Positions 1 through 64,000 of a stretch of 64,000 nucleotides of DNA are shown here, in pieces. The translations under genes were made by a program, and so were the position numbers. Origin of the DNA: Nitrospirota bacterium (GTDB taxonomy: Bacteria; Nitrospirota; UBA9217); the NCBI GenBank assembly GCA_963790205.1, contig CAWBNQ010000003.1, forward strand, positions 1-64,000. The letters are read 5' to 3'. Each line of letters opens with the position of its first letter. Positions within the stretch are counted from its first letter, which is position 1. The notes under the pieces were generated by a model. The model saw only the letters and a list, made by a program, of their open reading frames with translations. It ran no database searches and was not told the DNA's origin.

Positions 1-468
1 GCGGACGATCTCCTGAGCGCCTACCCCCCGCAGGCCGGAAACGATCGCAATGCCGTCGCCGACCTGAAGGACTTCCCCAATGTCAGCAAGATCTTCGACA
101 CGGAGCCGCGGCTCCGTGTTCTCGATGATCCGCGCCAGGTGCGCGGCCGTCTCCTCGATCGTCGTCAGGCCCTCTCGTTTTAGCGCCGCAAATTGTGATT
201 CCAGGTCTTCCAGGAGTTTCCGCCGGAGATCGAGGTCGAGTTTTTTTTCTCTTCCTAAAATCAGCCTGGCGCCGACATCCAGACGCGGATTTACTTTCAC
301 GTCGATCGAGAGCTCTCTTCCCGCAACCGCCGACAGCTTTGCCTTGAGTTGATCGACGAGGAGAGGATCAAGGGGTATCTGGGTTTCGAGGAGAACAACG
401 GGTTCGCGCAGGCCTATTAAGAGGGAGCCCAGGGCGGACTCTTCACGCTTATGCCGGTTCTGTTCCAT
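1..468 (-). CDS. atpA: F-type ATP synthase subunit alpha, N-terminal part (runs off window), with a delta-C-terminal-like N-terminal extension
   Basis: Not in the ORF track. Manual translation from ATG at 468 is open to base 1: MEQNRHK...LRVEDLADIGEVLQVGDGIAIVSGLRGVGAQEIVR. GxVxxVGDGIA is the alpha N-terminal motif; the gene follows atpF. Confidence 0.92.
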   Translation of the reverse strand, partial: MEQNRHKREESALGSLLIGLREPVVLLETQIPLDPLLVDQLKAKLSAVAGRELSIDVKVNPRLDVGARLILGREKKLDLDLRRKLLEDLESQFAALKREGLTTIEETAAHLARIIENTEPRLRVEDLADIGEVLQVGDGIAIVSGLRGVGAQEIVR

Positions 469-510
469 GGTTGCAGTGCCCTTCACCTGTACTATGTCGT
501 ATGGTGCTCA

Positions 511-1047
511 CTAACGGGATGCGGTGCCTTCCATCTCGTTCAGGCTGGCGAGAATGAGCTTTTGCGTCGCTGCCCGGCGCTCGCTTTCCGTCAGTGATTC
601 TTCGATGAAGCGACGGGTGACGAGCGTGACCAGCGTGACCAGCTGTTCGGACGCCTCGCCGGCCACCCGTTCTTTTTCGGTCTCGATGGCTTGTCCGGCC
701 TGGAGAAGGATCGCGTTGGCTTCCTGTTCCGCCCGGTCCAGCCCGGCCCGGCGCTCTTCCTGCGCGGCTGTCCTCGCTGCCTCGATGGTCCTCCCGGCTT
801 CCGCACGGGCTGCGGCGACCAGTGCAGCGGCCTGTTGTCCGGCTTTCGCATATGCCGCCTCCGCTTGGTCGGCCTTTTCCACCTCGGCGGCAATGCGCTT
901 GTGCCTTTCTTTCAGAGCGGTCCCCACGATCCGGGGAAGGAGAAATCGGATGATGAGGACGAGCAGAATAAATTGCACAAGCTCGACCGTAAACATCAAC
1001 GGTTCCCCGGTGATCTGGCGGAACACTTCCTGGATCAGTTCCTTCAT
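511..1047 (-). CDS. atpF: ATP synthase F0 subunit b
   Basis: N-terminal TM (VELVQFILLVLIIRFLL), then ERxxRI and an Ala/Glu coiled coil; ATG overlaps the upstream stop (ATGA). Confidence 0.88.
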   Translation of the reverse strand: MKELIQEVFRQITGEPLMFTVELVQFILLVLIIRFLLPRIVGTALKERHKRIAAEVEKADQAEAAYAKAGQQAAALVAAARAEAGRTIEAARTAAQEERRAGLDRAEQEANAILLQAGQAIETEKERVAGEASEQLVTLVTLVTRRFIEESLTESERRAATQKLILASLNEMEGTASR

Positions 1048-1550
1048 GGCTGCTTTGCCGCTCCTCTGGCCGTAAGAACCCGGTTGACTACCAGCCGGAG
1101 GGCCTCCTCGTCCACCGTGGGGATCATCTTGACCAGTGTCTGCTTGCTGCACGTCAGGAGATGCTCTTTCAGCCGGGTCTGTTCCAAGCCTTTGAGGCGC
1201 GCAATCTCTTCCCGTCCGCTGGCAAGGATTTTTCCCGCCTCGGCATTGGCCAGAGCGCGTTTTGATTCCCCTATCCCGGCTAGCTCTCTTCTGACGTCTT
1301 CGGAAAAGCGCTCTGCTGTCTCGGCTGCCTCAGCCGCGATCCTCGCAGCTTCCTCCCGCGCCTGCTCTGTCAATACGTCGGCTTCCTGATACCTCGCGCG
1401 CGATCTCTCCAGCTTGCCGGTCCTTTTTTCCATCACGTCGATCAAGGGGGTGAAAAGCACCGTTTTCAAGATAAAGAAGGTCACCAGAAAGATGGCCGCC
1501 ATCGCCGCCATGGTGATCAGATTCAGTTGCTCCAAAGGATTGAGACTCAT
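1044..1550 (-). CDS. ATP synthase F0 subunit b' (second b-type subunit)
   Basis: MSLNPLEQLN...IFLVTFFILKTVLFTPLIDVMEKR pattern followed by a coiled coil; lies between atpE and atpF. Confidence 0.85.
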   Translation of the reverse strand: MSLNPLEQLNLITMAAMAAIFLVTFFILKTVLFTPLIDVMEKRTGKLERSRARYQEADVLTEQAREEAARIAAEAAETAERFSEDVRRELAGIGESKRALANAEAGKILASGREEIARLKGLEQTRLKEHLLTCSKQTLVKMIPTVDEEALRLVVNRVLTARGAAKQP

Positions 1551-1576
1551 ATGCTGACTCCTTCGGTCCCGGCAGG

Positions 1577-1804
1577 CTAGATCTTTGCCGCCACCATCAG
1601 CGCGATGACCAGGCAGTAGATCACCAGAGCTTCGACCAGGGCCATGGCGACAAGCATGGCGGTAAACAGCTGGGGTGCTATTTCCGGCTGTCTGGTCATG
1701 CCCTCGATGGCCGCATGAGAGATTTTTCTCATGGCCAGGGACGCGGCGATGGCGACAGGTACGATGGTCAGTGTCGGGATGAATATCATGAGGATCGCTT
1801 GCAT
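1577..1804 (-). CDS. atpE: ATP synthase F0 subunit c
   Basis: Two hydrophobic helices, RQPE loop, ion-binding Glu in ALVEALVIY. Confidence 0.93.
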   Translation of the reverse strand: MQAILMIFIPTLTIVPVAIAASLAMRKISHAAIEGMTRQPEIAPQLFTAMLVAMALVEALVIYCLVIALMVAAKI

Positions 1805-1882
1805 TGTCATTCCCCTTTCTACGTGTAAGGTTCACTCCGTTCGAGAAGGCCGTTGGCTATGACCGATGGAAAACTTTGTTCT

Positions 1883-2590
1883 TTACCGGACCGGTTCTGA
1901 TGACGGCTGTTCGATTGGCGAAACCTCCTGACGCTTTTCCTTTCGAGGCCGTTTCTCTTCGATATGGATGGCCTCGGCAAGAAAGTTCGTCGTCAGCAGC
2001 GTGAATACCAACGGCTGAATAAAGGCCGGTATCAACCCCAGGGCATGAATAATCAGGGGGATCCCGTAGGGGGCCGCTTTGGCAACCAGCAGGGCGACCA
2101 TGAATTCACCGCCGATATTGCCGAATAGCCGGAGGGAGAGCGAAAGGGTATGGCCGACCTCGGAAATGATCTGGAGCGGATTGGGCCAGAAGAGGTGCTT
2201 GAGAGCGCTGAAAACGCCGTTGAGTCGGGCGCTGATGATCGTGATCCCGAGTATGGCGATAAGGGCCAGTGTCAGCGTCCCGCTGTAGTACGACGTCGGC
2301 GGGATGTTGATGATCGGGAACGGCAGGACAGACAAAAGATTGGAGCACAGGATGAACAGGAACAGACTGGCGAGGAACGGAGCGATTACCGGCACTCCGT
2401 CGGGGCGCATGTCTCGGGCCTGTTGCACAAACCACTCCAGGACATACTCAGCGACGTTCTGGATAGTATCGGGAACTTCAGACGGTTTCCGCCGGGTCGT
2501 TACGAAGGCCAGCGCGATCAAGACAAGCGCCACGAGAGCGAAATTGAAGATGACGATATAGGGCATCAAGTGCCGCATGGTCTCTGACAT
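1883..2590 (-). CDS. atpB: ATP synthase F0 subunit a
   Basis: LSLSLRLFGNI with the essential Arg, IQPLVFTLL, multiple TMs. Confidence 0.95.
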   Translation of the reverse strand: MSETMRHLMPYIVIFNFALVALVLIALAFVTTRRKPSEVPDTIQNVAEYVLEWFVQQARDMRPDGVPVIAPFLASLFLFILCSNLLSVLPFPIINIPPTSYYSGTLTLALIAILGITIISARLNGVFSALKHLFWPNPLQIISEVGHTLSLSLRLFGNIGGEFMVALLVAKAAPYGIPLIIHALGLIPAFIQPLVFTLLTTNFLAEAIHIEEKRPRKEKRQEVSPIEQPSSEPVR

Positions 2591-2611
2591 GGATCCGCCT
2601 CCGGCCCCCAA

Positions 2612-2812
2612 TTACCATTCCTTCTTAAGCCTCATCATGTCACGGACAGCAAAACTAAAAGCGACCAGGATGCCGGCTCCGGTAATATACGGAAAGGTGG
2701 TGAGCCATTTATCCAAACCATATCCGATGGCGCCGCCCGCTGCAATGTAACTGGGGATGAGCGACCAAATGGCGACGATCTTAAGCAGCTTTGTCGAGAT
2801 CAGGCCCTTCAT
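2612..2812 (-). CDS. AtpZ/AtpI(AtpQ)-family small membrane protein
   Basis: GGAIGYGLDKWLTTFPY motif; directly upstream of atpB. Confidence 0.8.
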   Translation of the reverse strand: MKGLISTKLLKIVAIWSLIPSYIAAGGAIGYGLDKWLTTFPYITGAGILVAFSFAVRDMMRLKKEW

Positions 2813-3308
2813 GGCTCGTATGCTCCTTCTTTGCCGGCGTCAAAACCGGGACCGGTTCTTTTTCCTCATCTTTATTTCTTCCCCTGATCGGCATGTTCTG
2901 CCAGATCTTCACGATGATGAGACCCCCAACGAAAGCGGCCAGCGCATAAACCACAAACGGCATCAGCGCCGAGCTCGAAGCCTCGTATGCCTGAGGGCTG
3001 TTGCCCGCCATGAAGCTTAAGTAAACGGCTAAGCCGGGCAGCGTCAGCACGCCCAGCAAGCGCGAGATCCGCGCCCTGTTCTGGAGTGAGGACAAGACCC
3101 CGATGGCAAGGGAGATGCCCGCGAGGAACCCGAGCATACAGGGAAGGATGAATGTCGACCATCCGAGGAAGATGGTCAAGAGAATCAGCAGGCCGAGCAA
3201 CGCCCCGAGGGTCAGCGACGTCCCCACCAGCTTCAGGGAGAAGGCCAGAAGATATCGGTTTCGCGTTTTTTCTCTGGCTTCATCGTCAAAAAAAGTGGTG
3301 CCTTCCAT
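2781..3308 (-). CDS. hypothetical 4-TM membrane protein, first gene of the atp operon
   Basis: Four hydrophobic segments; GGAGG RBS; overlaps the next gene. Confidence 0.65.
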   Translation of the reverse strand: MEGTTFFDDEAREKTRNRYLLAFSLKLVGTSLTLGALLGLLILLTIFLGWSTFILPCMLGFLAGISLAIGVLSSLQNRARISRLLGVLTLPGLAVYLSFMAGNSPQAYEASSSALMPFVVYALAAFVGGLIIVKIWQNMPIRGRNKDEEKEPVPVLTPAKKEHTSHEGPDLDKAA

Positions 3309-3918
3309 TGTGTTGCCTCCGGCCCGACTACTTTTTGACTAGCAAAAAACGCCTTCGGCTATGGACCATCTGATAAACTGTATCAGATCTCAAGATCAAG
3401 ATTACGATGAGGCGCTCCATGAATGCCAAGTGTCTGAACTCGCTTCGCTTCCCCTCGTGTTCATTTACTTTTAATACAAGTATATCAACCGTCTTACGGT
3501 CGGTCAATGCAACGTTAGTTGTACGTGGCATGTGGCGGGAGTGCAAGTCGGGTAGGGGAACTGGATGCTTCTCTTATAATGAAGCAAGGCCGCATCAGTA
3601 GCGATTTTTTACGGTGATGGCGTCCGATGCTCATATCGTTGAACTCGAGTGCGTTGTAGTAACGCCCGATGATGGCATGAAGCTCCGGCGCAGATGTCAA
3701 ATCGCACCTGTTCCGTGATTGATTTTCCGGAGAATATGGCTATAATCAGTACCAGAGAGGCAGGGGACCGTGATCCGACTGCGTGGGGAGCATGATTTCG
3801 AAACGTTCTGCACGGTCATCAACGACGCGTGTATGCCAAGGCGCGACCCCCGCGGATATCGTTTGCGTGTTCTCGCATCATCACTTCTTCTCATCGCTGA
3901 AGGGAGGAGCGTACGGAC

Positions 3919-4277
3919 ATGGACGGCATGCAGCGCATCCTGCAGGCAGTGACTGTGGCTATCAGCATTATGGGCGCGGTAATCGTAATCTGGGGCATAG
4001 CTGATTCTGTCCATGCTTTTTTCGTGATGAAGATCACTCGGTCTCTTCTTATTAAAGACGTGATCCAGGAGAGCGAGGCATCCGGCAACGGTTGGGGGCG
4101 CACCTGCTGCTGGGGCTCGAAATCTTTATTGCCGCCGGTATCATCAGTTCAGTAGCCAGCCCCGCGGGGGAACGCATAGGCATCCTGGCATCTATTGTCT
4201 GCGTTCGTACGGTCCTGAGCTATTTTCTGCGGATGGAGATGAAGCGGGGAGTCCATCAGCGCAACGGTAGTAAATAA
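3919..4277 (+). pseudogene. DUF1622-family membrane protein, frameshifted near 4080
   Basis: The N-half (3919) and the C-half LGAHLLLGLEIFIAAGII...RTVLSYFL lie in different frames; one added base near gagcgaggcatccgg restores IRQRLG. Confidence 0.75.
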
Positions 4278-4301
4278 GTACGATATGATCAAGGAGGCCT
4301 C

Positions 4302-5768
4302 ATGAAGCACTCTGCCAGTGGGTTTATACTCACGACAATAATTGCTGTCATTGCTCTTCTGTCCGCGACCGGTTTTGCCGGGACGAGCTACTTCGACGTG
4401 GACCGCGAATTCTATCCCTACTATCCGTCCCTGGTGAAGTGGAACAAATCGAATGCTCCCTTCACGGAACCCGCGGTCTGCGCAGGGTGTCATCCGCAGC
4501 AGTACGAGGAGTGGACCGGTTCGGTGCATGCCCTGGCGTTCCAGGACCCGATCTACCAGGGGGAGCTGAACAAGGGGTTCAAGGCCGTGGGCCACGAGGT
4601 CACGCGCCAGTGCGAGGGCTGTCATTCACCCGCCGGCATGGCGACGGGCGAGATCAAAGGCCCCGGCCTCAAGGGCTTGAGCCCCCTGGCCCTGGCCGGC
4701 GTCTCGTGCGACATCTGTCACTCGGTGAGCGGCGTGACCCACTGGCAGACGCCGACCCACGAACCGGAAAACGGATCGTTGGTGCTCACACCCGGCGTGG
4801 AGACGAGCGAAGGCGTGAAACTGATCAAGCGAGGGCCGTGGAAACCTTCGGAGGGATGCGGCGGGGGGTTCCATGACTGCGTCGAGTCGCCGCTTCACCT
4901 GCAGGCCGACCTCTGCGCGTCCTGCCACGACGTCTACCACTATGACAAGCACTTCCCGCTCGAGGCGACCTATCTCGAGTGGAAGCACGGCCCCTATGCG
5001 CAGAAAGGGATCCTCTGCCAGGATTGCCACATGGTCGACACCGCGACGTTCATCCGCTCCGCTGATGCCTTCAAAAAACCCGAGCGCACTGAATATCGCC
5101 ATACCTTCATCGGCGCGAATTATCTTCTCTTCTACCTCGCCGAGGCCGCCGCGCGCAAGGCCGGAGACGAAAAGCTCGCCGCCAACCTGCACCGGAAGTT
5201 CGAGGCCGCGGTGGAACGGCTCAAGGCCGCGGCAGCGCTCGAGCTCTTCCCCGTGTACCGTAAGGGCGCGCTCGCGGAGATCAAGGTCAGGGTGAAAAAT
5301 ATCCGCGCCGGGCATAACCTGCCTACGTCGCTTACGAATGTGCGCGAGATGTGGCTGGAAGTGAGCGCCAAGGACGCCGCCGGCAACCTTGTTGTGAGCA
5401 GCGGCGGCTTCGACAGTCCCGGGACGCTTTTCCCCGACACCCGTTTGTTCAATTCCGAGGGCATGGGCACGGACTTCCATTTTGCCGTTGATCCCTGGGT
5501 GGTAACGGCCTTTTCCCGGAACGATACGATCCCGCCCCGGGGGTATAAAGACGCGTACTTCGGCGTTGCCCCGGTGAAAAAAACGGGAATGGTCACGATC
5601 GAAGCGCGGCTCCGCTACCGCCAGGCAGACCAGAAAACGGCAATGAAGATCCTCGATGAGGTCCCGGAGGACATCAATCTGGAAAAGATCTACGGGATCA
5701 GGTACGCCCCGTCCCTGCCGATCGTTGAGATGGCAGTGAAAAAGGCGAGTTTCAAGAGCAGGCAGTGA
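4302..5768 (+). CDS. periplasmic pentaheme cytochrome c (c554-like family)
   Basis: Signal peptide; five CxxCH motifs (CAGCH, CEGCH, CDICH, CASCH, CQDCH); WxGSxHA and GHNLPT motifs. Confidence 0.9.
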   Translation: MKHSASGFILTTIIAVIALLSATGFAGTSYFDVDREFYPYYPSLVKWNKSNAPFTEPAVCAGCHPQQYEEWTGSVHALAFQDPIYQGELNKGFKAVGHEVTRQCEGCHSPAGMATGEIKGPGLKGLSPLALAGVSCDICHSVSGVTHWQTPTHEPENGSLVLTPGVETSEGVKLIKRGPWKPSEGCGGGFHDCVESPLHLQADLCASCHDVYHYDKHFPLEATYLEWKHGPYAQKGILCQDCHMVDTATFIRSADAFKKPERTEYRHTFIGANYLLFYLAEAAARKAGDEKLAANLHRKFEAAVERLKAAAALELFPVYRKGALAEIKVRVKNIRAGHNLPTSLTNVREMWLEVSAKDAAGNLVVSSGGFDSPGTLFPDTRLFNSEGMGTDFHFAVDPWVVTAFSRNDTIPPRGYKDAYFGVAPVKKTGMVTIEARLRYRQADQKTAMKILDEVPEDINLEKIYGIRYAPSLPIVEMAVKKASFKSRQ

Positions 5769-5810
5769 TGTCTGAAGTTAGAAGGGAGAAGTGTGAAGGG
5801 GGGGTGCTTC

Positions 5811-6347
5811 ATGGATGCCATCGAGAAGAAGATCGGCAAAACGATTCTCCGGCTCGTCTCCGCGGACCTCACCGAGCGTGACGTGGACGCCGTTGTGAAC
5901 GCTGCGAACAGCCGTCTCCAGCATGGCGGCGGTGTGGCGGGCGCGATCGTAAGAAAAGGCGGCAGGGTCATCCAGGAAGAGAGCGACAGGATCGGCCACG
6001 TGCCCGTGGGCGGCGCGGCCATCACGACCGGCGGCAAACTCAAGGCTCGCTACGTTATTCACGCCGTGGGTCCGAGAATGGGCGAAGGCGACGAGGACAA
6101 CAAATTAAAAAGCGCGATCAACAGCGTGCTCAACCTCGCCTCGGAGAAACGGCTCAAGAGCATTTCCGTGCCCGCCATCAGCGCAGGCATCTTCGGCTTC
6201 CCCAAGGACCGGTGTGCGAAGATCCTTGTGAGCGAGGCCGCTGCATTTTTGAAAAGCACGCCCGATAGTTCGCTTGAAACGGTGGAATTCTGTATCTTCG
6301 ACAGCGAGGCCTTCGAGTTCTTCAAAGCAGAGATTGAACCGTTTTGA
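5811..6347 (+). CDS. macro-domain protein (O-acetyl-ADP-ribose deacetylase/YmdB-like)
   Basis: DAVVNAAN, GGGVAGAI, VIHAVGP, PAISAGIFGFP. Confidence 0.93.
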   Translation: MDAIEKKIGKTILRLVSADLTERDVDAVVNAANSRLQHGGGVAGAIVRKGGRVIQEESDRIGHVPVGGAAITTGGKLKARYVIHAVGPRMGEGDEDNKLKSAINSVLNLASEKRLKSISVPAISAGIFGFPKDRCAKILVSEAAAFLKSTPDSSLETVEFCIFDSEAFEFFKAEIEPF

Positions 6348-6574
6348 CGATCGTTGAATCCAGGAGCAAGTGGATTTTTCTTTAGATGACGTGAGGTGCG
6401 GTTTAGGTAACGTTAAGGATGACCCGTATGGTTTCCTTATAAGGGAGGGCGCGTTCATGAAAAACAGGGTATTTCTACCCGGAGGGGGTATCGCCGTATC
6501 AACCCTCATTGCAATTAGAAGGCCCCAGCAACTTGTCGGAGGACTTTCCCCGTTAAGACAATGACGAATAGCTA

Positions 6575-7689
6575 CTACTCATATCGCAGCGCATCGATCG
6601 GGTTCAGCAGTGATGCTTTATAGGCGGGATAAAACCCGAAGAAAATACCGACAATTCCTGCAAGGCTGAACGCCAACAGGATGGAAAGGACCGTCACAAC
6701 GATAGGCCAGCCCAGGACGGAGGAGAGGACCATTGATGCGGATACGCCGAAGACACTACCTATGACGCCCCCGATCAGAGACATCGTCAGCGCTTCGGCG
6801 ATGAATTGCAGCCGGATGTCCCAAATCTTCGCTCCGGAGGCCATGCGGATCCCGATCTCTCGCGTGCGCTCCGTGACGGACACGAACATGATGTTCATGA
6901 TGCCGATCCCGCCCACGAAGAGCGAGACGGACGCGATGGCCCCCAGGAGAAGGGTCATCACCCGTGTGGACTGCTCCTGAACTTGCATGATCTGGGTAAG
7001 GTTCCGTATGGTAAAATCGTTGTCCTGTTGCTGTCCGAGATGGTGCCGCTGCCTGAGGAGGTCATTAATCTGTTCCGCGGCTGCAGGCAGGTCTTCAATG
7101 CTCTTTGCCTTGACCATGATGAACCATACCATGCCGGGAAAGGTAGCACCGAACAGTTTTTTCAGCGCCGTAGTCACAGGGACAAAAATAACGTCATCCT
7201 GGTCCTGGCTTTGAGGCGACTGTCCCTTGACGGACAGTACGCCGATCACGGTAAAAGGAATGTTATTGATCCTGATCGTCCGGCCTACGGGGTCTTGCTC
7301 TCCGAAAAGACTATTAACCACGGTCTGGCCGAGCAGGGCGACCTTCGTCGCGTTCCTCGCGTCCTGCCCTGGCGGGTAGGGGCAACTTCCGCCACCGCCG
7401 GGCATTCTTTCAGGATGGCCTCTGCATCGCGCGTAGTGAGCCTCGGTAGTGTGCCTGCTCCCAGCCTCGCGCCTCCGGCCGTTGCGCTGCCGAGCTGGAT
7501 GATGAGGAGGTTGCTCCCCATGCTCGATATTTGTTCGGCGATCCGCCAGCTTGCACCGGTGTCTACGGCTACCCTCGTGATCACGGCGGCGACGCCGATA
7601 ATGATCCCGAGCATGGTCAGGGCAGAACGCATCTTGTTCACCAAAAGTGCCCGGAACGATATTTTTATGGTAGAAAAAATATTGAGCAT
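6575..7689 (-). pseudogene. MacB/FtsX-family ABC permease, internally deleted and frameshifted near 7370
   Basis: N-part NKMRSALTMLGIIIGVAAV and C-part GGIGIMNIM..SVTERTREIGIR..LNPIDALRYE are in different frames; part of the periplasmic domain is missing; no partner ATPase or MacA gene adjacent. Confidence 0.85.
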
Positions 7690-8196
7690 AGGTATTTCAA
7701 TTTAGAAAGTGACCCCCCAAGCTTACGGTCCGATGATCAGCTACCCGTCAAACAGATTTTTTAATAGAACGAATAACCTTAAGAGAATAGTATCAGGGGT
7801 TCACCGATATTGGATTTTCCCCCGAGCGCTTTTTCCCTTCTTTAAATATTATAATCAAATCCGCTTCAGATTTTTTGCCACATAATCCCTCAGTTACAAT
7901 CAAAAGGGACAATTGCGTAGTATTGCTCAGCGTGATGTGAAAGATTGATGCATTCTGGCAGTCCATGCCTCATTATTCCCTCTGAGGTTCAACCAGACCC
8001 CAAAGTCAGCGCCCGCCATCAAAGAGGCACTGACACTAAAAAACTGAAAATACCAAACGTTGATAATCTGGATCGTCGCTCTCCACAAAGAATCGCAGCT
8101 GAGTCATGATCGTCACCGGACGGCATATTTAGTAATTTAAGAGTGTCTGAAGCGTCGGATGAGAGAAAAGAATCGCCGGAAGTGATTGAAAAAGAA

Positions 8197-8214
8197 TGGT
8201 GCCGGTGGTCGGAA
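8197..8214 (-). repeat. 18-bp direct copy of the tRNA-Leu 3' end (att-like)
   Basis: tggtgccggtggtcggaa is identical at 8197-8214 and 8362-8379. Confidence 0.85.
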
Positions 8215-8319
8215 GCTCACGCGCTTTGCTTCACGAGGGGACCGGCCCCCTCGTGCGCTCCCCCCGAAGCATAGGGGAATTCCTTCCCCCATACCCCCTA
8301 GTTCGATTCCGTCCACCGA

Positions 8320-8348
8320 AAAAAAAAGATCGGTAACCCCGATCTTTT
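8320..8348 (-). terminator. intrinsic terminator after tRNA-Leu
   Basis: aaaagatcgg..ccgatctttt hairpin; the A-run gives a U-tract on the minus strand. Confidence 0.7.
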
Positions 8349-8361
8349 CATGGTCATTATT

Positions 8362-8448
8362 TGGTGCCGGTGGTCGGAATCGAACCGACATGGAGTTGCC
8401 CCCGGAGGATTTTGAGTCCTCTGCGTCTACCAGTTCCACCACACCGGC
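8362..8448 (-). tRNA. tRNA-Leu (CAA)
   Basis: GCCGGTGTGGTGGAACTGGTAGAC...GAGGA-CTCAAAA-TCCTC...GGTTCGATTCC...ACCGGCACCA; long variable arm; encoded CCA. Confidence 0.97.
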
Positions 8449-8643
8449 ACGGGGTAAAATTACACTAACACCTTTCCGCTGTCAAGTAAAAACCCGGCAT
8501 AATTCCTTTTCTGCGCAATACCTTTTAAAAAGGGTGTCTCTTCTCATGTCGGGAACGTTGTCCGCGAGCGAAGGCCCGGCCTTGATCGTCTCGCCGCCAT
8601 TTTGAGGTTGCATCTTCCCCCCCTCCTTTGTATAATACCTTTT

Positions 8644-9090
8644 ATGCTCACAGGCTACAATACGGACTTCAAATACCAGGGCAAGATCTACCACGTGCAG
8701 ACGGAAGACGGCGGCGTCAACAGTCCCTCCATCACTTCTCTCCTGTACCATCAAGGGGCGATTCTCGCGTCACGCAAGACCAGCTATGCCGACATCCTCA
8801 AGGCGGATTGCCTCGATGACGTGGTGCGCGATCTTATGATGGAACAGCACAAGCAGATGATCCGCGACTTGATGCAGGGCAAGCTGGATCTGAACAACGC
8901 CCCCCATGAATCAACATATCGGCCGGCAATTGCTCCCAAGCCCGCCCCGGCAAAACAACAGGCGCTCGCCCCGAAAGCAGCGTCGCCCGCTCCTGTCCTC
9001 GCGCCTGCTCCCCCGGAGCCGGAAAAGGAAAAGAGCCTTGACGATATCATCCTCGATTTTCTTTCTCAGGAGCAGAAGGAAAAAAAATAG
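8644..9090 (+). CDS. conserved hypothetical protein with Pro/Ala linker
   Basis: MLTGYNTDFKYQGKIYHVQTED N-domain and EKSLDDIILDFL tail; host-like codon usage. Confidence 0.8.
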   Translation: MLTGYNTDFKYQGKIYHVQTEDGGVNSPSITSLLYHQGAILASRKTSYADILKADCLDDVVRDLMMEQHKQMIRDLMQGKLDLNNAPHESTYRPAIAPKPAPAKQQALAPKAASPAPVLAPAPPEPEKEKSLDDIILDFLSQEQKEKK

Positions 9091-9179
9091 AAGTAATTAT
9101 CATTCTTTACCTCGTGCAGCGAAGCGTTCGTGCGCGACTCTCGATAAACACCTGAACGGCTTAATGAGGAGGATTGTGC

Positions 9180-10022
9180 ATGGCAGTTACTGAAGAACAA
9201 TTAAAGGCACTTACCGACAAAGCGAGAAGGGTCCGGATCGACCTTCTGAAGATGCTGACGGAGTGCGGTTCCGGCCATACCGGCGGCAGCCTGTCCGCCG
9301 CTGATATCGCGACGGCGCTCTATTTCTACAAGATGAAGTACGATCCCAAAAAGCCCGGTTGGAACGGGCGGGACAATTTCATTCTTTCGAAAGGCCATGC
9401 GGCGCCGCTCCTGTACACCGTGCTCGCTCATGCAGGATTCATCGAGCATGCCGAGCTCTGCACACTCCGCAAACTCGGCTCCCGGCTCCAGGGCCATCCC
9501 GACAGCAAATACGTTCCGGGCGTCGAGATCTCGACCGGATCGCTCGGCCAGGGCCTGTCGGTGGCGAACGGCCTTGCGCTTGCGCACAAGCTCGACGGCG
9601 GAACAAACCGCGTGTACGCCTTGCTCGGTGACGGAGAACTTCAGGAAGGACAGGTCTGGGAGGCTGCCATGACCGCGGCGCACTACAAGCTCGACAATCT
9701 CTGCGCTCTCGTTGACAACAACGGCCTCCAGATCGACGGCCCCGTGGCAAAAGTGATGGGCGTGGAGCCGATCACGGACAAGTTCCGCGCTTTCGGCTGG
9801 GAAGTGCAGGACATCGACGGTCACGATATGTCGAAGATCGTCGCAGCGCTCGACAAGGCCGAGACCGTGAAGGGCAGGCCCACGGTCATCGTCTGTCGTA
9901 CGGTCAAGGGCAAGGGCTCGAAGTGCTTCGAAGGCAAGGTGGAGTTCCACGGCACCACGCCGTCGAAGGAAGAGCTCGAGATCGCGATGAAGGAACTGTC
10001 CGAAGAAACAGTGTGTAAATAG
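9180..10022 (+). CDS. transketolase, N-terminal subunit
   Basis: SGHTGGSLS, LSKGHA, STGSLGQG, GDGE..EG TPP-binding motif. Confidence 0.95.
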   Translation: MAVTEEQLKALTDKARRVRIDLLKMLTECGSGHTGGSLSAADIATALYFYKMKYDPKKPGWNGRDNFILSKGHAAPLLYTVLAHAGFIEHAELCTLRKLGSRLQGHPDSKYVPGVEISTGSLGQGLSVANGLALAHKLDGGTNRVYALLGDGELQEGQVWEAAMTAAHYKLDNLCALVDNNGLQIDGPVAKVMGVEPITDKFRAFGWEVQDIDGHDMSKIVAALDKAETVKGRPTVIVCRTVKGKGSKCFEGKVEFHGTTPSKEELEIAMKELSEETVCK

Positions 10023-10141
10023 CAAGCTCGAAACTCGAATATCGAAATACGAAACAAGTCTAAATTTCACAATGACGAAATCCAAAACGTTTAGGATTTA
10101 GAGATTAGGATTTCGAATTTGCCGTAACGGCGGGGGTAAAC

Positions 10142-11083
10142 GTGACAAAGATCGCGACAAGAGATGCATACGGGGATGCGCTGGTCAGCCTCGGGAAAAA
10201 ACGGAACGACGTGGTGGTGCTGGATGCCGACCTGTCGGGCTCGACCAAGACCTCGAAATTCGCCAAAGCCTTTCCAGACCGGTTCTTCAACATCGGCATT
10301 GCCGAGCAGGACATGATGGGCACCGCGGCGGGCCTTGCCATCGGAGGGAAGCTCCCCTTCGTGAGCACCTTCGCGGTCTTCGCCACCGGCCGGGCCTGGG
10401 AGCAGGTGCGGCAGTCCATCTGCTATCCGAACCTGAGCGTGAAGATCGTGGCAAGCCACGCGGGCGTCACCGTGGGCGAGGACGGCGGTTCGCACCAGTC
10501 CGTCGAGGACATCGCCGTGATGCGGGTGATCCCGCACATGACCGTGATCGTCCCCGCCGACGGGCCCGAGACCATGCAGGCCATCGAGGCCGCGGCCGAA
10601 CACAAGGGCCCCTGCTACGTGCGCGTGGGGAGGAACAAGGTGCCGACGCTCTTTGGCGAGGACTATACATTCAAGATCGGCAAGGCCCATGTGTTCCATG
10701 AGGGAAAGGACGCGGCGATCATTGCAACAGGCATCATGGTTGCCGAGGCGCTCAAGGCGCGCGACCTCTTGAAGGCCGAGGGGATCGACGCGGGCGTGAT
10801 CAACATGTCGACGATCAAGCCGCTCGATGCCGGCGCCGTGATTGCTGCGGCCAGACGATGCGGCGCGGTCGTGACCGCTGAAGAACACTCCATCATCGGG
10901 GGCCTGGGCGGCGCCGTGGCGGAAGTGCTCGCCGAGTCCGCGCCGGTACCCTTGGTGCGTATCGGCGTCAAGGACACCTTCGGCACGTCCGGCGACCAAG
11001 AGGGGCTCCTGAAGCACTACGGCCTTTCTGCAAATGATATCGCGAAGGCTGTAAAAGAAGTCATAAAAAAGAAGAAAGCGTGA
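10142..11083 (+). CDS. transketolase, C-terminal subunit
   Basis: GIAEQ, GEDGGSHQ, EEHSIIGGLG; GTG start. Confidence 0.95.
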   Translation: MTKIATRDAYGDALVSLGKKRNDVVVLDADLSGSTKTSKFAKAFPDRFFNIGIAEQDMMGTAAGLAIGGKLPFVSTFAVFATGRAWEQVRQSICYPNLSVKIVASHAGVTVGEDGGSHQSVEDIAVMRVIPHMTVIVPADGPETMQAIEAAAEHKGPCYVRVGRNKVPTLFGEDYTFKIGKAHVFHEGKDAAIIATGIMVAEALKARDLLKAEGIDAGVINMSTIKPLDAGAVIAAARRCGAVVTAEEHSIIGGLGGAVAEVLAESAPVPLVRIGVKDTFGTSGDQEGLLKHYGLSANDIAKAVKEVIKKKKA

Positions 11084-11160
11084 TGCAGGATGCATGATGC
11101 AAGCTGCAGTTTACGCCTTTTTTCCGCGTATCATGGATCCTGCATCAATGAATCAGTCTT

Positions 11161-11868
11161 ATGATCCAGCTCCACCGGGTGACAAAGCAGTATGAAGGCG
11201 TTCCCGCCCTGCGCGAGGTCAGTTTTTCCGTGGCGAAGGGCGAGTTTGTCTTCGTCACCGGCCCGAGCGGAGCGGGCAAGACGACGCTGCTCAAGATCCT
11301 TTTCTGCGCCGAGCACGCGGACGAGGGGCAGATCATCATCCAGGGCATGAACACCTTCAGGCTCCACGCGTCGAGCATCCCCTATCTCCGGCGCAACATG
11401 GGGTTCGTGTTCCAGGACTACAAACTGTTGCCGCACAAGACCGTGTTCGAGAACATCGCGCTCGCCCTCAAGGTGGTCGGTGCGCCCTACGGGGATATCG
11501 AGCGGCGCGCGTACCAGGTGCTCAAGAAGGTCGGCATGGAAGCGAAGCGTCACCTGGTCCCTCCCAAGCTCTCGGGAGGGGAACAGCAGCGCGTGGCCAT
11601 AGCGCGGGCGCTCGTAAACGAGCCCCTCGTGCTCCTTGCCGACGAGCCGACGGGCAACCTCGACCCCCAGAGCGGCCAGGAAGTGTTTCGTCTGTTCAGG
11701 GACATCAACATGAAAGGTACGACGGTGGTCGTGGCCACGCACGACTGGGAGACGGTCAGAAAAATGCAGCGCCGGATCATCATGATGGAGCGCGGCAGGG
11801 TCAGCGACGACGGCAGTCACGCGACGCAGCGCCCGCCGGCGGAGCGGACGAATCAAACAACGGGATAG
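11161..11868 (+). CDS. ftsE: cell division ATP-binding protein FtsE
   Basis: [35 protein letters not shown]; precedes ftsX. Confidence 0.95.
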
Positions 11869-11894
11869 CGGCCCGCGCGGGTTTTGAGGAACCA

Positions 11895-12779
11895 TTGAAA
11901 GGGTACGGCCTCTTCTACTTTATATCCGAAGCGTTTCGCGGCCTCCGCGCCAACAGCCTCGTGAACCTGCTCGCCGTGGGTACGATCAGCATGGCCATGC
12001 TGATCGTGGGGTTTTTTCTGCTTGCCTTTATCAACCTGCATGCCGTCGTAAACACGCTGGGCGACCGGCTTGAGATCTCCGTTTACCTCAAAGAGGGGAC
12101 CACCGGTCACGAGAAGGACTTTTTGCTGGACCGGCTCAAGGCGGAACCGGGCGTCAAAAAGGTCACGTACCTTTCCAAGGCCGAGGCGCTGGCGCTTTTC
12201 AGGAAAGAGTTGAAGGGGCAGGAGCCATTGCTTCAGGGCCTGGGCGAGAACCCGCTCCCTGATTCTTATGAAATAAGCGTTGACCTCCGCTCCGCCGCCG
12301 ACCGGATCGAGGCGATGGCCAAAAAATTCTCCGGCTATCCCGGCGTGGAGGACGTGTCCTACGGGAAAGAGGGGGCAAAAGTGCTGTCCGGCCTGTTCAT
12401 GCTCGTCACGTACGGCGGCGCTGCGATCGCCGTCCTGCTCGGCGTGTCCGTGGTGTTCATTATCTCCAACTCGGTGCGGCTCGCCCTTTATTCCCGCGGG
12501 CAGGAGATCGAGCTCATGCAGTGGATCGGCGCCACCCGGGGGTTCATCCAGGGGCCCTTTCTTATCGAGGGGATGATGCTTGCGATGCTCGGCTCGGCGC
12601 TGGCCGTGGGCATCATAGCCGCGGTGTATTATGCCCTGCCGCAGGAGACCTTGCTTTTCCTCTCAAGGCCGAACGGGCTGGATTTTTTGCCGCCGTCGGT
12701 GGTACTATATATGATTATCGGCGGGAGCCTGCTCGGTCTGGCGGGCGCCCTGGTCTCCGTTACGAGGTTCCTGGAATAG
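11895..12779 (+). CDS. ftsX: cell division permease FtsX
   Basis: ENPLPDS, IISNSVRL..EIELM..GAT..FIQGPFLIEG; TTG start. Confidence 0.93.
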   Translation: MKGYGLFYFISEAFRGLRANSLVNLLAVGTISMAMLIVGFFLLAFINLHAVVNTLGDRLEISVYLKEGTTGHEKDFLLDRLKAEPGVKKVTYLSKAEALALFRKELKGQEPLLQGLGENPLPDSYEISVDLRSAADRIEAMAKKFSGYPGVEDVSYGKEGAKVLSGLFMLVTYGGAAIAVLLGVSVVFIISNSVRLALYSRGQEIELMQWIGATRGFIQGPFLIEGMMLAMLGSALAVGIIAAVYYALPQETLLFLSRPNGLDFLPPSVVLYMIIGGSLLGLAGALVSVTRFLE

Positions 12780-12794
12780 AGGTGCTGTTTCGAT

Positions 12795-12958
12795 CAGGAT
12801 GCGAAAGAGCCCTGAATTCCGGAGTGAGCGCATTCCCCGCAGATACCGAGAGGACGAGAGGAGCCTTCATTTGCTGCGGGAAGCTTAATCCCCTGGTTTC
12901 TTCAGGCTCAAGCAGAGGTCCCGTTACCGCGTAAGCGGATTTGGCCGCGTCCGGGTTT
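12795..12958 (+). ncRNA. candidate rod-shaped structured RNA, possibly 6S-like
   Basis: Nested pairings ggatgcg/cgcgtcc, gagccctgaa/ttcaggctc and ttccccgcag/ctgcgggaa, plus a ccgc-GTAA-gcgg hairpin. Confidence 0.35.
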
Positions 12959-12988
12959 CGTTCCATATCTTGGAGATGAAGAAAGGGC

Positions 12989-14170
12989 ATGAGAAATCCC
13001 GTTATAGCCATTCTCGTCTTCGCGCTGGTCCTTTCCGCGGTCACGGGAGCCCGGCATGCCGCGGCCGGTGAGGCGGGTGGCAATAAAAAAGAGCTCCAGC
13101 GCATCAAGCGCGAGATGCGGGATAAGAAGAAGAAGATCAAGCGGGCGGACAAAAAAGCGCGTTCGATCCTCACTGAGCTCGACAGGATAGACCGGGGCAT
13201 TCAGGCGGCCAAGGCCGAACTCGCAGGGCAGCAGATACAGCTGCGCGAAGCAGAAACGGCGCTCCAGGACATTGAAAAGAGCAATGCCCGGATCAACAGC
13301 GACCTCGTCGGCCTGAAGAAGTCATACGCCGGTCGGGTCAGGGCGCTTTACAAGATGAGCAGAAGCGGCTACGCAATGGCGGTGCTTGCCTCGGACAGCC
13401 TGGACGACGGGCTCAAGCGGATCAAGTATCTCGGCATCATTACTGAACGGGACCGCGCGCTCATGCGGGAGTACGGCAGCGCCCTGAACGCGCTGGCGGT
13501 CCGGCAGGCCGGGATCTCCGAAAAGAAGGAAGCGATCCTCGGGCACAAGCGGGCGATCGAAGCCCAGGAAGCGGAGCTCCAGTCCCGCAAGCGGAAGAAG
13601 GCGGTTCTCCTGGCGAGCGTGCGGGAAGAAAAAGGCCTGTACCAACAGACCCTCCGTGAGCTCGAAGAATCTTCGGTGAGCCTGTGGGCCATGATCAAGA
13701 AGGCCGAGCAGGAACGCAAAGCAGCGAAGGCCGTTCGCCTTTTTCCGCCGAAGGCGGCACGCGACGCAGGTCCCGGCACGGGCAGGCTTCCCTGGCCCGC
13801 GGACGGCCGGGTGCTTACCCGCTTCGGCATGCAGCGTCATCCGCAGTTCAATACCATGGTGTTTCGCCGGGGCATCGAGATCGCGGTCCGCGAAGGAGAG
13901 CCTGTCCGGGCCGTGAGCGATGGGCAGGTGGTGTACGCGGACTGGTACAAAGGATACGGGAAGCTCGTGATCATCGAGCACGGGCCGGGATTTTACACGC
14001 TCTACGGCAACCTCTCCAGGCTGGACCTGAACAAGGGAGACCCCGTGAGCAGGGGCCAGGTGCTCGGGCTTGCGGGGGATACGGGGAGCTTGAAGGGGGC
14101 GAAGTTGTATTTCGAGATACGCCGGAACGGGGAGGCGCAGGACCCCCTCGCCTGGCTGGCAAAGCGCTAA
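12989..14170 (+). CDS. envC: murein hydrolase activator EnvC (coiled coil + degenerate M23)
   Basis: Signal peptide, long coiled coil, LPWPADG..GIEI..YGNL..LYFEIR; follows ftsEX. Confidence 0.92.
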   Translation: MRNPVIAILVFALVLSAVTGARHAAAGEAGGNKKELQRIKREMRDKKKKIKRADKKARSILTELDRIDRGIQAAKAELAGQQIQLREAETALQDIEKSNARINSDLVGLKKSYAGRVRALYKMSRSGYAMAVLASDSLDDGLKRIKYLGIITERDRALMREYGSALNALAVRQAGISEKKEAILGHKRAIEAQEAELQSRKRKKAVLLASVREEKGLYQQTLRELEESSVSLWAMIKKAEQERKAAKAVRLFPPKAARDAGPGTGRLPWPADGRVLTRFGMQRHPQFNTMVFRRGIEIAVREGEPVRAVSDGQVVYADWYKGYGKLVIIEHGPGFYTLYGNLSRLDLNKGDPVSRGQVLGLAGDTGSLKGAKLYFEIRRNGEAQDPLAWLAKR

Positions 14171-14221
14171 AATGACACAAACGGAGAGAACCGCATGAAG
14201 ATATTCGTGGAGGAAGGCGAC

Positions 14222-15589
14222 ATGATCAAGATCAATAGAAAAAAATTCATTGTAACGGCGCTCGTACTGTTGCTGACCGGGACCTTTGTCCTGCTCACGA
14301 CCGGGATTCTGATCGGGCAGGAGGCGGTCCAGGCAAGGTCCGGGACCTATGAGGAGCTCAAGGCGTTCACGCAGGCGCTCGAGCTCGTTCAGCGCAACTA
14401 TGTGGAAAATCCCGACTCAAAGGAACTGGTCGAGGGGGCCATCCGCGGGATGATCGCGGGCCTCGATCCGCATTCATCGTACATGACCGAGCGGCAGTTC
14501 AAAGAGATGAGCCTGGACATCAAGGGCGAGTTCCAGGGCGTCGGCATCCAGATCGGCATGAAGAACTCCCAGCTTACGATCATCGCCCCGATCGAGGGGA
14601 CCCCCGGCGACCGGGCGGGGCTTGCCGCGGGCGATAAGATCCTCAAGATCAACGACCAGTGGACCAAGGACCTGTCAATCGACCAGGCCGTGGACAAGAT
14701 GCGCGGCCCCAAAGGCACCGACGTGCGGCTTCTCATCCTTCGCGAGGGATGGGACAAGCCCAGGGAGTTCAAGATCACCCGTGACACGATCAAGGTGCAG
14801 AGCGTCAAGTCGAAGATGCTCGATGACGGGATCGGCTACGTGAAGCTCATCCAGTTCCAGGGGCAGACGGCCTCCGAGCTCGAGACGGCCCTCAAAGGGC
14901 TCGAAGCCAAGGGAGTCAAGAAGCTCATCCTCGACATGCGAAACAATCCCGGCGGCATCCTCGACACCTCGGTGGACGTGAGCGGCAAGTTCCTGCCCAA
15001 GGACAAACTCGTGGTCTATCTTCAGGGCAGGCAGAAGACGGACCGGAAGGATTACCTGACCACGAGTTCGGAGCCGCCGCGCGAATATCCCATGGTCGTG
15101 CTCGTGAACGCGGGCAGCGCCAGCGCCTCGGAAATCGTCGCCGGCGCGCTCCAGGATTCGAAACGAGCGCTGATCCTGGGCACGCAGACCTTCGGCAAGG
15201 GTTCGGTCCAGACCGTGTTCCCTCTCGATGACGGCGGGGGCATCCGGCTCACGACGGCGAAGTACTACACGCCGAGCGGCCGCTCGATCCAGAACGTCGG
15301 TATTACGCCCGACGTTGAGGTGGATCTGCCGACGGTGAAAGAGCCGAAAGACGGCGAGCCGGTGCATATCATGGTGCGGGAGAAGGACCTCGAGCATCAT
15401 CTCAAGAACGAGACCGTCAAGGAGAAAAAGGAGAAGCCTTCGAGCGAAGAGAATTTCCCCATGGAGGTGATGCCCAAGGACGACAAAGACGATATCCAGC
15501 TCCAGAAGGCGATCGAAATATTGAAAATGGCCACCAGGCCGGACGATGTATTTAAAAACATACCTGTTGCGGTGAAAAAGGAAAAATGA
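14222..15589 (+). CDS. ctpA: C-terminal processing protease, S41 family with PDZ domain
   Basis: LDPHSSY, DMRNNPGG, SASASEIVAGALQD, TFGKGSVQ. Start may be 14195. Confidence 0.95.
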   Translation: MIKINRKKFIVTALVLLLTGTFVLLTTGILIGQEAVQARSGTYEELKAFTQALELVQRNYVENPDSKELVEGAIRGMIAGLDPHSSYMTERQFKEMSLDIKGEFQGVGIQIGMKNSQLTIIAPIEGTPGDRAGLAAGDKILKINDQWTKDLSIDQAVDKMRGPKGTDVRLLILREGWDKPREFKITRDTIKVQSVKSKMLDDGIGYVKLIQFQGQTASELETALKGLEAKGVKKLILDMRNNPGGILDTSVDVSGKFLPKDKLVVYLQGRQKTDRKDYLTTSSEPPREYPMVVLVNAGSASASEIVAGALQDSKRALILGTQTFGKGSVQTVFPLDDGGGIRLTTAKYYTPSGRSIQNVGITPDVEVDLPTVKEPKDGEPVHIMVREKDLEHHLKNETVKEKKEKPSSEENFPMEVMPKDDKDDIQLQKAIEILKMATRPDDVFKNIPVAVKKEK

Positions 15590-15633
15590 TTTAATCTCTT
15601 TTATTGCAAACATTGTAAATTGTTAATCTATTG

Positions 15634-15668
15634 AAAAAGCAGGGCTTTATGCCCTGCTTTTCTTTTTT
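15634..15668 (+). terminator. intrinsic terminator
   Basis: aaaagcagggc-ttat-gccctgctttt followed by a T-run. Confidence 0.75.
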
Positions 15669-15791
15669 ACCTATCTTTTGATAAAACATCAGCATTCCCT
15701 GGTATTTCCCGTAATTTCCGCTTATAAACAGGTTAAAATTGCCTAAAACAGCTTAAATTCAGGTTTGCAATTTTTTCAATCGGGCAATATA

Positions 15792-15818
15792 TTAGCACTC
15801 GCCATAAATGAGTGCTAA
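15792..15818 (+). promoter_or_regulatory. CIRCE element (HrcA operator)
   Basis: Perfect TTAGCACTC-N9-GAGTGCTAA upstream of groES. Confidence 0.97.
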
Positions 15819-15884
15819 AATAGAAAATACGGCAAATGTTCCTCATGAAAAAAATCAATATCAAACGAGAAAGGAGTAGAGAAG

Positions 15885-16151
15885 ATGAGCGTTAAATTCA
15901 AGCCTTTAAAAGACAGGGTGTTCGTAAGCTATACCGCGGAGCTGGAAAAGACAGCAGGGGGCCTTTATATTCCCGACACCGCAAAAGAGAAGCCGCAGAG
16001 CGGCAAAGTGGAGGCCGTGGGCGACGAGGTGAAGTCCCTCAAAGTCGGGGACAAGGTCCTCTTCGACCGCTACTCGGGCTCGAAGATCAATCTCGACAAC
16101 GTCGAGTACCTGATCGTCAAGGAAGAGGATGTTCTCGGGGTCCTGGCCTAG
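15885..16151 (+). CDS. groES: co-chaperonin GroES
   Basis: KPLKDRV, TAGGLYIPDTAKEKPQ. Confidence 0.97.
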   Translation: MSVKFKPLKDRVFVSYTAELEKTAGGLYIPDTAKEKPQSGKVEAVGDEVKSLKVGDKVLFDRYSGSKINLDNVEYLIVKEEDVLGVLA

Positions 16152-16212
16152 GAGATTTAACGACAAGGCGTCTCTCGCAAAGCACGCAAAGGGTTATACA
16201 ATTTAAATTTAG

Positions 16213-17946
<1,734 letters not shown>

Positions 17947-17989
17947 GAGACATGAACAAGTTTCCTTTCACGAGGAAGTGAAGCAACGA

Positions 17990-18024
17990 GGCCGGCAGAG
18001 AAACTATCTCTGCCGGTTTTTTTT
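17990..18024 (+). terminator. groEL intrinsic terminator
   Basis: ccggcagaga-aacta-tctctgccgg followed by T8. Confidence 0.9.
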
Positions 18025-18076
18025 GTGGCAATTGAGGAGTGTAGTATTTGACGCATTTGAACGGCGCAAGGCGTCA

Positions 18077-18144
18077 TTGAAAATATAACTTTCCTTATTT
18101 TCAATAATATGATAAATTGCAAATATAATATTTCTTATTTTCAG
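18077..18144. promoter_or_regulatory. two tandem palindromic boxes upstream of fic (putative operators)
   Basis: ttgaaaata-N10-tattttcaa (18077-18104) and ttgcaaata-N10-tattttcag (18117-18144). Confidence 0.55.
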
Positions 18145-18154
18145 GTCCCAAGCC

Positions 18155-19285
18155 ATGCAAAACGTCTATAAATCGGGAACATACAAACAACAATACCAGT
18201 ATAAGAGCTTCAGCCCCTCTTTTATCAATCAGGTGCTCGAATGGCGCGATCGAAAGATCAACGTCATGCTGGAGGATGCCATGAGGCTTGTCGGGGAATT
18301 AAATGCCTATTCCCTGCTCGTGCCGGACGTGGAATTCTTCATTCAAATGCATGTCGCCAAGGAAGCTACGACCTCGAGTCGTATCGAGGGCACCCAGACG
18401 GGCCTCGATGAGGCAATCCTGCCGAAGGAAGAGATCGAACCGGAACGCCGGGATGATTGGCGTGAGGTGCAGAACTACATAAAAGCACTGAACCATGCCA
18501 TTACTGAATTAAAGAGCCTGCCGCTCTCCATGCGGTTGCTGAAGAATACGCATACGACACTGATGGCCGGTGTCCGAGGCGGCTATAAATCACCAGGTGA
18601 GATCCGCACAAGCCAGAACTGGATCGGGGGATCGAATCTGAAGGATGCTTTCTTTGTGCCCCCTCATCCCGACGAACTGCCCGCACTTTTAACAGATCTT
18701 GAGAAGTTCTGGCATAATGACAATCTCGATATGCCATTTCTAATCAAGGTCGCTTTGAGCCACTATCAGTTCGAAACGATTCATCCCTTTCTCGATGGGA
18801 ACGGCAGGATTGGGAGACTTCTCATTGCGCTTCATCTGGTGGAGCGGAAGGTTCTGCAGAAGCCTACACTTTATCTGTCGGCATTTTTTGAGAAGCACAA
18901 AGGTTCGTATTACGATTCACTGACGCTTGTGCGAGCATCGAATGATATCGAACAGTGGATAAAATTCTTCCTGTCGGGTGTAATAGAAACGGCGGGGAAT
19001 GGGATCGAGACGTTCGAGCGTATCATTGCACTTCGGCAGAAGTACGAGAAGAAGATCATGACGCTGGGAAGCCGAGCCGAAATGGGACAACGGTTGCTCC
19101 TGGCCCTGTTATCCCGGCCGTATATGAATGCTCACCGTATAGCAAAAGAGCTGGATGTTTCCTTCGCAACCAGCACAAGGATCATCAAGGATTTCCAGAG
19201 GCTGGGGATATTAAAGGAGATTACTGGCTTTTCCCGCAATCGGTATTTTTCGCTTGCGGAATATCTCGCGTTGTTTACGAAGTAG
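18155..19285 (+). CDS. Fic family protein (N-terminal inhibitory helix, C-terminal wHTH)
   Basis: [12 protein letters not shown] catalytic motif; SSRIEGT motif. Confidence 0.95.
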
Positions 19286-19299
19286 GAGCGATTAGATGA

Positions 19300-19510
19300 A
19301 CCAGAGCGACGCAGTCCGCGCGCCAGAATGCAGCTTCAGTAGCGAGCCTCATGCTCACCACGGAAGTCATGATCGCCGATATGCCCGAAGAGAAGGGTGC
19401 AGGCGGCATGGGCGGTATGGGCGGAATGTACTAAGAGAAATGAACAAGTTTCCTTTCACGAGGGAATGAACCACGAAGGCCGGCAGAGAAACTATCTCTG
19501 CCGGCCTTTT
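19300..19510 (+). repeat. diverged duplicate of the groEL 3' end plus its terminator
   Basis: Encodes ...[36 protein letters not shown] (stop 19434), followed by the same 3' UTR and hairpin as 17947-18016. Confidence 0.95.
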
Positions 19511-22500
19511 CTTTTTAGAGGCAATGCAAGAAGAAGCACCTTTGGGAAATGATAACAAAGTAGACCTAAAACCTATCGAAAATCCAGAATCAATATTTAT
19601 TGACAGTGGGGCTCATTAATGTCTCTTTCAAACATTTCATTACGTAAGCCTAAAAACTGGCAAGATTTCGAAGATAATACCCGTGTGCTGCTTGCATGCG
19701 TATTGAACAATCCCAAGACGCAGCAGAATGGCCGATCGGGCCAAAAACAAAGTGGTGTTGATGTTTACGGTTATAGAAGTGCTGATCAGCTTGTAGGCGT
19801 TCAATGTAAAAAGAAATATGAAAAAGAAGTAACGAGCGAAGAACTTTACGCCGAGGTAAATAAAGCGAAAACATTCAAGCCCAAACTGTCTGAGTTTATT
19901 CTTGTTACAACTGCACCGCGTGATCAACAAATACAGGAAGCGGCCCGACTTATAACAGAGGAGTTGGCTCGAACCGATCACCCAATGCACGTATCTGTGT
20001 GGGGGTGGGAAGATGTCGAGGCACATGCTTCAAAGCACGAGAAAGCATGGAAGGCATTTGATCCCACTTGGAATCCCTTCTCCCAAAAAGTTTTAGAAAC
20101 AGTTCAAGAGCTGAAACAGTCTGTTGACCGTATGCAGAAAGAAATGAGATCACCCTCATCGGCGCCAACGGACTTACCATTAAATGAAAGTGATGAGAAT
20201 ACTCCTCGCCACGGACAAATAACTGCACTTCAGAAGTTTATTGATGAAGGCTTCGTTAAGGCAGCTCTCCCACAGCTTATAAAGTTAAAAAACGACGAGT
20301 GGGCAATTGCGAGTCGGTCGGAGCGCTATAGAATTTTAGTTGGTATCGCATCTGCGAAATTAAAACTCGGACATCAGAAGGAAGCAGGCAACCAACTATT
20401 AGATGCCTATAACGAATGTCCTGAGCATAAAAATGCACGCAAAAACAGAGCGACAGGTTTTTTGTTAACGGGCGATATCAAGAAAGCAGCTGAACTGGGA
20501 CGTGAATTGTTGGTGGCTGACAGAAGCAATGCAGTCGCGGCCCGAATCCTGATTCAATCGCGGATTGACGATAGAACTTGTGAAAACCCGCTCGATGATG
20601 TTCCTGTCGAACTAATTGAGTCAGAAGATGTGTTAATCGCCCATATTCAATTTCTCTGGAGCAGGGACAATCCCGAATGGACAACGCTTGCAAAGTCGGC
20701 CTTTGCGAAATATCCCAACAGTCGGATGTTAAAACTTTTTTTTGCAGAAGCTGTACTGTACGGACTAGTTCGAACAGATCGGGATGCGATCGCAGGCGGA
20801 ATTCTCCGCAACGTTACAACTGCTGAATTTGACGGAGCGGTCGAAACACTATATTTAGAGGCCCGCGCAGCTATCGATAAGGGGTATGCTCTAGTTCCAT
20901 CCCTCGCCCACAATGCTGCATTGGCGATTCGATTTTCCAGTGACCATTCAAGAGCTAAAGAAATTTTAGATGTTTCGATAGAGCAATACCCGGACGATGA
21001 AAAGCTCCGGCTACAACGTGCGGTTATAGCTTTAGAAGAACACGATCGTGTTGGGGCGCTAAAGGTATTGCCAAACAAGCCAACAGATCCTGAAGTTATA
21101 GGTATCTTAGCCGAAGTACTAGCTGTCTCAGGGGAACAAGATAAAGCGCTTGCCTTAATCGACGGCTCAGACCAAGCTAAAATGCCGAAACATGTTAAAA
21201 TCGGATTCCTAGCTGTCCGTGTGCGTACATACATAGCGAAAGGCGAGAAGCAACTTGCAATCGATGAAATTAAACGCCGGGTAACAGCGGAACCCAACGA
21301 TCTTACTCTCAGACTCTTACTGATACATACCTTCAGTTCTTTGGGAGATAATGACAACGCAGAAATCGCTTTTAAAGAAGCGCTTTCATTAGTCAAAGAT
21401 CAAGCTGGGCTGCCATCGCGCCTGGCGTTGAGTTTCGAGGCTCAGCAACTGGGCCATTATGATGCAATCATCGGGCTCTTGAAAGACCGTGTCGCAACGG
21501 ATCGCGAAAGTGAAGGCCTGCACACTCTGATTGCAGCTTCAATTAATTCGGGTCATTGGGTTTTAGCCCGCTCAATACTAGATGCAATTTCTCCGAACCT
21601 TCGTGGACGAGAGTGGTTCCTTAAAGCAGATGCGATTCTTGCAATAAATACTGGCGACCAAACGACAGATGAAAAGATTGCAAAATATCTCACACACTAC
21701 CCAAACGATGCAAGAATGATATTGGCGAGGATTGGAGTTTGGCAAAGAAGCGGACGGGATAGCGACATACGGAACTTGCTGCAACGTCTTACTCTTGCTG
21801 ATTTGGTTGGTCAACCCACAGAGCGCATTCATGTTGCCACGTTGATGACCCATTATGGAGAAGCTTTGAAAGGCCTCGAATATGCCTACTCTGTCCTCAT
21901 GAATAATTGGAATATTCCCGAGGCACATCTTGCATATCATGGCCTAATTTTGCTTAATGAAAACATTGCGTCAGTAATGCCTTCGGCGAATGTTGTTGCA
22001 GAGAATACAGTGGTCTGCCTTCGGGCTGACGACGGTGAAAGAAGGTACCGGATTGAGAAAGAGCCGTACGCATTTTTTGCGGACGAGCACATAACGTCAA
22101 ATAGCGACCTCGCCATAGCCCTCCTCGGAAGGAAGCCGGGCGACAAAATTGACCTGCAAGATCGCATCGGTTCTAAACCCGTTGAAGTGAGTTGGATTAA
22201 GCCGATCTACATTGATGCCTTCCATCGCTCGCTAGAGCAATTTAATGTACGCTTCCCTCGCGCTAACGGATTACAAACATTTAAGTTCGACGCCAGTGCC
22301 CCTGACCCCTTGGAGGACATCCGAGCTATTACAAGGGCTCGCGCGGAGGCCGATCAGCGTATTCTCGCAGAGTATCAATCAAAGAATATTCCGCTTTCGT
22401 TCGCAGCCGCACTTATTGGGAAAGATCCTTTAGAAGCATGGGGTGCCTTACAGTCCGTCGATATACAGTTTCAGGTATGCCGTGGTACGCACCCAGAGCG

Positions 22501-23109
22501 TGAAGAGGCACTACAGATTATTCGAAAGAATAACCGGAAAGGATGTGTCTTGGATGCAATTACACTATCGGTGGTTCGCCGCTTAGGTGTTGAAAAAGCA
22601 GTCACTGAGGTATGCGGTCCAATCTATACGCCGCAGGCCGTCATGGATCTCCTGGCAGTCCGCGCATTGGAAGCAAAACATAACATTGGGAAAAAGCAAG
22701 GGTTCATGGCCTGGCGTGAGGATCGTTTGGTTTTTCAAGAATATTCTGATGAGGCCTTGAAGATTGCGTCTGACGAGTGTGAGAAAGAGATTGCTTGGGC
22801 GCGGAGCGCAGTCAGGATAGCGCCTACAATGCCAAAGAAAGATTTTTCAACAGAAGTTCGTAGAGCAATCGATATGGTAGGTAACATAGTCTGCGACCCA
22901 GCAGCTGCGGCTGATGGCAATGAACTTTTACTTTTATCAGAAGACATGGGCTTCCGAATTTGGTCCGCAGCGACCTTCAAGATTTCTACTACATGGTTGC
23001 AGCCCGTGCTGATCGCTGCGCGGGATCAAGGAATCCTTGCAGCAGATGAATACTGTAAAGCTATAAATATGCTCGCATTAGGCGGTCATACCTATATTTC
23101 CCTTGATCC

Positions 23110-24485
23110 CACATCTGTCCAAAATAGATTTTGAATAATTGAAGGGGAAGCCTCACTTCAGGTATAGTAGGTTTGTCGAGGACCTAACTTTACTGAAGGA
23201 GGACATCCCCGTGAACAAGTTTAGCAGTATCTTCGGACAGATTCTACAGATATTTTCGCACCAGGAGTTTTATCGTGCGGTGCGGGAGACACAGGCAGAG
23301 AAAGGCGTAAAAGGATTTGGTTGCTGGGGCCAGTTCGTGGCCATGCTATTCTGTCAGCTGGGACAAGCGCATTCGCTTCGAGAGATCTGCGGCGGATTGG
23401 CTACCTGCTTCGGCAAGCTCAAACATCTCGGGATAGATGCTGCTCCCAAGCGTTCCACCTTGGCGTATGCCAACGCGCATCGGCCATGGCAATTGTATCA
23501 GAAGGTTTTTTATCAGTTGTTGGCAAAGTGCCGAGTCCTGGCGCACGGAAAGAAGCCGTTCCGGTTTAAGAACAAGCTGTTCAGCCTCGATGCGACACTG
23601 ATCGAACTCTGTGTGACCCTGTTTGACTGGGCAAAATACCGGCAGACAAAAGGAGCGGTCAAGCTTCACCTGTTATTGGATCATGAGGGATATCTTCCGG
23701 TTTTCGCTACGATGACTGAAGGGAATGTGCACGAAGTAAACATCGCGCACACGCTGAAGTTCCCCAAGGGTTCCATTTTGGCGATTGACCGCGGATATGT
23801 CGATTATGAACAATTCGCACGCTGGACGGAGACCGGGATATTCTTCGTAACGAAAGAGAAGGATAATGCCGCCTTCCGGATCATCGAAAGACGAGAGGTG
23901 CCCGAGAATCGGAACATCATCAAAGACCAGCTCATTGAGCTGACGGGCTACGAATCGATCAAGAAGTGCCCGCATACGTTGCGACGGGTAGAGGTCTGGG
24001 ACGCAGAAAATGAACGTATTATCGTTCTGTGGACGAACCATCTCACCTTTGGCGCGACGACCATAGCGAGCATTTACAAGGACCGCTGGCAGATTGAGGT
24101 ATTTTTCAAGACGATCAAGCAGAATCTGAAGATCAAAACATTCGTTGGGACGAGTCGGAACGCTTTATTGGTACAGATTTGGACAGCATTAATCGCTATC
24201 CTGGTGTTGAAGTACTTGAAGTTCCGATCCACACTCGGATGGTCGTTGTCGAATCTGGTTGCCATGCTTCGTTATAATCTCTTCACCTATAGGGATTTAT
24301 GGACATGGTTGGATAATCCATTTGAAACGCCGCCTATTGTGCCATTTGCGGAGCAACTGGTAATGAGTTATCGGTAATTGGACAGCAGAATAAGGAACCT
24401 GAATCCGAGATGATGGATTTGTCTGTCTAAAAGCATTGATTGGCGGGGTGTGGATCAGGAAATTAGATTATCTTGGACAGCAATG
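23110..24485 (+). mobile_element. IS4-family insertion sequence
   Basis: Imperfect IRs cacatctgtccaaaata / tatcttggacagcaatg; 9-bp TSD ccttgatcc at 23101-23109 and 24486-24494. Confidence 0.92.
23211..24377 (+). CDS. IS4-family DDE transposase (DUF4372-type N-terminus)
   Basis: SLDAT, IDRGY, YKDRWQIEVFFKTIKQNL (YREK motif); GTG start after GAAGGAGG. Confidence 0.95.
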   Translation: MNKFSSIFGQILQIFSHQEFYRAVRETQAEKGVKGFGCWGQFVAMLFCQLGQAHSLREICGGLATCFGKLKHLGIDAAPKRSTLAYANAHRPWQLYQKVFYQLLAKCRVLAHGKKPFRFKNKLFSLDATLIELCVTLFDWAKYRQTKGAVKLHLLLDHEGYLPVFATMTEGNVHEVNIAHTLKFPKGSILAIDRGYVDYEQFARWTETGIFFVTKEKDNAAFRIIERREVPENRNIIKDQLIELTGYESIKKCPHTLRRVEVWDAENERIIVLWTNHLTFGATTIASIYKDRWQIEVFFKTIKQNLKIKTFVGTSRNALLVQIWTALIAILVLKYLKFRSTLGWSLSNLVAMLRYNLFTYRDLWTWLDNPFETPPIVPFAEQLVMSYR

Positions 24486-24903
24486 CCTTGATCCCAATTG
24501 TTTGATACAGCAAGCTCGTAAAGACAGCTACGAAATAACCAAAGATTTATCTGTTCTTATTAGAGCGGTAGGAGGTCCGTCGGCAGACCTTCGCACAAAC
24601 ATTAGCGTTCTGTGCTCCTTTATGAATGAGGTTTTAAAAGAATGTAACGATGAAATAAAAGTCTTGAGAATCGCAAGCGAAGCTTTTTATTCGATAGCAA
24701 GAGGACGTCAAGAAGATCAACGACAACTTGTAGCGCTGGTACTCTCACTGATAGGGACAAAGAAATGGTTGATGTCTGAACATGCCATAAGCTGGCTTAT
24801 AGGCCATTCGATGGGAATGCCATATTTCAATGAGCTGTTGCAGAGTCAGAAGGAAATCAATCAATCATCTTAGGACAGAGAACCTTTTAGGGTCCGGTCT
24901 TTA

Positions 24904-26504
24904 CGGGCTGTTGCCCAAAGGACTTCCCGCGAACGATCAAGCGCCTTGATGCGTAAAGAGGTCTAAGCTAATGACGGGCAATATCGGTTCTGTCTCAAGG
25001 GAACATGCAAAATGAGCGATCCGAAAGCCTTTGCCACTGTTCTTTGAACAACGAGCAGCCGTACCGCAGCTGCTTTCTTCGGCTTGGAAGCATGCGCTAT
25101 TAGCACTTGCATGTTCTGGATGGCACAGGTCATATATTCCTGGACCCGCATTCGCCAAAGGCCTCGCCAGCGTGCTTGATCGAAGCCGTATCGGGTGCCC
25201 CTGGCAAAGGATCGCTCCATCAGGTGTTGTCTGGTTTTGATGTCGTACCGTGCATTGGCTGATCGACTGATTGCACGCATGCGCTCCAGAACATTCTGCC
25301 GGAGATGACGCTTGATCGTTCGGCCGGACTTGTTTTTCGTGCATTGCTCTCTAAGCTGGCACGCTGCGCAGACTTTCCTGGGCGCTGCGTAATCCCGGCT
25401 TTGTCTGGCTATATGCAGCGACTTCGGCTTGAGCTGAGTTCCTGCCGGGCACATATAGGAGTCGGTGGCAGGATCATAGGAAAATCTATCTTCCATAAAG
25501 ATGTCGGTTTTCGCTATGCGATTGATCGCCACGTCTCGTAAATCCGGGATATGCGCCTTTATGCCCTTGTCATGGCAGGCAAGGAAGTTGTCGATCGTTC
25601 CGTACTTACTGTCCGCAACAACCGTTTCGGCCTCGACTTCCGTTGTTGCGTGGTGTTGCTCAAGCAGCGAAAGCATCAGATGGGCTTCGTTCACATCGCC
25701 GGGCGCTACGTCGGTTGCAGTGATGATTTCTTTTTTACCGTCAACGGCCCGATGCACTTGGTAGGAAAGTTTGGATTTCCCCCGGTTCACCAGGGCCGCG
25801 TCCGGGTCGGTGGTGGAGATATAGCGGTTGTTCTTTTTTTCGTAGGTCCTGGAAGGATCAGTGCTTTCGGTGCGTTCTTCCAAGCGGGCTTCCAGCTTTT
25901 TATAATTTTTGTGCAACTGATGTTTCAGGTTCCGGGTATCGAGAACCGAACTGTTGGAGGCATTTGCATCCACCAGACTGGAGTCGACGAAGATCTTGCG
26001 GCCGTCAATAAGACCGGCTTCCGCGCACTGCAGAACAATACGTTCGAAGAACCTTTGAAAAACATCGAGGCCCCATTTTTTGCGGGCCTTGGATAGCACG
26101 CTATGGTTGGGAATTTCAGAATCAAGGTCATACCCGAGAAACCAGAGCCAATCCATACGCTCTGGCAGGGTGTCCATCAGCTCCCGCTCCGAGCGGACAT
26201 TATAAAAGATCAGGAGTAGCATCAGTTTCAGGATAATTGGTGGTGGCACTGAAACGTTGCCGTTGTTGCCGTACAAGTCCTTGACTTCGTCATAGGCGAA
26301 GTTGAAATCGATCAGCGTATTGACTTTTCTCAAAGGATGGTTCTCACGAACCCGTTTTTCTATATTGATGCCGATATAGAACAAGCTGCTTTGAGGCGGT
26401 TGCTGCAATCCCATCATGGCTATTGGCTCCTGATGTCGTGATTGACGTCGCAGCAATATAGCATTACTGAGTGGCTTTCTCAATATCATTTGGGCAACAG
26501 CCCG
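24904..26504 (-). mobile_element. IS1182-family insertion sequence
   Basis: Perfect 16-bp IRs cgggctgttgcccaaa / tttgggcaacagcccg; 4-bp TSD ttta. Confidence 0.92.
24963..26417 (-). CDS. IS1182-family transposase
   Basis: HPLRKV..IDF, SERELM, VDSSLVDANAS, STTDPDA, ADSKYG, CPAG..CxxCxxxxxC. Confidence 0.93.
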   Translation of the reverse strand: MMGLQQPPQSSLFYIGINIEKRVRENHPLRKVNTLIDFNFAYDEVKDLYGNNGNVSVPPPIILKLMLLLIFYNVRSERELMDTLPERMDWLWFLGYDLDSEIPNHSVLSKARKKWGLDVFQRFFERIVLQCAEAGLIDGRKIFVDSSLVDANASNSSVLDTRNLKHQLHKNYKKLEARLEERTESTDPSRTYEKKNNRYISTTDPDAALVNRGKSKLSYQVHRAVDGKKEIITATDVAPGDVNEAHLMLSLLEQHHATTEVEAETVVADSKYGTIDNFLACHDKGIKAHIPDLRDVAINRIAKTDIFMEDRFSYDPATDSYMCPAGTQLKPKSLHIARQSRDYAAPRKVCAACQLREQCTKNKSGRTIKRHLRQNVLERMRAISRSANARYDIKTRQHLMERSFARGTRYGFDQARWRGLWRMRVQEYMTCAIQNMQVLIAHASKPKKAAAVRLLVVQRTVAKAFGSLILHVPLRQNRYCPSLA

Positions 26505-26668
26505 TTTACTGTTGACATCCCGGCCCGCATAGCGAATTAAGCGTGATGACTGGTCGGCCTGCAGAATCTATAGGTTCACGTCTTGTATTTTGCCATCAGA
26601 ACTTTGGGAGTACCATACAAAGTCCGCCCCGCCGCTTGCCTTTAGCCGCCGCTTTTGTTAGTATCCAT

Positions 26669-27209
26669 CATGTTTTCCGTGTTGATGCTCTTCCTTATCC
26701 CCGTCGGGGGCGGCATACCGGCCGGGGTATTGCTTGCCCAGTCCAAGGGTCTGGCCTGGCCCGTGACCGCAGGGCTCTATCTGGTTTCCGATATGATGCT
26801 GGCCCTCGCATTCGAGCCGGTCCTTCAACTTCTCGCATGGTTAGGCGGAAAAGTCCCGTTTCTCGCCCGTATCAGCGCAAGGATGAAGGCTGCACTGGCC
26901 AACAGCGCGTCCCATGTAAGCGGCACAGGCGCGGGCCCCATGACGCTCGTTCTGATCTCCTTTGGCGCGGACCCGATGACCGGGCGGGCCTCGGCGATGG
27001 CCGTGGGCCATGGGTTCCTGATGGGCTGGGTCTTCGCGATCTCGGGCGATATGCTGTATTACGCCGTCATTGCAGTCACGACCCTGCGCCTGAACAGGTA
27101 TTTTCGCGATCCGAATACGACGATGTGGATAGTTCTTGGCGCGATGATTGCCGTCCCCCTGATCGTCCGCTTGTTCCGGGCGCCCCACAGGGAGACGGTG
27201 GGAAATTGA
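26669..27209 (+). CDS. hypothetical integral membrane protein
   Basis: Multi-TM ORF (LFLIPVGGGIPAGVLL...DPMTGR...GDMLYY); start uncertain (26655 or 26669). Confidence 0.65.
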
Positions 27210-27311
27210 TGCATTGAGAGATCACCAGGGTCGCGTCCTGTATTTTGACAACTGCAGCATTTGTAATTCATGGGTGAACTGAACAAATGGAATACAGAAG
27301 GAAAGCCCGCA

Positions 27312-28181
27312 ATGTCGGTCACGACCAAACTCACCCTTACTGATAATCTGCCGCTTACCTGTTCACGTTCAGGCACCCGCTGTCATGGCAAAACGGTCAG
27401 GCTGAACCGTGGGAACTGGCGTGTCTGGCTGAAGCAAAAGGACTGACCCCGAGGGCGTTTCGTGATCGATACTGTGATTTTGGCGGGATCCAATTGCGTT
27501 TCGATGGCGCACCCGGCTGGAGACAGCTGCCGGCGTGCAGCCAGTATGTGCCTGATGTTGGATGCAGCGTGCATGGGGGTCGCCCCTTGGCCTGCCGGTT
27601 ATATCCTCTTGGCCGCCAAAGGCAGGGCGAGGAACTGCACTACCTGTACCAAGGGAGTGATTTCCCCTGTCAGGGAAGGGTGTCCGGAAGTTTTAGATCT
27701 ACCTCAAATGAGTGTCGCCGCCTACATTGAAGCACAGGCCGCGAAGCGCTTCGAAGTTGCTCAGGACGAGTATCTCGAACTGATGCAAAAATTAGCTGAT
27801 AGCGCTTTCGCTTTTCTGCTGGAAAGTGGTTTGGCCGAATCGGGTGACCGTCAGACATTGCGTCTCTGGCGAGAGATGGGGAGAGAAAAGCCCCAACAAT
27901 TGCAGGGCCGGCTTGGTCCCGAGTGGATCGACCTGCTGATGCTCCCTGACTTAACGGATGGCTTACATGATCCCGTAGCTTTTTCTCGCCGGCATCACGA
28001 TCTCCTCCTCTTGAAAGCCCAAGAATCATTCGGCACGCTGGACAATGTCACCGATTTTTGCAAAGCATCGGAATTATTGATGGGACTGGCGCTGCACCTT
28101 GGCCGTGGTCTGGGCGCAAATCCTGCCGAACTGGCCGAACACTGGATCAAGACTGCAAAAGAACATGGGGCGCTCGACTAG
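27312..28181 (+). pseudogene. YkgJ/CxxCxxCC cysteine-cluster protein with two frameshifts
   Basis: Three collinear fragments in shifted frames: LTCSRSGTRCHGK; GCSVHGGRPLACRLYP; EGCPEVLDL...; shifts near 27408 and 27673. Confidence 0.75.
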
Positions 28182-28208
28182 CGGCAGCCACGTGAAGAGG
28201 GGTATCGA

Positions 28209-28685
28209 TTGCTGAATGTTTTCGTAGATGCTGACGCATGCCCGGTGAAGCAAGAGGTCTACCGGGTTGCAGCCAGGTATCATCTAGGCGTCACCTTGGT
28301 GGCCAACTCCTGGATGCGCGTGCCCGCGGATGAGGGAATCGTACTTCACGTTGTCGGCAATGGGCCAGATGAGGCCGACAACTGGATTGTCGCCAATGTC
28401 ACTCCCCACGACATCGTGGTCACGGGTGATATTCTTCTCGCGAGCCGATGCATCAAGGCAGGTGCGCATGCACTCGGCCCGACAGGGAAGGCCTTCACCG
28501 AGGAAAACATCGGAGATGCCGTCGCAACCCGTAACCTGCTTGCAGAACTGCGCGGGAACGGCGAGATCACCGGGGGGCCGGCGCCCTTCTCCAAACGCAA
28601 CAGGTCGAGCTTTTTGCAGAAACTGGACCAGGTGATTCAGATGGTCCGGCGCGAACATCCGAGCAAAGCCGGCAGGACCTCATAG
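28209..28685 (+). CDS. YaiI/YqxD (DUF188) family protein
   Basis: VFVDADACPVK, DEADNWI, DIVVTGDILLA. Confidence 0.92.
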   Translation: MLNVFVDADACPVKQEVYRVAARYHLGVTLVANSWMRVPADEGIVLHVVGNGPDEADNWIVANVTPHDIVVTGDILLASRCIKAGAHALGPTGKAFTEENIGDAVATRNLLAELRGNGEITGGPAPFSKRNRSSFLQKLDQVIQMVRREHPSKAGRTS

Positions 28686-28753
28686 GTCAGGTCCTGAGCA
28701 ACTTCTTAGAGTGTTTTTCGCTCTCGCGTAGAGCGGTGTAATGCGCTGTGAGC

Positions 28754-28799
28754 TTGAACGATCACGGCCGGGGTGAAATACTCTCCGGCCATTTTGTTT
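28754..28799 (+). repeat. dispersed ~70-bp element, partial copy 1
   Basis: ttgaacgatcacggccggggtgaaatactctccggccattttgttt matches the 3' half of the copies at 37227 and 38744. Confidence 0.75.
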
Positions 28800-28916
28800 A
28801 TTCTGGAACGCCCTTTCCCGTTTTTTAGTTGCGCAGAATTCAGATTTCTGATATTCTGAATTCAGAAAAATGGCCCCAGCCGTGCAATTGCCCGGCGCGG
28901 GCGAAAGGAGCAGCGT

Positions 28917-29204
28917 ATGCAGGCAGCCAAGCCGTATACAGCAGAGATCAAGGCCCGGGGACAGCTGACCATCCCCAAGAAAATACGTAAGTTGGGACAT
29001 CTCGAGGAGGGCCAGACCGTATCCCTGGTTCCCCTGGGAGACGTGGTCATCATCATGCCGCGAAGGCTCGAACTGGACGAAGCGAGAAGACGCATTGCAA
29101 AAATAGTGAAGGAGAGCGGGGTCTCGGCAGAGGATATGCTGGAAGGGCTGGTCCGGGAGCGGGAGGTCCTGTACAAGGAACGGTATGGCAAAAAAGCCCG
29201 TTAG
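28917..29204 (+). CDS. AbrB/MazE/SpoVT-family antitoxin
   Basis: ARGQLTIPKKIR..L..G motif; overlaps the PIN gene. Confidence 0.9.
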   Translation: MQAAKPYTAEIKARGQLTIPKKIRKLGHLEEGQTVSLVPLGDVVIIMPRRLELDEARRRIAKIVKESGVSAEDMLEGLVREREVLYKERYGKKAR

Positions 29205-29652
29205 GGTCTTTCTCGACTCCAACGTGATACTCTCCGGCCTGCTGTCCGACACGGGTGCGCCGCGGCTGATCCTGGACGTGCTGAGCATGGAGTTGCCCCA
29301 CCTCGTTGCGGTGACCGGCCGGTACAATATCATCGAGCTGGAGCGGAACATCAGAAAAAAAGCCCCCAAAGCGCTGCCGGTCTATAACGAATATTTCCCC
29401 AAGCTGCGGATCGAGATCGTGCCCATGCCGTCACCCGCTGAGGTGGCAAAACACAGCGGCATCATAGCCGACAAGGACACGCCGGTCCTTGTTTCCGCAA
29501 TCAAGGGCAAGGCGGACTTTTTGGTGACCGGGGACAAGAAGCACTTTGATAAGGTGAAGAAGTCCGGCGCATTCCCCTTTACCATAGCAAGCCCATCCGA
29601 GTTTCTAGAACTGTTCGCTGCGCTTTTGAAAGAAGAACGAGGGGTGAAGTGA
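29185..29652 (+). CDS. PIN-domain toxin (VapC-like)
   Basis: VFLDSNVILS, DKDTPVL, FLVTGDKKHF. Confidence 0.92.
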   Translation: MAKKPVRVFLDSNVILSGLLSDTGAPRLILDVLSMELPHLVAVTGRYNIIELERNIRKKAPKALPVYNEYFPKLRIEIVPMPSPAEVAKHSGIIADKDTPVLVSAIKGKADFLVTGDKKHFDKVKKSGAFPFTIASPSEFLELFAALLKEERGVK

Positions 29653-29657
29653 AAAAA

Positions 29658-30017
29658 ATGAGCAAGGACAAGAAGTACAAGGTCACGGTGAACAAGAAGT
29701 CCTATGATGTCATTCTTCATCCCGACACTGAGGGCGGCGGATTCTGGGTGGAATGTCCCTCACTCACCGGCTGCTCCTCGCAGGGCGATACAGTGGAAGA
29801 GGCGCTTGAGATGATCAAAGATGCCATTAAAGGGCATCTTGCCGTACAGGCCGAGAGAAAGAAAAAGAAGGCGGCAGTGTCCCCTACGGAGCAGGAACAG
29901 CACTTAATGAGGGATTCGCCCGTCCTGTACGAGGTCTCGGGCGTCCTATCCGGGAAGCAGGATGCCAGGAAACTGCGTGCAGAATATCAGAGGCGTCTCG
30001 CGGAGAAGTTCCGGTGA
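29658..30017 (+). CDS. HicB-family antitoxin with C-terminal extension
   Basis: GGFWVECPSLTGCSSQGDTVEEALEMIKDAI. Confidence 0.85.
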   Translation: MSKDKKYKVTVNKKSYDVILHPDTEGGGFWVECPSLTGCSSQGDTVEEALEMIKDAIKGHLAVQAERKKKKAAVSPTEQEQHLMRDSPVLYEVSGVLSGKQDARKLRAEYQRRLAEKFR

Positions 30018-30093
30018 AGAGCGACATGTGGGGCGACAGTAGAAGAGGGGAGCCTTTGGGGAGGTTGGTTCTTAGAGTGCTTTCTGCAGCGAA

Positions 30094-30477
30094 TTAAACG
30101 TGATGACCGGCCGCCCGGTGGGCGGCTTTTTTTATAGCCATTTCGAGCTTACTGACAAACACGTCCGGCTTAAAGTAACCTATCTTCCTGAATATTTCAT
30201 TGCCTTCGGCGTCAAACACGAGTATCGCGGGTTTTGCGTGCACGTCGAATCTCATGAACTGCTCCGAATCCGCGCCGGATTCATACTTGATCGCGATGAA
30301 ATGCTCGTGCACACATTCCTGGACGCATCCCGCAGTCAACGTGGATGTTTTCAATCTCGTGCACGACTCGCAGCAGGGATCGAAAAACGACGCAAGCACG
30401 AGCTTGTTCGTCTTTTTTGCCAGCGCCAGGGCGTTTCTGAAGCTTGTCTCCCAGACAATATCGTTATCGTTCGCCAT
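30094..30477 (-). CDS. thioredoxin-fold protein
   Basis: W..ALALAKKTNKLVL..F..PCCESC..; cis-Pro region AKPAILVFD. Confidence 0.8.
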   Translation of the reverse strand: MANDNDIVWETSFRNALALAKKTNKLVLASFFDPCCESCTRLKTSTLTAGCVQECVHEHFIAIKYESGADSEQFMRFDVHAKPAILVFDAEGNEIFRKIGYFKPDVFVSKLEMAIKKAAHRAAGHHV

Positions 30478-30623
30478 GATGACTGTGGACCTCTCCCGCA
30501 CGGACTGTCTTCTTTAAGTATATCATGGCCGGAAAGAAAGCTTTCAACCGAGAAGCGCTCTCTCGCGGAGACGCGGAGTATGCGGAGAAGGCAAAACCCT
30601 TTTTGTCCGCAGATGACGCAGAC

Positions 30624-30750
30624 AGGGTAAGACTAAGACTCATCGTTGTACCATCTTGCTGAGAATAGCGAGACGAGAATCAAGGGTGTAGCTCCGTTGT
30701 CGTACCATCTCGCTTAGAATCGGGGATGGGAGTCATGAGACGGGACTCAT
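30624..30750 (+). repeat. degenerate ~59-bp tandem repeat, locus 1
   Basis: Two units with gtaccatct(t/c)gct..gaat..gagacg.ga.tca; homologous to 54696-54869. Confidence 0.7.
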
Positions 30751-30825
30751 TGAGGTATGATTCCTTTAATGTTTGACTACGACATGGCGTATTACATATT
30801 CTTAGTGGCATGTCACCAATGAAAT

Positions 30826-30857
30826 AAAAAAAGGCCCGGGAATATCCCGGGCCTTTT
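30826..30857. terminator. bidirectional intrinsic terminator
   Basis: aaaaaggcccggga-ata-tcccgggccttttt. Confidence 0.85.
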
Positions 30858-30909
30858 TACGTGAGCACCATCAGATGACGTTGGAGGCAGGAGGAGAGCC
30901 TGCGGGGAT

Positions 30910-31749
30910 CTATGACCGGGCGTCTTCCCTGACACTTGTCCCTTCCTTCACGAACGCAGCAGCGGCCGTGCGGTTCTCCACTCCCAATTTCTGATAGACC
31001 CTCTCCAGATGGACCTTCACGGTCCCGGGCGATATCTTCAGGATCCGGGCCGTTTCCGCGTTGGTCTTGCCTTGGGCCACCCAGGAGAGGACGTCCTCCT
31101 CCCGCTGCGTGAGCCCGTAGGACCTGAGCGGCCGCGCCTGATCTTCGACCACGGCGACGGCCTTGCGGACCATTGCATGGGCTTCGGCGTTCTTGTGGGC
31201 CTGGATGAGGTGCGGTCCGAGCAGGTCCAGGGTCAGCCGTTCGTCCTCGGAAAAATCGCGCTTGTCGCGGTTGATGGCGAGGTTCCTGTTCAGGGTCCGG
31301 CCGCAATGCAGGAAGAGGAGCATCTGGTACTCGATGCCGAGGTTGCGGTAGAACTCGTTGTACAGGCCGAGCTGGCGGAACTGGGCCTTCGTAAGGACAT
31401 CATGGATCTTCACGGCCTTTCCGAGGTAAGCGTCCCTGTCCACTGAGGGATCGACGGGCCGGCCGGAGGCATAGCCGGGGTAGATGATGTGCATCAGGGG
31501 GTGGTCGGCAAGATTGGCTTCGAATGCCGCGACCTGGTCAGGGGAAAGGTAGGGGACAGGGCGGATGATGTTCTTCGAGAGCTCGATCTTTTCGAGATTC
31601 ACTTCGGCATAACCCACGGACAGGGCCGGGACCAGCCGGGCGATGGCCGCGACCATGTTCTCGTGAAAGGTGTCGACATTCAGGTCGGAGTAGATCTCGA
31701 GGATGCAGTTCTGCAGGTTCTTCAGGTTGCGCGCGCTCAGACGTCCCAT
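30910..31749 (-). CDS. LuxR-family transcriptional regulator with GAF-like N-domain
   Basis: LTQREEDVLSWVAQGKTNAETARILKISPGTVKVHLERVYQKLGV. Confidence 0.92.
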   Translation of the reverse strand: MGRLSARNLKNLQNCILEIYSDLNVDTFHENMVAAIARLVPALSVGYAEVNLEKIELSKNIIRPVPYLSPDQVAAFEANLADHPLMHIIYPGYASGRPVDPSVDRDAYLGKAVKIHDVLTKAQFRQLGLYNEFYRNLGIEYQMLLFLHCGRTLNRNLAINRDKRDFSEDERLTLDLLGPHLIQAHKNAEAHAMVRKAVAVVEDQARPLRSYGLTQREEDVLSWVAQGKTNAETARILKISPGTVKVHLERVYQKLGVENRTAAAAFVKEGTSVREDARS

Positions 31750-31892
31750 CAGTGAATTGCCTTTCTCCCCTCATGCCGACTATGCCGAACGGCATATACC
31801 TTTATTATTGTTTCGGGATTATTATCCCACATTCAAATTGAACTTGCAACTTTTTGTAGTTGTCCGGGGATCACCAAGGGAGGAGAAAGCTA

Positions 31893-33368
31893 ATGAATAA
31901 GACATTCAAAGGAGCGGTCGTTCTTGGCCTGTCCATCGCGCTGTTCTGTGCTGGCTGCAGCAAAGGAGGGGGCCCCGCTATAGCCACAGCAGGAAAGATC
32001 ACGGTGAGCGATACCGCAAACCCGCAGAACGACTCTGTGGTGTCCTTCGGGACCATCGCAGCAGGGTATTCCAGCATGGAAGCGGTGGTCGTGACCAACA
32101 ACGGCAACGGGGCCCTCGCCATCGGCCGGATAGCCGCGAACGATGCTCTTGCCGCACCCTTCAGCATAGCCCTGGACACCTGCTCGGGCGCGATCCTCGC
32201 GCCGGGTTCGAAGTGCGATCTCATGCTCCGCTTCGCCCCTACCTCCTCGGGCCTGCTCACCGACACGTTCGACATACCGTCGAACGACCCCGATCATCCG
32301 GAAACGGCGGTGGGCGTCATGGGAACGGGAACCTATGCCGTGCCCGTGCCCCACATGGTGCTCACGGACTCTGTTGCTCCGGCTGACGACCACATCCTGC
32401 CCTTCGGGACCGTGAACCTCAGCACGGCAGCAACCCGCACAATCACGATCGGCAACGACGGCACGGTGAACCTCGTCATCGGCCAGATCGGCCAGGCCGA
32501 GGCGCTGATCGGCCCCTTCGCCATAACGGACACCTGCTCGGGAAAGAGCATTGCGCCGTCGCAGACCTGCGTCTTCACCGTGGAGTTCCATCCGGACATC
32601 ACGGGCGATTTCTTCGGCGGGTTCGACATCCCTTCGAACGATCCCAACGGCAGCGTCGGTATCGGCGTTGCCGGAACGGGCGTAGATCTCCTCACCCCGG
32701 CGCGGCTGCAGTTCGGCAACGTGGCAACGAACCAGACCTCCGACCTCGCGGTCACGGTCACCAATAACGGGGCCACGGACCTCGTCATCGGCCAGATCGC
32801 GAATCTCGATCCTCTTGCCGCGCCCTTCAGCATCGTGAGCGACGGGTGCTCGGCCCAGACGCTTGCCCCGGCCGCCTCGTGCCAGGTGACCGTGCGCTTC
32901 GCGCCGACCGGCGACGGGTTCTATTCCGATACCTTCGATGTGCCGACGAGCGGCGACGTGACCGGCGACTTCTCTGTTGACCTGAGCGGCCTTTCCGGGT
33001 CCGGGACCGTTTCGGGTACGATCACGCTTCCTTCCGCGGTATCAGGGACCTGCTATGCCGTGGTGCTTACGCAGTCGTTCTCCCCGGCCAGTCCATTGCA
33101 GAACTCCGTTGCCGCCGCATCCGGTGCGACCGCCGGCACCCTGACGATCACCTACTCCTTCTCCAATGTCCCGCCCGGGCAGTACTACCTCTTTGCGGGA
33201 GTGGACAACGACGGAAACAACGCAAGCGCGCCTGCATGCTCCTTTACCACCGTGAACCTGACGCCTGGAGATTTTTACGGCTTCTACGGCGGCGGGTTCC
33301 CGGCCGCCCCGAACGTGACCGTGAACATTGGAGCCAACACATTCGATTTCACTCTGACGACATACTAA
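31893..33368 (+). CDS. surface lipoprotein with three ASH/choice-of-anchor-D Ig-like repeats
   Basis: Lipobox CAGC; repeats of FG.V....vTNNG..L.IG....PFSI..D.CS...LAP...C...F.P.....D.FDIPSNDP. Confidence 0.85.
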   Translation: MNKTFKGAVVLGLSIALFCAGCSKGGGPAIATAGKITVSDTANPQNDSVVSFGTIAAGYSSMEAVVVTNNGNGALAIGRIAANDALAAPFSIALDTCSGAILAPGSKCDLMLRFAPTSSGLLTDTFDIPSNDPDHPETAVGVMGTGTYAVPVPHMVLTDSVAPADDHILPFGTVNLSTAATRTITIGNDGTVNLVIGQIGQAEALIGPFAITDTCSGKSIAPSQTCVFTVEFHPDITGDFFGGFDIPSNDPNGSVGIGVAGTGVDLLTPARLQFGNVATNQTSDLAVTVTNNGATDLVIGQIANLDPLAAPFSIVSDGCSAQTLAPAASCQVTVRFAPTGDGFYSDTFDVPTSGDVTGDFSVDLSGLSGSGTVSGTITLPSAVSGTCYAVVLTQSFSPASPLQNSVAAASGATAGTLTITYSFSNVPPGQYYLFAGVDNDGNNASAPACSFTTVNLTPGDFYGFYGGGFPAAPNVTVNIGANTFDFTLTTY

Positions 33369-33405
33369 TACGGGACCGAATCGGCCCGTCAGAAAAGGAG
33401 AAATT

Positions 33406-34569
33406 ATGAAAAAAGCATTGTTCGCTGCAGCGGTTTCGATCCTGTTCGCATGTGCGGTCCTGCCGGGGTGCAGCGGGGGCGGGGGAGGAGTCCTGTTGCC
33501 CGCAAAGACAAGAATATCCCGCGCCTACGTCGTGAATGCGAACGAGGGAACGGTAGCGGCATTCACCATCGATCCTGCAAACGGGACCCTCACCAGCACC
33601 GGCACGATCACGGCGGGCGCGCTACCGAGTTCCGCTGCGACCGATCCCCAGGGCAGATTTCTTTATGTGGCGAACGGAGACACGACCCTCTCTGCGTTCA
33701 CTATCGATGCCGCCACAGGCGCGCTCACCAGCGCGGGCACGGGCACGACAGGAGGATATGCTATCTACGTCAATGTCGACCCGCGCGCCCGGTTCCTTTA
33801 CACCCCGAACTGGGATACCAATGATGTGGCCCTCTTTGCCATTGACCAGTCCAGCGGGGCGCTCGCGAGGACCGATTGCGGCGGCGGCGCTGGATGCAAT
33901 GGCATGAATTTCGCGACCGGAATGAGCCCCTACTCCAATGTCGCCTTCGACCCAACGGGGAAATACGCCTATCTGGCCCTCCAGGGGGCCAATAAGGTGG
34001 CTCGATTCGTCATCGATCAGACAACGGGGGCGCTCAGCAGCTCGGTCACGGTCACTGCGGGGACCTCCCCGGGCTACGTGGTCCTAGACCCCCAAGGCAA
34101 GTTTGCTTACGCTGCCAACGCGACTTCCAACGACATTTCGGCATACCTTGTCAGCGCAACGACCGGAACGCTCTCGCAGATCGACTGCGGCGGCGGCGCG
34201 GGCTGCAACGGCAAGAACTTCTCCGCCGGAAGCTTCCCGAACACCCTCGCAATGGATCCTGCCGGCCAGTTCCTGTACGCCGCGAATGCCAACGACAATA
34301 CGGTTTCCGCCTACACGATCAATGGCGCCACGGGCGCCCTCTCCCAAGTCGCGGGCTCGCCTTATTCCGTGGGGCCTGACGCCTGGGGGGACGAATCCGT
34401 TGCCGTTGACCCCTCGGGCAAATTCGTCTACGCCACCAGTGATCGGTCGAACAACGTCGCAAGCTTCTCCATAAACGGCGCGACCGGCCAGCTTACGCCG
34501 CTGACAGCCTCTCCAGTTGCTACAGGAGGGGAGGCGTACTTCATTACCACGACGGTCACCAGTTACTAG
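33406..34569 (+). CDS. lactonase-family beta-propeller lipoprotein
   Basis: Lipobox LPGC; repeated DPxG(K/R)F(L/A)Y blades with TGALT turns. Confidence 0.87.
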   Translation: MKKALFAAAVSILFACAVLPGCSGGGGGVLLPAKTRISRAYVVNANEGTVAAFTIDPANGTLTSTGTITAGALPSSAATDPQGRFLYVANGDTTLSAFTIDAATGALTSAGTGTTGGYAIYVNVDPRARFLYTPNWDTNDVALFAIDQSSGALARTDCGGGAGCNGMNFATGMSPYSNVAFDPTGKYAYLALQGANKVARFVIDQTTGALSSSVTVTAGTSPGYVVLDPQGKFAYAANATSNDISAYLVSATTGTLSQIDCGGGAGCNGKNFSAGSFPNTLAMDPAGQFLYAANANDNTVSAYTINGATGALSQVAGSPYSVGPDAWGDESVAVDPSGKFVYATSDRSNNVASFSINGATGQLTPLTASPVATGGEAYFITTTVTSY

Positions 34570-34685
34570 CAGGGAGAAAGAAAGACGCTCTTCCCCGGGA
34601 GGAACGAAAACACAAAGGCCCGGGAAACTCACGGGCCTTCGCGTTTTAGCCGTCCTTGCTTTTTTTGTCATATACTACCTACAGC

Positions 34686-35219
34686 CTACCATCTCCCGTC
34701 TACTGTCTCTCCGGTCGGTTTCGAGATCGGCGATGGGGCCGCTTCCCGGTAATTGGAGATGCACACCGATTCCAGGAAACCCTGCATTGCTGCGGGGTCC
34801 AATCCCACGCGGACCTTGACATCCGATTGGCAGGCAGTAAGGATCGTCTGGACGAGGTTTCGTGCGCTGAACTCGAGGATCTCCCGGACAGCCTCGGGAG
34901 ACACGTCCTCGATCAGAAGATCATCCTCCTGATACCACCCATCCCCGTGATCGCCTGTCGAGCCTGAGGAAGTAGAGGCCTTCCTCGTCACAGTGCCCCG
35001 CTGCAGGGCAAAGTAGGACACATCGGCCCGAAGCTGCTGCAGGCCCTTGAATGCGGCGTTGGAGCAGATGCCGGTCCTTCCCCAGATGATGGGATTGAAC
35101 TTGGGCAGGCTGAGGCCGCTCGTAAAGATGTAGCTCCCGGGGCGAAGCTCGGACTCACGAATTTTGATGGAGAAAAAATCGTTCTTGTACTCCAGTGAAC
35201 CAATGGCTGTGGTCTGCAT
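34686..35219 (-). CDS. hypothetical protein
   Basis: 177-aa ORF with AGGAGG RBS and host-like codon usage. Confidence 0.65.
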   Translation of the reverse strand: MQTTAIGSLEYKNDFFSIKIRESELRPGSYIFTSGLSLPKFNPIIWGRTGICSNAAFKGLQQLRADVSYFALQRGTVTRKASTSSGSTGDHGDGWYQEDDLLIEDVSPEAVREILEFSARNLVQTILTACQSDVKVRVGLDPAAMQGFLESVCISNYREAAPSPISKPTGETVDGRW

Positions 35220-35375
35220 GATGGGCTCCCTCCTTTTGATGGAACTTATATAAAACCGTTTCTATCCTATTTAGATTCAGTATAGCCGATGTCAGGGCCG
35301 ATTGCCAGTAAAAAATAATGATTCTAAACTGAAGCTGTGATTTGATATCTCTTGATAATGATCGAATGTGGGGGT

Positions 35376-35443
35376 GTTGTTGCACCCGTTGCGCAGCATT
35401 CGGGGGTTCTGGCCGGAGAGAAAGCTCTCCGGTTTTTTTGTTT
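35376..35443 (+). repeat. dispersed ~70-bp element, copy 2
   Basis: gttgttgcacccgttgcgcagc...gccggagag-aaag-ctctccgg followed by a T-tract. Confidence 0.85.
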
Positions 35444-35525
35444 AGGGGCGCGCCGAACCGGTGCGGGATGTGCTACTATTTTCATGAGAGGAAAAATAGA
35501 AGAATAAAACTGAGGAGGTAATGAT

Positions 35526-36062
35526 ATGAAGAAGGTTATGACAGTAACCGTCGTACTCCTTTTAGCCATAGCATTCGGCCCTATGACAGTCTTCTCAAGC
35601 GAGCAGATGGGCCCGCCGGTAACCCACTCCAAGGACTTCGAAAGAATGAAGGACCTGGTCGGGGCTTGGGAAGGGAAGGCGGACATGGGCAAGGGCATGG
35701 TGACGCTTCGGGTCACCTATGAGCTGACCTCGGCCGGCAACGCCATAGTGGAAAAATTCGCCGCGGGGCAGCCCCACGAGATGGTCACGGTCTATCACGA
35801 TTTCGGCGGGAAGCTCGCCATGACCCACTACTGCTCCCTCGGGAACCAGCCGCACATGGAGCTCAAAAACCCCGGCGAGAGCACGATGATGTTCGTTCTG
35901 TCTGAAAAGAACCCCGGCATTGCGACGCTGACCGAGATGCACATGCACGCGCTCACGATCGTTGTTGATGGTAAAGACAGCATCACCGAGACCTGGTCGC
36001 TCTATGACAAGGGTGCCAAGAAATCCGACGTCACGGTGAAGCTCGCGCGGGTCAAAATGTAG
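35526..36062 (+). CDS. exported hypothetical protein
   Basis: Signal peptide; EMVTVYH..MTHYCSLGNQP motif; GAGGAGG RBS. Confidence 0.8.
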   Translation: MKKVMTVTVVLLLAIAFGPMTVFSSEQMGPPVTHSKDFERMKDLVGAWEGKADMGKGMVTLRVTYELTSAGNAIVEKFAAGQPHEMVTVYHDFGGKLAMTHYCSLGNQPHMELKNPGESTMMFVLSEKNPGIATLTEMHMHALTIVVDGKDSITETWSLYDKGAKKSDVTVKLARVKM

Positions 36063-36066
36063 CGAT

Positions 36067-36624
36067 TTGAAAAAACTCGATCATTCATTCTACCAGCGTG
36101 ATGCGAAAAAGCTCGCCCGGGACCTGATCGGGGCGGTCCTCGTTCGTCGCGTTCGCGACAGGGAATACCGGGCGCGCATCGTGGAGGCCGAAGCCTATGT
36201 CGGCCCTCATGACCTCGCATCCCATTCCTCCAAGGGCCGCACGAAACGTACGGAAGTCATGTTCGGTCCCGCGGGCCAGGCTTACGTTTACCTGATCTAT
36301 GGGATGTACGAGATGTTCAATATCGTGGCGGGCAAGACCGGCAGCGGTCAGGCGGTGCTCATCCGGGCGGCCGAGCCCCTGGGCGACTGGAAGGCCGATC
36401 TCTCGGGCCCGGGCAAGCTCACGCGCTCGTTCAAGATCACCCGTGACCTGAACGGACTGGACCTGACCAAGGACACGCTGTACCTCATGCATGATCCTGC
36501 TTACCGGCCGCGGACCAGGAGGACGAAAAGGATCGGCGTGGAGTATGCAGGGGAATGGAAAAACGAACTGCTCCGCTTTTTTGATGAGAGGAGCAAGGCG
36601 GTTACCCATCGCTTCAAGCCTTGA
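36067..36624 (+). CDS. DNA-3-methyladenine glycosylase (MPG/AAG family)
   Basis: IVEAEAY, YVYLIYGMY, AVLIRAAEP, GPGKL, RIGV. Confidence 0.95.
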   Translation: MKKLDHSFYQRDAKKLARDLIGAVLVRRVRDREYRARIVEAEAYVGPHDLASHSSKGRTKRTEVMFGPAGQAYVYLIYGMYEMFNIVAGKTGSGQAVLIRAAEPLGDWKADLSGPGKLTRSFKITRDLNGLDLTKDTLYLMHDPAYRPRTRRTKRIGVEYAGEWKNELLRFFDERSKAVTHRFKP

Positions 36625-36775
36625 TCTTTTTTCCGTCCCGAATCTTTGCTATAATTACGCAGGATAATCCACGATCACCATTCTTAAGAACATGCAGGAC
36701 ATCGGTTCCTACGATAGTGCGAAGGGAGCGGGTCGCGGCATCCTGGAATGCAGTTAACAATGAACAGGAGGACAT

Positions 36776-37207
36776 ATGGGAGAGGTGCTGAGCCTGATAT
36801 TTCAGATTGCGGGTTTGTGGCTGGGTGTTTACCGCATCTGGCCCGAGGCGGCGTATCTTCTCCGCGCGGCGCAGGAGGCGCGGTTGTTCTTTTCGCCCGC
36901 GCTTGAGGCGGGGGAGCGCGTCCTCCTCTATTTCACGCTCGTGCTTTTGCCTTTGATGCATCCCCTGAGGAAAGTATTAGGAAATAAACTCTCCAGCGCC
37001 CTGGCTGTGCTCGTGTTCTCGGGGCTCTGCGTGGTCCTGGCGCATGTTCTTCATGCCTCGATCATCGACGGCTATGTTTTCTCCATATCTGTGAAAAAGA
37101 ACTGGGTTTCGCTCGCCCGGACTGCCGCTGTTTTTGTCATTGTCGCCGGCAACTGGCTTATTGCCTTTGCCGAGATGTACCGGACGGCCAAGGTCGCGGG
37201 GAAGTAA
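36776..37207 (+). CDS. hypothetical membrane protein
   Basis: AGGAGG RBS; four hydrophobic segments. Confidence 0.7.
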   Translation: MGEVLSLIFQIAGLWLGVYRIWPEAAYLLRAAQEARLFFSPALEAGERVLLYFTLVLLPLMHPLRKVLGNKLSSALAVLVFSGLCVVLAHVLHASIIDGYVFSISVKKNWVSLARTAAVFVIVAGNWLIAFAEMYRTAKVAGK

Positions 37208-37226
37208 CAGCATGTAGCGGCGGGCT

Positions 37227-37298
37227 GTTGTCGCACCCGTTGCGCAGCGTTTGAACGATCACAAGCCGGAGAAGAAATTCTCTCCGGCTTTTTTGTTT
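37227..37298 (+). repeat. dispersed ~70-bp element, copy 3
   Basis: gttgtcgcacccgttgcgcagcgtttgaacgatcacaagccggagaagaaattctctccggcttttttgttt. Confidence 0.85.
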
Positions 37299-37604
37299 CA
37301 GAACGCCTTTCCGCATTTATCCCTGCGGGGCATACAATATGCAATCAGTATGTAATAAAGATGGTAGATCGTATCTGAACATTGTTTTAGACAGCGATAA
37401 TGCGGCCTTTTCCATGAGCTTTCAGTTGTTGATCTGTGTCGATAATGCTTCATGGTGGCGATTCTTCCACACTACAAGGAGCATTACGATACTTTGGTCA
37501 CCTGAGATAGAAAGTTGGAAAGGTTATGACCAGAGTTCGCAGAGGGGGAGGAAGTAGAACGTGAACGGTTTTGACCATACCATTTCGGGTCAAAGGAGGG
37601 CGCC

Positions 37605-37790
37605 ATGGATATTGAAAAGGTCCTGGAGGAGTATCGCAATGGCGATGAGGGCAAGCGGCTGCATCTTTTTCTGGCTTTCCGCGATCTGCGGGATTATTTC
37701 AGCAGGATTGAGCAGGAGAGCCCGGGCGACGATTTCACCATTGTGAGGTTCCCCTGGAGCAGGAAGCATCACGTTCCGCGCGCTGCCTGA
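37605..37790 (+). CDS. small hypothetical protein
   Basis: AAGGAGG RBS; 61 aa, LEEY..GD..KRLHLFL.FRDLR..F. Confidence 0.65.
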   Translation: MDIEKVLEEYRNGDEGKRLHLFLAFRDLRDYFSRIEQESPGDDFTIVRFPWSRKHHVPRAA

Positions 37791-37874
37791 CGGCGACTGT
37801 GAGCAGCGACGCATCCCTTCGATCATCCCCCACTTCGCGGTTGCGTTCCGGACAGAAACCCGGTACCATGCCGC

Positions 37875-38696
37875 ATGACCCGGTTCAAGACCCCCCTCGA
37901 GATCTATGCGCTCCTGCCGAAGACGAACTGCGGCGATTGCGGTATGGCGACCTGCCTCGCCTTCGCGGCGTCGGCTCTTAAAGGAGAGAAGCGTCCCGCC
38001 GACTGCCCGCGCCTGTCCCCGGAACAGCTCGCCAGGCTTGCGGGAGGGATCGGCAGGCAGGTCAATATCGAGAGCATCCGGGATGAACAACTGAAGGAGC
38101 TGAGGAAGAAGATCGCGAAACGGGACATCGTCTCCCGGGCGGGGCTGATCGGCGCCGCGAGCGACGGCCGGTCCGTTACGATCAGGTGCCTGGGCAAGGA
38201 TTTCGAAATCGACGGCCGGGGCGCGGTCGCGTCGCAGTGCCACACCCATGCGTGGTTCTCCCTGCCGCTGCTCGATTACCTTCTGCACTGCGAGGGAGCG
38301 GCGCCCTCCGGCAGGTGGGTGCCTTTCCGGGAGCTCCCGCGGGGGAAGACCTGGAACCCGCTCTTCGAACAGCGGTGCGAGAAACCTCTGAAACGGATCG
38401 CCGACAGCCATAACGAGCTGTTCGAGGCACTGGTGAGCATGTTCGGCGGGACCTCCGCCGCGCGCGCTTTCGACTCCGACATCGCCGTGGTCCTCTTTCC
38501 CCTGCCCCGGGTGCCGATGCTGGTCTGCTACTGGAAGCCGGAGGACGGCATGGAGTCGCAGCTTCACCTTTTTTTCGACGATACCGCCGAACGGAACCTC
38601 CCCGTGGAGTCGCTGTTCACCCTGGCGACCGGGATCGTGCGCATGCTCGAGCGGATCATGTTCCGGCACACGGACGGCAGGAGCGAACTGTCCTGA
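37875..38696 (+). CDS. Fe-S domain + DUF3786 protein
   Basis: LPKTNCGDCGMATCLAFA..CP Fe-S motif; WVPFRELP, PLPRVP, LFFD C-domain. Confidence 0.88.
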   Translation: MTRFKTPLEIYALLPKTNCGDCGMATCLAFAASALKGEKRPADCPRLSPEQLARLAGGIGRQVNIESIRDEQLKELRKKIAKRDIVSRAGLIGAASDGRSVTIRCLGKDFEIDGRGAVASQCHTHAWFSLPLLDYLLHCEGAAPSGRWVPFRELPRGKTWNPLFEQRCEKPLKRIADSHNELFEALVSMFGGTSAARAFDSDIAVVLFPLPRVPMLVCYWKPEDGMESQLHLFFDDTAERNLPVESLFTLATGIVRMLERIMFRHTDGRSELS

Positions 38697-38743
38697 CGCG
38701 AAACCAGGGGCCTGCCGGGAAACTTCGGAAGATACAGAGTGAC

Positions 38744-38808
38744 GTTGTTGCACCCGTTGTGCGGTGTTTAAACGATCGGGGCCGGGGTAAAATTCTCTCC
38801 GGCCCTTT
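38744..38808 (+). repeat. dispersed ~70-bp element, copy 4
   Basis: gttgttgcacccgttgtgcggtgtttaaacgatcggggccggggtaaaattctctccggcccttt. Confidence 0.85.
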
Positions 38809-38905
38809 CCATTGACGACCGCTGATGAAGGCGGAGGTATTTCTGCCTTTTGAATGAAGAGAGCGGTTATCCTGAACGACTACCTTGGAGGAGGACCGTA
38901 TTGTA

Positions 38906-39472
38906 ATGTTTACTTCTTTTTTTTTGAAAATGCTGAACAGGGAAGCATCCTCCCGTCGGAGCAAGCCTGAGGAGATCCTCGAACAACTGCACATCCGGGA
39001 AGTGCAGGTAATTGCCGACATCGGGTCAGGGGGTGGGTATTTCACGCTCGCCTTTGCCAAGCGTGCAGGAACGGCCGGACGCGTCTACGCAGTTGACGTC
39101 AAGAAGAGGTACCTGGATTTCATCAAACAGCTGGCGGAACAGACGGGATTAGGCAACGTCATTTTCGTACTCGCTGCCGAAGGCAAGATGGACCTGCCGG
39201 AAGCGGGCCTCGATCTTGTTTTCGCAAGGAACGTATTTCACCATCTGCCTGAACCGGGAAACTTCTTCGCCAAGCTCAGAAGATATCTCAAACCGGGCGG
39301 CAAAGTCGCTATCATTGAGCATAAGAAAAAGGGCTTCGGCTTTGTCCCTCTCTTCGGCCACCATACGTCCCGTGAAACCATCATGCGGGATATGGCAACA
39401 GCGGGCTACTCTAAAACGAAGTCCTTCGATTTCCTGCCGGACCAGACCTTTACCCTGTTCGAAGTAACATGA
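38906..39472 (+). CDS. class I SAM-dependent methyltransferase
   Basis: IADIGSGGGYF, VYAVD, LKPGG. Confidence 0.9.
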   Translation: MFTSFFLKMLNREASSRRSKPEEILEQLHIREVQVIADIGSGGGYFTLAFAKRAGTAGRVYAVDVKKRYLDFIKQLAEQTGLGNVIFVLAAEGKMDLPEAGLDLVFARNVFHHLPEPGNFFAKLRRYLKPGGKVAIIEHKKKGFGFVPLFGHHTSRETIMRDMATAGYSKTKSFDFLPDQTFTLFEVT

Positions 39473-39606
39473 GGAACTCTCGAAGACCGGCTGTATTTCT
39501 GCAGTTGGATCACTTTGGTAATTTCAAAGCAATCGCTTTATGCGACACTCATGACGCTCCCGATCGCTTCCGCACTGCCTTCCCCCTCTAAACCATTCCC
39601 TGCCTG

Positions 39607-39659
39607 TTGACTTTCGATGTTGACTTTCGATTGACTTTCCTCCCCCCGCCTGATACTCT
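39607..39659 (+). promoter_or_regulatory. putative sigma70 promoter with triplicated TTGACTTTC
   Basis: ttgactttc at 39607, 39620 and 39631; the third TTGACT is 17 bp from TACTCT with an upstream TG. Confidence 0.5.
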
Positions 39660-39704
39660 CAATAATAATATGCAGCAACGGATCACGGGTCCAGACTCAT
39701 GCTA

Positions 39705-40805
39705 ATACAAACGCACTAAGTAATGTTACAAAGTCGCCTGACTTTGTGCTTTGACCACGAGTCAAGCGTCCTTTGGACCGTTGCCCAGATTGCGTCAAGG
39801 TTATCAAACCACCGGTTGGTAGTTGATTCATAGCGAATCTGGCGCCATATGCGTTCCTGCATATTCAAGGCAGGCTGATATGGTGGTAAGTACACAATCC
39901 GGAGTCGTTTATGCTTTCTGAGAAACTCCCGGATTGGGTCACCCCTATGCCAACGAGCTCGGTCAACATACAGCCAGATAGTGTAGCCACGAAGCTGGCT
40001 ATAAAGGTGCCGCAGCACTTTGAGAAAACCTTCTCGGTTGCCACGTTCCGTTTGGATGACGCCGGCACGAGCCAGAAGAGGAGCCACCCAGCCGGAAACA
40101 TTCAAACGTTTCTGATGCTGGCTGGTTGTCGGCACTTTCAACCGTTTCCCGATGAGCGCCCAGCCGCGGCCAAGCCGAGGGTGCAGAGTAAAACCGCATT
40201 CGTCCTGAAAAACCACAGTTTCTTTAGGACCCAGCGTTTTGAGTTTTTTTTAGGCTCCTGGCAAACTTCTTCGCGTCTTCTGCCTTTGCCTGGAGATAAA
40301 CGTGATTGGCTCGCTTTAACCGATACCCAAGTTGATGCATCCAGTATTGGGCCTGACGGACTTTCAGCTTTATCCCGAACTGGCGCTGTAAATGAGTTGC
40401 CAAAGTGGGGCCATCCCATCGAATACGATTTAAGCCGAACTTCTGGGGCGATTCCTCCAGTTGAAGCTCTAGCTGAGCTACGATCTTAGGAGTCATCCGA
40501 ACTGGACGGCCTGACTGCTTTTTCGGGACAAGGGCTTCTACTCCGTCCTTGTTTACCGCCCGCGTCCAGCGGTTTACGTTCATCCGGGTCTGGCCTAGGA
40601 CTTCTGAGATCCACCCCGGTCGTTGACCCTCCATTACCAAGAGGAGGGTAGCTATCTTTATGCCGATCCAAGCTCCTGGCACCTTCTCTGCGAGGGCCAG
40701 CAATTGCTCTTTGGACACCTTTATTGGGCTTGCAGGGGATGTTTTCATGCCCCCAGAATAACATAAAGTATGGTTAAAGTGTAACAATATTTACTGCGTT
40801 TGTAT
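39705..40805 (-). mobile_element. IS630-family insertion sequence
   Basis: IRs atacaaacgca(c/g)taa at both ends, flanked by duplicated TA. Confidence 0.93.
39716..40748 (-). CDS. IS630 transposase, orfA (HTH) + orfB (DDE) joined by probable -1 frameshift at an A8 run (40244-40251)
   Basis: orfA 40748-40224; orfB FQDE..VDRARWH..LPPYQPALNMQERIW; A8 run in the overlap. Confidence 0.88.
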
Positions 40806-40915
40806 TAGTTGAGATACAAGGGCGATAAACAGTAAAGATTCAAACCTGATAGGTTAGAGTGAATGCTCAGAAAAGGTCCGCGAGGTCGGGTCGCGGGGTT
40901 CAACGGCCGGTCATT

Positions 40916-41830
40916 ATGGTGAAAGCAACTATCCTGCTCGTGCAAGACGCGCAAACTCAGGGAAACGGCACCAAGTACTTTCTTGACGACGCCGGCTACC
41001 ACGTTATCTGGGTCGGGTCGGGCGTGTCGGCGCTTGCCGTTGCCACGCAACAGCCCCTCGACCTGATCCTCCTTGATGCCGCTCTTCCCGATATTGAAGG
41101 AGGCGACCTCTGCCGACGGTTCCGGTCGTGCGGTGAGACGAGCACCGTCCCGATCATTCTGCTCGTCGCGCCCGGGTACACGCCGGACCCGTCCGCCGGA
41201 CAGGTTGATGGACCTGACGACTATCTTACAAAACCCTATACAGAGCGCGAGCTCAATGCCAGTATCTCCACTGCGCTGAAAACGAGGGTGCTCAAGAATG
41301 AACTCGAAGAGAAGAACCGTCTGCTGGCCGAACAGCGCTCGCAGGCCGGGCCGCCGGACATCATCGATCCGGCCACGGGACTGTTCAGCCGGCGACAATT
41401 CGAGGCAATGTTCTCGAAGGAATTCAAACGTGCTGTGCGTTTCAAACAGCAGATGAGCTGCATGCTGATCGACCTGGACGGCCGGAAGGTGGGGCGTACG
41501 GCGGACGAAGCAACGCTCAAGGCAATAGTGCGGCTTGTTCAGGACACGATCCGGGAGGTGGATACCGCCGCCTGGTGGTCCGGCGAAGCACTCATCATCC
41601 TGCTTCCGAACACCATACGGAATGACGCGGTGCTGGCGGCTGCGCGCATCCTTGAGGCCGTGGCGGACTACCCGTTCACGTGGTCCGATTCCTCGAAGGT
41701 CACGATGAGCATTGGCGTTGCGGGGCTGCCCGATAGGAGCATTGACACTGAACAAAAACTGATCGAAGCGGCTGCTTCGGCGTGCAAGCGGGCCCGGGAA
41801 TTGATGCCCTCTTTCCGCCGCGAGAGCTGA
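40916..41830 (+). CDS. receiver + degenerate GGDEF protein (PleD-like)
   Basis: DLILLD..PD, DDYLTKPY; DPATGLFSRR, IREVD, GGDEF replaced by SGEAL, VTMSIGVA. Confidence 0.88.
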   Translation: MVKATILLVQDAQTQGNGTKYFLDDAGYHVIWVGSGVSALAVATQQPLDLILLDAALPDIEGGDLCRRFRSCGETSTVPIILLVAPGYTPDPSAGQVDGPDDYLTKPYTERELNASISTALKTRVLKNELEEKNRLLAEQRSQAGPPDIIDPATGLFSRRQFEAMFSKEFKRAVRFKQQMSCMLIDLDGRKVGRTADEATLKAIVRLVQDTIREVDTAAWWSGEALIILLPNTIRNDAVLAAARILEAVADYPFTWSDSSKVTMSIGVAGLPDRSIDTEQKLIEAAASACKRARELMPSFRRES

Positions 41831-42248
41831 GAGCCCCTAAGGGAAGTTGTTGCGCCCGCTGCGTTATGACCATCAGCAGAACTTTGCAGACATTAGTGCC
41901 GAAGATGCAGTCTGTAATTGCGGTCAAATTTTACGAAGAACAACCTGCGTTTTTTATAAAGCCGGTGCCCATCCAGGACCTGCAAAGGCCGTCCGCGATA
42001 TCATCCGCAGGACCCGCACGAAGTCGTCGCATGAAGCTTTCCCGATACTCGGAACATCCTGAGGCCGGCCCGAAATCGGCAGTGTAGTATGCGAACGGTC
42101 AGTCACGATGAGCGATTTCAATGCCCTCGCGGGGTGTATACGCCGAGCTCTGAACTTGGAACCGTGATTCACATTCCGCATTTTCAACAATACCTTGGAA
42201 AAAAGAGATAGAGTACCATCTTCCCACGGGAGGTTCACTGAGAAAGCC

Positions 42249-42959
42249 ATGAAAAAAGCACTGCTCGCAGACGATATCCACGCTCTCCTGGAACCGAACC
42301 ACAGCTTTTTAAACCGGACGGACATCAAGGTGTTCACCGCGACAACGAACGATAAGGCGCTGAAGCTCCATCTTAAGGAGCGGGTCAACCTCATCATTAC
42401 GCAGCTCGACATGCCCGGCATGCCGAGCGAGCAGTTCTGTTCCCTGATCCGGGAGGATGCGAACCTTCGCTCCACTTCGATGATCATGGTTTGCGAGAAC
42501 ACGCCGGCGGCGATCGAACAGAGCAGGCAGTGCAGGGTGAATGCGGTGCTGCCGCGTCCGGTCCATCCCATCGTGCTCATGGAAAAAGCGCAGCAGCTCC
42601 TGGATGTTGCCGCGAGGCAGACGCTCCGCGTGTTCCTGAGCGCCAGTGTAGAAAGTCATACCGGGGACGAATCGTTCTTCTGCCGCTGCCTGAATATCAG
42701 CGTTACGGGAATGCTGATCGAAACCGATAAGCTTCTTGCTGAAGGCGCCCGGCTGTTCAGCGTACTCTACCTCCCTGATGCAAAAAAAATACTGACGCAT
42801 GGCAAGATCGTCAGGACCATTGCACGAGCTCCCGGAGGCACGGAATATCAATACGGTCTTATGTTTACGGAGATCAGCCCCGAGACCAGACGGCAGCTTT
42901 CGGAGTTTGTCGAAAATACGTCGCCTAAATCGCGTTCGGACGGCTTCGTAGCTTCGTAG
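42249..42959 (+). CDS. receiver-like + PilZ domain protein
   Basis: RQTLR (RxxxR) and NISVTG ((D/N)xSxxG) PilZ motifs; degenerate REC N-domain. Confidence 0.85.
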   Translation: MKKALLADDIHALLEPNHSFLNRTDIKVFTATTNDKALKLHLKERVNLIITQLDMPGMPSEQFCSLIREDANLRSTSMIMVCENTPAAIEQSRQCRVNAVLPRPVHPIVLMEKAQQLLDVAARQTLRVFLSASVESHTGDESFFCRCLNISVTGMLIETDKLLAEGARLFSVLYLPDAKKILTHGKIVRTIARAPGGTEYQYGLMFTEISPETRRQLSEFVENTSPKSRSDGFVAS

Positions 42960-43274
42960 TCCCCAGTCAGACTTCGCGGCCCGGCATCGGCCTCAACGGT
43001 TCCCGTTTTCCCAGCGGTTTAAAGGAAATAAAGCGACGTCGGCTCTTCGGATACTTCTGTGGATCGCCGCCACGTAGGAGTGCGAGCCTTCCCGTATTTC
43101 CTCCTTCTTCGGATCGCAGCCGGGCGACGCCTCTTTCCGAAAACCTTGACATTGCGGCCAATATCATGCATCATTGGTTGCCGGCACGCATTGCTGCGCC
43201 GGTACTCTGTACCTGACCTGAGTAGTTATTGTTTGCTTTGATTATTTTCCGCAGCACGGCATACCGAGGATCCA

Positions 43275-43928
43275 ATGAACTCCGGAGAACGTCTTATAGA
43301 AAACCTGCAGAGACATCAGTTGATGGTCGCGGTCCGTACTGAAACCGCCGAAGACGCCTATCGTGCGGCAACGGCCTGCGTGGAAGGCGGGATCAGGTTC
43401 ATCGAGATCACCTTCTCGGTGCCCGGGGCCGACGAGGTGATACGGCGGTTACGCGCAGACGAACGGGTTTTGGTGGGGGCCGGCACGGTCCTCTGCGTTC
43501 ATGACGCGAGAAAGGCGCTGAAGGCCGGCGCCTCCTACCTGGTAAGCCCCGGCTTCGATGAAGACGTGGTGAAGTTCGCAAAAAAGGAAGGCCTTGTTTC
43601 GATTCCCGGCGCGGCCACGCCGACGGAAATATACCGGGCCCATAAAGCGGGCGCAGATATCATCAAGCTCTTCCCCTTTGTCGAGCTCGGCGGCCTCGGT
43701 TTTCTCAAGGCGGTCAGGGGACCGCTGCCCTTCGTGCGATACATGCTGTGCGGCGGGGCGAACCTCGACAATGTTTCCAAATATCTTGCTGCCGACGCAG
43801 CGGGCATCCTTATCGGGTCGGCCATCATCAGGCGCGAGCTCGTGGCAACAAAAGATTGGAATTCCATTACCGGGCTGGCGCAAAGTTTTGTCAGAAAGGT
43901 TGAGGATTCTGCGCGGAAACAGGTATGA
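43275..43928 (+). CDS. eda: KDPG/KHG aldolase
   Basis: IEITF, VGAGTVL, VSPG, PGAATPTEI, IKLFP. Confidence 0.9.
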   Translation: MNSGERLIENLQRHQLMVAVRTETAEDAYRAATACVEGGIRFIEITFSVPGADEVIRRLRADERVLVGAGTVLCVHDARKALKAGASYLVSPGFDEDVVKFAKKEGLVSIPGAATPTEIYRAHKAGADIIKLFPFVELGGLGFLKAVRGPLPFVRYMLCGGANLDNVSKYLAADAAGILIGSAIIRRELVATKDWNSITGLAQSFVRKVEDSARKQV

Positions 43929-44018
43929 CTTCACAGGAACGCGGAAAACGTGTATAATTACCCGGTCTTTTCCCCGCACAACGGGAAGGATTAATTTCAT
44001 TTCAGGAGGCATCACAAA

Positions 44019-44969
44019 ATGTTTCGTCCTCAGATAAAGGTCCTCGACTGCACGGTCCGCGACGGCGGCTTGATCAACCAGTGGCAGTTCAGCGACGATT
44101 TCGTCCGGAAGGTCTTTATCGCCCTTTCGAAGGCGGGTGTCGACTATATGGAGATAGGATACAAGTCTTCGGAAAAATGCTTTTCCCGGAGTGAAAACGG
44201 CGCATGGAAGTTCTGCTCCGAGGATGACCTGAAGCGGGTCGTCGGCGGCCTCGACAGGACGATGAAATTGTCCGCCATGGCGGACATCGGCCGTATCGAG
44301 CACGAAGACATCCCCAAAAAGAGCGAGAGCGCCCTCGACATGATCAGGGTGGCCTGCTATGCGAAAGAGGTCGATAAGGCGATCAGCCTCGCACACCACT
44401 GCATGGAGAAGGGCTACGAGACGACGATCAACCTCATGGCGGTCTCGAAGGTCCTCGAAAAGGACCTCGATGACGCGCTCGCGGACCTCGCGAAAAGCGA
44501 CGTGCCGGTCATCTATCTCGTCGACAGTTTCGGCGCGATGTATTCGGAGCAGGTCCAGTTTTTCGCGAAGAAATACCAGGCTGCGCTTCCGGGCAAAGAA
44601 CTCGGCATCCATACCCACAATAATCAGCAGCTCGCCTTTTCGAACACGATCGACGGGATCGTCGCGGGGATCAACCGCCTCGACGCGACCATCTACGGAA
44701 TGGGGCGCGGCGCCGGCAACTGTCCTCTGGAGCTTCTGCTCTCGTTCCTCAAAAACCCCAAGTTCGACATAACGCCCATCATCGAGATCATTCAGGAGAT
44801 CTTCATCCCCATGAAGGCAAAGGTGGAGTGGGGGTACCATATCCCCTATATGATCACGGGGATCCTGAACGAACATCCCAGAAGCGGGATGAAGGCCATG
44901 TCCGCGAAGAAGCTTCCCGACCTCAAAAAGTTTTACGAAGATCTCAGGGACGGCACTCCCTTGGACTAA
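44019..44969 (+). CDS. DRE-TIM aldolase-domain protein (4-hydroxy-2-oxovalerate aldolase-like)
   Basis: LDCTVRDGG, YLVDSFG, GIHTHNNQQLA, GMGRGAGN. Confidence 0.88.
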   Translation: MFRPQIKVLDCTVRDGGLINQWQFSDDFVRKVFIALSKAGVDYMEIGYKSSEKCFSRSENGAWKFCSEDDLKRVVGGLDRTMKLSAMADIGRIEHEDIPKKSESALDMIRVACYAKEVDKAISLAHHCMEKGYETTINLMAVSKVLEKDLDDALADLAKSDVPVIYLVDSFGAMYSEQVQFFAKKYQAALPGKELGIHTHNNQQLAFSNTIDGIVAGINRLDATIYGMGRGAGNCPLELLLSFLKNPKFDITPIIEIIQEIFIPMKAKVEWGYHIPYMITGILNEHPRSGMKAMSAKKLPDLKKFYEDLRDGTPLD

Positions 44970-45099
44970 GAAGAAAAAAAATTCAGACAAAATAAATATT
45001 ATTCTCAAAGAGCACATTGTATCCCGCGGTTCGAATACCCTCCCGCGGCCGGTGATATGCTTTAGTGAGAAGCTTAGTGCGTCTGAGGAGGTAAAAACC

Positions 45100-45421
45100 A
45101 TGAAAGGATTCTCATGCGCAAACCGGGGGAAAACTGCACGGTGGTCTTGACGGCCCGAACGGAAGAGCGGCTTGTTGAACTGGCATCGCTCCATCTGCAC
45201 GAAGTCCACGGGACGACGTCGCTTTCGCAGGAAAAGGTGGCCGATATCAGGAAGCACTTTGCAAGCCGGCCGACTGCGGACGTCGCCAGGGTCGTTGATC
45301 GCATCTTCGAGAAATACAACTGCAATGGAGAACCCGAGTGCAGCTGGCGGTACACAGCAGAAGCCGAGATTATCCTGAACGGCGGCAAGAGGGCTCACAC
45401 GCGGAGCTCAAGGCAGACTGA
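45100..45421 (+). pseudogene. DUF1059-like protein with frameshifts
   Basis: GAGGAGG RBS + ATG 45100 (MKGFSC) is out of frame with C..VLTARTEERLVELASLHLHEVHG; a second shift is likely near 45405. Confidence 0.55.
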
Positions 45422-45548
45422 CGACCGCGCTCCGCGCGCCTGGACGGACTTGTCCAGCGCACAATTCCCCCTAACGTTCTTTAATAAAATAAGGCCGGCG
45501 GAAACGTTCCCGCCGGCCTTTCATCAGCATGGGGCCCCCCTGAGCTGC

Positions 45549-45866
45549 TTACCCGCCGAGATATCCGCCGGCAAAGTCGGGAGTCGATGTGTCGGCCGGA
45601 CCCACTGAAACGGTGTTGTCCTCATACTCAGTCTCTGCCGAGCCTTTCCAGTCATAGGAACAGGCATGCGACAGGATCTGGATCTTCCAGTCGATCTGCT
45701 CGACAAGCTCGCCAAGATGCCGCTCGTAGAGCCCGGAAAGATTATCCTGCGCTTTGTAGGTGCGTGCGAGATCGTCCCGCAACGCTTCAATCCTTTTTTT
45801 CACGTCTGAAAGTCCGCTAAATACGTTATCACAAACACCCTTTTTTATGTCTTTAACAGCTGCCAT
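45549..45866 (-). CDS. conserved hypothetical protein
   Basis: GAGGAGG RBS; helical 105-aa protein ending DFAGGYLGG; hairpin downstream. Confidence 0.75.
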   Translation of the reverse strand: MAAVKDIKKGVCDNVFSGLSDVKKRIEALRDDLARTYKAQDNLSGLYERHLGELVEQIDWKIQILSHACSYDWKGSAETEYEDNTVSVGPADTSTPDFAGGYLGG

Positions 45867-46044
45867 AGTTGCCTCCTCACGTAAACGGTCGGCAGAGTGC
45901 ATTTCCTCTCCGCCGCCACACTGTATCGTTTCATACTTATACTATAGCACCTTCCGGCACTCGCCGCGAAAAAAGAGGACCACAATGGTATTTTTTTATA
46001 TGCGTTGCTCGTAGACCGGTCCTCCCGTCCCTTGTTATGAGACA

Positions 46045-46410
46045 TCAGACAAAAGACTCAGGAACTCTTGTGTCTGATGATGGATAATGAAAGAAATCGG
46101 CATAATATGCCCGACCCAAGCCCGCAATAATGCTGCGATCTGAAAGGCCGTTTATTTTCGTCATCATCTTTTCGGGGACAAGGCCGTAGTAATCCATCAG
46201 GCGCTGTCGAAGCGTTTTGGGCTCAAGCGTCCGTTGTATCTCGACCAGATCGGTTGGCCGGCCGGAGAGTTCAGTCGTCCGGGCCTTGGGCGCGGCGGGC
46301 AGGAGAACAGCGCCTCGGCTGGCCTCGCGAAGGAGGAAACGGCGGTCAGCGCGCAGGGATAATTCGAGAGCGACTTGGCATGGAAGGCACGCATTCAGGA
46401 TGCATTTCAT
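46045..46410 (-). CDS. hypothetical protein
   Basis: ORF MKCILNACLPC... with a GAGGAG RBS; no recognised motif. Confidence 0.4.
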   Translation of the reverse strand: MKCILNACLPCQVALELSLRADRRFLLREASRGAVLLPAAPKARTTELSGRPTDLVEIQRTLEPKTLRQRLMDYYGLVPEKMMTKINGLSDRSIIAGLGRAYYADFFHYPSSDTRVPESFV

Positions 46411-46549
46411 GAGTATCTTCTCCTCTCTGTCGGTGCCAAGCATATCATGCGGCCGTCTTGACTTTTCCCGTTGATTATTCTTGCGACGGCAACGGAGGAA
46501 TGGTATGCTGTGCCCGACGTCATCAAGTTGGTAACCACGAGGAGGAAGC

Positions 46550-47515
46550 ATGAAACCCAGGTTGATCGCTTCAGTTGCAGTGATGCTGTTTTTTTCAATG
46601 ACATCCCCCTGCTTTGCGGATGTCGACCTGTGCTCTCAGAATGCAGGGCTGGGGAGGACCGCTGACACTATTAAAGAATGCACCCGGCAGATCAACGGCA
46701 AGGTGAAAGCGGAAAATCTTGCGCGCTCCTATCTGTTCCGCGGACTAGCCTACCAGATCACCGGCCGGTTCGACGAGGCCCTGTCCGATTTCACCAAGGC
46801 CATCAAGCTGGCCCCGAAAGACGACAAAGCATACAATGACCGTGGGAGCACCTACCTGATCAAGGGCCGGCTTGACCAGGCCATCGCCGATTTCAACGAG
46901 GCGATCAGGCTGAATCCTAACAACGCGCACGCGTACTTCAACCGCGGAACCGTCAGCCAGGCACTGGGCCGGACCGACCAGGCCATCGGCGATTTCACCA
47001 GGGCGATTGAGCTGGACCCGGCGAATGCACGCGCATATTTGGGCCGTGGGACCGCCTATTTGTCAAATGACAGGACCGAGGAGGCCATCGCGGATTTCAG
47101 CAAGGCCATCGAGCTCAATCCGGGCTACGACGAGGCCTACAGCAACCGCGGTGCCGCCTATATGGCTAAGGGGCAGTTCGACCGGGCCATCCCTGAATTC
47201 AGCAAGGCCGTTGAGCTCAACCCGAACTACGACGAGGCCTACAGCAACCGCGGGGCCGCCTATATGGCCAAGGGGCAGTTCGACCGGGCCGCTGACGATT
47301 ACAGTAAGGCCATCGAGCTGAACCCGAAAGACGCCTCGGCCTATTACAACATGGCCTGTCTTCATTCCGTGAGGGGAAATGTACAAGAATCCTGTACCTG
47401 GCTCCAGAAAGCCGTTGATAAGGGATACGACAAGTGGGAGCACATGAAGAAAGATCCTGATCTTAAGAATGTTCGCGAAGCCGCGTGCTATAAGAAGATT
47501 ATGGAAGGCAAATGA
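46550..47515 (+). CDS. exported TPR-repeat protein
   Basis: Signal peptide; about seven 34-aa AYxNRG..AIADF.KAIELNP repeats; YYNMAC cap. Confidence 0.93.
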   Translation: MKPRLIASVAVMLFFSMTSPCFADVDLCSQNAGLGRTADTIKECTRQINGKVKAENLARSYLFRGLAYQITGRFDEALSDFTKAIKLAPKDDKAYNDRGSTYLIKGRLDQAIADFNEAIRLNPNNAHAYFNRGTVSQALGRTDQAIGDFTRAIELDPANARAYLGRGTAYLSNDRTEEAIADFSKAIELNPGYDEAYSNRGAAYMAKGQFDRAIPEFSKAVELNPNYDEAYSNRGAAYMAKGQFDRAADDYSKAIELNPKDASAYYNMACLHSVRGNVQESCTWLQKAVDKGYDKWEHMKKDPDLKNVREAACYKKIMEGK

Positions 47516-47576
47516 CTTTGAACACGCCCGGTCCGATCGTCGTTGCGAACGGAAAAGGCGTCTCCCCTGAGACAAG

Positions 47577-47612
47577 AAAAAGCCGGCACGGTTCACGTTC
47601 CTGCCGGCTTTT
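47577..47612. terminator. bidirectional intrinsic terminator
   Basis: aaaagccggca...tgccggctttt. Confidence 0.75.
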
Positions 47613-47624
47613 ATTACCGCATAT

Positions 47625-47930
47625 AAAAAAAGGCGTTGCTTCTGGACGCGTATTCAACCCCTCCGTTGCGCCTTCGAGAAGATAGTGCGATAAGCATCGC
47701 ACTCATGTTCCCGGACCTGCGCTGCAGGCCCGGAAGGGCCGGCTTTCCTCACCGGCGTCTTCTTGGGCCTTGGGAACTCCCGCATTCCGGACTTTCGTCG
47801 TCGTGCGGCGGGGGATCCTTGCAGCCTTGCGGCTTTCGGTCCCCTCAGCTCGGGGATGACTCAAAGCCGGCGCTTAAAGTCCTCAACGGATATACATACG
47901 TGAACCTTTCGGTTTCCATCCGGCAACGCC
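47625..47930 (-). ncRNA. unassigned ~300-nt structured RNA candidate, copy A
   Basis: Closing helix GGCGUUGC/GCAACGCC + U7; GNRA hairpins (AACC-GAAA-GGUU, AGCC-GCAA-GGCU, GAC-GAAA-GUC); homologous to 48926-49240. Confidence 0.7.
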
Positions 47931-47952
47931 TTTTTACTATCCTTTTAAATAA

Positions 47953-47962
47953 ATTATACCAC
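47953..47962 (-). promoter_or_regulatory. extended -10 promoter motif (GTGGTATAAT) for RNA copy A
   Basis: Plus-strand attataccac, about 22 bp upstream of the closing helix. Confidence 0.7.
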
Positions 47963-48020
47963 GGTTCCGGAATCATGAAATACTTCCTTAGGATTATTCT
48001 TATAGCGCATCAAGCTTACC

Positions 48021-48740
48021 CTATTCCTTCGAGGCTATAAAAAAAATATTTTGCGTTAAGAACGGAAGGAGGGCTGCCAGCACCGTGTCGATAAGGTTAT
48101 AGGCGGAGCAGAACAGCCTGCTGTTCTTGATAAAATCCGGCAATCCGGAAAGCATGGTCCGGGGCACTGCACTGTACTGGCCGATTTCGAGCAGCCTGAA
48201 ACCGGATTCGTCCAACAAATGAATGACGTCTCGCCTGGCATACAGATAGTTGTGGCGATACCGCGGCAATTTCAAGACGGTGACGAGATATTCTATCCAT
48301 GAATATTTACTGGGCAGGTGAAAGCAAAATAATTTGCCCTTCGGTTTTAATACGCGCTTGAGCTCCCCCAAGGAGGCCAGCTCATTTCCGCCGGTATCCC
48401 TGACATGTTCCAAAACACCGACGGAAAAGACTGCGTCAAAGGTCTCCGGAGCAAAAGGCAAGGAGCAAGGGTCCGTGTGCAGGCGGTAATTAAATGTTGT
48501 CGGCCACTGTCTCCGCAGCTCCGATTCTATCTTAAGGTTGTCCTCGATACTGTAGGCGGTGACGTTCATCCCGTTTTTCAGCAAAAAATACGTAAAGCGT
48601 CCATCGCCGCTGCCCCAGTCCAGGACCGTGGATTGCTGCGGCAGGTTTGCCAGCGTTTTCTCGAAAACGCGGCGATATCCCGCCGCTGTAGTTATATTAT
48701 CGAATAAACCGAGTTGCTTAAGGTCTTGATAAATAGTCAT
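48021..48740 (-). CDS. class I SAM-dependent methyltransferase
   Basis: VLDWGSGDG, LPFAPETFDAV, GVLEHV, RVLKPKG; AT-richer than core genes. Confidence 0.9.
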   Translation of the reverse strand: MTIYQDLKQLGLFDNITTAAGYRRVFEKTLANLPQQSTVLDWGSGDGRFTYFLLKNGMNVTAYSIEDNLKIESELRRQWPTTFNYRLHTDPCSLPFAPETFDAVFSVGVLEHVRDTGGNELASLGELKRVLKPKGKLFCFHLPSKYSWIEYLVTVLKLPRYRHNYLYARRDVIHLLDESGFRLLEIGQYSAVPRTMLSGLPDFIKNSRLFCSAYNLIDTVLAALLPFLTQNIFFIASKE

Positions 48741-48925
48741 GGACCCTCTGTCTCCGAGAGTTTGTTTTATATTTACGGAGTGAAACAGCGTACTATAAAA
48801 AGGGTAAAATTGCAAGAATTTTAGCCGAATTTGGGGCGGGATCCGATTAAGACTTCTTTTACTTCGGGAAGAGGGGACGTCGTCCTTGAATGAGGCGGGC
48901 AACAAGTTTCAGTATCGGGGGAAAC

Positions 48926-49240
48926 AAAAAAAGGCGCTGCCTGCGAACCGGTTTTTAAACATTCCGTCGGGCCATGGTTACTGAGCGGGTACTCAATGTT
49001 CGCTTCTACGGCTCCGCTGAACGGACCCTGCGAAGCTCATTGTCCTTTTGCCCGCTTTCACCGCTGGCTTTGGGGCTTTCGGCTCTTCCGGTCTTACGGC
49101 GACCTGTGCGGCAGCCGGAAGACCGGCCGCTCAACTTGCAGCCTCCTTTCCGGCTTCGGACGCCCGTGATTCCCGGTGCCTGATTCCCCTCATAACGGGT
49201 TTAAAATACATACACCTATCGGTGTTGGTTCGGCAACGCC
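48926..49240 (-). ncRNA. unassigned ~310-nt structured RNA candidate, copy B
   Basis: Closing helix GGCGUUGCC/GGCAGCGCC + U7; ACACC-GAUA-GGUGU; UUUUAAAC/GUUUAAAA; motif order collinear with copy A. Confidence 0.7.
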
Positions 49241-49306
49241 CTGCGAACCTTTCTCTTACTTCACCACTTTCAAAGAACGATCACCATGCCGCTTATCTTT
49301 ATCATC

Positions 49307-49316
49307 ATTATACCAC
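49307..49316 (-). promoter_or_regulatory. extended -10 promoter motif (GTGGTATAAT) for RNA copy B
   Basis: Same attataccac decamer as upstream of copy A. Confidence 0.65.
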
Positions 49317-49356
49317 TTTTATGAATAAGCGGCCGGTATTTTTCGCGAGATTTATC

Positions 49357-49385
49357 TTGACCCCCCGGACAAATGCCTTTAAAAT
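49357..49385 (+). promoter_or_regulatory. sigma70 promoter
   Basis: TTGACC-17bp-TAAAAT just upstream of ATG 49399. Confidence 0.6.
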
Positions 49386-49398
49386 TTCAGCACTCATT

Positions 49399-50925
49399 AT
49401 GACGTCGATACGTCCAACCAAAGAAGCATTTCTCGAAGCAACGGGACAAGGAACGATACTCCCGCTCTCGTTCGAGCTCGGACAGCCGGACCTGACGCCG
49501 GTCGCTGCGCTGGAGGCTGTCCGGGCCGCGGGCCATTCGGCGCTTCTCGAGAGCGCCCGCGTGAACGATAAGACCGGCAGGTATTCGTTCGTCACCGCTG
49601 ATCCGTACCTGATATTCCGCTCAAAAGGTGACACGGTCGAGCTCAGTCTCCCCGCGACCCCCGCGGGCAGATACGGCAGGCGCGCAACGATGAAAAGGAG
49701 GCCGCTCCAAAAACTGCGCGAGCTCATGTCCAATTACCGGACCGCACAGAGACCGGACCTGCCGCCCTTCACCGGCGGCGCCATCGGTTTTTTTTCGTAT
49801 GACTTTGTGCGCCAGTTCGAGAAGCTCCCGCGGAGGGCCGACGCGGATCTCGACATTCCCGAGGCCTGCTTTATCTTCGTGGACCTGGTAATCGCCTTCG
49901 ACCATGTCCTGAACAAGGCCTGGGTGATCGTGAACCCCGGGGCCCGTGAACAGGAGATGGGCTTCCGCAGGCCCGATCCTGGCCAATGGGAGCGGTTCTA
50001 TGATGAAGCAGCGGATAAGCTTATAGCGTACGGCTCGAAGCTCGCGGCAGCGGATAGGAAGGGCGATGTCCTGTTTTCGGGAAAAAGCGATCCCGAACGT
50101 TTCCGCCTCTCGCCGAACATGACAAAAGACCGCTTCGAGTCCATGGTCGCCCGCTGCAAGGAATATATCGCGGCAGGCGACATCTACCAGGCAAACCTCT
50201 CCCAGCGTCTCTCGGTGAACATCGGCGACGCGGACCCGCTCCGTTTGTACAGGATCCTCCGCGAAATCAACCCCTCTCCCTTCGCGGCTTATCTTGATTT
50301 CGGAGAGGTAACGCTCGTGAGCTCTTCGCCCGAGCGGCTCATCCGCCTGAGAAACGGTACGGCTGATACGCGTCCGATCGCGGGCACCCGCAGGCGCGGC
50401 AGGGACCGGGTTGAAACCGAGGAGCTTTCCGCCGAGCTTCTGGCGAATGAAAAGGAGCGCGCCGAGCACATCATGCTCCTGGACCTCGAGCGCAACGACC
50501 TGGGGAAGGTCTGCGATTACGGGTCGGTGCGGGTCGACGAGATGATGGTCGTCGAGGATTACTCGCACGTGATCCATATTGTTTCGAACGTGCGCGGCCT
50601 GCTCACGGCCGGGAGGGACGCCTTCGACCTCGTGCGGGCCGTGTTCCCGGGCGGCACGATCACGGGCGTGCCCAAGGTGCGCTGCATGGAGATCATCGAC
50701 GAACTCGAGCCGGTGGCGCGCGGTCCCTATACCGGCTCCATCGGCTATATTTCAAACGCCGGCGACATGGACCTGAACATCATCATCAGGACCTTCGTGA
50801 TCAAAGACGGAAGGGCGCACCTTCAGGTCGGCGCCGGCATTGTCGCCGATTCCGATCCGGAACGCGAGTACCATGAGACCCTGCAGAAGGCCGAGGCGCT
50901 GAGAACGGCCCTGGAGAGGCTCTAG
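49399..50925 (+). CDS. aminodeoxychorismate/anthranilate synthase component I family (PabB/TrpE)
   Basis: ALLES, GDIYQANLS, NPSPF, SSPER, RPIAGT, KERAEHIML.DLERND, FPGGTITGVPK. Confidence 0.93.
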   Translation: MTSIRPTKEAFLEATGQGTILPLSFELGQPDLTPVAALEAVRAAGHSALLESARVNDKTGRYSFVTADPYLIFRSKGDTVELSLPATPAGRYGRRATMKRRPLQKLRELMSNYRTAQRPDLPPFTGGAIGFFSYDFVRQFEKLPRRADADLDIPEACFIFVDLVIAFDHVLNKAWVIVNPGAREQEMGFRRPDPGQWERFYDEAADKLIAYGSKLAAADRKGDVLFSGKSDPERFRLSPNMTKDRFESMVARCKEYIAAGDIYQANLSQRLSVNIGDADPLRLYRILREINPSPFAAYLDFGEVTLVSSSPERLIRLRNGTADTRPIAGTRRRGRDRVETEELSAELLANEKERAEHIMLLDLERNDLGKVCDYGSVRVDEMMVVEDYSHVIHIVSNVRGLLTAGRDAFDLVRAVFPGGTITGVPKVRCMEIIDELEPVARGPYTGSIGYISNAGDMDLNIIIRTFVIKDGRAHLQVGAGIVADSDPEREYHETLQKAEALRTALERL

Positions 50926-50998
50926 CAGGGCTTTTTCCCGTTGCAACTTTAACCCACTTGCGCTATAGTGTCAAAATATTTAGGGAAAGGAGCGCTGT

Positions 50999-52906
50999 AT
51001 GTTCATTGTGGAGCTTGTCATGCAGGGGGTGCGGGGTATCCGTGAGCTGGCCCGTCTCAGGTTCAAGAGCGGCTTCAATTTCGTCGCCGCCGGCAATGAA
51101 TCGGGAAAAACCTCGTCAGTGGACTCAGTGCTGAGGCTCCTCTTTCCGAGCAACGAGCCGCAGGTGATCGATTCCCTCCTGTCGAAACACACTCCCGATG
51201 CGTCACGCGCGGCCCTCGTGGCGTATTCCGATGACGGGGCGTACTACCGGGTGATCGAGGACTTCTCGAAACGCGCGGTCAACCTGTCCCGGTATAATGC
51301 CTCCACCAAAGATTTTACCTTGATGCAAAAGGACTGGGATAACACGGCCCGGTTCATGACAGAACTTACCGGGGGAATTTCGGAAGGCGAATACAACAAG
51401 CTGTATGTCTTCCGGCGGGAACAGTACACGGTCCGGTCCGGCCGCGTTTCTTCGCCGGCCGCGCCGCCGCCCCCCACCCCTGCCAAACACGCCGCCCCGG
51501 CCCCGGCAAAGGGCAAGACGGCGGCGCTTGAAGCCCGGCTCGCCGAGCTTCGCGGAATGCTCCAGAAGGCGGAGGAAGCGGCGGACGCCGACTATAAGCT
51601 GCAGTCGGGCAAGCTCAGGCTTGAGGAAATCAGGAAAAAACTGGAGACGATCGAGGACATCAACAACCGCTTCGCGGACATCGACGCGAACGTCGAGGCG
51701 CTCAAAGGGTGCACGACGCTGCCCGAGGACCTTGGCGAAGTTCTCGCAGAGCACGAACGCCGTCAAGGCGAGAAGATGGCCCGGTCCGACGAATTGAACA
51801 AGGAAATCGCGGGGCTGCACGCGCAGATCGATTCCGTGCCGCGGGTGAACGTAGCGACCGATCCGCTGTTCCTCGCCGGCGCTGCCGTGGGGGCGCTCTC
51901 GGTCGTCGCCGCGCTGTTCCTGCTGTCCGAGGAGCAGAGGGATTATTTTCCCCTCGGCATCCTCGTTGCCCTCGTGTTTATCGCTGCTGCGTGGTACAAG
52001 GGATCGCGGAAGAGCACCGAGCGGAACATGCTGGCCAAAGAGGCGGAAGGGATAGAGGCCGAACTCGCTAATCTCGAAAAAAGTTTTGAACAGGGCGGGA
52101 CCGCCATCGCGGCCTGCATGAAGGCAACCAACTCGTCCACCACGTCAGAGCTCAAGGAGAAGGCCGAAAATTACCGTTATTTTCTCTCGATGCGGGACGA
52201 CATCGACGAACAGCGGAAACGCATGCTCGACGGCCGCTCGGCCGACGACCTGCAGGCGGAGTACGGCAAGCAGCAGCAGGAGGTTGTCGAGCTCGAAAAG
52301 GCCGCGGCCGCCCTTGCGCAGTACAATATAGATACCTATGCCATCAAGCAGGATATCGAGCGGGTGGAGTCCGAGATGTCCGGCGGGGCGACCGCGGATT
52401 TCAGCAACAGCGGACAGGAACTTTCCGATAATTTCGTTTTTGCCGCACCGCTCCCCGCCGATGGGCCGGCCGGATTTCTCGCCGAGCTCGGCGTCGCGAG
52501 CCGGATCGGCGGCATCGAGCTGGAGACGCTCATCCCCGCGGTAGAGGCCGCTGCGCAGCGGAACCTTTCGGCGGCCACGGGCGGGAAGTACGTCCGGATC
52601 GAAGCGGGGCATGAAGGCGATCCCGTCGTGCATGCGCAGGACGATTCCCCGGTCCGGTATTCGGAACTGAGCCACGGGACGAAGGACCTGATCTATTTTT
52701 GCCTGAGGACGGGGCTCGTCGAAGCGCTCGCAGGCAAGCGCAGGCTGCCGTTCCTTCTGGACGATCCGCTCGCGGGGTTCGATCCCGCGCGGCAGCAGGC
52801 GGCATGCCAGATCCTTCGCGGTCTCGGCGCAAAGACCCAGGTGCTCCTGTTTACCTCGAACCCCGCGCTCAAGGCGGCCGGTGACGCCGCGGCGGAGCTC
52901 AAGTAA
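50999..52906 (+). CDS. SMC/Rad50-like (YhaN-type) ATPase with central TM hairpin
   Basis: GNESGKTS Walker A, coiled coils, two TMs, LSHGT signature, LLDDP Walker B. Confidence 0.85.
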   Translation: MFIVELVMQGVRGIRELARLRFKSGFNFVAAGNESGKTSSVDSVLRLLFPSNEPQVIDSLLSKHTPDASRAALVAYSDDGAYYRVIEDFSKRAVNLSRYNASTKDFTLMQKDWDNTARFMTELTGGISEGEYNKLYVFRREQYTVRSGRVSSPAAPPPPTPAKHAAPAPAKGKTAALEARLAELRGMLQKAEEAADADYKLQSGKLRLEEIRKKLETIEDINNRFADIDANVEALKGCTTLPEDLGEVLAEHERRQGEKMARSDELNKEIAGLHAQIDSVPRVNVATDPLFLAGAAVGALSVVAALFLLSEEQRDYFPLGILVALVFIAAAWYKGSRKSTERNMLAKEAEGIEAELANLEKSFEQGGTAIAACMKATNSSTTSELKEKAENYRYFLSMRDDIDEQRKRMLDGRSADDLQAEYGKQQQEVVELEKAAAALAQYNIDTYAIKQDIERVESEMSGGATADFSNSGQELSDNFVFAAPLPADGPAGFLAELGVASRIGGIELETLIPAVEAAAQRNLSAATGGKYVRIEAGHEGDPVVHAQDDSPVRYSELSHGTKDLIYFCLRTGLVEALAGKRRLPFLLDDPLAGFDPARQQAACQILRGLGAKTQVLLFTSNPALKAAGDAAAELK

Positions 52907-53548
52907 ATGAAGGGGGTCTTCATCACGTTCGAAGGCATCGAAGGCTCCGGCAAGTCCACGCAGATCGTCCTGCTCGCGAATTACCTCGCCTCGCGCGTAA
53001 AAGGCGTAACGCTCACCCGGGAGCCCGGCGGCACGGAAATAGGCGACCAGATAAGAAAGATCCTGCTCGACCCCGCAAACAGCGCGCTCGATCCCGGGGC
53101 GGAACTGCTCCTCTATGCCGCGGCGCGGGCACAACACCTGGAAGAGCTGGTCCGTCCCGATCTCGAATCGGGCAGGATCGTCCTGTGCGACCGCTACTCG
53201 GACGCAACCCTCGCCTATCAGGGCTACGGACGGGGACTTGACGTGGACATGATCCGCGCACTCGACCGTATGGTGACTGCCGGACTGCGGCCTGACCTTA
53301 CGGTCCTTCTCGACATCGATGCGGCCGCGGGGCTCGCGCGCGCACGGGGAAGAAACAACAGTTGCGGCCTTGAGGCGGAGGCGCGGTTCGAGAACGAAGA
53401 CCTGGCCTTTCATGAGCGGGTGCGGCGGGGATATCTCACGCTCGCGAAGAACGAGCCGGACCGTTTTCGCGTGGTGGAGGCAAAAGCGGCCCCCGATGAA
53501 ATACAGAACCGCATCAGGAAGATCGTTGACGACATCCTGAACGCATAA
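52907..53548 (+). CDS. tmk: thymidylate kinase
   Basis: FITFEGIEGSGKSTQ, TREPGG, CDRY, AYQG. Confidence 0.97.
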   Translation: MKGVFITFEGIEGSGKSTQIVLLANYLASRVKGVTLTREPGGTEIGDQIRKILLDPANSALDPGAELLLYAAARAQHLEELVRPDLESGRIVLCDRYSDATLAYQGYGRGLDVDMIRALDRMVTAGLRPDLTVLLDIDAAAGLARARGRNNSCGLEAEARFENEDLAFHERVRRGYLTLAKNEPDRFRVVEAKAAPDEIQNRIRKIVDDILNA

Positions 53549-53631
53549 GCGCATTGGAAATTGAAGATTGAAAAATAAAAAATGAGAGGCCATCGCTCGA
53601 CCGTGCAATTTGCAATTTCCAATTTTCAATT

Positions 53632-54657
53632 ATGAACTTTGCGATGATCGAGGGCCATGAGCGGCCCATCACCATACTTAAGCGGGCACTGGCGAACAAC
53701 ACCCTTGCCCATGCCTACTTGTTTTCGGGCGAAGCGGGCATCGGCAAGAAAATGACGGCGTTCGCGCTTGCCGCCGCGGTGAATTGCATGAACAGCGGAC
53801 CCGAGGGCGGGTGCGGTGCGTGCCCGTCGTGCCACAGGGTCGCCGCGCTTACCCATCCCGATGTCCATGTTGTGATGCCGGAGAGTGAGGACGCGCGGCT
53901 TCTCTCGACGTGGACCAGTAAAGAGGCCGCCAAGGCCAGCGATGAAATCAAGATCGATCAGATCAGGCAGGCCCAGGACCGTATTTCGCTGAAACCCTTC
54001 GAGGGCCGCAAGAATATTCTGATCGTGGACGGCGCGGAGACGTTGAACGCCGCCGCACAGAATGCTTTTCTCAAGACCCTGGAAGAGCCGCCGGGAGATG
54101 CTCTTATCATCCTCGTTACTTCGATGTCCCAAAGCCTGTTGCCCACCATCCGTTCACGGTGTCAGGAGATCAGGTTCCAACCGCTGCCGCGCCGCACGCT
54201 TGCCCGGGCATTGGTGAAAAAACGCGGATTGCCGGAAGGAGACGCCTGGTTCCTGGCGGCACTCGCGCAGGGGAGCATGGGCCGCGCGCTCGGGATGGAC
54301 GTTGAACAGGAAAAGGCCGCGCGGGAGGAGCTCATGACGTTTTGGGACGGGTTGGGGCAGATGGGGCCCGGAGAGGTGCTTGCCCGGGCCGAGGCGCTCG
54401 GGAAAGACCGGGACCGTTTCGAAGGGCTGCTCGATATCGGAGTGGAAAGGCTCCGCGATGTACTGGTCTATCGCGCAACGAGCAACGAGGCGCTTCTCGT
54501 ATACGGGCACGGAATGGACCGGCAGTGGGGTGCGCAGGTCCCGCTCCAGCGGCTGCTCGCGGACATGGAACTGTTTATAACGAGCAGGGGCCTGCTCAAC
54601 CGCCGCGTGAGCGCTCAGCTGGTAGCGGAGAACCTGCTCTTGAAACTGGGAAGGTAA
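53632..54657 (+). CDS. holB: DNA polymerase III subunit delta'
   Basis: HAYLFSG..GIGK, CGACPSC, HPD, NAFLKTLEEP, PTIRSRC; follows tmk. Confidence 0.95.
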   Translation: MNFAMIEGHERPITILKRALANNTLAHAYLFSGEAGIGKKMTAFALAAAVNCMNSGPEGGCGACPSCHRVAALTHPDVHVVMPESEDARLLSTWTSKEAAKASDEIKIDQIRQAQDRISLKPFEGRKNILIVDGAETLNAAAQNAFLKTLEEPPGDALIILVTSMSQSLLPTIRSRCQEIRFQPLPRRTLARALVKKRGLPEGDAWFLAALAQGSMGRALGMDVEQEKAAREELMTFWDGLGQMGPGEVLARAEALGKDRDRFEGLLDIGVERLRDVLVYRATSNEALLVYGHGMDRQWGAQVPLQRLLADMELFITSRGLLNRRVSAQLVAENLLLKLGR

Positions 54658-54695
54658 ATTCATTGCGGATTTCACCCTGCACTCGCGCTGAGCAC

Positions 54696-54869
54696 AATAC
54701 TTAGACCCATTGTCGTACCCTCTCGCTGGGAATCGAGAGACGGGGATCAAGGGTAATACTTAGACCCGTTGTCATATCATCTCGCTGGGTAAGGCTTAGA
54801 CTCTTTGTAGTACCCTCGCACTGAGAAACATGCGAGGGGAATCAATGACCGCAGAGACGGGAATCAAGG
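54696..54869 (+). repeat. degenerate ~59-bp tandem repeat, locus 2
   Basis: aatacttagaccc(a/g)ttgtc.ta.c.tctcgctggg at 54696 and 54755; third degenerate unit from 54791. Confidence 0.8.
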
Positions 54870-54930
54870 ACCTCATAAACGCTGGGCACGGGCCGGGCGC
54901 AGGCGGAAGGCGGATTGCGGAATTAAAAAC

Positions 54931-56193
54931 ATGGAAGACAGAGAACAGAAGACCGATAATAATACGAAGAAATTAGCAGGCGTACGCTTTCGGGAAAACT
55001 GGAAGGTCTACGACTTTGACGCCGCCGGTATAGACGTTGTCGTGGGCGACCGGGTGATCGTCGATTCAGACCGGGGCCCCGGCTTCGCCCGTGTTGTACG
55101 GATCAGGAGGTCCCAGGCCCCGGCCGTCCTGGAAACGCACGTTGCCCCTGCCCCTGTTCCGGAAATTCCGGATGGAGTGGAGATCGATATCGACGATGTG
55201 GGGAAACAACCGGCGCCCGATGTTTCTCCTGCCAAGACCCACGCACCGAAAGGCGGGCGCAAGATCCTGCGTAAAGCCACGGACGACGATATTGCCAGGG
55301 AAGAAAAGAACCGGGAGCGCGAGGCAGAGGCGTTCAAAGCCGCCCAGGACATGATCACGGAGCGGGAACTGCCGATGAAGTTGATCCGCGTGGAGTACTC
55401 GTTCGACGCCTCGCGGGCGACTTTCTTTTTCTTTTCCGAGACCAGGATCGACTTCCGCGAGTTGGTGAAAGATCTTGCCTACAAGCTTAAGAGCCGCATC
55501 GAGATGCGTCAGGTCGGCGTGCGGGACGTGGCGCGCATGATCGGAGGCTTCGGACCCTGCGGCAGGGAACTTTGCTGCTCGTCGTTTTTAAAGAATTTTG
55601 AGCCTGTCTCGATCCGCATGGCGAAGAAACAGGACATGGTGCTCAACCCGGCGAAAATTTCGGGCGTCTGCGGCAGGCTGCTGTGCTGTCTCTCGTACGA
55701 ATACGGGATGTACGATGAGATCAAGAAGGACCTTGCGGGTATGCGCGAGGCCGTGGTCCAGGAAAAGAGGGACGAAGAGGAGCGCCGGATCGCCGAGGAG
55801 CGGAAAGAGGAGGAGCGAAGGCTCGCCGAGGAAAAGAGGCGCCAGGATGAGCGCCGTCCGCAGCAGGACCAGCGACGGGACCGGCAGAGAGAAGGGCACA
55901 AGGGCGGCGGCAGGCCCGAGACGAAAAGGGACCAGCAGCAGGAAAAGAGGGCGCAGCCGCAGAAAATCGAACAGCCACGGGAGCGGCAGCAACAGCAGAA
56001 ACAGGAAAGGCAACAGCCGACGGACCAGAAAGTCCAGCAAGTTCAGCAGGCCCAGCAGCAGAAGGCACAGCCGCAACAGGAAGGGGAGAAGTCCGGCAAG
56101 AAGAAAAAACGCAGGTTCTGGCGCCGGAAAAAGAAGGGGCAGCAGGGAGAGAACAAACCCCAGGGGCCGGCAGGTCCTCAGAATCAGGGATAG
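54931..56193 (+). CDS. ricT: PSP1-domain protein RicT/YaaT with Q/R/E/K-rich tail
   Basis: RIDFRELVKDLA, RIEMRQVG.RD, GPCGRELCC, KISGVCGRLLCCL.YE. Confidence 0.92.
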   Translation: MEDREQKTDNNTKKLAGVRFRENWKVYDFDAAGIDVVVGDRVIVDSDRGPGFARVVRIRRSQAPAVLETHVAPAPVPEIPDGVEIDIDDVGKQPAPDVSPAKTHAPKGGRKILRKATDDDIAREEKNREREAEAFKAAQDMITERELPMKLIRVEYSFDASRATFFFFSETRIDFRELVKDLAYKLKSRIEMRQVGVRDVARMIGGFGPCGRELCCSSFLKNFEPVSIRMAKKQDMVLNPAKISGVCGRLLCCLSYEYGMYDEIKKDLAGMREAVVQEKRDEEERRIAEERKEEERRLAEEKRRQDERRPQQDQRRDRQREGHKGGGRPETKRDQQQEKRAQPQKIEQPRERQQQQKQERQQPTDQKVQQVQQAQQQKAQPQQEGEKSGKKKKRRFWRRKKKGQQGENKPQGPAGPQNQG

Positions 56194-56328
56194 CCGGACA
56201 AATTTCAAGCACCAAATCACAAAGCACAAACAATATGGAATTCCGAACGTTCAAGAGCCAAACGACTTGGTTTTTGGCATTTGGAATTTATTTGAGATTT
56301 GGGATTTTCATTTTAGGATTTTATGATT

Positions 56329-58290
56329 ATGTCGAAAAAGTTTTACATCACGACGCCCATCTACTACGTGAACGACGTGCCGCACATCGGGCACGCGTAC
56401 ACGACCATCGCCGCGGACACGCTCTCGCGCTACCACCGCCTGCGGGGCGACGCGGTGTTCTTTCTTACGGGCACCGACGAGCACGGCCAGAAGGTCGAAA
56501 AGGCCGCGCAGGAGCGGGGGCTCACGCCGAAGGCGCATGCCGACATGATGGTCCAGAACTTCCAGCAGCTCTGGAAAAAGCTCGAGATCTCCAACGACGC
56601 TTTTATCCGCACGACGGACCGGGAACATGTCGCCGTGGTGCAGGAATTGCTTCAGAAGCTCTACGACAAGGGCGAGATCGAGCGCCGGACCTACGAGGGC
56701 TGGTACTGCACGCCCGACGAGCGGTTCTGGACCGAGAAGGAGATCGTCGAAGGCAAGTGCCCTGACTGCGGCAGGCCCGTCGAACGCATCTCGGAAGACA
56801 ATTACTTTTTCCTGATGAGCAAGTATCAGGACCGGCTCGTCAGGCATATCGAGGAGAACCCGGATTATATTCAGCCGGAGAGCAGGCGGAATGAAGTGCT
56901 TGGGTTTTTACGGACGCAGACCCTCGGTGACCTCTGCATCTCCCGTCCCAAGGCGCGGCTCTCGTGGGGCATCGAGCTGCCCTTTGACCGGGAGTTCGTG
57001 ACCTACGTCTGGTTCGACGCGCTCGTGAATTATTTCTCGGCCACGCGCTATCTGAGCCCTTCCGTCGATGGATCAGCCGACCCCGCTGTTCGTGAAAAAT
57101 TCTGGTGGCCCGCGGAGCATCACCTCGTGGGCAAGGACATCCTTACTACGCACAGCGTCTACTGGTCCACGATGCTCATGGCTTTGGGACTTAAGCTTCC
57201 CAAAAATATTTTCGCCCACGGCTGGTGGACGCAGGACGGGAAGAAGATGTCCAAATCGATCGGGAACGTAATCGATCCGAACGCGGTGGTGGACGCCTAC
57301 GGTGCGGACGCCTTCCGGTATTTCGTGCTGCGCGAAGTGCCCTTCGGCCTTGACGGGGACTTTTCGACGGAGACGTTCATCACGCGCTTTAACACGGAGC
57401 TTGCGAACGACCTTGGGAACCTGCTTTCACGCGTGCTTACCATGATGGCCAGGTATTTTGACGGAAAGATCCCCCCGCCGGGTACGGAGCAGCCCCTTGA
57501 CAGGGGTTTGCGTGAAACCGCGAGCTTGTTGCCGGCCAGGGTCGATGAAGACCTTTCGGCGCTTGCGTTTGCCCGATATATCCAGGACGCGTGGACGCTT
57601 GTGACGCGGGCCAACCGCTACGTGGAGGAAAATGCGCCCTGGACACTCGCGAAGAACAACACTATGGACCGGCTCGGCGCCGTGCTCTATAATCTTTCGG
57701 AATCGCTCAGACTGATAGCGCTGCACCTTTATCCGGTCATGCCGTCAACCGCTCAGAAGATATGGAACGCTATCGGCGTGGACAGGCAGATTGCCGCATG
57801 TCGCATGAACGAAGAAAAACAGTGGGGGAAACTGGCGGCAGGCATTGCTATTCAGCCCGGCGCGCAGCTTTTCCCGCGGATCGACTTAAAAAAGAACACG
57901 GAGAAGAAGATGGAAAAAACCGAAGAAATGCAAAAACCGGCGCCGAAGCCCGAAACTGCCGGGCCGGAGCTGATCGGCATTGAAGATTTCATGAAAGTCG
58001 ACCTGCGGGTGGGAAAGATCGTTGCTGCCGAGCGCGTCGAGAAGTCCGAAAAACTGGTGAAGCTGCAGGTGGACATCGGCCATGAGACGCGCCAGGTGGT
58101 GGCCGGCATCGGGAAAAGCTATACGCCCGAGGAACTGGTCAACAAGACGGTCGTGATCGTCGCGAACCTGAAACCGGCCAAGCTCATGGGCATCGAATCG
58201 CAGGGCATGCTCCTGGCCGCGAGCAGCGGAGACGCCCTCGCCGTGGTCACCTTCGACCGGGAGATGAAGCCGGGGGCGAAAGTAAAGTAG
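56329..58290 (+). CDS. metG: methionine--tRNA ligase with C-terminal tRNA-binding domain
   Basis: YITTPIYYVN..HIGH, KMSKS, C-terminal OB fold. Confidence 0.98.
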   Translation: MSKKFYITTPIYYVNDVPHIGHAYTTIAADTLSRYHRLRGDAVFFLTGTDEHGQKVEKAAQERGLTPKAHADMMVQNFQQLWKKLEISNDAFIRTTDREHVAVVQELLQKLYDKGEIERRTYEGWYCTPDERFWTEKEIVEGKCPDCGRPVERISEDNYFFLMSKYQDRLVRHIEENPDYIQPESRRNEVLGFLRTQTLGDLCISRPKARLSWGIELPFDREFVTYVWFDALVNYFSATRYLSPSVDGSADPAVREKFWWPAEHHLVGKDILTTHSVYWSTMLMALGLKLPKNIFAHGWWTQDGKKMSKSIGNVIDPNAVVDAYGADAFRYFVLREVPFGLDGDFSTETFITRFNTELANDLGNLLSRVLTMMARYFDGKIPPPGTEQPLDRGLRETASLLPARVDEDLSALAFARYIQDAWTLVTRANRYVEENAPWTLAKNNTMDRLGAVLYNLSESLRLIALHLYPVMPSTAQKIWNAIGVDRQIAACRMNEEKQWGKLAAGIAIQPGAQLFPRIDLKKNTEKKMEKTEEMQKPAPKPETAGPELIGIEDFMKVDLRVGKIVAAERVEKSEKLVKLQVDIGHETRQVVAGIGKSYTPEELVNKTVVIVANLKPAKLMGIESQGMLLAASSGDALAVVTFDREMKPGAKVK

Positions 58291-58492
58291 TGTCGCGCTC
58301 CGCGCTTTATTGCAGAATGCGGAGAGCGGAATTAAGAGAATCCAAAAATTAGATATTGCACTGTTGCCACGGATTTAAACGGATGTACGCGGATGAAGAT
58401 AAACCCGATCTCAAGATTTTTATCCGTGACTATCAGCGTCCCTCCGTGGCTTATATTTTTTGTTTGTTGAATTCAATAAGGCAGATTGAACC

Positions 58493-59863
58493 ATGCTGAT
58501 CGACACCCATGCGCACTTAGAGATGCGCGAGTTCAATGACGACCGCGAGGACGTGATCAAGCGCGCCCGCGAAGCGGGCGTCGAGTATATCATCACCATC
58601 GGAACGACCGTGGAATCGAGCCGCGACGCCGTGCTCCTCGCGGACAAGTACGATTTCATCTACGCCGCGATCGGCATCCATCCTCACGAGGTCAAGGACA
58701 TCCTCCATCCGGCCTACGACATCATCAGGCACTTCGCCCAGCACAAAAAGGTCGTGGCCTACGGCGAGATCGGGCTCGATTACCACTACGAGCACTCGCC
58801 CCGGTCCGACCAGAAGAGAAAATTCCGCGACATGCTGCGCGAGGCGCGCGAGCTCGATTTGCCGGTGATTATCCATGACCGCGATGCCCACGAGGATACG
58901 CTTCAGATCCTCTCCGAGGAATGGTCGCCGGACCTCGGCGGGGTCATGCACTGCTTCTCGGGAGACATCGAGATGGCGAAAAAATTGATCGAGATGGGGT
59001 TCTCCCTCTCCGTCGCCGGCCCGGTCACGTTCCCGAAGGCGGAGGCCCTGCGCGAGGTCGTGCGCCAGGTTCCGATCGAATACCTGCTGGTCGAGACGGA
59101 CGCCCCGTACCTGGCGCCCCAGCCCGTGCGCGGCAAGCGGAACGAGCCGGCCTACGTGCGCCATACGGCCGAGGCTGTCGCAAAGATCAAGGGACTTTCC
59201 TACGACGACGTGGCGCGGATCACGGGCTTCAACGCCATGCAGCTTTTCGGCATCGGCACGATGCCCGAACGCGGACAGATCGCCTATCCCATACGAAATT
59301 CGCTCTATCTCAATATCACGAACCGCTGCACCGCCGCCTGCACGTTTTGCGTGCGCTACCACACCGATTTCGTGAAGGGGCATAACCTCCGGCTCGGCGA
59401 AGAGCCCACTGCCGGGGAACTGATCGCGCAGATCGGCGATCCCGGAAGATATGCCGAGATCGTGTTCTGCGGCTACGGCGAGCCGCTCCTCAGGCTCGAT
59501 GTGGTCAAGACCGTGGCCGCGGAGGTGAAGCGTCGCGGCGGGAAGGTGCGCATCGACACGAACGGCCACGCAAACCTCATCCATAAGCGGAACGTGCTGC
59601 CGGAGCTTGCCGGTCTTGTGGATGCCGTGAGCGTAAGCCTGAATGCCCAGAACGCGGAACTCTACGAAAAGATCAGCCAGCCGAAATTCGGAATCGAAAC
59701 CTACGAGTCCATTAAGGAGTTCATCCGCGAGGCCAAAAAGTACATCCCCGATGTCACCGCTACGGTCGTGTCGCTCCCCGAGGTGGATGTCGACGCCTGC
59801 CGCAGGATCGCCGAGGAACTCGGCGCCAGGTTCCGTGTGCGCGAATATAACGTCGTAGGGTAA
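58493..59863 (+). CDS. tatD: TatD DNase fused to TatD-associated radical SAM domain
   Basis: IDTHAH, GEIGLDY, ETDAPY; then LYLNITNRCTAACTFC (CxxxCxxC), CGYGEP. Confidence 0.95.
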   Translation: MLIDTHAHLEMREFNDDREDVIKRAREAGVEYIITIGTTVESSRDAVLLADKYDFIYAAIGIHPHEVKDILHPAYDIIRHFAQHKKVVAYGEIGLDYHYEHSPRSDQKRKFRDMLREARELDLPVIIHDRDAHEDTLQILSEEWSPDLGGVMHCFSGDIEMAKKLIEMGFSLSVAGPVTFPKAEALREVVRQVPIEYLLVETDAPYLAPQPVRGKRNEPAYVRHTAEAVAKIKGLSYDDVARITGFNAMQLFGIGTMPERGQIAYPIRNSLYLNITNRCTAACTFCVRYHTDFVKGHNLRLGEEPTAGELIAQIGDPGRYAEIVFCGYGEPLLRLDVVKTVAAEVKRRGGKVRIDTNGHANLIHKRNVLPELAGLVDAVSVSLNAQNAELYEKISQPKFGIETYESIKEFIREAKKYIPDVTATVVSLPEVDVDACRRIAEELGARFRVREYNVVG

Positions 59864-60158
59864 CGAACACCCGGCAAAGACTGCTCTTACCTTTTTCAAA
59901 GCCTTCTCCTGGAATTCCCTTATCGTTAGCCATGCATGCCGAAGTCCACCCATACCCTTAAAATACCCTTCCAGGGCGATTTACTTTCACCATAAAACCC
60001 TGTACCGTAAACCTCACATATGCAGGAAGATTGCTGTTGAAGCTTGCCGTTATTGCATGGCCGGCTTGAGTGCTTGCGCCGGACTGCAGCGACCGTTTGC
60101 AGGAAAAGCGGAGGCCGGGGCTTCACCGGAACATAAGAACGCGGGGATAGATGAACTC

Positions 60159-60575
60159 ATGGGTTTGAGACAGGGAACGGAATGGATCCTTATGGTAGAG
60201 AGAGATATCTCGGTTAACGATCTTGCCCGGGACATGTTTCGCAGGTATGGATACAGCGTTCTGAGCGCCGGTGACGCAGGGGAAGCCGTGAGGCTCTATC
60301 GTCAACACGCCGAAAAAATAGCCGTTGTGATGATCGATGCGCTTTCGGACCGTGCCCGAAGCCGGGACCTCTTCACCATGATACGCAAGATCAATCCCGG
60401 CGCGCGCGTCATAGCTACCAGCGATGTTCCCCAGGACCCCAGCGACCACAACATGCTGCCGCACAGGGTTGACGGCCATCTCCGGAAACCCTATCGCATG
60501 ACCGACCTCCTGAACCTGGTGGGACGGCTGCTTGGCGGAGAAAGTCCTCCCGATGATGCAGCTTATCATTCATGA
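60159..60575 (+). CDS. stand-alone, partly degenerate receiver domain
   Basis: ILMVE.D, GYSVL.A, VMID, LRKPY; start uncertain. Confidence 0.7.
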   Translation: MGLRQGTEWILMVERDISVNDLARDMFRRYGYSVLSAGDAGEAVRLYRQHAEKIAVVMIDALSDRARSRDLFTMIRKINPGARVIATSDVPQDPSDHNMLPHRVDGHLRKPYRMTDLLNLVGRLLGGESPPDDAAYHS

Positions 60576-60601
60576 CTTGACGCCGATGGCGGCTATAAAC
60601 T

Positions 60602-60976
60602 ATGGCAAATAAAAAACTCATTTTAGTGGTCGATGACGACCCCGGGATCCAGGTCTTGACCAGGGACATCCTTGAGCTCTACGGGCATTCGGTCCTGACC
60701 GCCGCAAGCCGTGGCGACGCGCTCGCGCTTTGCGAGCATCGCGGGAAGGAAATCTCGGTCGTACTCCTCGACGTGGGGGAACCGGAAACCGCCGCTTTCG
60801 ACGTCTTTCAGCGGATACTGGAAGTCAACCCGGCTGCGAAAGTCATCATTACGAGCTCCGACAGTCACGACGGCGAGTCCCTCGGAATGTTCGGACGAGG
60901 TTCCGCGGGGTTCCTGAAAAAAAAGTACCGGATGATCGAGCTTCTCCGGATGGTCGAAGGAGTTCAAAAAATTTAG
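60602..60976 (+). CDS. stand-alone receiver domain
   Basis: ILVVDDD, VLLD, IITS, FLKK. Confidence 0.85.
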   Translation: MANKKLILVVDDDPGIQVLTRDILELYGHSVLTAASRGDALALCEHRGKEISVVLLDVGEPETAAFDVFQRILEVNPAAKVIITSSDSHDGESLGMFGRGSAGFLKKKYRMIELLRMVEGVQKI

Positions 60977-61164
60977 CAAGGTCGTCCGTGCGGCGATCAC
61001 GCGGCAAATACCTGCCTGAGATGTTGCCGCGAAAGCGGTACGCAGCGAAAAACATCCTCCCTTATCCCCCTCCGGTTTCCGCAGGGTTTTCTTACCCGAT
61101 CTCCTGTCTTTGATAACAGCGCGCAACGAAGGCTCAAAGCCCTGGACCCGGGGGCTTTAATTCA

Positions 61165-61193
61165 TTGACATCCCCTGTTGTTTCGGTTAATAT
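61165..61193 (+). promoter_or_regulatory. sigma70 promoter
   Basis: TTGACA-17bp-TAATAT. Confidence 0.65.
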
Positions 61194-61239
61194 TTACTCC
61201 TAAATTCCGTAAAAATTATCGCTCTTCGGAGGCTGTATT

Positions 61240-61857
61240 GTGGGGAAAGTAACGCGCGCTCTGATCAGTGTCTCGCACAAGGAAGGCATTCTCGATTTCG
61301 CCAAAGGGATCGCGGGTCTCGGCATTGAAATCCTCTCGACCGGCGGCACGGCCAAGCTTTTGCGCGACGGCGGCGTCAAGGTCAAAGATGTATCGGAATT
61401 CACGGGCTTTCCCGAGATGCTCGACGGCAGGGTCAAGACCCTTCACCCCAAGGTCCACGGCGGCCTCCTCGGCAGGCGGAACGACCCCGAGCACGTCAGG
61501 CAGATGAAGCAGTACGGTATCGAGCCCATCGATCTTGTCGTCGTGAACCTCTATCCCTTCGAGCAGACCGTTGCCAAACCGGGATGCACGCTCGAAGAAG
61601 CAATCGAGAACATCGACATCGGCGGCCCGACCATGCTGCGTTCGGCTGCGAAGAACTACACCGATGTGGCTGTGGTGGTTTCGCCCCATGATTACGGCCG
61701 CGTGCTTGAAGAGCTCAGGAAGACCGGCGAGGTGTCCGCCAGGACCCGCTTCGAGCTCTGCCGTACCGTTTTTCATCACACCGCGCGCTACGACAGCGCG
61801 ATCTCGGCCTGGCTCGACGGCCAGGCCCCGAAGGATCGCTCAACGGCCGAGAAGTGA
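61240..61857 (+). CDS. purH: IMP cyclohydrolase (PurH N-terminal MGS-like domain only)
   Basis: [36 protein letters not shown]; ends at 205 aa. Confidence 0.9.
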
Positions 61858-62062
61858 TCAAGGCGCCCGGCGAACACGGCCCGGCCGTGACCACGACCGG
61901 CGCCAGGCATTCAACAACGAAATGCAGGTCAATGCGTCCGGCACTTCAGGCGGGGAGAGGGCTCCTTCTCCTCCCCCCTCTGACCGCGCGTTTCCCCGCT
62001 CGTACACCGTGACGGCATGACCCGATCGGTTTCGCCGTGCGTCGGGACGGGACTGCAGGACA

Positions 62063-62638
62063 ATGACCATGAAAAGCGTACTTGTTGCAGCATCGGTCTT
62101 CCTCGCGCTCTTCACAGGATGCCGGGACTCCGATGGTAAAAAGCCGGTTGTCGTTCCCACCGCCGCCGCGCACGCGCCGAAGTCCGAAACCCTTACTCCT
62201 TATTACTACGGGTTGATCGAAGAGTACCGGACGATCCTGGCGGAAGATCCAAACAATCTTGCGGCAGTCATGGCCCTGGGCAATGCGTACTTCGACAGCG
62301 GCCAATGGCATGAAGCGGTCCGGCTGTACGAGCGGGCGCTCGCGCTAAACCCCCGGAGCGCGGACGTGCTCACGGACATGGGGACCGCTTACCGGAACAT
62401 GGGCAGGCCCGACCGTGCGCTTGTCGAGTACCGTCGCGCCCTTGCGCTCGATCCCGGGCACGTGGAGGCCCGCTACAACCTCGGGGTCGTCTATGCCTAT
62501 GATGTCAAGGACTATACGCGGGCCATCAACGTATGGGAGCAGCTCCTCCGGCTCGCGCCGAACCATCCCCGTGCCGACATGATACGGATGGCCATCGCCG
62601 CGCTCAAAAAGAAGGCGCGAAAGAAGGACGACCAATGA
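62063..62638 (+). CDS. TPR lipoprotein
   Basis: Lipobox FTGC; LGNAYFD, DMGTAY, YNLGVVY TPRs. Confidence 0.88.
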   Translation: MTMKSVLVAASVFLALFTGCRDSDGKKPVVVPTAAAHAPKSETLTPYYYGLIEEYRTILAEDPNNLAAVMALGNAYFDSGQWHEAVRLYERALALNPRSADVLTDMGTAYRNMGRPDRALVEYRRALALDPGHVEARYNLGVVYAYDVKDYTRAINVWEQLLRLAPNHPRADMIRMAIAALKKKARKKDDQ

Positions 62639-62895
62639 TTCGGAATCTCCTGGTTTTCATCGTCATCATCTTCGTTTATTATTCCCTCAAGACGGTGCTC
62701 CGCTCGGCGTTCAAGGCCTACCATGAGGAGCCCGACGCCCCGGCGCGGCTCAAAGGCGAGGAGATGGTGCTGGACCCGGAGTGCCGCACCTATGTGATCA
62801 AGGGCCGCGCCTTGACGCGGCGTATCCAGGGCAAGCTCCATTCTTTTTGCAGCGAGGCCTGCGCGCAGCGGTACGAAGAGAAGCATCGCGGCTGA
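62635..62895 (+). CDS. small membrane-anchored YHS/TRASH-like protein
   Basis: TM segment then DPECRTY...FCSEAC. Confidence 0.8.
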   Translation: MIRNLLVFIVIIFVYYSLKTVLRSAFKAYHEEPDAPARLKGEEMVLDPECRTYVIKGRALTRRIQGKLHSFCSEACAQRYEEKHRG

Positions 62896-62909
62896 CGCGG
62901 GTGCAGGTC

Positions 62910-63542
62910 ATGGAACGGATTGTCAAGAATATTTTCTTCTTCCTCAGGCTCATTATCTCGCTTTTGCTCTTGAGCTGCCTTTCTCCGGCGCCCGAGGCCC
63001 CGGGCGGCAAACCGTCCACCTTCGCCTCCCGGATCTCATCCCTCGCCGGCCCTCTCAGGCTCGTGATCTGGAAATCCCAGTATACCCTCACCCTCTATAA
63101 AGGAGACCGGCCTGTGAGGACCTATCACGCGGTGTTCGGCAAGGGGTTTCGCGACGGCGATAAGAGGATGACGGGGGACAAGCGGACGCCCGAAGGCGAG
63201 TTCTACATCTGCACCATGAACCACAGCAAACGTTTTTACAAGTTCATGGGGCTGAGTTACCCGGGTTTGAAACACGCTGAATACGGGCTTCAGTCCCGGA
63301 TGATCTCGCCCGGCGAGTACCTGATGATCAAAAAGGCGATCGAAGAACGGCAGCCGCCGCCGTGGGACACGCGGCTCGGCGGCGCGGTGGGGATCCACGG
63401 CCGGATGCCGGACAACGCCGGTGCGTCGCATTTCTCTTCCGTGATGAATTGGACCGACGGCTGCATCGCCCTCGATAATGCCGATGTCGACGAGATCTAC
63501 AGCGTCGTTTCTCTCGGTACGCCGGTGACGATCCTGCCATGA
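62910..63542 (+). CDS. L,D-transpeptidase (YkuD family)
   Basis: GDKRTPEG, LSYP, GIHG..WTDGCIAL. Confidence 0.92.
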   Translation: MERIVKNIFFFLRLIISLLLLSCLSPAPEAPGGKPSTFASRISSLAGPLRLVIWKSQYTLTLYKGDRPVRTYHAVFGKGFRDGDKRMTGDKRTPEGEFYICTMNHSKRFYKFMGLSYPGLKHAEYGLQSRMISPGEYLMIKKAIEERQPPPWDTRLGGAVGIHGRMPDNAGASHFSSVMNWTDGCIALDNADVDEIYSVVSLGTPVTILP

Positions 63543-64000
63543 AATCATCAGTGCGGAGTTCGGAGCGCGGAGTGCGGAAAGAAAAATACCACGGCCCTTT
63601 GGAGCGCCATCGCGACGAGCTCTCCCGCTGCGTGAAATGCGGGTCGTGCGCCGCCGTCTGCCCTTCGTTCCTCCATGCACGCGCGGAGTCGTTCTCGGCG
63701 CGCGGCAGGATGGCCCTTCTCAAGGCCGTGCTGGACGGGCGGCTCGGCATGTCCGGTATCACCATCGACCGCCTGGAGACCTGCACAACCTGCCACGCCT
63801 GCGAGGCCTCCTGCGCGAGCGGGGTGCCTGTTACCAGGATCATCCAGGCCGCGAAGGAACAGGCATGGGAGGCGGCCGGGCCCATAAAAACGATCATCGC
63901 CGGTGTCCTGAAACACCCGGCCTTGTTCCGGGCTGTTGCATGGCTCGCGCCGCTGTCGCTCCATTATGCGGGGAAATCGTTTGAGCAGCGTGGGGCGCGT
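63539..64000 (+). CDS. GlcF-like Fe-S oxidoreductase subunit (runs off window)
   Basis: Manual translation: CVKCGSCAAVCP..SARGRMAL..CTTCHACEASCASGV. Confidence 0.88.
   Translation, partial: MKSSVRSSERGVRKEKYHGPLERHRDELSRCVKCGSCAAVCPSFLHARAESFSARGRMALLKAVLDGRLGMSGITIDRLETCTTCHACEASCASGVPVTRIIQAAKEQAWEAAGPIKTIIAGVLKHPALFRAVAWLAPLSLHYAGKSFEQRGAR

Follow-up and report, generated by a model that had tools for sequence, protein, structure and literature searches.

Two stretches of minus-strand DNA, each about 300 nt long, flank a methyltransferase gene in the 64,000-nt piece of a Nitrospirota contig analysed here (the window), and the question raised by this locus is what these two homologous RNA genes, copies A and B (Table 1), encode, and whether the enclosed gene has anything to do with them. 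The analysis places them in a family of RNAs with a conserved fold, a promoter of their own and a 3' U-tract or terminator, present as a vertically inherited resident copy and as extra copies. Because the RNA is nearly universal, occupies a fixed locus where no cis target is evident, carries antitermination signals of the rRNA type and accumulates as a discrete species, it is very probably a noncoding RNA of ~300 nt that is stable, acts in trans and occurs class-wide.

Two homologous RNA genes in the window

A first-pass annotation had described A and B from their sequence, and the coordinates, ends and motifs that it gave, including the shared extended -10 element, are present as described. 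Both copies start with GGCGUUGCCG and end in GCA(A/G)CGCC followed by U7. Their homology is detected by nhmmer (E about 1e-5), which also revealed a third copy, C, in the same genome (C14:139005-139312). Pairwise identity is 51% for A and B, 57% for A and C, and 53% for B and C; the closest relative of B has 83% identity, and the best identity found for A is 58%. An open reading frame common to the copies, which the annotation had not seen, is unlikely, since the lengths of the 86 known copies are spread over three frames (38/25/23). Folding z-scores were -4.2 for A and -4.8 for B, with none of 100 shuffles equally stable, and the median over 29 of the 86 copies was -4.95. Against the structural model R3, B scores 298 bits and A 137 bits, both being training sequences of that model.

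Three features came to light beyond the first-pass annotation: the boxA leader of B, a separate terminator after A, and the split between resident and roaming copies discussed below. The terminator hairpin 3' of A faces a convergent TPR gene, and a simple terminator scan left it out; its loop exceeds the 3-8 nt limit of the scan.

Table 1. Positions of the RNA genes, their signals and the adjoining genes in the window
Feature	Position	Strand	Details and basis
Copy B, resident RNA gene, 308 nt	48933..49240	-	closed by helix P1 (GGCGUUGC/GCAGCGCC)
Copy A, divergent roaming-type RNA gene, 299 nt	47632..47930	-	fold as B
U7 tract of B, likely 3' end	48926..48932	-	directly 3' of P1; sequence and contig ends
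U7 tract of A	47625..47631	-	after P1; sequence
Extended -10 element of B, GTGGTATAAT	49307..49316	-	66 nt upstream of G1; consensus match only
Extended -10 element of A, GTGGTATAAT	47953..47962	-	22 nt upstream of G1, without boxA; sequence
boxA-like antitermination motif in leader of B, GTTCTTTGAAA	49268..49278	-	motif match to host rRNA operon
Leader repeat of B, GGUUCGCAG	49241..49249	-	duplicates 3' strand of P2; sequence
Intrinsic terminator hairpin beyond A, AAAAGCCGGCA...TGCCGGCTTTTT	47577..47612	-	common to other roaming copies
Class I SAM methyltransferase, 239 aa	48021..48740	-	Pfam Methyltransf_11, E 5e-15
pabB/trpE-like gene (anthranilate/aminodeoxychorismate synthase component I family)	49399..50925	+	Pfam, NCBIfam

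Elsewhere on the minus strand of the window, two adjacent ORFs of 187 and 166 aa (39716-40787) resemble, by eye, a split IS630-type transposase, and an ORF of ~105-117 aa without a Pfam match (45552-45902) lies downstream of an AT-rich stretch. In genome G000, ARAGORN called two tRNA-SeC genes (C1:656899-656993 and C8:121701-121799).

Distribution in the phylum

In 40 relatives, a BLAST-type DNA search with copy A gave no match, and profile models were therefore needed. The three copies A, B and C yielded a sequence-only model that detected the RNA in 63 of the 64 genomes of the family; R3, with its 78 base pairs, detected it in 62, the two missed genomes being 68% and 71% complete. The RNA is carried by all 32 good-quality family genomes and by all 28 class genomes of at least 95% completeness; these 28 all belong to this family, which among the genomes searched is the whole class. 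The distinct full-length copies number 86, measure 288-335 nt, and occur at one to five per genome.

Searches beyond the family gave partial matches at most. No full-length match was found in 114 other Nitrospirota genomes (one 73-nt match, E 0.047), and the sequence-only model R2 gave one partial match in 117 genomes. For 20 genomes of other families, the regions upstream of pabB-like genes gave no remote homologue, and neither did 101 genomes of another phylum (a search run without a positive control) or five further genomes (one 50-nt match, E 0.02); all the whole-genome RNA searches start with a loose first look and may miss remote relatives. The RNA was not found in the viral contigs, phages and plasmids searched. 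A roaming-type sequence pattern occurred at 15 metagenome loci, and among the 118 matches listed for a loose sequence pattern on genome contigs, three were real copies.

Conserved fold and covariation

The consensus structure, built from 31 resident copies, contains a stalk with P1 (8 bp) and P2, the side hairpin P3, and P5; the stalk leads to a three-way junction, from which two long arms extend, built of short helices and of internal loops rich in purines. A further stalk helix, P4, lies outside the R3 model, and its strands pair at -4.7 kcal/mol when cognate versus -3.0 when non-cognate in 71 of the 86 copies, in a test that mis-cut some segments. In an alignment of 38 sequences, 87% of the cells are paired and 56 of the 78 pairs show a double change, values reached by none of 500 shuffles, while slid controls pair at 33-44%. 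As the 78-pair structure was derived from these same 38 sequences, it was tested on 48 held-out copies, which pair at 78% when aligned without structure, against 34-45% when slid. Along the branches of the tree we counted 96 pair-to-pair double changes, compared to 8.2±3.3 with permuted partners (maximum 17 in 200 permutations), and 16 versus 2.9±1.8 on branches leading only to held-out sequences. A strict home-made all-pairs test returned only one pair at E<0.05, although ten of its top 13 pairs belong to the model. Compensatory changes are thus present among the homologues. When 76 copies were aligned as a mixed set, the fold was poor (15 pairs), and plain mutual information mainly reflected the split between subtypes.

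The helices that the first-pass annotation had equated between A and B fared unevenly in the model-based alignment. Two are homologous: GGAUG/CGUCC of A and GAACC/GGUUC of B form P2, and the CCGUU/ACGG helix is P5. The match of GGCUGCAAG, on the other hand, is out of register: in A it belongs to the 3' side of the arm-1 tip, in B to the 5' side. The hairpins AGUGCGAU/AUCGCACU versus UGAGU/GCUCA are seen in single-sequence folds and are absent from the family consensus structure.

Six of the eight P1 pairs never vary, and U-G variants in P1, seen in 8 of 38 sequences, fit the minus strand as the sense strand. Few unpaired bases of the consensus are invariant outside P1. The contrast between an invariant P1 and free covariation elsewhere suggests that P1 may be a recognition site, for a protein or a nuclease. 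The all-pairs test found no covarying pseudoknot or kissing loop. The arm-1 loop GUUGAGC could pair with a 3' GCUCAAC in many copies, with mixed covariation and in competition with P5/P10, as judged by a check in which many segments were mis-cut.

Such an architecture invites comparison with large, multi-helix, orphan bacterial RNAs such as OLE, ROOL and GOLLD, for which RNA-only complexes have been described, according to the available portion of PMC12286853. The Nitrospirota RNA could likewise be a protein-free or self-assembling structural RNA, serving stress or storage through its own architecture and not by sequestering a core machine; its long irregular helices, its purine-rich internal loops, the GNRA tetraloops at the arm tips of roaming copies (GCAA at the arm-1 tip of A) and the lack of a conserved neighbouring protein gene agree with this. 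However, beyond the missing pseudoknot or kissing loop, the RNA has no Rfam match and is absent from the phage and viral collections searched. OLE, ROOL and GOLLD are also longer than the Nitrospirota RNA; the OLE model has 616 positions. We regard a structural RNA of this type as possible, if somewhat unlikely. The OLE model (RF01071) found no match, the controls being equally without one, and cmscan of the region was negative as well.

Comparison with known RNA families

The first-pass annotation had recognised no known family in A and B, and a covariance-model scan against Rfam 15 agrees: there was no match at the gathering score, and over the RNA bodies none at E<=10. The single weak match in the region (E 3.9) covers the 3' end of A and its terminator. 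When 16 homologue loci were compared with Rfam, the one full-span match was a weak hit to CsrC (16.7 bits against a cut-off of 61, E 0.75). No ribozyme family of Rfam matches the RNA, and it has no similarity to host rRNA, in which the profile found no match.

Several well-known RNAs can be set aside. RNase P, SRP and tmRNA are encoded by separate genes (C1:493598, C1:589094 and C1:171291, respectively). A CsrB/CsrC-type sponge was rejected on GGA counts of 7.9 versus 6.9 expected in the boxA group and 8.3 versus 7.3 in the others, and CsrA was not found in the genome itself. GGA and CsrA aside, mimicry of Shine-Dalgarno or anti-Shine-Dalgarno sequences is unsupported (GGAGG in 16 and CCUCC in 5 of the 86 copies), and we found no complementarity to host rRNA common to most copies, the best 10-mer occurring in 24 of 86. 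A bacterial Y RNA was rejected because Ro60/TROVE was not found in the genome, which is 98% complete (the control matched in 2 of 14).

6S RNA, Ms1 and CoRP feature a large central single-stranded bubble in a rod. A bubble of this type was rejected for the present family, since the region that might form it seems to be paired as P4 and the RNA has a branched shape. The 6S model (RF00013) does not match the RNA, the 6S gene of this genome lying at C14:40269-40450, and the Ms1 model (RF02566) gave no match. The raiA motif (ModT; RF03072) is also abundant and trans-acting, with a conserved closing P1 and no known function, but it is about 200 nt long, has two pseudoknots and a single locus, and occurs in Bacillota and Actinomycetota, as far as the available portion of PMC12968392 describes it. 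The Nitrospirota RNA, in contrast, is about 300 nt long and present in one to five copies, with no pseudoknot detected; RF03072 had no match at E<=1 in its own genome, where the controls matched only below the cut-off, and a low-power search for counterparts of the raiA pseudoknots PK1 and PK2 found no prominent non-nested pair.

A literature search, mostly without subscription papers, found no description of this RNA. Large structured RNAs are uncommon in bacteria, and those that are known have proved to be ribozymes, polymerase regulators or RNA-only assemblies. We place the Nitrospirota RNA, as a family of new structure, in the loosely defined group of large orphan RNAs of bacteria.

Expression in environmental RNA

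Three metatranscriptome runs (X1-X3) from two studies, found using the stretch itself, were compared with window positions 46500-50500 through contigs at 85% likeness. Peak summed contig depth over B and A was 1.17 million and 68,000 in X1, 73,500 and 1,900 in X2, and 259 and 13 in X3, figures that stem from relatives, carry no strand, and represent no true level that could be ranked against rRNA. Depth was 0 over the methyltransferase and over 49314-50385 in the pabB-like gene, and at most 7 in other bins. The share of contigs running on beyond the match was 0, 0.02 and 0.14; some end at 48932-48933 and 47932, and at the 3' end of B contigs of X1 and X3 stop at 48932 and 48933. An automated guess classed X1 and X2 as 'probably DNA'; we read them as RNA because DNA of close relatives would be expected to cover pabB and run into the flanks. 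In these relatives the RNA accumulates as a discrete species. Coverage of both A and B, together with the homologue search and the covariation, agrees with the earlier view that these multi-helix RNAs are a family of paralogues, each transcribed independently.

Two runs also contained a minor share of head-to-tail joints (from 49240 to 48942, to 48932 and to nearby positions), which could be expected of a new ribozyme or processing RNA with a chemistry of its own, possibly one that makes circles, and the size and complexity of the RNA are on the scale of RNase P. However, the commonest joint amounts to ~1% of depth, and the joints coincide with the leader GGUUCGCA repeat of the 3' strand of P2, which makes template switching by reverse transcriptase the simpler cause. 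The scarcity of invariant unpaired bases outside P1 and the lack of a match to Rfam ribozymes likewise make a catalytic RNA very unlikely.

Resident and roaming copies

A divergent pabB/trpE-like gene lies within 900 nt upstream of 54 of the 86 copies, which we call resident; they largely group by genus and include B. Roaming copies fall into a clade of their own, in which genera are mixed, with identities of up to 94% (copy C compared to a copy from another genus), and A sits on a long branch on the roaming side.

The two modes differ in their signals. In 52 of the 86 copies, a GNTCTTT motif, in its fuller form GNTCTTT(GAAA), has its end 15-29 nt upstream of G1. Of the 57 copies that carry a boxA-like motif, 51 also have a -10 match at a distance of 43-72 nt upstream, and three are roaming copies with chance boxA matches. 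In resident copies, U residues follow directly after P1. The motif of the resident leader matches the B. subtilis boxA consensus, AUGAUCUUUGAAA, which binds NusB, as given in the available portion of PMC13753749. The boxA motif of B is found identically in the host rRNA operon, before the 16S gene (C1:1070810; 16S start 1070927) and in the rRNA spacer, although the RNA differs from that operon, with its boxA and NusB-S10 antitermination, in being a stand-alone gene of 300 nt. Genome-wide there are 66 boxA-like strings, mostly by chance. GT(T/A/C)C occurs within the last 14 leader nucleotides of 23 of the 57 boxA copies versus 1 of the 29 others, and the duplex between leader and P2 has an energy of -2.6 kcal/mol versus -1.1 for shuffles; in B, transient pairing of the leader repeat with the 5' strand of P2 is possible.

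Copies without boxA have a -10 element 7-9 nt before G1 in 19 of 29 cases, and most are followed by the shared terminator. The roaming unit is thus a cassette of promoter, RNA and terminator found in varied contexts, as in A and C. The genes downstream of the RNA differ (Rho, YbgC, GlgC, AcsV-like and others), leaving no cis target evident.

Thirteen close roaming copies (L002:7945-8390 and 12 others) have an imperfect direct repeat, TCGTT(T)CCCT, flanking the cassette, and this repeat could mark the recombination ends. Extra copies are often located just downstream of a resident copy, up to three in tandem and each diverged (for example G001:C90:11694-12883 and 4685-4997, or L038; G002:C67:84598 and 87525; G005:C12:350591-351290; G014:C80:45468-46027). 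The resident locus may collect copies, as in the window with B, a passenger gene and A. In G002, a RuBisCO large-chain-like gene adjoins a second RNA copy (L048:4932-6800).

Mobility raises the question of a selfish, non-autonomous, MITE-like element with 8-bp terminal inverted repeats that is transcribed incidentally. The strands of P1 do form an 8-bp inverted repeat, and extra copies occur in varied contexts, sometimes in tandem. Against this, none of the 86 copies has a target-site duplication of at least 5 bp, a mark of the MITE that the first-pass annotation had named as an outcome speaking against a functional RNA. Copy number is low, synteny is fixed in 54 of 86 copies, covariation runs throughout, and roaming conservation extends about 90 nt past P1 on both sides (~90 nt upstream to ~85 nt downstream in the 13 close copies). 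A MITE is largely refuted by these observations, and we consider it highly improbable.

A decoy or defence RNA, a nuclease or toxin sink or an anti-phage RNA that was domesticated once at the pabB locus while spreading variants extend its specificity, would account for other aspects of this mobility. Roaming copies mix genera whereas resident ones follow them, they lie in accessory regions, some adjoining transposase, integrase or HicB-like genes, and a genome may hold up to five full-length copies. Nevertheless, the neighbours of roaming copies have no family in common, and no common partner or toxin gene, among the 59 ORFs scanned of 99 listed; the viral contigs, phages and plasmids searched contain no copy, and the resident copy is nearly universal in the class. 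A defence role therefore appears quite unlikely.

The enclosed methyltransferase

The first-pass annotation had left open whether the methyltransferase is linked to the RNAs. The gene is present in 1 of the 64 family genomes (E<=1e-15) and near 2 of the 86 copies, both in this window, and its GC content is about 0.46-0.49 versus about 0.6 in flanking genes. Because it occurs in just one of these 64 genomes, it is not linked to the RNA; it is an unrelated passenger gene. A riboswitch-like cis-regulatory leader, or an RNA partner of the methyltransferase, could be imagined since B lies 190 nt upstream on the same strand, and the smtA motif ('Soda Lake RNA', HRC-65-1) is a large orphan RNA upstream of a class I methyltransferase (available portion of PMC11109978). 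Yet the gene is rare and, in contrast to the RNAs, uncovered by environmental RNA, which refutes this reading for the family and makes it extremely improbable. According to the same portion of PMC11109978, the smtA motif exceeds 350 nt and occurs exclusively in Thioalkalivibrio, while the present RNA measures 288-335 nt in Nitrospirota and is not consistently located upstream of a class I methyltransferase: a search with the enzyme of the window placed it near 2 of the 86 copies. The likeness is probably a coincidence, given that the methyltransferase here is a passenger. Looking upstream of purH at 30 loci, all from the one taxonomic order searched, did not reveal the smtA-purH locus.

Possible role of the RNA

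If the RNA is, as we think, a stable and trans-acting one, the resident copy would be made like rRNA, with NusB-S10 antitermination through boxA. Most roaming copies start transcription at G1, from which we infer that the resident leader is trimmed and that the mature RNA starts at G1. The RNA would fold once the invariant P1 helix closes. At the weakest step of this scheme, it may bind protein as a scaffold or decoy and so sequester a core gene-expression machine in cells that grow slowly, a role that analogy makes conceivable and that we hold with reserve.

The sequestered machine would most likely be RNA polymerase, in the manner of Ms1 and CoRP, and otherwise ribosomes or translation factors. 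Polymerase is the lead candidate because of this analogy: abundant, lineage-restricted RNAs of 300-500 nt that bind RNA polymerase exist, Ms1 with about 300 nt and CoRP with 516 nt, and CoRP homologues occupy a conserved place in one genus only (available portion of PMC11077062). The Nitrospirota RNA is comparable in size and lineage restriction, but it lacks the large unpaired bubble, its 6S-like candidate region seeming to be paired as P4, and its boxA leader and roaming paralogues have no counterpart in the description that this portion gives of Ms1 and CoRP. The presence of a canonical 6S RNA in the genome and the lack of an Ms1 match also speak against polymerase, which as the specific partner seems unlikely. 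Horizontal spread of copies would also be unusual for an RNA with a pure housekeeping function.

It is also conceivable, though doubtful, that the family represents a new core RNA machine of one bacterial class with a biochemical task of its own and mobile variant cassettes. Such a machine would combine rRNA-type antitermination, levels near those of major stable RNAs and processing at the closing helix; its task would be catalysis or a new ribonucleoprotein, and its variants would be swapped between genera as promoter-RNA-terminator cassettes.

Implications

The RNA is nearly universal in a class of uncultivated Nitrospirota and is seen there as a discrete RNA. Its 86 natural variants make both its structure and its partner directly testable with in vitro transcripts, and the natural contrast between resident and roaming copies can help to show which features are important. 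If true, the presence of an rRNA-type boxA in front of a stand-alone gene for a small RNA would widen the known targets of Nus antitermination.
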